Source of the DNA: Octopus bimaculoides
Lineage: Eukaryota
Assembly: GCF_001194135.2 (NCBI RefSeq)
Contig: NC_068988.1
Span: 40,436,554-40,473,809 of the forward strand
Length of the DNA stretch: 37,256 nucleotides
Direction: 5' to 3'
This document shows positions 1 to 37,256 of this stretch, in pieces. Every line of letters begins with the position of its first letter. Within the stretch, counting starts at the first letter, position 1. The translations under genes were made by a program, and so were the position numbers. The notes beneath the pieces are model-generated. The model saw only the letters and a list, made by a program, of their open reading frames with translations, searched no databases and was not told the origin of the DNA.

Positions 1-48
1 TTATTATTATTATTATTATTATTATTATCATTATTATTATTAATATTA

Positions 49-107
<59 letters not shown>

Positions 108-133
108 ATTATTTTTATTATTATTATTATTAT
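1..133. repeat. (TTA)n microsatellite, 3' flank of an R4/Dong element
   Basis: Directly visible imperfect TTA triplet array. Confidence 0.98.
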
Positions 134-955
134 CATGTTTGACTTTTGCTTTGCACTTGTACAAGTTGGATCCAAGTCTCACCCAGAGACCTCAAGAAAC
201 AACAAGTCAGAAGTTCATGTTGGTGTTATGCCTAGGGTACCATATATTTGGTATTGTACGTTCTGGAGAATGTTTAAGAAACCATAAGAAAACTGTGTTT
301 GTTTTAAAATTTGAGATTACATTGACAGTATTTTACGTAGGATATGGGCAGTTTCCATGGACACTATCTTTTGAATTTCTATCATTTTGGGGTTTCCTAG
401 GTAGCAATCAGCCCCTTTTACTGTCATTTCTAGGGCACCCATGACAACAGGTATTGTTTTAGTCTTCAGGTTCCACATTTTGTTAATTTCTATTTCAAGA
501 TTTTTATACTTGCTCGGTTTTTGGTAGGTCATGATAGATACGTTTATATCGATTGGGATTGTCATATCAATGAGGAGGCATGAGTTTTGTCTAAAGTCTT
601 TCAACATGATGTCTGTCATATTTGCATCTATCTTTCTGCCAGTTTGAATGGTGAAGTTCAAGAGGAGTGAGATGTGATCATTTTCGAGTACTGGGGGTGG
701 TTTGTGTCCCTACCAGTTTTTATCATGGGGCAAATCCAGGTTTTTGCAAATTACCAAGTGAATATACTGTGCAGCTCTATCATGCCTGTTGAGATACTCT
801 GAAGGCCTAAGAAAACTGCACATGGAGACAACATGATCAATGGTCTCATTTTCTTGTTGACATACACGACTTATTGGGGAGCTGTCGTTCTTTAATATGT
901 TGGCCTGGTAGTTCCTTGTAGGTAGGCATTGATCTTGGGCTGCTATGATAAACCC
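134..955 (-). mobile_element. 5'-truncated R4/Dong-clade non-LTR retrotransposon (zinc knuckle + REL endonuclease + 3' UTR), frameshifted
   Basis: Minus-strand GFIIAAQDQCLPTRNY...RVCQQENETIDHVVSMC...RHD (CCHC-type knuckle), then a decayed PD-(D/E)xK region ANMTDIMLKD...LIDMTIP...KYKNLEIEINKMWNLKTKTIPVVMGAL...TAHILRK, typical of R4/Dong C-termini. TAA repeats lie on both sides. Confidence 0.85.

Positions 956-1027
<72 letters not shown>
956..1027. repeat. (TTA)n microsatellite, 5' flank of the R4/Dong element, runs into a gap
   Basis: Directly visible. Confidence 0.98.
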
Positions 1028-1880
1028 NNNNNNNNNNNNNNNNNNNNNNNNNNNNNNNNNNNNNNNNNNNNNNNNNNNNNNNNNNNNNNNNNNNNNNNNN
1101 NNNNNNNNNNNNNNNNNNNNNNNNNNNNNNNNNNNNNNNNNNNNNNNNNNNNNNNNNNNNNNNNNNNNNNNNNNNNNNNNNNNNNNNNNNNNNNNNNNNN
1201 NNNNNNNNNNNNNNNNNNNNNNNNNNNNNNNNNNNNNNNNNNNNNNNNNNNNNNNNNNNNNNNNNNNNNNNNNNNNNNNNNNNNNNNNNNNNNNNNNNNN
1301 NNNNNNNNNNNNNNNNNNNNNNNNNNNNNNNNNNNNNNNNNNNNNNNNNNNNNNNNNNNNNNNNNNNNNNNNNNNNNNNNNNNNNNNNNNNNNNNNNNNN
1401 NNNNNNNNNNNNNNNNNNNNNNNNNNNNNNNNNNNNNNNNNNNNNNNNNNNNNNNNNNNNNNNNNNNNNNNNNNNNNNNNNNNNNNNNNNNNNNNNNNNN
1501 NNNNNNNNNNNNNNNNNNNNNNNNNNNNNNNNNNNNNNNNNNNNNNNNNNNNNNNNNNNNNNNNNNNNNNNNNNNNNNNNNNNNNNNNNNNNNNNNNNNN
1601 NNNNNNNNNNNNNNNNNNNNNNNNNNNNNNNNNNNNNNNNNNNNNNNNNNNNNNNNNNNNNNNNNNNNNNNNNNNNNNNNNNNNNNNNNNNNNNNNNNNN
1701 NNNNNNNNNNNNNNNNNNNNNNNNNNNNNNNNNNNNNNNNNNNNNNNNNNNNNNNNNNNNNNNNNNNNNNNNNNNNNNNNNNNNNNNNNNNNNNNNNNNN
1801 NNNNNNNNNNNNNNNNNNNNNNNNNNNNNNNNNNNNNNNNNNNNNNNNNNNNNNNNNNNNNNNNNNNNNNNNNNNNNNNN
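1028..1880. other. Assembly gap (others: 6447-6544, 7530-7998, 8761-8858, 14977-15633, 26167-26176, 26948-27415, 30592-31256, 36444-36824)
   Basis: N runs, most bordered by (TA)n or (TTA)n arrays. Confidence 1.
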
Positions 1881-3020
1881 GCGTTTCCTGCATCCTGCCG
1901 CGTACACCAAATGGGAATTTCTACATGTCCCCCTTCTGTATAAATCGTAACATTTCTGTTATGATTCCTGCTGGAATACACTTGACTCATGTTGTTGCGC
2001 AATGAACCTCTCTTGCGGCCGTTTTTCAAGGTACTGTGTGCAGATAGTCCAATGTTCGTTTTGGAGTCAGAAATAGAGGGCAATAATTCTCTTATATTCT
2101 TATTCCGTCTAACGGCTACAATAGACTGCTGAGGAAATATCTGTTTGAAACGAGGATATCTTTTCGCCACATGCTGGTAACTTTCATGCAACACTTTTGA
2201 AATGCCAGCAAAATGTCGGTGCCAGTTAATCACTAAAAGAATTCGGTCATCTATTGTATTTTGTTTGCTAAAATTATGCGTGAAGGTTTGAGTATCTTTG
2301 CTAATCTTAGCTATTTCATTTGCTATTTCCTTTAATCGGGATTCACTGTAACCGCGTTTGACATAATGATGTCCGAAAGCATTTGCATGTTTGCCGTAAT
2401 CACTATGTCAGTACAAATCCGTTTTATCCTCAAAAATTGGGATTTTGGATTTGACCGAATAATATGTTGTGGATGATCGGAGTGACGGTGGAGATAAATG
2501 TGGGATGACGTGGGCTTGCAAAATAACTCTGTCACTATTCTGCCTCCAGAAAACTTGACATTTGTGTCCAAAAATTCAACGCTAGTTTTTGAAAAACTAG
2601 ACGTAAATGTTATGTTGGACTTAAAACCATAGTTTTTAACATAACAGCCACAGAAATGCAAGAAGTCCATTAAACTATCTTGTGATTCTTCCCAGACAAA
2701 AAATACGTCATCACTGAACTGTAACCAGAGTATTGGTTCATGACCATGAAGGAATTTGAATGTCTTCAGTAACTGTGTCTCGAATTTCGTCATAAAAACA
2801 TTAGCGAAATTAACTGCCATGAGTGTCCCCATGGCACAACCCTTCTGCTGGTGGTAAAATCTTTGTCTAAACTTCATTGTGTTACTTTGTAACACAAACC
2901 TCAATAGTCTACAGAGAAAATTTGAAGGAATACTTTTGTTTGACCGCTTTTGGAAGGCCTCCATGCATGTTTCTACACCTTCATCGTGGTCAATATTGGC
3001 ATACATCCTTGGTTATCAAA
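1881..3020 (-). mobile_element. Penelope-like retroelement, RT core/thumb and linker toward GIY-YIG (degenerate)
   Basis: ORF 2332-3006: MYANIDH..G, YHQQKGCAMGTLMAVNFANVFM, WLQFSDDVFF (decayed YxDD), FLD, KPT...YLH.HSDHP. Downstream VAVRRNKNIRELL linker is typical of Penelope-like elements. Confidence 0.9.
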
Positions 3021-3104
3021 TAAAAAAACAATTCTCGGTACGGCTTCTGTAGATTATTATCATTATTACTTTTTTTATAATGATTATTATTATTTCATTG
3101 AGGG

Positions 3105-3422
3105 AGAGAGCAGTTCATTTCATCAAAGTGACGCGAAGCCCAGTATACCCTTCATGACTACCCGTTTAATAAGGTTACACAAGGCACATACATCACAATC
3201 ATTTGTGCGAGAATGGTGGTGATTCAAGATATTGAACGAAGCACCCATATTTCCAGAGGTGAATTAATCAATCCTCAAAGAATTCCTCTCAACATATAGC
3301 TATGATATTCCCACACTACTTATGCTCGTGATCAGAGATGCACATGTCATCAGACACTAAGGACAAGTAACTGACAAGTAAATCTGTAGTATTGAGCAGA
3401 ATATTTGCTGTAGTGCATCTTT
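3105..3422 (+). repeat. Interspersed non-coding repeat, copy 1 (internally deleted)
   Basis: Aligns by eye with 3600-4030 (catcaaagtgac...gaagccc...tgatcagagatgcacat...attgagcagaatatttgctg). Confidence 0.85.
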
Positions 3423-3514
3423 TATACCAAAACAAAACTATGTACATGATAACACTTCCAATCAGTTAAGATCAGAAGACATGAGTGCGAATGCCTGGGA
3501 CTGCATCAGGGCAT

Positions 3515-3525
<11 letters not shown>

Positions 3526-3582
<57 letters not shown>
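3526..3582. repeat. (CTA)n microsatellite
   Basis: Directly visible. Confidence 0.98.
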
Positions 3583-3584
<2 letters not shown>

Positions 3585-3599
3585 CGTCATCATCATTAT

Positions 3600-4030
3600 T
3601 GAGTGAGAGAGCAGGGCATGCCATCAAAGTGACACTGGGGTAAAATATACGAAGCCCATTATACCCATCATGACTACCCATCTGATAAGGGTACACCAGG
3701 CACATGCATCACAACCATATGTGCACGACATGGTGATCTCATATCAAGATAAACGGTGCATGACCTCACAGGTGGGGCCCAGTTAGAATTTTCTTCTGGT
3801 CGAGTTGCCCATTAATGATGTTGAGCAAAACACCCATGTTTCCAAAAGTGAATAATTCAAACCCCAAAGAATTCCTCTCAACACATGGCCATGATGCTCC
3901 CCCACTACTTCCGCTCATGATCAGAGATGCACATATCGTCAGACACCAAGGGACATGCTCAACTGGTTATGGTCAAACAACTGACAATCAAATTTATGAT
4001 ATTGAGCAGAATATTTGCTGTTGCTCATCT
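3600..4030 (+). repeat. Interspersed non-coding repeat, copy 2 (longer), between TAT-type microsatellites
   Basis: Same family as 3105-3422. No protein homology recognised. Confidence 0.85.
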
Positions 4031-4033
4031 TTA

Positions 4034-4035
<2 letters not shown>

Positions 4036-4089
<54 letters not shown>

Positions 4090-4108
4090 AATAATAATAA
4101 TAATAATA
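4036..4108. repeat. (TTA)n-(TAA)n strand-switching microsatellite
   Basis: The TTA array flips to TAA at ~4085. Confidence 0.95.
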
Positions 4109-4965
4109 TTCAGTAGCCTTATTTTTATCATATGCCTTCGCTGCACTACTGAGCGCAGCTACGTGTGCCTTGGGTATGTGCTGTTGTTTGTTGTGATGAT
4201 TTTATTTTTGCTATATTCAAGATATTTTACGCAGGATGTGTGCAGTACCTAGAAGTGCTATTTTCTGTTTGTTTACATATACTTCTTAGTCCTGGTGTTT
4301 TTGTCATGTACTTATCTTAATATTTTTTCATCATCCGTAATGTGCTTACTATGATAGAAACTGTTTCTGTTTTTAGGCTCCACATTCGAATTTCCAGACC
4401 TTTTTATTTTGAAAGTTTCTCCGTTTCTTTTAGAGGAATATTGTCATCTGTTGATATTGATACATCGATTAGAAAGCATTTTTTCTTGATGCTCTCTGAC
4501 AGCTATATCCGGCCTATTGACTTTAATTTCTCTACCTGTGTATATTGGCATATCCCAGAGTATGGTTGCTTTCACATTTTCTGTGACCTTTTCAGGCGTG
4601 TCCCTCTACCGTCTTTTTTTTCTGTTGTCGTTCCAGTGTTGCCATAGCTTTCAGTGTATATAGGTCCCAACTCTGTCGTGTCACTGAATATATTCTTTCT
4701 TAGCCAAAACTGGGCCGCCAGAGACAATATGATTTATTTTTTCTTCTCCATCTCACTTTCGTTTTGTGCTGCAAATAAAAAAATCCTTCGGTCTCTTTTT
4801 TGAGTCCTGACTTCTCTGACATTGTTGGGATTTTGCTTTGTCTATTTCGTTTTTGTTTAGTTTAACCCAGTATTTGCCATGAAGGGGCTTTTCTTGCCAT
4901 CGTTTTCATCACGAGCCGTAGCTGTTCCAGGTTTAGTTTAGATTTTACAGCTTTTGTTGTTTCCT
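4109..4965 (-). mobile_element. Second 5'-truncated R4/Dong-type retrotransposon 3' end, decayed and internally deleted
   Basis: Manual minus-strand translation with frameshifts: WQEKPLHGKY, ETEGF..AAQ, INHIVSGGPVLAKKEYI.*HDRVG, ILWDMPIYTGREIKVNRPDI, FLIDVSISTDDNIPLKETEKLSK, ALLGTAHILRK. Confidence 0.85.
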
Positions 4966-5059
4966 CTTTTGTATGTATGCATGTGTGTGTATGCATGTGT
5001 GTGTATGCATGTATGTGTGTGTGTACATATGTATATATGTATGTATGTTTGTCACATCA

Positions 5060-5870
5060 TGAAAATTAACATAATGATAGCAGGCTTAGGATAATGAGCT
5101 ACTTGTCTCCATAATGCAAGCGCTATGAAACGAAAAACATACACAGAACTTCATGCACCGCTTGCAATTCTCTGGATATTATCAGAAAGATATGGCTCGA
5201 GCATACAAGGGTGCTGGAAAGATAACATTATATGTAATGATACCAGTGGTACCTGCCCTAGATATAAAAAAAACAAAGACAGGAATAAGATACAAAGAAC
5301 TTGTGACAAAGCAAACAGGGTGAACACGTGGTATAAAACCGACAAATATTAAGGAGTGATGTTTGTAGAGGCCACACCCCTTGGAGAAGTAGCCCGTAGA
5401 TATACGAAAGCACTGAAGGAGACCAAACTCAACATTAAGATTGTTGAAAAGTCAGTGAACTCCGTCAAATCATAACAATGTAGTACGTACCACTTTGAGA
5501 ATACTATATGCACCAATGATAACAGCATGGTATGTAGGATTAGCCCTGGCATTAACTGTAGAACTAGAAATTATTTTACAGCATAAGATGAATAAGAGTT
5601 GCTTATAAAGACAAGCACATGACATACATAATGGAGACATCTAAGTGCATTGCGGAGCGACTAAATGAGCATTTGAGACAATATGACAAAAAAAAAACAG
5701 TCCTCCATACTCTACCAACATGTGAAGGACCAACATGGAGGCAACCTGGGTCAACTTGACATTTGTATCTTATCCAGGCACCCAAAGGACAAAAACGCTC
5801 AGAAAAATACAGGAGTACGTCCTCATAGATGAAACTACCCAATGCTAAATAGGAAATATACATAGTAGAT
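5060..5870 (+). mobile_element. Penelope-like element 3' part (RT C-terminus + GIY-YIG endonuclease), a different lineage from 1881-3020, degenerate
   Basis: Manual translation: FSGYYQKD, GVMFVEATPLGEVARRY...IKIVEKS, Cys-rich CTNDNSMVC...NCRTRN, YIMETSKCIAERLNEHL, QHVKDQHGG. This matches the PLE zinc/GIY-YIG layout. Confidence 0.7.
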
Positions 5871-6544
5871 ATGATACACCCATACCCACAGTTTATATAT
5901 ATACATATATATAATTCATATCACTAGGAGACATGAAGGTTCCTGCCTGATAAACATATGATTTACAGCCCTCATTAAACCACCAATGATAACACTGAAA
6001 ATAACAGAAAACAGAAGAATTCGAGCAAACGGGTACAAAAACAGTCCTTCACATTTCTATATAGCAGAATGCTATATATTCCTTGGTATTAGTTTACTCG
6101 TGGACCGGTTTATGGCTTGACATAACTCATTTTTTCATCAGCAGATACCTATATAGCATTTTGCTATATAGGTTTGTGAAGGAATTTTTATTTTTTATCC
6201 GTTTCCCCAAGTGCTGTTGTTTTCTATTGCTTTTTTTTTTCAGTGTTATCATTGGTAGTTTAATGAGGGTTTTAACTCTTATGTCTAGCAAGCAAGGACA
6301 TTCCTGTGGCCTTATGATATGAATTTTAATTATATGGTTATCTAACGCAAATTTAGGCCTGCAACCATGTATATTATTATTGCTTTTATCAATAATAACA
6401 ATAATAATATCTACATAAATGTTCACTCCTGAATATCTGCTCGATGNNNNNNNNNNNNNNNNNNNNNNNNNNNNNNNNNNNNNNNNNNNNNNNNNNNNNN
6501 NNNNNNNNNNNNNNNNNNNNNNNNNNNNNNNNNNNNNNNNNNNN

Positions 6545-6583
<39 letters not shown>

Positions 6584-6592
6584 ACAGAGATC

Positions 6593-6994
6593 AAAACAAT
6601 TTGATTTAAACTTCCTGGTTCTCTGAGTTTCAAGCATGTAGCTAGTCTTCAGTCATTGAGTCTGATTGAAAGTTCGTTTGATGGGAGTCAATGTTTACTA
6701 GTGAACGTCAGCCTGCAATTAGTCGAGAAAGGTTACGTGGTGTCGAAGTTTGAGTTTGGTATTTCAGCTACAACAATTACTTGGAAGATTCAGCATCACC
6801 GACTTTCTGTTCATCATGCGGTATTTTCCAGGTAATCGTCGCTGAAATACCACCATCAGACATCGACACTGCGTGACTTTTCTCAACCAGTCCAGCAGTA
6901 AACATTGACTGTCATCTCTCATTTAGAGTGAATGGCCGAAAACTAGCTACACACTTGAAACTCAGAGAATCAAGGGTTTGAATTAAATTGTTTT
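6593..6994. mobile_element. ~400-bp foldback/MITE-like element (long imperfect palindrome)
   Basis: Left arm ~6593-6786 is the reverse complement of right arm ~6822-6994. Examples: ttctctgagtttcaag / cttgaaactcagagaa, agtcaatgtttact / agtaaacattgact, ggtatttcagc / gctgaaatacc. Confidence 0.8.
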
Positions 6995-8506
6995 CATCCA
7001 TATATGTAGCTCCCAATAAATGTGTTGATCACCATTCTTTCGTTTGTCTACTCGATATCCGATATGCTAGAAAAAGATCACCTACGACCTATCCACAAAG
7101 AAAAGATACTTCTCCAGAATATAGTATGCTATTATACAAAAGCCATTCCAAAAGCGAGGTGATCAAAAAATCAAAATAAGCAGCACGGATTTTAAAGATG
7201 ATTGCAGTACGCACGTTTCATGCTACTCCATTTATTTAAGTAATGCGAGCATTACATTAAATGCAATATGTAGAGCAATCTTCAGCTGCACGAAAATGTA
7301 GAAAATTACAGTAGAATAGACATATTATAATTGTGGCAACATTTCAAATCCAAGTGGGAAGAAGAATACATAAAAATCCATCTTGACATAGCCAAGGCTA
7401 TCAGGCTAGTAATTGGTTCTAGGCAGAATTCTAACTGTCTCTGATTTTATTGTCGCTTATCTAGTAGTTATAGTATAAGGGGCAATCACTTCTAAGGAAA
7501 GGGAAGGTGTAAGCATTATACATGGATATNNNNNNNNNNNNNNNNNNNNNNNNNNNNNNNNNNNNNNNNNNNNNNNNNNNNNNNNNNNNNNNNNNNNNNN
7601 NNNNNNNNNNNNNNNNNNNNNNNNNNNNNNNNNNNNNNNNNNNNNNNNNNNNNNNNNNNNNNNNNNNNNNNNNNNNNNNNNNNNNNNNNNNNNNNNNNNN
7701 NNNNNNNNNNNNNNNNNNNNNNNNNNNNNNNNNNNNNNNNNNNNNNNNNNNNNNNNNNNNNNNNNNNNNNNNNNNNNNNNNNNNNNNNNNNNNNNNNNNN
7801 NNNNNNNNNNNNNNNNNNNNNNNNNNNNNNNNNNNNNNNNNNNNNNNNNNNNNNNNNNNNNNNNNNNNNNNNNNNNNNNNNNNNNNNNNNNNNNNNNNNN
7901 NNNNNNNNNNNNNNNNNNNNNNNNNNNNNNNNNNNNNNNNNNNNNNNNNNNNNNNNNNNNNNNNNNNNNNNNNNNNNNNNNNNNNNNNNNNNNNNNNNTA
8001 TATATATATATATATATATATTGAAAATGCTCTACCTAAGGAAATTTTAACGATTATAATTAGAAACATATCAAATCTTATAATATATCTAAATAAATAT
8101 TATAGAGATTATATTATTTATAATAATTTAGTATAAAATATACCTCTGTCAATACTAGTATAATAAAACACATTTTACGTCATATGTTAGATAATAGTCT
8201 AGAATAGAGATTAATTAGTAAATACAACTATTTACGTTAGAAAATTAGTGAGTATTCACTAATTTTAATTTATAAATTTTATCTGAAAGTTGCGTAATTG
8301 CTGACACATGATTTTCCTCTATTTCCAGTAGGTTTGTGCAAATTTACTTTACTAAAATATCTTTATATGTTTCCGAAGTATTTTATACAACTTGTTTATA
8401 TAATACGTACCTGTTGCTTGAGTGAACTTTATCCTTTAAAAATATATGTGCTTGTCTGTAATACTCCTTCATGTCCTGATTTGTGTTTTTTATTTTTATT
8501 TTGCAG

Positions 8507-9200
8507 AACTAAAGGCCACTCATCTTTCATGCCCATGGTTCTTTTTCCCTTGTTGTGGAAATGTACCTATAAATCTTAGCATTCAACTATGCTGCAACAA
8601 TGTTGCTGTAGCGAAAAGTGCAACGGCGACTACTTGTTGTGGAAATACAGCTATAGATCCTAACACTCAATTATGCTGCAACAATGTTGCTGTAGCGAAA
8701 AGTGCAACGGCGACTACTTGTTGTGGAAATACAGCTTTAGATCCTAACACTCAATTATGCNNNNNNNNNNNNNNNNNNNNNNNNNNNNNNNNNNNNNNNN
8801 NNNNNNNNNNNNNNNNNNNNNNNNNNNNNNNNNNNNNNNNNNNNNNNNNNNNNNNNNNCTATGCTGCAACAATGTTGCTGTAGCGAAAAGTGCAACGGCG
8901 ACTACTTGTTGTGGAAATACAGCTATAGATCCTAACACTCAATTATGCTGCAACAATGTTGCTGTAGCGAAAAGTGCAACGGCGACTACTTGTTGTGGAA
9001 ATACAGCTTTAGATCCTAACACTCAATTATGCTGCAGCAATGTTGCTGTAGCGAAAAGTGCAACGGCGACTACTTGTTGTAGATATACAGCTATAGATCC
9101 TAACACTCACTCATGCTGCAGGGGATTAGTTATAAGACGCTTCGTTGAAACATGTTGTCGATGGGTTTTTCTTCACGGACATTGGCACTGGATGTGCTGA
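8507..9200 (+). CDS. Terminal coding exon of a galaxin-like cysteine-rich tandem-repeat protein (5' exon not located; interrupted by gap 8761-8858)
   Basis: Polypyrimidine tract + ttgcag acceptor ending at 8506 (phase 1). Reads ELKATHLSCPWFFFPCCGNVPINLSIQ, then 28-aa units LCCNNVAVAKSATATTCCGNTA(I/L)DPNTQ, ending HSCCRGLVIRRFVETCCRWVFLHGHWHWMC-stop (9198-9200). AATAAA at 9485-9490. The CC...CCG spacing is the galaxin repeat pattern. Confidence 0.8.
8587..9110 (+). repeat. 84-bp coding tandem repeat
   Basis: Units start at 8587, 8671, 8755 (cut by gap), 8859, 8943 and 9027. Confidence 0.97.
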
Positions 9201-9783
9201 GTTAAATCATAAGTACACATTAGCTCATTCTGATTCTGGAATGGCTCAATAGTTTTATGCGACAATTTGATCGATATTGTCTCAATATTTGAATCACATA
9301 TATTTACACGTATTATATACATTTATCAGTTTTACCATGTTATAAATGATGCTATTTATTAATGTATATTTTAAAACGATGCACAGCAGTTACTTTTCTT
9401 AATATAAAGTTTTATTAAACTCCATTTCACAAGTCATAGTCACTTTTGTTTTTGATTTTGGAAGTATCATTGTACAGAAAATTAAATAAACGAATACCAT
9501 CGGTGACATAGGATTTTGCGTGCATTTTTCTAATTTTTCCTTCCGACAAAGGCTAATTCAGTAAAATCGTTAATATGTTATAAGTATTGCAATCAAAACA
9601 TGCTTTCACTTCGATATGTCTCTTAAACAATGTTGTTTTACTTTCCTATATGCTACGCTAATGTTCCATTTAAAAACATAATTTGTATATATGTATATGA
9701 TTTGTGTGCGATTGAGTGAAAAAGAGTGAAAGAAAGAGAGAAAGAGAAAGCAAGAGAGAGTGAAAGAGAGAGTGTGACAAGTA

Positions 9784-10260
9784 GTAAGTACCTCTGAGCA
9801 ATATTCAAGAGTGATGAGAAACAGGATCCCGACCTGGATACTAGAATTACAGCCGCTGGCACTACATACGGTCCTCATTGAAGAAGAGGTGATTAGAAAA
9901 GCCGAACTCTATAGCTTCAATTCGATTTTGTGCCTATTCTCAATTAAGCTTAGGGATGTTGAGTACAGAAAGTGTACAATCACGGATACCTGCTGTTTAA
10001 AAGGTGTTCCTCACAAGGACCTCCAGAGTAACCTACTCGTCAGGGTGTGTAATACGGAGATCAAGGAAACTGTCTTCAATAAACTGCTATTTCTCAGCAC
10101 TGAGAGATCGCAGCTCTAGTACAGCGGATTTGTGATTAGGATGGTGTGAGAACAAATCGCATAACGGATACTTCAATCGAGCAGGAAATCAAGGTGTAGA
10201 TCAAGAGCAAGATGGTTTAATAATACCAATCTTTGTGAGTTACAGACGTTTTGACACTTT
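9784..10260 (+). mobile_element. RTE-clade LINE, 3' part of RT ORF, decayed
   Basis: KYL*AIFKSDEKQDPDLDTRITAAG, EEVIRKAELYSFNSI, LLVRVCNTEIKE...LLFLSTERSQL*YSGFVIRM. These resemble RTE motifs (KYLG..FTSDG, LS.KAKLSIY, ERSQLRWFGH..RM). Confidence 0.8.
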
Positions 10261-10364
10261 CTTCGAAGAAACAGCTATAACTGTCCTAGATTATTGCAGT
10301 TATAGTATATCATTACTAAAATAAGCTAACATGCCATCTTTTCTTATAAAATATAAAAGCGGTT

Positions 10365-11063
10365 GTAACGGTACTTGGGACACATTCCACTAAACACTGC
10401 TTTTCACAAGTGATCATTGCGAAGAATTCAATCTGGACGTGAGGACAACTTACAAGCTCGCCAGATAATGAACTTGTGTGTTAAACTGGGGAAAAAAAAC
10501 GTAGAGAAATATGAAATGTTATGAATTAACTGGTATGTGCCGAGCATCTGCTTTTTGCTAGCAGAAGAGTCTAAGTAAAGTAAGTCCACCGGGAGGCTCA
10601 TGATAATCCGCTTTTCCGACAGTAACGGTGTCATCCACATCCACTGTGTCTCCTCTGGTCAGACAATCAACAAAATTTACTTTGTGAATGTTTTGAAGGA
10701 GTACCGAGAGAGATTTCCTCGGAAGATGACAATGCACCAGGACAATTCACCAATTCATAATTCTATCCTGGTTACCAACTAATTGAAAGAAATGGGCATG
10801 AAAACTGTTCCTTATCCATCCTGCAGTACAGAACATGCTCCTCGAAACCTTTGAATGTTCCCCAAACTGAAACCGACATGCGAGGTTGTGAAAAGTGTTC
10901 TGGTTGGGCACCTTCATATTAGAAGTGTTTTATTTAGAAGACTTTAATATTGCTGGAGAGCTACAATAAGTGTATTGAAAGCAGAGGATCCTACTTGAAC
11001 AGTTAACTTTTTTTTCTTGGAAATTACTAGATGTCTCTTTAAAGTCTCAAGATACCGTGAATA
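10365..11063 (+). mobile_element. Internally deleted mariner transposon relic (irritans-like)
   Basis: LMIIRFSDSNGVIHIHCVSSGQTINKIYFVNVLKEYR...MHQDNSPIHNSILVTN*LKEMGMKTVPYPSCS.EHAP. Degenerate TIRs: acggtacttgggac near 10368 and gtctcaagataccgt near 11044. Confidence 0.8.
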
Positions 11064-12049
11064 AATATTCATGTTCTCACTTGGTCACGCGTAGTAATCC
11101 TGCTAGATGCTGTAATGGTAAATGCTTCTGATATATGGAGAAGGTACCTAAAGATTTTAAAGTACAACATACTATGTAATGGTGGGCGAAAAGAACCTGG
11201 TAGAGGAGGGTAATAAACATCAAGCGTATATACAGCTTGTATAGATGACAAGACGCAGATAGTATACGATAATGAAAGTTTAAAATCTGGTGTAAGTTAT
11301 ACACTTCGTCCTGTATATAAATAGATGGAAATTACACTAACTTGACTGCCACTATACAACTCATGATTTAGCAACGAAAATTGCTAAATGTTTTGATAAA
11401 AATTAATCAATAGAAAAAATTGAAAAAATAGAAAAGATAAATAAAGACTGCCTATATTTCAAAGATAAAATTTATGTCTTACATAACTTGTAACACATAC
11501 AAAAGCAGTTTAGCTAACCCGCAGGTTAAATTAACTTTGGTTGTTTGCATAGTCGTAAGGAGAAAAATGAATAATTCACTAATTTGGCCCCTTCAAAATG
11601 GCAGAGCGAAAAAGCTAAGTCAGATATGACGAAAACGATTAATTGTCAGTAGGCAAACAGATGAAAACCAGGAGTCTAGTCTATAGATGTCAATTAACAG
11701 AGCAAGAACGAAATTAGGTATAGTTAAAAGGGAGCGAAGAGGACAATATATCAAGGCAGGAAAGGTTTCTTAGAAGCAAAGCAACAAAGCCTCAGTTTTG
11801 GTATCGAAGAAATAGTTAGAATATGAAGAACAAAAACAAAAAATAAAATATTCGTAATTAGACGTGAAGCTAAGATGAGAAATGTACGGTAACTTACAGA
11901 AAAAAGCAAGTTGATATAACCATGAATAAATCTGTTGCGTAAAAAAATATATAAATAAAAGCAAATGAAGAATCATTAGAATACAAAACATAGAACAATG
12001 AAACACTAACACTCCTATGGTGAATATTAAGTATAAATGTCTTCCTTCA

Positions 12050-13885
12050 ATATATATATATATATATATATATATTTAAGAAAAATATATAAAAGAGAGA
12101 TTCTGCCTGTCTGTTTGTCCTACAAAGTTAAGCAAAAACCAGATGCCCTCTCTCTATGATTTTCCTTCTATGTCCCATCTAGTCTCTCTCCACTCTATAT
12201 TCTCCATATGTGTGCCTGTCTGTCTCTCTGCCATGCTACTTCAAAGATATTCTGTCTCTTTATTTGTTCTGCAAAGTGAAACTAAGACTCTTGCATGCTA
12301 TGTCAAAGTAATTTGTCTCTTTGTCCCTCAAAATGAAACTAAAAATAGTTGCGATCTCTATGATTTTCTCTCTTTTCTATCTGCCAATTTCCCTCTCTTT
12401 CGTTCTTTCTTTCTTTCTTTCTTTCCTTCTTTCTTTCTTTCTCTCTTTCTCTTCCTTTCTTATTACACATGGAGTAATAATAAATGGAACACACGAAAAG
12501 TAGGTACAAAGTTCATGGTCATTCTGGCATTAATTTGGTATATACAGTTGGTACATTATATGCTGTACGTCCAAACCAAAATGAATGCCTTCATCTCAGA
12601 ATCCGTCTTCATGTTAAAAGAGGACCAACTTCATGGGAAAGTTTAAAACAAGATGATGGTGAAATTTGTAGAACATATCGAGAAGCGTGTTTTAAGTTAT
12701 GTTGCTTGCAAATTATCAGCAATGGGAAGCTCCATTAGAAGAAGCTTCAATATCAAACACGCCTAAGACTTTAAGATGTCTTTGTGCTATTATACTAAAA
12801 AATTGTGAAGTAAGTAGTCCTGTTCAACTGTGAAATATGTTCAGAAATAATCTTGTCTAAAATTTCAAGCAACAACTTCAGATCAATAATCCTGAGCAAA
12901 ATATTGGTTTCACTGATGCAATATACAATGCAGCTCTGATTCAAGTAAAAGATCGAATTATTTCGATGGGATGTGAACCTATAAAAAATTTAGGTCTCCC
13001 ACAAACTAATAGATGGGATCTTAATACTTTGTCTACTGAAATAATGAGAGAAATTTCCTATGATATGGGTGAACTGACTATGTGCATATATGATAATCTT
13101 CCTAAGCTTGTACATAATCAACGTCATGCATATTCCACTGTCATGAAAAGTATTAAAAATAACACAGGAGTTCTTTATTTCTTAGATGTTCCGGTATTTG
13201 TAAATAAACTCCTTCGTCAAGAAAATAAAATAGCTTTGGTTACAGCTACTATTGGAATTGCAGCAACATTATTACCCGAGTTACCTTTAGATTTATCTAA
13301 CAAAGAAAATCCAGTTTGTAATATATCCAAAAATTCTGTAATGGGTGAACTCATTCAAAGATGTCACTTAATTGTTTGGGACGAATGTACCATGGCCCAC
13401 AAAAAACTTTTGAAGCTGGGGACAGAACATTATGAGACATTAGAAATTGCAATTCTATGGTGAGAAATGTCACAGTATTATTGTCAGGTGACTGCCGACA
13501 AACGCTACCAGTTGTTCCAAGAGGAACGAAAGTGGATGAGCTCAATGCTTCAATAAAGTCTTCTGTATTATGGCATCATGTGAAGCCACTTCAACTTTCA
13601 ACAAATATGAGATCGAGGCTTTCAATACATGATTCAGCTGAACTGTTTTCATGTAATAAACAGAGAGAACTTGATGTATAAATATGGGCTTTTGTTCTAC
13701 TTCAAAAATATAATATCATTGCCATTACTGTATAGATAAATAAAATAACACATACAACTCACTTATTATTGTCATATCATAAACAAACACAAGTTTGTGT
13801 ATGATAATGATATTTATTCTACTTCAATTACTACGTGTTTTTCTCTTCTAAAAAATGCACACACGCGGGAGGAGTAAATAAATTA
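12050..13885 (+). mobile_element. Helitron relic (RepHel C-terminal part / PIF1-family helicase), multiply deleted
   Basis: VGTLYAVRPNQNECLHLRIRLHVKRGPTSWESLK...CRTYREAC; LYFLDVP (Walker A deleted); IALVTATIGIAATLLP; LIVWDECTMAHKK; LLSGDCRQTLPVVPRGT...LQLSTNMR. Confidence 0.9.
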
Positions 13886-13892
13886 TACATAC

Positions 13893-14976
13893 TGGGTTGT
13901 CAACTAAGTTACAGCGTTTTTTTAATCTAAATTTTTTAAAGGTTTAATATAAAATAACAACTGATTAATCAATAATGTGTCCACCCTTGTTGTTTACAAC
14001 TTCTTCCCAACGTTCAACAAGATTTTCAATACCTCGCTGGTAGAAATCACCCGATTTCGACTAAAAAAATTGATCCATCCAATCTTTCAATTCTGCATCA
14101 GTACTGAACGAAACTCCACGCATAGCATTTGAAAGAGATCGAAAGAAGTAGAAATCCGTTGGTGCCAAATCAGGAGAGTACGGCGGGTGTGGAAGTACTT
14201 CCAAGCCATGCGTTTGAATGGCTTCCTTGGTCATAGTGGCAATATGAAGGCGGTTGTTGTAGTGCAGCAGAACTCCATGCTGCCGATTAGGTCTTTTCTC
14301 TTGAATACCCGTGTTGAGTCGTTCTATCCGTTGAACATAGAGTTCCCCGTTGACCGTTTGGTTCCGTTCAAGCAATTCGTAATGGATAATCACTTCCCAG
14401 TCCCACCGTACGCACAACATCGTTTTACGCGGATGAAGATCTTGTATCACGCGCAGTATCGCTTGTTTACAGGGGCTAAGGCATACCCTACGCTGCTTCA
14501 TATTGGTGTACAGGCACCAATTTTCGTCGCCAGTAACGATTCGGTAAAGAAATCGTTGCTTGTGTCCATGAGTTGAGCGGTGACGAGGAAGCAAACCAGC
14601 GGAGATTGTGGTTCGTTGATTTTTGTTGTTGTCACTTAAAGCATGCTCCGTACTTCTGAACCTTTCCCATCGATTGAAGATGTTTCTCTATAGCAGTGTG
14701 GAAGCATTCCATTTTCTCTGCCAGTTCTCTTGTCGTTTGACAAGAATTTTCCTGCAAAAGTTGGTTTAATCGCTCTTCATCGAACTCAACTGGACGGCCA
14801 GAACGAATTGCGTCTTTGAGGTCAAAATTTCCATTTTTGAACGAGCGGTTCTTTCAGCTATGGCACCCTCTCCATACACAGCACAAATGCCGCGAGGAGC
14901 TTTTGCGGCCTTAGAACCTTCATTAAAAGCAAAAAGAAGGAGGTGTTGAAAACGATGGTTGTTCTTAACTTGATAT
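13893..14976 (-). mobile_element. Mariner transposon (cecropia/Hsmar1-like), nearly full transposase with frameshifts; 5' TIR lies in the gap
   Basis: YQVKNNHRFQHLLLFAFNEGSKAAKA..ICAVYGEGAIAERTAR (HTH), RIVTGDENW, TMLCVRWD, LLHYNNR.H, HPPYSPDLAPTDFYFFRSL. TIR-like tactgggttgtcaactaagtt follows TA at ~13897. Confidence 0.92.
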
Positions 14977-15919
14977 NNNNNNNNNNNNNNNNNNNNNNNN
15001 NNNNNNNNNNNNNNNNNNNNNNNNNNNNNNNNNNNNNNNNNNNNNNNNNNNNNNNNNNNNNNNNNNNNNNNNNNNNNNNNNNNNNNNNNNNNNNNNNNNN
15101 NNNNNNNNNNNNNNNNNNNNNNNNNNNNNNNNNNNNNNNNNNNNNNNNNNNNNNNNNNNNNNNNNNNNNNNNNNNNNNNNNNNNNNNNNNNNNNNNNNNN
15201 NNNNNNNNNNNNNNNNNNNNNNNNNNNNNNNNNNNNNNNNNNNNNNNNNNNNNNNNNNNNNNNNNNNNNNNNNNNNNNNNNNNNNNNNNNNNNNNNNNNN
15301 NNNNNNNNNNNNNNNNNNNNNNNNNNNNNNNNNNNNNNNNNNNNNNNNNNNNNNNNNNNNNNNNNNNNNNNNNNNNNNNNNNNNNNNNNNNNNNNNNNNN
15401 NNNNNNNNNNNNNNNNNNNNNNNNNNNNNNNNNNNNNNNNNNNNNNNNNNNNNNNNNNNNNNNNNNNNNNNNNNNNNNNNNNNNNNNNNNNNNNNNNNNN
15501 NNNNNNNNNNNNNNNNNNNNNNNNNNNNNNNNNNNNNNNNNNNNNNNNNNNNNNNNNNNNNNNNNNNNNNNNNNNNNNNNNNNNNNNNNNNNNNNNNNNN
15601 NNNNNNNNNNNNNNNNNNNNNNNNNNNNNNNNNATATATACATATATATATGTATGTATGTATATATATATATATACATAGATAGAGAGATAGATGAAGA
15701 ATAAATATAAAAATAAAACCAGTCCTTGTTTTCTTTTTCTTTCTCCTTCTTGCTGCATGTATATATGCACATGGTGATGATGATGCTGGCTGGCACGATT
15801 TTGTGGTTTACTGGTATGGCAGGGAAGGAAGCCGCTGCGAGAGATATCCAGAGGACCTCTGACAGGTTCTCCCGTATTGAAGGTATAATGTGGATGTGTA
15901 ATGATGGAGCTGTCTGGAA

Positions 15920-16025
15920 TGGTAATGATGTGACAATGTAGCATATCTTGTTTGGGGAATTCAATAATGTGAATGTGAGATAGACGAACTCCAAGAACAC
16001 GTCTGTCTTTAATATCAATCATCAA
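15920..16025 (-). mobile_element. Small Helitron Rep (HUH motif) fragment
   Basis: IKDRRVLGVRLSHIHIIEFPKQDMLHCHII resembles the Helitron Rep motif (H/Y)VIEFQKRGLPHxHIL. Confidence 0.6.
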
Positions 16026-16390
16026 TTCGTTGATATGGCTTTATACACACGTGACACTAAGTCAGGCCTATTTTGAGCTGTTTCGGTGGGGCCCAAGTTG
16101 TTTGCGAGGCGGAGTGCTGCGAAAGATCGATAACAGCCTAGGAAATACAAGAAGCGATGAAAAGCTACACGAGAAGCAGACTGCCGGGTTTGGATTGCGG
16201 GCCTCTTGGCACACGTCTGCTGCAATTGGCAACAAAATGGGAGAATTCCCACTTTTGTCAGTCGAGGTTCGATGACACTGCTGCGAAAGGGCCTAAACAA
16301 GGAGGACCTAATAGAGAATATCAGGCCCATTACTCTGCTCAACGCAGAGTTGAAGATTTTTGCCAAGGTGTTAGCCAAGAGGTTGGTGCT
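16026..16390 (+). mobile_element. L1/Tx1-clade LINE RT fragment
   Basis: EIQEAMKSYTRSRLPGLD, CNWQQNGRIP..VSRGSMTLLRK, ENIRPITLLNAELKIFAKVLAKRL (start of RT domain). Confidence 0.88.
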
Positions 16391-16899
16391 TGTTGTTGTC
16401 GGTGGGTGTTTTACGTGTTCTTTGTGAGTTCATAAGTTGGAATTTTTTGTTGTCGGCTATTGAAGTTTGTTGTGAGATTGCTTCCCATTTTTTTAACTGT
16501 TGTATTTATAACACATTGTTTTGTACACCAGACAGGATTGGGTGTTAAAATTCTCCCTTTTAATGGCAAATCTTGGATATTTTAGTCCTAAAAATGGAAA
16601 CCTATTTTGTTCTTCTTGAGTAAGAACAATATGGATTCCGTTGTCGAGGAGAGTAGCAATTTTAGCAACCGGTACTCTATTAACTCCCCCCTATGTATTC
16701 AACAAGCACCAGCAGCACCACCACCGCCACCACCACCACCACCACCACCACGAAAAGCAGCAAATACAAAACAAACTTGAACGGTTTCATTTCCGCAGTG
16801 AAGCATGCAAAGGAAAACTAAATGTCATTTTGGAGATTATGAAAAATTCAAAGGGGCTATTGGTGAGACAAGGGAACAATGGTTCACTAAATATCCCAG

Positions 16900-18250
16900 C
16901 AGAAATAGTTCAAGACACAAGCAGAAAAACGATAATTTATAAATGTATGAACAAAACGATAAAAAGGACTAGAACGAGCAACACAGCAACAACTGGAATT
17001 AAGTTTAAAACTATCTGGAAAGAGAAGACGTATGTGAAGTTTGGAAAACAGATCAGGACTGTGGAAGTGCGTTTTGCAACAGAGTAAGAAGCAAAAAAAA
17101 AAGTAATCCATAGTGCCACTAAATTTAGAGAATTTTCTGCTCGCGCTGACATCCTTTGGTCGGCGTGTTGCGAAAATCCAAATTGAGGAGGTGCCCCACA
17201 AATAAATATATACTGGCTGGTGGTGGCAGTCTTCTTAGACATAGAGGACATCGCCACAATACTTGAGCTGCACAAGTCGCACCAACAAATTTGGTCGGGT
17301 TAAAAGATGGAGCTCCTTAATCAAATTGAACAAGTGAGCATAAATTATATCCCCGACTCGATAACTCTGCCAGACGGCACAAAGTTGCACGTGGTCGTAG
17401 AGGGCAGGAAACCGAAATGCTACTTCTGTGGAAGTGCGAATCACCTCAAGGTCTATTACCCAAAATGCAACAACGAGGAACAGCCAGCATTATTACCAAC
17501 ACCAGCAGTGGTGGCAGCTCCAGCACAGCAACAGCAAACACAGCGGCAACAAAATCTAGTGGTCACCGCATCACCAACGCCATTGACATCACCATCACCG
17601 ACAACAACGTCGATTCTGTCTCCAGCCGTCGCTGAAAAACCAATAACAACACCAACAACAAGAGACCACCACCACCACCACCACCACAACCAATAGCAGC
17701 AACAGACGAAGCCTCGTAAAACAAAATCCCCGTAGATATTCCCCTTCTAGACCCAAACAAGTCAGACCTTTCGAGTACTGAGGTTAAGAAGGAATGGCAC
17801 AAGTTCCCCACAACAAAAAGACGAAGAAAAACTGCAGAACCGTCAGAAAGGAAGACGAGGCGCAAGCAGCCCGAGCCACCCAACGGCTGTAATACACACA
17901 CTCAACAAGAAACAACAGCACCACCACCAACACCACCAACACCACCACCTTCACCAGTACTCTCACCTCAAACACTGACAATAGCACAGACACCAACCGA
18001 ACTCCACAAACACTACCAACCTCTCAGCCATAGACATCAAAAATACAGAAATATTCACCCATCTTAAAAATCACAGACACTACCGTCGAAATCTTTGTTT
18101 TCCCTACACACAACGCACCACCACCATACATACAAATACTACAAATAAACGCAGATGTCTTCAACACACTAACAACACGATTCCCAGATGCTCCAAAAAT
18201 CAAAATCAGCACAAAGAGAAGGTAAAAGAACAACATACAGGATCAAGTAA
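16900..18250 (+). mobile_element. Decayed LINE ORF1 (gag-like) with CCHC knuckle relic and low-complexity (CAC)n/(CAA)n tail
   Basis: LHVVVEGRKPKCYFCGSANHLKVYYP at ~17390-17462 (Cx2Cx4Hx4C with the last C replaced by Y), preceded by an RRM-like decayed region. Confidence 0.6.
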
Positions 18251-18653
18251 ATCTACGCTCAGGTAAAATGTAGGAAGATTTTTAACATTTCAAACCTTGG
18301 CACAAGCATAGATGAAGAAATGAAAATATAGAGGGAAAAGACAAATATATCTGAATTATTTGATGAAGTCATGCTGAAATGACTGGAAGAGGAAGAAGTT
18401 GGCTTGTGGCGTGGGTGGCAAGGGGTTAACATATGTCTGGCATATGTGTGCGTTTGTGCCATCTCGTGCATGCAGGTGTGTGTACATGAAGCTAATGTGT
18501 GCATATGTACGTGTACATGAGAACACGCGCGTGCTTATGTGTGCGTGCGAGCAAGTAGTGTGTGCACGTAAACGCTGTGTTTGTGCGTGCGTGTATGCGT
18601 GTAAGGTCGTTTATATGTCTGAAGCTATCTGATATATATCTGTAAGGGTATCA

Positions 18654-18654
<1 letters not shown>

Positions 18655-18736
<82 letters not shown>

Positions 18737-18770
18737 GGGTGTTTGTGCGTTTGTGCGTGTGTGTGTGTAT
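18655..18770. repeat. (GT)n microsatellite
   Basis: Directly visible. Confidence 0.97.
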
Positions 18771-19277
18771 GCATAGACGTCTGTTAATCTTATGCTGTTA
18801 AACTGTGTGTATATGAAGCTAATGTGTGCGTGTATACACACTGTGTTTGTACGTGTCTATGGGTGCTTGTATATGTATATGTATGTGAGGCTATCTGACA
18901 TATGTGAGCGTTGTTAAAGGAGAGTGTTACGTGTGACATCCTGTTATTGCAAGGAACAGAAGTTACTCAAGCGGTAGGTGTTGGAAAGTGTGGATTTATG
19001 TTTGTATACTTGTTTGCTGTAAGTATGTGAATGGCTGTGAGAGTGTGAATGCTAGAGCATGAGCAGTTGGAAGAAGAAATGTGTATGTGCGTGTGTGGGT
19101 GTTAGTTAGCGTGTAGGGTAAGAGGAAGGAATCTGTGTGTGTGTGCAGAGTGTGTGTGTTTGTTTGTGTGTGTTTGTGCGTTTGTGTGTGTTTGTGCGTC
19201 TGTGTGTATGTACACGTGTCTACGCACAATTTACATATTGGCTAGGCGAAAATGGCGTGCGTTGTGTTGGTAATGTT

Positions 19278-19700
19278 TTAATCAGAATAGATGTGTGAGA
19301 GAAGTGGTTGTGGGCATGAAGGGAAGGTAAGAATTGTGTGGTTTGAAAATGTGTGTGGAGGTGAGTTAAGTAAAGAGGGGCAGAATATTAATACCAGCTC
19401 TAGATGGAGGTGGGAATCCGTGTGGTCTCTGTGGCGAACTGTAATAGAGTGACGCGATGGTGTCATTCCCGAGTGTGGTGTCTCGAAGATGTCCTGCAAA
19501 ACAGTTTGCCGGCCAGTTTGTCCAATGTACGGGGAATGGCAGACAGAGTAGAGGCTGCAGTAAATCAGGTTATAAGGGGTGCAAGTGAATGAGTTGGTGA
19601 TGTGGTGGGGGTAGGGTGGTATCACTGAGGACAATGGTCTTGGGAAGAAAAGGTCAGGTACGGAAGGGTAGACAAGAGCAAGGGAAAACCCAGGTTGAAT
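19278..19700 (-). mobile_element. Penelope-like GIY-YIG endonuclease fragment (third lineage)
   Basis: HITNSFTCTPYNLIYCSLYSVCHSPYIGQTGR matches the PLE pattern FTC.S.N.IY.I.C..C...YIG.TGR. Confidence 0.8.
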
Positions 19701-19899
19701 GCTGGTGTGCATATATGTTTGTATGTATGTATGCACAGACACACACACAAACACGCACTCACACACGCACACACATACACACATATATACACACATATGT
19801 ATATGCATAGTGTGACAAAATGTAAGGAATAGAGAAATGCAGGTGGAATGTCAATTGATGAAATTGTGATTCAATATAAGTTAAATATAAAGGGAATTC

Positions 19900-20820
19900 A
19901 TGCAAAGTGTCTATCAGGGGAAGTTCAGAATGAATAACTTTGAAAATTTATCGAAGATTATAATAGGAATAAGACAAGAAAAGAAAACAAAAATAAAGAC
20001 GAAGTTGTTATATAACTTCATTGAGGGTATTCGAACATTTCGAAAGAATAGAAGAGCTATTTTATCAGCAGCAACAACACCAGCAGAGGCAGGTCGCCAC
20101 ATCATCAAGATAGAAACTAAAACCTGCAGAAACAGAAGCAATAATTACTGCAGCATTGCCATGAGCATCAGCAGCAGCACCAGCATCATAACCACGATCA
20201 CCAGCACCAAGAACAACAGCTACTTAAACAAATCACCAACAACCTCCCAAACATATACCCCTCCCCCTCTTCGGGGTACTCGGGCATGTCATATAATGAA
20301 ATGATGCAGCTTGTGACGAGCCTAAATGGCAAACGTTTAACAAGGCCAAGAAAAGAAAGAGTAACAAAGATACATCAATCAAAAAGACTGGTTGATAGGA
20401 ACACATGAGAGAGATGCCTCTGAAACACTAACATTGTCAACGTCATCTCCATCACTACCACAACTACTTCCACTATAACGGATACCACCATTATAAGCAC
20501 AGCCTAATTCACACACACAACATTTTCGATCACAAATCCTAGCATGAACAAAATCTACACTGGCATAAATCCAATCATAAAAAAAACACTAATGGACTAC
20601 ATTGACAAACATAGACACATCACTTAGAGCCATTTCATCAGATCACCAATCAACATATCTACACATAAAAATTATACAAATACATCAAAGCACATATATC
20701 ACATTAAAAAAAAAGCAAGCAAATACTCTGATGGAGAATCTAGCAAAAAACTTTATCAAAAGACTTTACAAGTGGAAAAGCCCACATCTAACGAGATGGA
20801 TGAAACACCTGTACCCCGTT
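19900..20820 (+). mobile_element. Possible second decayed LINE ORF1 C-terminal region upstream of the Tx1-type ORF2
   Basis: A/C-rich strand bias, Thr/Ser-rich frames, and PKWQTFNKAKKRK resembling KEWHKFPTTKRRRK at ~17790. Lies immediately 5' of ORF2. Confidence 0.35.
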
Positions 20821-20844
20821 GCTTACAAGACTACAATAAGTAGC

Positions 20845-20856
20845 TCTCTCTCTGTC

Positions 20857-20915
<59 letters not shown>
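20845..20915. repeat. (CT)n microsatellite
   Basis: Directly visible. Confidence 0.97.
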
Positions 20916-20919
<4 letters not shown>

Positions 20920-20946
20920 TCTCCTCCGTCTATTTCATTGCCCAAC

Positions 20947-23245
20947 ATGACCTTGCTCAGAGTAGGCAATTTAAATATACAGGGCCTGAGGTCGTCTTGG
21001 AAACAGGGCCACCTACTCAATGACCTCAGGTCACTAAAACTATATCGTGGCTCTCAGAGAGACGGAAGTCAATGACCATCGAGCTTTGATGCTCATTTTC
21101 GATGGCTCCGAGATTTACCTATCTTCATGTAATCAGGGAATGGGTCGGGTGGGGAGTACCTTGTTCCAGAGAGATCTGGATCTCAAGGTAAACGCCATCT
21201 TCCTGGACTCCAAAGGTAGATTGATAGTCCTAGATGAGAATAGTAGCGACAGGGCGGGGTTCAGTCTGGTGGCTTCCGCAAGGGGTAGGACAGCCGGTTT
21301 TCTTCAGAAGTCTGGAGATTTTCCTGGGAACGTTTCGAAATTTAGTGCTAATAGGTGACATGGAACTCCATCTTGGACGCACGCATAGATTGTTTGGGGC
21401 ATCTCGTTAGAAGAGTGAGATGCAAATGTCTCGCAAACCCGCTCAGACGTTTTCGACTTTCTGACAGGTGCCAACTAGATTTCTCGAATGCATCGGTGTG
21501 GACATGAACGACTTGAATCGGGTCGTATCTAGAATATTCTGTTGGCCAGTAGATAACGATAGTACATAAGTTGTCCACTATTTTTTTAAATCGTAGGCTA
21601 CACAATCAGAAAATTTGTGATCTGCATGCTTGACCTAGATAGATTTTGTAGAAAAGGAACCGGTTACTGGAAGCACTCCCAGGTGCTAGGCTTACAGAGA
21701 CCGGATTACTTAAGTGAGTGTTGAAGGGGCAAAACATCAGCAACATTTAGTGATTGTTTGCCCTGAAAAGGTAACTTCAGTTCAATGAATTAGATGTAGC
21801 AGGACATTAGCGATGAAAATAAGTAAAATAGACGAAAACAGAAAAGTTGGCGCTTAGGAAGGATATCGCAACCGATATGCTGGTGGGGAGATTGGCTTTA
21901 GACCAATTCTTCAAAGCAAAGCTCGAAAGACGCATTACCAGAGATAAGGTTTTTAAAATGGGGGAACGTAAACGACACGATGGGCTCGAGTGACAGAGAC
22001 ACAAGATGGCAACGTAGCCACAATTCTCTCTTTCATGGACCACAATGGGCGCAAAGGTACTGTACCCGAACAAATATGTGCAGTTTTTAAGCCGCAGTTA
22101 GCTCAACTGTTTGGTATAAATGGCAGCACAGAACGCAGAATGGACTATAGTGCCTACTTCGACGGAATGCCACGCCTCTCGGCAAGAGTTGGGAGGAGCG
22201 ATGCAAAATGTTGATATCAGCTGCGGAATTACCGGAGGCGACAATAGGTTGCACCGCTAAAAAATCTCCTAATGTGGATCGCTTGACCTATGAGCATTAC
22301 TTTTATATACCAGACATGTTTGGCAGCGAGCGAACGAGCTGACAGAAACGTTAGCGCGCCGGGCGAAATGCTTATCGGTATTTCGTCTGCCGTTACGTTC
22401 TGAGTTCAAATTCCACCGAGGTCGACTGCCTTTCAACCTTTCTGAGTCGATAAATTAAGTACCAGTTAATCACTGGGTCCACGTAATCGACTTAATCCCT
22501 TTGTCTGTGCTTTTTTTGTCTCCTCTATGTTTAGCCCCTTGTGGGGCTCCGGCATGTTTGGCAGCGTCTTAGCAGACACCTACCTACTTGGCAACAAAAC
22601 CGGAAAATTCCTACTTTCACGAATCGAAGAGATGTGGTACTGCAATGAGGTCCTCAAACGAAGGGGATCAGATACAAATTTTTAGCGCCATAACGTTGCT
22701 GAATGCATATATATATATATATATATATATACGTACACACACTCACCCAATGCACGCGTGCATTTTGGCTAAAGTGTAAGCGAAGAAGGACGGATTGCAC
22801 CATCCCAAGCAGATCCATAAACGGCAAGTTCCACCCCATGAGGCACATCATAGACAGGGTGAGTAAAGAAGCTGGCATGGGTGGGGCCGCGATCAGTTTG
22901 AATCAATCTAAAACCTTCGATATAGTCGACAACCAATACTTGCCTGCCGTTTTCGAGGCAGCCAGTTTCGTCCCCATTTACCATGGCTAGATCCCCGCAA
23001 TGTAGAACGACAACTGATCCGTAGTTCGGGTGAATATTTATCTATCGGATCCATTCAGCATCATACGCTCTGTCCGTCAAAGGTGTCCTCTCTAGTCTTC
23101 CCAGAATGTACTAGCTCTAGAGCCACTACTGCAGCAATTGGATGCGTTGAGAGGCGTTCAGCGCGAACTAGAACGTGAGCGATCCGTGTAGGCATACGCA
23201 GAGGATATCCCCGCCATAGTGTCGAATACCAAGCAAATATCCGTA
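20947..23245 (+). mobile_element. L1/Tx1-clade LINE ORF2 relic (APE endonuclease + RT up to the YADD motif), many stops and frameshifts
   Basis: MTLLRVGNLNIQGL...ALRET (APE motifs), IFLDSKGRLIVLD, KKSPNVDRL.YEHY, ITLLNA...ILAKV, ISLNQSKTFDIVD..YL, SVRQRCPL, AYAEDI (YAED at 23195-23206). Confidence 0.88.
22329..22552 (+). mobile_element. tRNA-derived SINE inserted in the Tx1-type LINE, with 14-bp target-site duplication
   Basis: A-box-like gagctgacagaaacg and B-box-like gagttcaaattcc. Flanked by catgtttggcagcg at 22315-22328 and 22553-22566. Resembles octopus SINE sequences as recalled. Confidence 0.88.
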
Positions 23246-23292
23246 TTCACATGATGCAGTCATATGTAACCCAAGTTTATATTGTTTTTCAG

Positions 23293-23557
23293 TGATATTT
23301 CCTGCAATTCACAGCTTTCATCCACAAATGGCTTTAAACGTCCTGCTCACCGAGGAAACATTGGATATGCAAGCGATGAGAAATTATATTGCGTGGCGGC
23401 ATTCATGGCTAGAGCATACACAACGAACGGATGTTGTGGCGCGACACCTTTAAATATATCTCTTAGCGATTGCTGCAACTGCGAAGGACGCATGTTTGCT
23501 GCAAGTCGTTACCAATTCACAGAAGGAATACACATGTTGATTTGGAGTAGTTCCTGA
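23293..23557 (+). CDS. Candidate exon, diverged galaxin-like (dicysteine motif) protein
   Basis: ttgtttttcag acceptor. Open frame DISCNSQ...RGNIGYASDEKLYC...TNGCCGATPLNISLSDCCNCEG...WSSS-stop. CCGxxPxNxSxxxCCN matches the first module of the 8507 exon (CCGNVPINLSIQLCCN). Confidence 0.45.
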
Positions 23558-23610
23558 AGATAAAACTAAAACCTTTGCAGTCAGGAAACTGGAGAGAAAA
23601 TGCGTATACA

Positions 23611-23698
<88 letters not shown>

Positions 23699-23831
23699 CA
23701 CAATAACACACACACACACACACACACACGCATGCACATAGATGCACGCACATACGCACATACACGTTCATAAATACACGCAAACACAAACACAGACACA
23801 CACACCGGCACACACACAGACACACACACAG

Positions 23832-23860
<29 letters not shown>
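23611..23860. repeat. (CA)n compound microsatellite
   Basis: Directly visible. Confidence 0.97.
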
Positions 23861-23862
<2 letters not shown>

Positions 23863-24000
23863 TGTATGTATGTGTGTAGATATATATGTGTGTATGTGTC
23901 AGGGCGGCTTTAAATATGTATGTATATATGTGTGCATGCATTCGTGTATGTGTGTATGTATTTACTTTAGCTGTATAATAATTATCATTATTAGTTTATG

Positions 24001-24198
24001 TCAGATTTCTTTCGTCAAACTTTCTCCGTTCTCTTCGATGACTTTGTGTTCCTCGTCTCCGTTTTTGAATCTGGTCGCATCATGTCTATTCTTGATTGCC
24101 TTTTTTATTGCCTCCACCCAATCCAAAGAATGGCTATACTCAGCTATAACCATATTTGTTTCACCACGTTTCTTGACATCAGGGGATAAAATCACCTT
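24001..24198 (-). CDS. Candidate terminal exon resembling a PH-domain C-terminal strand and helix
   Basis: Acceptor cttcacag after a (TTTA)n tract. 65 codons + stop: KVILSPDVKKRGETNMVIAEYSHSLDWVEAIKKAIKNR... The A-x(6-7)-W-x2-AI-x2-AI pattern resembles the PH-domain helix. Confidence 0.45.
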   Translation of the reverse strand, partial: KVILSPDVKKRGETNMVIAEYSHSLDWVEAIKKAIKNRHDATRFKNGDEEHKVIEENGESLTKEI

Positions 24199-24226
24199 CT
24201 GTGAAGATATGGCTTTCAGAGTGAAA

Positions 24227-24265
<39 letters not shown>

Positions 24266-24371
24266 CACATACTATTGCATATAATTTTTTGAATTGTTAT
24301 CTATATCGTTCGCCCGATATACTTTAGTTAGTTAGAGAGGTTAATATGGAGTGAGTGAGAGGTGAAGTAAA

Positions 24372-24377
<6 letters not shown>

Positions 24378-24420
<43 letters not shown>
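24378..24420. repeat. (GA)n microsatellite
   Basis: Directly visible. Confidence 0.97.
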
Positions 24421-24426
<6 letters not shown>

Positions 24427-24983
24427 AGGGAGAGGAGGGAGAAATGTGAATAGCGAAGAAAAGAAAGGAGGTAAATAATGATACATTAAGTCCAAATGCA
24501 TCATATGATTAGTTGAAAGGAGATGCATAGAGCTAAGAGAAAAAAAAAAAGACGTTGAGAAAAAGTGGGAGATGGAAGTCTTGGAAAAGGCGAAGAGAAG
24601 GAGAAAAATATTAGTGAAGGGAAGAGGGGAAATACATGGTTAAAAAGATTGTTGAAGAAGTAGGAAATTTAAGAATCCATATAGTACATTATTGTGACTG
24701 GAAGTGAAATTCTTTCTTATAAAGCTTCTTTTAATCATTTTCTCTCTGCGGAATTTCCACAATTCCCACTAGTGGTTTATCGTTATCATAGTAGCCCTGG
24801 ATGGTATTTCTTTATCCTGTTTTGGCACCTTCAGCACGACGTCAGAAAAGATTTTTATATTATAGTATTCTAAGGTAATGTGTTAATTAAATCTAAAGTT
24901 ACAGTTACGTGCATCAATTTCACTTTTTTCACTTTCTCTCTCTTTCTCTCTCTTTCTCTTTCTTTCTTTCTTTTTTTTTTTAC

Positions 24984-25380
24984 CTTTTGACAGTGGAAAG
25001 AAGAGAGAACGATTCAAGTAGGAGAGAATGCGGTTGGGAGAAATATGGAATATCTTGCATATTTCATCCTTTTGTTTATATTGATTCTGCATCAATTTGC
25101 CTTGCGTAGTAGTCCTTTATGTAGCCACATTTACTGTTTCTACCACAGTCCAAGGTGGAAACTCTGTTTTGTTTTTCTCGGGTGCAAATGTGGAATTTCT
25201 AGTTGTATTCGCTTCTTTGCTGTGTCCCTCGGGATGATTAAGAATCATTTTCCTTTTACTCCATCTCCCCATGGCACTTTTCCACAAATTATGGGGCATT
25301 GTATTTTGAATCCAGTCAGTGTCTCACGTAGGGGTCATACTGGAAGTTGCATATTGTGTGGTGAAGACAGATTGACGTAA
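24984..25380 (-). pseudogene. Exon-like segment with two in-frame stops, possibly the PH-domain N-terminal part
   Basis: Bounded by an AG (25381-25382) and a strong AAG|GTAAAA donor. One frame is open except for TGA and TAA, and includes LWKSAMGRWSKRKMIL. Confidence 0.3.
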
Positions 25381-25439
25381 CTTTTCACAGAGATAATCAG
25401 TGAAGAAGAAGAGCGTGATTCGATTGTAATAGATATTTT

Positions 25440-26166
25440 ATTGGTTGAAAGATATTTCGACAGTACGTCTTTGTCAAATTCACAATAAGAAGTGATAAAA
25501 ATAGAAAATTAGAGAAATTTAAATTTAAAGTACGAACGAGAGCTGTCAGAGTTCAAATATTGATGGAATGACATTTTAAGTCTTTAAGTTACATTTTTAT
25601 AACAAGCGAAAAGAAAAAGACAGAAAAAAAATAGACTGAAAAATAAGAGGAAAGCAGAAAAGAAAAGAAAAAGGAAGAGTATTTAATCAAACAGCTTTGT
25701 ATAAATTTGATGATATTCTCCTGTCATTTTATTCATTCCTCCCGGACGTGTGATGTTAGTAAAACACAAACATATTTCTCCTGAAGAATTCTGAGAAGTG
25801 AAAGTGAAGCAGATTCAAAACATTTTCTGAGAATATGCACTTTCAGGTCTTCTTCGAAATTGCAGCCGTTTGAAACGAAATGCACAGCAAGTTCTGTCGA
25901 ACTACCGTTATTGTGCCTGACGTCGAATCTGTGTCCGTTAAACCTTTTGTTTAATTGTTCTGTTGTACAACCAACATAAATCAAGTTGCGTTTCCTGCAT
26001 CCTGCCGCGTACACCAAATGGGAATTTCTACATGTCCCCCTTCTGTATAAATCGTAACATTTCTGTTATGATTCCTGCTGGAATACACTTGACTCATGTT
26101 GTTGCGCAATGAACCTCTCTTGCGGCCGTTTTTCAAGGTACTGTGTGCAGATAGTCCAATGTTCGT
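25440..26166 (-). mobile_element. Penelope-like element 3' end: GIY-YIG endonuclease plus 3' terminal-repeat region
   Basis: VYAAGCRKRNLIYVGCTTEQLNKRFNGHRFDV...ELAVHF...DLKVHIL. 25988-26166 is identical to 1881-2059. Confidence 0.9.
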
Positions 26167-26176
26167 NNNNNNNNNN

Positions 26177-26400
26177 TATATATATATATATATGTGTGTG
26201 TGTGTTTGTGTTTGTCCCCCTAGCATTGCTTGACAACCGATGTTGATGTGTTTATGTCCCCGTCACTTAGCGGTTCGGCAAAAGAGCCCGATAGAATAAG
26301 TACTAGGCTTACAAAGAATAAGTCCTGGGTTCGATTTGCTCGACTAAAGGTGATGCTCCAGCATGGCCGCAGTCAAATGACTGAAACAAGTAAAAAAAAA
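26177..26400 (+). mobile_element. 3' half of a tRNA-derived SINE (same family as 36927-37256)
   Basis: Shares cgcttgac.accgatg...gcggttcggcaaaagag.ccgatagaataagtac.aggcttacaaagaataagtcctggg with the copy at the window end; ends in an A-rich tail. Confidence 0.9.
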
Positions 26401-26447
26401 ATTTTTTAAAAAGAGAGTGTATGGAATTCACGAAATCCTTTATTTAG

Positions 26448-26540
26448 AACAACAATAAATGTTTTCACTCATCCTGCATCTGATGTTGCTACATGTAGTT
26501 TATCACAATATGCAGCCATAATGGATGCAATCAACATGGG
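26448..26540 (+). CDS. Candidate internal exon of an unidentified gene (phase 2-2, 93 bp)
   Basis: cctttatttag acceptor and GG|GTAAGA donor. Only one frame is open: TTINVFTHPASDVATCSLSQYAAIMDAINMG. Confidence 0.4.
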
Positions 26541-26912
26541 GTAAGATGAGCCTCCGCCATCACAGTACAGAAGATCTTAAGATTCAGATGTGAATGCATT
26601 ATTTTGGATCTCCGAGTCGCCGGAGAAGCCTTTTGTATTTATAACACCTTTTTCCCTTCACTTTAATTTTTAATATCGTTTGTACGGTAAGGTGAACCTA
26701 TTAATATAAATATCTACATATCTATACATCAAAATTCATTATCCGAAAGTCTCTATCTGTCGCTTTCTCACGTTATGCATATACACGTTTTGGATTTCAT
26801 ACCCAAACCATTATATCTAACGTAATTAAAATATCTCATCTGTATAACTGTTAATCCACATAATTGCCTCTATCTTCCTCCCCATCTCTCTCTCTCCCTT
26901 TATATATATATA

Positions 26913-26947
<35 letters not shown>

Positions 26948-27415
26948 NNNNNNNNNNNNNNNNNNNNNNNNNNNNNNNNNNNNNNNNNNNNNNNNNNNNN
27001 NNNNNNNNNNNNNNNNNNNNNNNNNNNNNNNNNNNNNNNNNNNNNNNNNNNNNNNNNNNNNNNNNNNNNNNNNNNNNNNNNNNNNNNNNNNNNNNNNNNN
27101 NNNNNNNNNNNNNNNNNNNNNNNNNNNNNNNNNNNNNNNNNNNNNNNNNNNNNNNNNNNNNNNNNNNNNNNNNNNNNNNNNNNNNNNNNNNNNNNNNNNN
27201 NNNNNNNNNNNNNNNNNNNNNNNNNNNNNNNNNNNNNNNNNNNNNNNNNNNNNNNNNNNNNNNNNNNNNNNNNNNNNNNNNNNNNNNNNNNNNNNNNNNN
27301 NNNNNNNNNNNNNNNNNNNNNNNNNNNNNNNNNNNNNNNNNNNNNNNNNNNNNNNNNNNNNNNNNNNNNNNNNNNNNNNNNNNNNNNNNNNNNNNNNNNN
27401 NNNNNNNNNNNNNNN

Positions 27416-27459
<44 letters not shown>

Positions 27460-27588
27460 GTACACACACACACACACAGACATACACACACGCACACACG
27501 TACACAAACGCGCGCGCGCGCGTTAGTATCGAGCAGTGAGAATAAATGCTCAGTGCCGTATTGGTGAATAAATATTCTTTACTTGTAG

Positions 27589-27754
27589 ATTAACCAGGCT
27601 ACGTCGTACTTTATTATTAAGAGATATCTTTTAGCAATTACCACGCCTGACACATGGAAGATAGTGCTCGAATACATATCTGGAGGAAAACACAGAAAAT
27701 TTACATGAGTTTGTGGAAGAAACAAACGTGCCGTTCAAGGGGAACATCTCTCAA
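27589..27754 (+). pseudogene. Exon-like segment (phase 2-0) with two TAG stops
   Basis: ttttacttgtag acceptor and CAA|GTAATC donor. Frame is compatible with 26448-26540: LTRLRRTLLLRDIF*QLPRLTHGR*CSNTYLEENTENLHEFVEETNVPFKGNISQ. Confidence 0.3.
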
Positions 27755-28351
27755 GTAATCATCTCTCGTGCATTAAATTTGGATTTTGATCTTGTATAGG
27801 GTAGCCGACAAGCCATACATGTACAATGCTTTTCTACCTAGGCATATAATACTTCGTATTCGCATATATGTGCATGTCATTGCGGAGTTTCTTATTTTCC
27901 ACATATTATTTTTACATATTTTTCACACGCCTCTTGCGTTAAAATTGATACATAGTGTTTCGAACTCATGGAATTGTATATTTATACATTTGTGTCTACA
28001 GAGAAGTTTGTTTCTTGTTGTTGATAATTTATTTACTCTTATTCTGTGAATCTTGTTGTGTCAAAGTATGACATTATATGAAACACGTGTGACTGGTTGC
28101 TGCAAAGTGTACATATATGGAAATAGGAACTATTATGTGCATTGAGTAAAATGGATAATGAAGTTATGATAATGTAAACCAACATGTTAAAATTACGAAA
28201 TAAAAACAAAATTTGATGCAAGGGAGATAATAATTGAAGAGTTGTCTCCCCTAAACCGCATTTTATTTTTTTTATTCCTACGTATTTCATCAGTAACAAG
28301 TTTACTAAGGGTTATTTCTACTATAGAACCGATGATAGCTTGGTAAGACTA

Positions 28352-28352
<1 letters not shown>

Positions 28353-28389
<37 letters not shown>

Positions 28390-28452
28390 ATGTGTGCGAG
28401 TGCGTGTGCGTGTGCGTGCCTGTGTGAGCGTGTGTATGTGTGTGTGTGCGTG
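28353..28452. repeat. (GT)n/(GC)n compound microsatellite
   Basis: Directly visible. Confidence 0.95.
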
Positions 28453-31400
28453 CATAAGCCATTAGATATATATTTACTCATATATTTTTATTTAATAATT
28501 GATTTAGAAAAGCCTGAAAAACGATTGCATAGAACATTAAGCTGAGAGAGACATTGTTGTGTGTAAATAGAAGAAAATTAATCATCCTGACTTGAGAAAG
28601 CTACAAAAACTAACTGTTCCTATAATACCTTGAAAAGGTTTATGTCAGCCTATGATTGCAACCTATAAGTCTTCAGGGTAGCTACCAACTACTGTTTCTG
28701 TACATAACAATATGCATAGCGATTCTTCGGAGCATAAATTACAAGTCCTATAGAATTAACTCTGCTATACTGTACAATTTTACTCTGCAGACTATGTCTG
28801 CCATTGATGTAGAATGTCTCTTATGAAAGTCGTAACAAGTTATGAGCTTATCGTAACAAGTTAAGAGCTTACTCAGTCTTCATGATTTACGACTGTCATA
28901 AAATATACTTAGCAACGCTACTAATCCTCTCCAAAACGATTTCATTGCTCTTAAAGCAAATGCATTAGAGCGCATTCAATCATTTATATATTTTTTCGTG
29001 ATAGCGCTCTATATCCAGTTTTTTTTTTTTCTTCTTTATCATATATGTATGCTTGATATCATTGGTTTCTACACACTTTTTACCAGTCGGTTTCAATGAA
29101 ATACAGTCTGTCTTCTCTCATCCTTACGGGTATTGTCAGAATGTAGCAGACTTCATAGAATATATCTTAATAGAGCTGGTTGAAATGAAAAGTAGGATAA
29201 GTGAGGTATTGGCTTAAAAAGACAACTGAGAAGAGGCAATCCGCACATGCGACACAAGACACTTGATTTTACAGCATCTACTTTGTTGAAGCCTTTGTTG
29301 TGGTTTTGAAGAAAATATGTAATGAATTCCATTTTCTGAATCTCGTATGTCTGTCTGTCTGTCTGTCACTATCTCTCTCTCTCACTCTCTACCCCTGTAC
29401 ACACACACACACGATCACACAAACACACACACGCACACAAACACACAGAGGCACAAACGCACACTTATATACATATACCATGGAGATGGCTATTTGCAAT
29501 TTAGAACCGATGGGCAACAACTACAATGGTTACTAAAGTGACGGAGGGTGCTAGTTAGCATCTGTATTGCTAGAAATAAGAGTCAAAACAACACTTAGTC
29601 GCGTGAGAGCACTTTTCTAACGACTGACTTGGGAGACAGGCTCTATTCCCTACGACAAGCAAGATGGTATAATATCAGTGCTGATTTAAGATTTAATCAA
29701 TCTTCGTCAGTGGCTCATTACTCCGTTGCCAAGTGTTAAATAGCCTAAATCACCTTGTGTACCTTACAGAAGATCTGTGGCGGAGGAACATCTGGCTCTG
29801 CCTGGAAGGTGAACAGGTGTGGAATCTGCTGGCAGAGACGTTACTTCCGCGACGGGCCTCCTTGGAGGAGTTTAAAGTCAGTTTCATAAAAATATGTAAC
29901 CTGACTAAATGGCAAAAAGAGTGCCTACAAAGCGAGCAAGGCCAGCAGCGGGAGTACTACCTCGATAATCTATAGCGAGATGGTAGAGTTCAAGAGGGAT
30001 GACGTCCTAGGAGAAGTCCAGGGTCTCGATGAGGGGTAGATAAGCAACCGGTTCAAAAGAACTTTCGGGCCGAGGTACTTGGATAACTACCAGAAATCCT
30101 TGTCCTGGGTTTGCTATAGAAGTGCTTTACTCATTTGCGATAAACTGTCTAGGCAATAGACTGTCGAGCCGGAAACCAGAACGGGTTTATATATATAAAT
30201 GTTATATACATATATATGTTGTTTTTTGTTGGGTTTTTTTTGTCTTTTTCCTTTTTTTGAACTTATATAACGTACGCTCACACCGATCCCGGCCTTTCAA
30301 CTGAACTTGGAGTACCCAATTGCTGGAATTTTTGTACCTCGGATTACTGTTCCTGTTGGATCGCTGTTCCTATTGGATTGTGCCTTTCCTGCACCTTGAT
30401 TGGATATCAGTATAATTTGCCCGTGACTCTTCTACTTTTTTCTCGTTCTCATTCTTACCTATCTCGTCCTTCCCTTTTCTCGCCACCAATAACACCCACA
30501 CCGACATTCACATCCCCTCACCATGCCTGACCTTCACTCCTTCCTCCAACATCTTCAGTCCCTTCTTCGCCGTTTTCTTTCTTTTTTTCCCNNNNNNNNN
30601 NNNNNNNNNNNNNNNNNNNNNNNNNNNNNNNNNNNNNNNNNNNNNNNNNNNNNNNNNNNNNNNNNNNNNNNNNNNNNNNNNNNNNNNNNNNNNNNNNNNN
30701 NNNNNNNNNNNNNNNNNNNNNNNNNNNNNNNNNNNNNNNNNNNNNNNNNNNNNNNNNNNNNNNNNNNNNNNNNNNNNNNNNNNNNNNNNNNNNNNNNNNN
30801 NNNNNNNNNNNNNNNNNNNNNNNNNNNNNNNNNNNNNNNNNNNNNNNNNNNNNNNNNNNNNNNNNNNNNNNNNNNNNNNNNNNNNNNNNNNNNNNNNNNN
30901 NNNNNNNNNNNNNNNNNNNNNNNNNNNNNNNNNNNNNNNNNNNNNNNNNNNNNNNNNNNNNNNNNNNNNNNNNNNNNNNNNNNNNNNNNNNNNNNNNNNN
31001 NNNNNNNNNNNNNNNNNNNNNNNNNNNNNNNNNNNNNNNNNNNNNNNNNNNNNNNNNNNNNNNNNNNNNNNNNNNNNNNNNNNNNNNNNNNNNNNNNNNN
31101 NNNNNNNNNNNNNNNNNNNNNNNNNNNNNNNNNNNNNNNNNNNNNNNNNNNNNNNNNNNNNNNNNNNNNNNNNNNNNNNNNNNNNNNNNNNNNNNNNNNN
31201 NNNNNNNNNNNNNNNNNNNNNNNNNNNNNNNNNNNNNNNNNNNNNNNNNNNNNNNNCTACAAATATCTCCGAAAAATACCCACAAGGATTCTTTACATGG
31301 ATGTTTACTGCTGGAATGGAGCTACACTCCAAGTACTGTTTCTTCTTTATTCTTTTTTCTGCGCATCGCTCTCACAATACGTATTTCTTCTCCACTCCTT

Positions 31401-32588
31401 CGCATAATGTATGTGACTCACAAACGACAAAGACGCAAATTGTTAAAACTGATAATATTCTTCATAAATACGAATAACGTAAATCTATTTTTACTCATCT
31501 GAGGTTGTTTATGGTCACATGAATTGTTTACATTTAAGAAAAATGTAGTGATGGAATTTGAAAGTAACACATTTTGTAACATCTAATAATAATACCATTG
31601 TACTTTGAATATATGTTTTGCAGGCAGAGAATGTGTCATTAGAAGAAATCCCACATTTAAAAGTACTATTTTAAGTTTGTAAACATGTGACGTTTATTTT
31701 ACAATTTACTGTAATAAATATTTCAGTACTATAGTGCATACATTTGATGAAAATACCGTTGTTAGAAAACCAACGAATTGTGATCCAACATGATGTGCTT
31801 GCGCAACTCTAACATCTTTTATAAGACACCGATCTATAGACAAACATTGAAATTAATATAATATAAGATTGCATTGACTATCGTATCAGATTATTGAATT
31901 TTTCAATGAATACAATTGCATCACATTGTAAATATTATACACTTTTGGAGAAGAGCAAAGTTCTGATAATGTGGAATTAACATTACAGCATATGTTCTTT
32001 TAAGAGTTAAAAGTCATAATGATATCAAAAGATATCATTATGAATTTAAGAAAGACACAGGGCTAATTATTATTGGTGTTGGTACTGTCGATTAAACAAT
32101 GTCATAATTTTACTGATATTTTACCATAACGAACCTTAAGTTGAAAGTCAGTAATGTGGAATTTCAAAAGCTGAACGTAAACAAGTACGGTGTAATAAGG
32201 CAATATAATTTCGCCGGAACAGTACTTTTACTTTATTCTATCGCCCTCGGATAAATGTAAGAAAAAAATCTAGAATTTCTACGGAACACGAATTATGTTG
32301 GGAAGAGGTAAATGTCCATTTTACTTATGAAATTTAATAGTTACCAAACTATGTCTATTGAGTCTTAATGGCTAAAAAGTAAATTAAACTTACTAAATTT
32401 TGTAACGGAATATGCATGCCACTCTATCAATTCTGTGATGCAAAAGCTATAAGAATAATTGTTTTTAAATTCAGCAGTTGAAATATTGAGGAATGTGAAC
32501 AAAGAAATATATAGATTCAGGATTATACTGAAGCCACCAATTCAATACACAATAAAAAGAATGCGATACGATTTATAATAAATAGGGA

Positions 32589-32684
32589 TTGACTATGTTA
32601 TGTGAACTATGTTTTTTGACTATCTTATTTGAACTATGTTATTTGACTATGTTATTTGAAATATGTTATTTGACTGTTATTTGA
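32589..32684. repeat. Minisatellite, ~14-15-bp unit (actatgttatttga), ~7 copies
   Basis: Directly visible degenerate tandem array. Confidence 0.85.
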
Positions 32685-34320
32685 TATGAACGATATTTCG
32701 ACCGTCTGTTTGACACCTTCAGAATCAAAATGAAAACTGAAGAATTCACAGAAATATAGGAATTCAAAATATGGACATGAATATCCATTGTTGCATTTCA
32801 GACAAAACGACGTCATCAATTTTTGGTTTTTCATAACTGATATCAAGGAAAATGACAAAAAAAAAAACAAGAAAGAAGAAAAATTAAAGAAGGAAGAGTA
32901 TATTTATTCAACGAGTTTTGTGTAAGAGCGATAGAAATATCCTTTCATTTTCTTCATTCATTCAGGATATGACATTAGTAATTCCTAAATGTAGTCGTAC
33001 ACATGTCTTGAGTACTAAAAATGAAGCGGTACCAGGATATTTTCTGAGAATGTGAACTGCTAGCTGTTCTTCAAATTTACAACAGTTCGATATATACTAT
33101 TTGGCAAGGAGACTCGAACATGTCAGGCATCATACCCATGTCCAGTGAATCATTTATTTAAATTTTTATGTTGAGCGACAATCATAAATTCTTTTATTGC
33201 ATTCTGCTAAGTAGACCAAGATATACTCTTTAGAAGTCAAGTAATAATCTTCACAAATACCATCTATTGTATTTACCATTTCTTTTATCATTTGTGCTAA
33301 CAGAAATGGTAAAAGGTAGTGTTTAGTAGTTCACTTATATTTTTATTGCTTCTAAATGCGACTATAAATAGATTAGGAAATATTTGCGTGAACTGAGGGC
33401 AATTTCCTAAAATTTATTTATAGCTCTCTCACAATACATTCGAAATATGAATAATATTTCGCTACAAGTTAATCACTAAAAGAATTCAGTCACAGAATTT
33501 TCTTTGACTGCTAAAGAAAGTTGTGTAAAACTGACAAATTGGTATTTGGCATTTGACTTCTTTGTATTATGTGGATGATCAGAGCGGCAGTGAACATAAA
33601 TATGGGATAACGTCAGTTTGCATAATAACACTGCACTATGCGCCCTTCTGAAAATTCAAGTTTTGTTTTCAGAAATTCGATGCAACTTTTTCAGAAACTC
33701 GACGATATATCTTACTTGGACTCACAGCGTTTTGTTTATTTATTTATTTATTTATTTTTGCGAAACAGTCACAAAATTGCAAAATGCCATGTATATTATT
33801 TCATATCCAAAATAGGAATAAGCAACTCGAAAATTCAAATGATATTCTGTCTTATTGAAACCATTGGATATGTCGTCTTCCAGTTTCTTTCCTCAAACTT
33901 ACAAAAGTATACTCAGTGAACACACATTCATCGTCACACACATTTACGTTTCTACCAACACTCTAGAGGCAGTAGCCCTGACATTCCTCTTCAAATGATA
34001 CTTCAAGAAATTGAGGTGAGCTTGATCAGGTAGGCTTGTCAGACAGTCTTCAGATATTCAGATGGATGCATCACAGTCTCTTTCACCATGGCCAATACGC
34101 TTGACGGTTTCGTCCCACTGCATGACTCTCTGGCAGATTTGGATGTTTGCCATGCCTGAAACCTTGTCTGTAGCAGGTAATATTCGCGTTGTAGCACCGG
34201 CATGTTAAGGATTTTGTAAATTGCCCACCGTCTCCAACAATGAAATGTCTGTTGCAAAGCTCATTTAGTTTTTCCCTCGGCATGCCCAGTTGCTCAGTGT
34301 CAAACCTGAACCAACGTGAA
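32685..34320 (-). mobile_element. Old, heavily decayed Penelope-like element (RT to GIY-YIG to 3' end), same family as 1881-3020 and 25440-26166
   Basis: Collinear similarity by eye: agttaatcactaaaagaattc (33467 vs 2224), tgtggatgatc (HSDH region), ttttctgagaat (33039 vs 25823). Minus-strand reads VYLAECNK...FTGHGYD. Confidence 0.8.
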
Positions 34321-35666
34321 ACATATTTTCAGCTGTCCTTCTATAGAAATCTTGTTTTCCTCTAGCAGATTTGTCCCACTGGTGTAATGTCGTAAGGATC
34401 AACGGCAACTCCACCAGATGTTAAATGCCGAATTCTGATCTACGTTTGATCTGTAACTTCAGAACGGTGAAGGAGACAAGCAACGGAAAGACATGTCACT
34501 CGAAATATGCTTTCACCATTTCGTCACTCATTTCATTGTCGTTGTTGAGACTATTGCAGTCATCGAGACAGAATTCTGAGACAGTCACAGAGTGGTTAGT
34601 GAGAGCAGTTGCTTTATTTAATCATAAAACCTGAGCCTTCTTAGTTCTTATTCACCTGGAGGTCTGGTGTGAAACAGGATCCTGGGACTTACATCATGGT
34701 CTCACTCCAGTGTCAGCAATCACCGCTGCTCATCATTTACTTATCTCCGTATGCGGTGCAAACCTACACACTAGTCTTGTTTTATATGTGCTTCTGTTCA
34801 TACTAGATAATCTTCCAGTATCGTGATAATTGCCTCTGTATCCAATGTGCCTGACACCACAGAAGACGATTTGTGCGGGTTTCTCCGAAAATTTCCAACC
34901 TTCGCAGCAAAGTTGCCTACGCAAAAACGTATAAGAACGGGTAGAATGGGCATCGTTTGCGGGCCGAGCATTTGATGCGGAAAATTTACATCAAATTGCC
35001 GTTTAATACGTCTACGGTGCATTTAGCACTGTACATTGTGGTGATCTTCCGAAAACGGGACTAAAATCCACAGCAACTAGGATACCTGCCACATAACGAT
35101 GGTTCCTCTTTTAAAATGCCTTAGAATGTTCCACATTGAACAGTGTCCCGCCAATGCCAGATCAATTTTTGACACATTCTACAATGTATTGCATTGTATA
35201 TATATATATATATACGTATCATATTTTTTATCATATATACGTATTTGAAATAAACTATGATGTATATTTCAGAAATAAACACAGAATTCTATATAAAGCA
35301 TTTTATTAATTTATTGCCGGAGATATTTGGACACTTCCGGGAACGAAATGAACTATTATGTCGTTAGGACAAATATTAACAAATCTTGTAAAATAAAGGC
35401 CCAAACAGGACACAGCAATATCTTTGAGTCGCATCGGTGTATACATATCTCCAACAAAATCTTTCACTCGCAGTGGTGTATGTTCGGAATTGAATACAAC
35501 AGATTAAGAAGCAGCGGATTATATATTCGTCACAACGAGCTTTGAGTCACGCTTAACATATTTTTAAGTTGGAAAGTTTAGAATGGATGATCCTCACGTG
35601 GCATTTTCTGTTGTAGTTTCATTAAAACAATTGTGCTGCAACATAGTTCTCTCTTCAAATCTATAG

Positions 35667-35878
35667 CCATATTCAACCAGAAACATTGACAGTCCGTTAC
35701 TCTTTAGTAAGATTATTGTTGAAATAGATGCATATACTGATTATAGAATGCATTATTTCAGTAGGGAGTATTCAGTGGTTAGGGCCAAGGCCTCCATTCC
35801 TCACTACTACCACTACCACCAGCACCAAAACGACGACGTTTTCCCTGAGTGGTCAGTCTTGTGCTGGAAGATGCTACT
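35667..35878 (+). CDS. Candidate two-exon segment (35667-35706, 35762-35878) encoding a Thr-rich linker plus SCxGRC motif
   Basis: 55-bp intron GTAAGA...TACTGAT...TTTCAG. Spliced frame is open: PYSTRNIDSPLLF|IGSIQWLGPRPPFLTTTTTTSTKTTTFSLSGQSCAGRCY, then donor T|GTAAAA. Confidence 0.45.
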
Positions 35879-36824
35879 GTAAAATAAAAAATAACAATAA
35901 TCGGATCGAGTACTGGAAGATGTATTATATACAAATTCAAGCATATTCTTAAAAATGATATTTATTCAAATAAAAAGTAATCATTATATGAGGAAAACTA
36001 TAGCGAATGATTTTAAATCATATAAAAATTTTATAGGAAAGCGAATTCTTACATATCTAATGGAAATCTACGGAAATCATGTGTGAGCACGTTTGGTATT
36101 TAGTATTTTTCAGCATTTTGCCTTAGCGTGGTGACACATTAACTTCGTAATACATGTGTTTGCACAGATGGTAGGATGTTTCATACTACTATCAGATGTG
36201 CTAATTCGCAATTGTTTAAATTACATCTAAAATCTAATTTTTTATCATACGCATGCGCGCGTGCAAGCACACAAACACACACATGCACGCAAATACGTAG
36301 AAAAAAAACGCAGACATATGGATGCATAAACATATATATATATATATGTATATATATATGAATAGAAAAGTGATTATATATATAATCGTACATGTGTATC
36401 ATATATACATGTATTTATACATATATATATATATATATATATANNNNNNNNNNNNNNNNNNNNNNNNNNNNNNNNNNNNNNNNNNNNNNNNNNNNNNNNN
36501 NNNNNNNNNNNNNNNNNNNNNNNNNNNNNNNNNNNNNNNNNNNNNNNNNNNNNNNNNNNNNNNNNNNNNNNNNNNNNNNNNNNNNNNNNNNNNNNNNNNN
36601 NNNNNNNNNNNNNNNNNNNNNNNNNNNNNNNNNNNNNNNNNNNNNNNNNNNNNNNNNNNNNNNNNNNNNNNNNNNNNNNNNNNNNNNNNNNNNNNNNNNN
36701 NNNNNNNNNNNNNNNNNNNNNNNNNNNNNNNNNNNNNNNNNNNNNNNNNNNNNNNNNNNNNNNNNNNNNNNNNNNNNNNNNNNNNNNNNNNNNNNNNNNN
36801 NNNNNNNNNNNNNNNNNNNNNNNN

Positions 36825-36868
<44 letters not shown>

Positions 36869-36926
36869 ACTTATATATATATATACATATACAAATATAT
36901 ATATATCTATATACATATATATTTAC

Positions 36927-37256
36927 AGTGGCTGTGTGGTAAGTAGCTAGCTTACCAACCACATTGTTCTGGGTTCAGTCCCACTGCGTGGCACCTTGGG
37001 AAAGTGTCTTCTACTATAGCCTCGGGCCGACCAAAGCCTTGTGAGTGGATTTGGTAGACGGAAACTGAAAGAAGCCCGTCATATATATGTATATGTATAT
37101 ACGTATGTGTGTGTATATGTTTGTGTGTCTGTGTTTGTCACCCCAGCTTCGCTTGACGACCGATGCTGGTGTGCTTGCGTCCCCGTAACTTGGCGGTTCG
37201 GCAAAAAGAGACCGATAGAATAAGTACAAGGCTTACAAAGAATAAGTCCTGGGGTC
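36927..37256 (+). mobile_element. tRNA-derived SINE with internal (TA)/(TG) microsatellite, cut by the window end
   Basis: A box tggctgtgtgg and B box gggttcagtccc. The body matches 26177-26400. Confidence 0.92.

What the first reader, a model, noticed from the sequence alone, without database searches (positions are those of the whole stretch)
8507..9200. Galaxin-like dicysteine tandem-repeat protein with nearly identical 84-bp units
Seen: a phase-1 acceptor opens a frame of 28-aa units, each with two CC pairs (LCCNNVAVAKSATATTCCGNTAIDPNTQ). It ends in an unusual His/Trp-rich tail (WVFLHGHWHWMC), with AATAAA about 285 bp downstream. Established: galaxins are secreted proteins with ~30-aa dicysteine repeats, known from coral skeletal matrix and from the bobtail squid light organ, where a role in controlling bacteria has been proposed. 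Inference: this is a recently homogenised, probably secreted galaxin-family gene, and the phase-1 start fits a separate signal-peptide exon. The HGHWHW tail could bind metal.
Basis: partly seen in the sequence, partly recalled or inferred. Interest (0 to 1): 0.7.

Follow-up and report, generated by a model that had tools for sequence, protein, structure and literature searches.

The report
Octopus galaxin-like gene, repeat exon
This is the main coding exon of a secreted, cysteine-pair-repeat "galaxin-like" protein gene in an octopus genome, a known protein family whose relatives are already annotated in sister species, so it is a real but fairly ordinary gene, notable mainly for how fast its coding part changes.

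Summary
Window 8507-9200 (+) is the second and last coding exon of a two-exon galaxin-like gene. Only one of six frames is open. It reads 28-aa units with two CC pairs each and scores 56 and 71 bits on Pfam Galaxin_repeat (cut-off 28). The 84-bp unit occurs nowhere else in the 2.34-Gb genome. It encodes MLKSLIIFAFLLLVT plus G, followed by GTAAGA, and that G joins AA at 8507-8508 to make Glu. This matches the annotated orthologues in Octopus sinensis (XP_036361078.1) and O. vulgaris. The gap is unresolved. The 174 bp on each side are identical, so the array has either 3 units (overlapping contig ends, colinear with the orthologues) or 6 or more. Every gap length that keeps the repeat register also keeps the frame. 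Homogenisation is real: the last unit has overwritten the diverged orthologous unit 3. HGHWH is a 15-bp insertion specific to this lineage, but Trp/His-rich C-termini recur in the paralogue cluster 60-180 kb away. Between O. sinensis and O. vulgaris the exon differs about 9 times more than its flanks. Function was not tested. An extracellular host-defence or microbe-binding role is most likely. This is a new member of a known kind, of modest interest.

The parts
1..8506 (+). 3' 8.5 kb of intron 1. The whole intron is about 17.8 kb. Coding exon 1 lies outside the window at window -9352..-9307 (G000:C8:40427201-40427246, L031:648-693).
   Evidence: tblastn and blastn with the orthologues' exon 1 locate it. 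The sequence reads ATG CTG AAA ... GTA ACA G|GTAAGA. Exon 1, its donor and an upstream TATAAATA are conserved with O. sinensis and O. vulgaris. The orthologues have introns of about 15.2 and 13.5 kb. The in-window part of the intron holds transposon debris and assembly gaps.
8485..8506 (+). Polypyrimidine tract and AG acceptor of exon 2 (phase 1).
   Evidence: The sequence is ttttttatttttattttgcag|AA. It aligns base for base with the annotated acceptor of the O. sinensis and O. vulgaris genes. G from exon 1 plus AA at 8507-8508 gives GAA (Glu), matching ...VKELQA in the orthologues.
8507..8586 (+). Start of exon 2: the end of the signal peptide, the mature N-terminus (E)LKATHLSCPWFFFP, and a degenerate first half-unit CCGNVPINLSIQ.
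   Evidence: Translation. Relative to the orthologues this part carries an in-frame 51-bp deletion that removes one CC pair, and it is only 64-66% identical to them.
8587..8760 (+). Units U1 (8587-8670) and U2 (8671-8754), plus the first 6 bases of the next unit, up to the gap.
   Evidence: U1 and U2 differ at 2 of 84 bases. The CTA Leu codon that opens U1 is the ancestral U0/U1 junction mark in all three species.
8761..8858 (.). Assembly gap of 98 N. Its content is either nothing (the contigs overlap by 174 bp) or one or more further 84-bp units.
   Evidence: The 174-bp flanks are identical with 0 mismatches. Overlaps of 6 and 90 bp have 1 and 2 mismatches. No unplaced contig carries the unit. 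The other 13 gaps nearby show no such flank identity outside microsatellites.
8859..9110 (+). Units Ur1 (8859-8942, identical to U1), Ur2 (8943-9026, identical to U2) and the last unit (9027-9110, LCCSNVAVAKSATATTCCRYTAIDPNTH).
   Evidence: The last unit is 5 of 84 bases from U1 and U2 but 40 of 81 from the orthologous unit 3 of O. sinensis. It has therefore been overwritten by gene conversion or unequal exchange.
9111..9200 (+). C-terminal module SCCRGLVIRRFVETCCRWVFLHGHWHWMC plus the TGA stop (9198-9200). The HGHWH codons are at 9174-9188.
   Evidence: The CC-x11-CC spacing is conserved with the orthologues, but nucleotide identity is only 50%. The tail carries a 15-bp in-frame insertion (HGHWH) and a CGA>TGA change that ends the ORF two codons early. 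AlphaFold2 predicts a terminal beta-hairpin, with strands at residues 101-105 and 108-112 of the 113-aa piece. No other copy of this DNA exists in the genome.
9201..9510 (+). 3' UTR with the AATAAA signal at 9485-9490.
   Evidence: The UTR is 86% identical to the orthologous loci, and the block AAATTAAATAAACGAATACCATCGGTGA is conserved apart from one O. sinensis/O. vulgaris difference at its third base.

Best explanation
Window 8507-9200 is the second and last coding exon of a two-exon gene for a small secreted galaxin-like protein. It is the orthologue of O. sinensis XP_036361078.1.

Shown:
- Exon 1 lies 17.8 kb upstream, outside the window, and supplies a conserved signal peptide. Exon 2 supplies the whole mature protein.
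- The mature protein is a ladder of CC-x12/13 half-repeats, predicted with high confidence to fold as stacked short beta-hairpins.
- It ends in a Cys-closed aromatic, basic and His-bearing hairpin.
- In this lineage the 28-aa units have been homogenised by gene conversion or unequal crossing-over, and possibly also amplified.
- Between close sister species the mature-protein exon changes about 9 times faster than the DNA around it, while every Cys pair is kept.

Inferred:
- The CC scaffold is held by disulfides and presents rapidly changing loops to an external partner.
- By analogy with bobtail-squid galaxins, whose repeat peptides inhibit bacteria, the most likely role is extracellular host defence or control of microbes at an epithelial surface.
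- The Arg/Trp/His hairpin would be the part most likely to contact membranes or metal ions.
For: Gene identity:
- Pfam Galaxin_repeat matches at 3.9e-15 and 1.2e-19, 56 and 71 bits against a cut-off of 28.
- The same family rings in 0 of 14 control genomes.
- The best hits are galaxin-like proteins of O. sinensis and O. vulgaris, at 54% and 51% identity.
- The locus is colinear with the O. sinensis locus from -19.6 kb to +15 kb in window coordinates.

Gene structure:
- The orthologues have exon 1 (MLKSLIIFAFLLLVK plus G), a 13.5-15 kb intron, and exon 2.
- The same exon 1, GT donor and TATA box are present upstream of the window.
- The acceptor and poly(A) signal are conserved.

Evidence the ORF is under selection:
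- All three indels against the orthologues are multiples of 3 (51, 3 and 15 bp).
- The Cys count is even (20), and every remaining CC pair is conserved.

Homogenisation.

Fold: AlphaFold2 gives mean pLDDT 90.4 and an all-beta chain of short hairpins.

Fast evolution:
- O. sinensis and O. vulgaris differ at 41 of 461 CDS bases against 7 of 748 flanking bases (Fisher p = 8e-12).
- The rest of the locus differs by about 1%.
- The Nei-Gojobori dN/dS is 2.47.

Function by analogy: in E. scolopes, ten galaxins are specific to the organs that house symbionts, and repeat peptides of EsGal1 and EsGal2 inhibit bacterial growth (PMC12773714).
Against: - No transcript or protein evidence for this species could be reached. 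No database protein matches the spliced N-terminus, none of four candidate full-length forms is in the collection, and the spliced junction is absent from metagenome contigs.
- The mature protein carries a net charge of only about +3 and the repeat unit is neutral. The squid galaxins range from +5 to +21.5 (PMC12773714), so a classical cationic antimicrobial mechanism is not obvious.
- There are no dibasic cleavage sites between units.
- The dN/dS excess is only borderline by itself (p = 0.02-0.06). Synonymous divergence is also above the flank level, so gene conversion or allelic diversity may contribute.
- This lineage has lost one CC pair and two terminal codons, which could also be read as relaxed constraint.
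Confidence: 0.8

Rival explanations
1. The gene identification is the same, but the repeat array is partly an assembly artefact. The two contig ends overlap by 174 bp and were left unmerged. The true exon would then have three full units (exon 2 of 139 codons, a 155-aa precursor), with no copy-number expansion, only homogenisation.
For: - The 174 bp on each side of the gap are identical with 0 mismatches.
- The merged sequence is colinear, unit for unit, with both orthologues, each of which has three units.
- The right contig starts exactly at the CTA codon. In all three species that codon marks the junction of the degenerate first half-unit with U1.
- No unplaced contig holds extra units.
Against: - The scaffolder wrote a positive gap of 98 N. 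That is close to the 78 bp needed for exactly one more unit. A 10-N gap elsewhere in the window suggests that very small or negative estimates are written differently.
- None of the other 13 nearby gaps shows duplicated flanks outside microsatellites.
Confidence: 0.45
2. The protein is a structural extracellular-matrix or cuticle component rather than a defence factor. On this reading the di-Cys ladders cross-link a framework, as proposed for coral skeletal galaxin. The His-rich C-termini of this gene and its paralogues would form metal or pH-dependent cross-links, as His-rich proteins do in other marine biomaterials (that comparison is from general knowledge).
For: [quoted passage not shown]
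- The clustered paralogues end in HHHHH, HHHHYDHHH or THHHVW.
- The mature protein has a low net charge.
Against: - A mature region that evolves very fast, with dN/dS above 1, between conserved flanks is more typical of proteins in conflict with other organisms than of structural proteins.
- Octopuses lack a calcified shell (general knowledge).
- The His run in this gene is a recent 15-bp insertion that the orthologues lack.
Confidence: 0.2
3. The locus is a decaying or silent gene copy in this species. The ORF is open only because the homogenised repeat happens to lack stops.
For: - Compared with the orthologues it has lost 17 codons, including one CC pair, and has a CGA>TGA change that shortens the C-terminus.
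- The N-terminal part is only 64% identical to the orthologues and the tail only 50%.
- The protein collection holds no protein for it.
- A truly degenerate galaxin-like pseudo-exon sits 14 kb downstream in the window.
Against: - The start codon, signal peptide, GT donor, AG acceptor, TATA box and AATAAA are all intact and conserved.
- All indels are in frame, the Cys count is even, and the CC spacing is kept.
- The sister species show the same fast protein divergence in copies that are annotated as genes.
- The gap and the 17.8-kb intron are enough to explain why a gene caller would miss it.
Confidence: 0.08
4. The 84-bp array is a non-coding minisatellite that happens to be open in one frame.
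For: The units are near-identical tandem copies in an AT-rich, repeat-rich region.
Against: - The unit is unique to this locus in 2.34 Gb.
- It gives strong Pfam and orthologue matches.
- The exon-intron structure is conserved in three species.
Confidence: 0.01

Closest known systems
Octopus sinensis galaxin-like XP_036361078.1 (P0002) and its O. vulgaris counterpart (P0003), both 168 aa
   Same: They are positional orthologues in syntenic loci. They share the two-exon structure, the same phase-1 split Glu codon and a near-identical signal peptide. The unit type LCCNNVAV(T/A)KSATATTCCG-TAID-NTQ is the same, and the protein ends in a CC-x11-CC-x(7-12)-C module.
   Different: - The window's gene has homogenised all of its units, whereas the orthologues' unit 3 is strongly diverged.
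- It lacks 17 N-terminal codons, including one CC pair.
- It has a 15-bp HGHWH insertion and stops two codons earlier.
- It may carry extra units hidden in the gap.
Bobtail-squid galaxins EsGal1 to EsGal10 (PMC12773714; the EsGal1 study of Heath-Heckman et al. 2014 is cited there as ref. 41)
   Same: They are secreted cephalopod proteins with tandem repeats carrying di-Cys motifs, form a multi-gene family, and have a predicted beta-rich repeat fold. They are the best functional model, because their repeat peptides inhibit bacteria.
   Different: - The squid proteins are clearly cationic (+5 to +21.5) and the paper also reports an alpha-helical part. This protein is about +3, and the modelled 113 aa are all-beta.
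- No direct sequence comparison was possible, because the EsGal sequences were not retrieved.
- Expression of the octopus gene is unknown, and octopuses have no light organ (general knowledge).
Coral skeletal galaxins (Galaxea fascicularis galaxin; Acropora galaxin-1 and -2; PMC3748352)
   Same: Same Pfam repeat family: tandem di-Cys repeats with at least nine CC motifs, in a secreted protein.
   Different: No coral protein was among the sequence hits. The coral proteins are larger (from memory) and are occluded in an aragonite skeleton. Nothing here points to mineralisation.
Conotoxin-type or antimicrobial-peptide-type gene architecture (a functional analogy from general knowledge, not homology)
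   Same: A conserved signal-peptide exon and conserved non-coding DNA flank a hypervariable mature region in which only the Cys framework is fixed.
   Different: The fold and family are different, there is no propeptide or dibasic processing site, and there is no evidence of expression in a venom or salivary gland.

Membership tests
Galaxin-like repeat family (Pfam PF24748) | Score above the curated gathering threshold of the family HMM | tested here: met
   The left piece scores 56.4 bits and the right piece 71.0 bits against a cut-off of 28. A six-frame genome scan gives 70.5 and 52.5 bits at this locus, and 0 of 14 control genomes ring.
Galaxin-like repeat family (Pfam PF24748) | Tandem repeats of about 28-30 aa, each with two CC dipeptides at regular spacing | tested here: met
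   The CC-x12-CC-x12 pattern is repeated. The CC columns are invariant or nearly so in alignments with 9-12 relatives.
Galaxin-like repeat family (Pfam PF24748) | Secreted: an N-terminal signal peptide | tested here: met
   Exon 1 was found by orthology and encodes MLKSLIIFAFLLLVT, with a Lys n-region, an 11-residue hydrophobic core and a ...ELKA|TH c-region. It is conserved at 14 of 15 residues in three species. This was judged by inspection only, since no signal-peptide predictor was available. Actual secretion is not testable here.
Galaxin-like repeat family (Pfam PF24748) | Closest named relatives are galaxins | tested here: met
   Named hits are galaxin-like and galaxin-2-like proteins of O. 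sinensis and a galaxin-like protein of Lingula anatina.
Coral skeletal-matrix galaxin (sensu stricto) | The protein is occluded in a calcified skeleton or takes part in mineralisation | not testable with these tools
   This needs proteomics of mineralised tissue. The literature definition is taken from PMC3748352.
Coral skeletal-matrix galaxin (sensu stricto) | Detectable direct sequence similarity to coral galaxins | tested here: inconclusive
   No cnidarian protein was returned. Those searches depend on shared 5-residue words and a length window, so absence is weak evidence.
Antibacterial cephalopod galaxins (EsGal1 type) | Strongly cationic protein or repeat (+5 to +21.5 in PMC12773714) | tested here: not met
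   The mature 3-unit form has a net charge of +2.9 at pH 7.4. The repeat unit is -0.5 and the C-terminal 29 aa are +2.2.
Antibacterial cephalopod galaxins (EsGal1 type) | Expression in epithelia that face bacteria, and growth inhibition by the protein or its repeat peptide | not testable with these tools
   No expression data or assays could be reached.
Disulfide-closed beta-hairpin antimicrobial peptides (functional analogy for the tail only) | An amphipathic Arg/Trp-rich hairpin closed by a disulfide | tested here: inconclusive
   AlphaFold2 predicts strands RWVFL and HWHWM joined by an H-G turn, with pLDDT 75-82. Coordinates and disulfide pairing could not be inspected. No homology is claimed.

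The most novel reading that the evidence does not exclude
This galaxin-like gene and its orthologues may be a hypervariable effector locus built like a conotoxin or antimicrobial-peptide gene. The signal-peptide exon, intron and UTR stay nearly constant. The mature di-Cys scaffold is remodelled by diversifying selection, intragenic gene conversion and small in-frame indels, including a new His/Trp hairpin in this lineage. That would point to an arms-race role against microbes, parasites, prey or gametes that has not yet been described for octopus galaxins.
Probability: 0.3. Interest if true: 0.55.

Novelty: new member of a known kind. Interest (0 to 1): 0.33.

Why it matters
Galaxins are a poorly understood family. 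Their function in corals is still described as unknown, and antibacterial activity has been shown only for squid repeat peptides. This locus adds an octopus member that seems to have escaped annotation, probably because of the assembly gap and the 17.8-kb intron. It is part of a cluster of at least five paralogous loci on the same chromosome. It also shows three things that can be tested. First, the repeats evolve in concert. Second, the mature exon evolves far faster than its non-coding flanks while the Cys pairs stay fixed. Third, Trp/His-rich C-terminal caps, including natural poly-His ends, recur across the octopus paralogues. Together these would help decide whether cephalopod galaxins in general are defence effectors rather than matrix proteins.

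Tried and rejected
- **Dispersed minisatellite.** Rejected. The 84-bp unit matches only this locus in the whole genome.
- **A donor paralogue for the divergent tail (gene conversion from elsewhere).** No second copy of 9105-9215 exists in the genome.
- **Unplaced contigs that could fill the gap.** L012, L022 and L025 are different galaxin-like genes, not this unit.
- **Transcript or protein evidence.** A search with the spliced N-terminus found nothing. Exact look-ups of the 3-, 5- and 6-unit full-length forms found nothing. The spliced junction is absent from metagenome contigs.
- **A solved structural relative.** Foldseek against the PDB gave no match below E = 2. A profile search of PDB sequences gave no hit.
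- **Gap-flank duplication as a general habit of this assembly.** The other 13 gaps nearby do not show it outside microsatellites, so the 3-versus-6-unit question stays open.
- **Whether the fast exon is a family-wide trait.** For the paralogue pair P0006/L011 the exon region and the intron are similarly diverged (83% and 85%), so I do not claim it for the whole family.
- **The original EsGal1 paper.** It is not held in the library.

Full report
**What is in the sequence**

Window 8549-8760 and 8860-9120 hold head-to-tail 84-bp units with 92-96% matches. On each side of the N-run at 8761-8858 exactly one of six frames is open.

The left frame starts at 8509 and reads LKATHLSCPWFFFPCCGNVPINLSIQ, followed by two units LCCNNVAVAKSATATTCCGNTA(I/L)DPNTQ. 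The right frame starts at 8859 and reads three more units, then SCCRGLVIRRFVETCCRWVFLHGHWHWMC and a TGA stop at 9198-9200.

AATAAA is at 9485-9490, 285 bp after the stop. A long pyrimidine tract and an AG precede 8507. With the window's stop-triplet frequency of 0.051, the chance of 113 open codons is 0.0026.

**The gap**

As written, the 98 N put the two frames out of phase, because 98 mod 3 = 2. But the length is only an estimate; other gaps nearby range from 10 to 1528 N.

The decisive observation is that left 8587-8760 and right 8859-9032 are identical over 174 bp. Overlaps of 6 and 90 bp have 1 and 2 mismatches. Two readings follow:

- **Overlapping contig ends.** The two contig ends are the same DNA, and the array has three full units.
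- **Missing units.** Sequence of 78, 162... bp is missing, and the array has six or more units with a 168-bp higher-order period.

All of these lengths are multiples of three and keep the LCC frame, so the ORF is continuous under every in-register solution.

The evidence for each reading is as follows.

- For three units: the merged sequence is colinear, unit for unit, with both orthologues. The right contig also begins at the CTA codon, which in all three species marks the junction with U1.
- For six or more units: the gap estimate is positive and close to 78 bp, and no other nearby gap has duplicated flanks outside microsatellites.

I cannot decide between them and put the three-unit reading at about 45%.

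**What it is**

Both pieces match Pfam PF24748 Galaxin_repeat at 3.9e-15 and 1.2e-19, scoring 56 and 71 bits against a cut-off of 28. The best hits among 5.8 billion proteins are 'galaxin-like' of Octopus sinensis (XP_036361078.1, 54% identity) and its O. vulgaris counterpart. A profile search adds galaxin-2-like (O. sinensis) and galaxin-like (Lingula).

The 84-bp unit occurs only here in the 2.34-Gb genome. That removes the 'dispersed minisatellite' refutation.

About 35 kb of flanking DNA is colinear with the O. sinensis locus, at about 83% blastn identity. The genes are therefore positional orthologues. The host is an octopus other than those two species. By assembly size it is probably O. 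bimaculoides, but that is from memory and was not tested.

**Gene structure**

In both sister species the protein is encoded by exon 1 (MLKSLIIFAFLLLVK plus one G), an intron of 13.5-15 kb, and one large exon.

Searching 20 kb upstream of the window found the same exon 1 at G000:C8:40427201-40427246, which is window -9352 to -9307. It reads ATG CTG AAA TCT TTA ATT ATC TTT GCT TTC CTG CTG CTT GTA ACA G|GTAAGA. A TATAAATA box about 60 nt upstream is conserved in all three species.

The final G plus AA at 8507-8508 gives Glu, matching ...VKELQA... in the orthologues. The intron is about 17.8 kb, and its last 8.5 kb fill window 1-8506.

The paralogue P0006 has the same two-exon plan, with an 18-kb intron.

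**Homogenisation**

In O. sinensis and O. vulgaris the three units pair by position: U1 with U1 differs at 3 bases, U2 with U2 at 7, and U3 with U3 at 8. Within each species U1 and U2 differ from each other at 10-16 bases, and each differs from U3 at about 35-43 positions.

In the window, all units differ from each other at 0-5 of 84 bases. They share lineage-specific changes such as GCG, ACG and CCT (Pro where the sister species have Gly). The last unit is 40 of 81 bases away from the orthologous U3. The ancestral third unit has therefore been overwritten. This is concerted evolution by gene conversion or unequal exchange, whether or not the array also expanded.

**The tail**

The spacing CC-x11-CC-x(7-12)-C is shared with the orthologues, but nucleotide identity there is only 50%. 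HGHWH (9174-9188) is a 15-bp in-frame insertion specific to this lineage. A CGA>TGA change ends the protein two codons early. No other copy of this DNA exists in the genome.

The tail is not unique in kind. A scan of the genome with the Pfam model found a cluster of galaxin-like genes on the opposite strand 60-180 kb away (C8:40.51-40.62 Mb), and others elsewhere. Their single large exons end in:

- ...WVPWWQLWHG
- ...WWQSGYHHHHYDHHH
- ...PWWQTSHHHHH
- ...CCIRHWWWPHEHLVC
- ...CCYDFHWGYGIHYFVC

These come, with P0006. An aromatic, His-rich C-terminal cap is therefore a recurring trait of octopus galaxin-likes. Metal binding is a reasonable idea but remains untested.

**Fold**

AlphaFold2 was run on the 113 residues right of the gap with a 13-sequence alignment. 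It gave mean pLDDT 90.4 and a chain of short beta-hairpins. Each CC sits at the end of a strand before a two-residue turn (CC-GN, CC-NN). The tail forms a last hairpin, RWVFL-HG-HWHWM.

Nothing similar exists among solved structures, either by fold (best E = 2.3) or by profile. Disulfide pairing could not be inspected.

**Rate of evolution**

Between O. sinensis and O. vulgaris the coding exon differs at 41 of 461 bases. The 748 aligned bases immediately around it differ at 7 (Fisher p = 8e-12), and the rest of the 35-kb locus differs by about 1%.

Nei-Gojobori counts are 36.5 non-synonymous and 4.5 synonymous changes, giving dN/dS of 2.47. This is borderline on its own, at p = 0.02-0.06.

Between the window and O. 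sinensis the identities are:

| Region | Identity |
|---|---|
| Last 200 bp of the intron | 92% |
| Units 1-2 | 89% |
| N-terminal part | 64% |
| Tail | 50% |
| 3' UTR | 86% |

All three indels (51, 3 and 15 bp) are in frame. The signal peptide is 14 of 15 identical. Every retained CC pair is conserved, and the Cys count is even at 20.

The picture is a fixed Cys scaffold and a fixed signal peptide, with rapidly changing loops and ends. Synonymous divergence is also above the flank level, so conversion or allelic diversity may add to selection. The paralogue pair P0006/L011 does not show the contrast clearly, so I do not generalise it to the family.

**How it most likely works**

- **Shown:** this is an intact two-exon gene for a small signal-peptide-bearing di-Cys repeat protein of the galaxin family.
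- **Inferred:** the protein is secreted. The CC ladder is disulfide-bonded into a rigid hairpin stack that displays variable loops. The Arg/Trp/His terminal hairpin is the most likely contact surface.

In the bobtail squid, ten galaxins are expressed specifically in the epithelia of the two organs that house bacteria, and repeat peptides of EsGal1 and EsGal2 inhibit bacterial growth (PMC12773714). Combined with the fast evolution seen here, this makes extracellular host defence or management of microbes the best guess, at about 40-50% on its own.

Two points count against a simple cationic-peptide mechanism. The net charge is only about +3 with neutral repeat units, against +5 to +21.5 in squid. 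There are also no dibasic processing sites between units.

The main functional rival is a structural or matrix role, as proposed for coral galaxin (PMC3748352). The poly-His ends of the paralogues would fit that.

A silent or decaying copy is unlikely given the intact signals and in-frame indels. It cannot be excluded without RNA data, and none could be reached.

**Novelty and verdict**

The family, its presence in cephalopods, and the orthologues of this very gene are all already known. What is new is modest:

- a member apparently missing from the protein collection for this genome;
- clear concerted evolution of its repeats;
- a lineage-specific His/Trp insertion;
- an exon that evolves much faster than its surroundings in the sister species.

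This is a new member of a known kind, with interest of about 0.33.

Noticed in passing
window 23270-23557 (+): A degenerate galaxin-like pseudo-exon resembling the paralogues at C8:40.51-40.62 Mb. It reads FSDISCNSQLSSTNGFKRPAHRGNIGYASDEKLYCVAAFMARAYTTNGCCGATPLNISLSDCCN. Three of its five CC pairs are destroyed. It scores 20.1 bits on Pfam Galaxin_repeat, below the cut-off of 28.
   Followed up: partly
G000:C8:40506876-40623270 (loci L008, L009, L011, L013, L017, L019, L023, L024), plus L014 and L016: A cluster of galaxin-like paralogues lies on the opposite strand 60-180 kb downstream of the window's gene. Several end in natural poly-His or Trp-rich C-termini (HHHHH, HHHHYDHHH, WWQLWHG). L023 carries stops and L013 is truncated, so both are probably pseudogenes. 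The same arrangement, on the same chromosome, about 100 kb away and on the opposite strand, is seen in O. sinensis.
   Followed up: partly
L028:25240-25716 against L029:23536-24012 (O. sinensis against O. vulgaris orthologues): The coding exon differs at 8.9% of bases, while the flanks and the rest of the 35-kb locus differ at about 1%. dN/dS is 2.47. This points to an exon-restricted hypervariable region in two very close species.
   Followed up: yes
window 317-3012 (-) and 25733-26262 (-): Two copies of one retroelement share the peptide QKCYDLYRRGTCRNSHLVYAAGCRKR. One also has a reverse-transcriptase fragment (RVT_1, 27.8 bits, just below its cut-off). The other has a GIY-YIG-like motif (22.1 bits against a cut-off of 22.6). 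This pairing suggests a Penelope-like element. The first copy lies inside the galaxin gene's intron.
   Followed up: partly
window 12861-13463 (+): A PIF1-like helicase fragment (46 bits) lies about 4 kb downstream of the gene. This stretch aligns with the O. sinensis locus, and a PIF1 gene call sits in the same relative place in O. vulgaris. The insertion or gene fragment therefore predates the species split.
   Followed up: partly
window 14061-14687 (-): A mariner/Tc1-type transposase fragment (Pfam Transposase_1, 57 bits; DDE_3 weak).
   Followed up: no
window 16620-17950 (+): Open frames with CAC/ACC triplet runs encode His and Thr/Pro tracts. One also carries a CCHC-like motif (CYFCGSANH), which looks like a gag remnant of a retroelement. 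There was no Pfam hit.
   Followed up: no
G000:C135696 (L010, 1162 bp): This unplaced contig carries a near-duplicate of the paralogue at C8:40.526 Mb (L011). The 187-aa exon differs at about 11 positions. It is probably an uncollapsed haplotype or a very recent duplicate.
   Followed up: no
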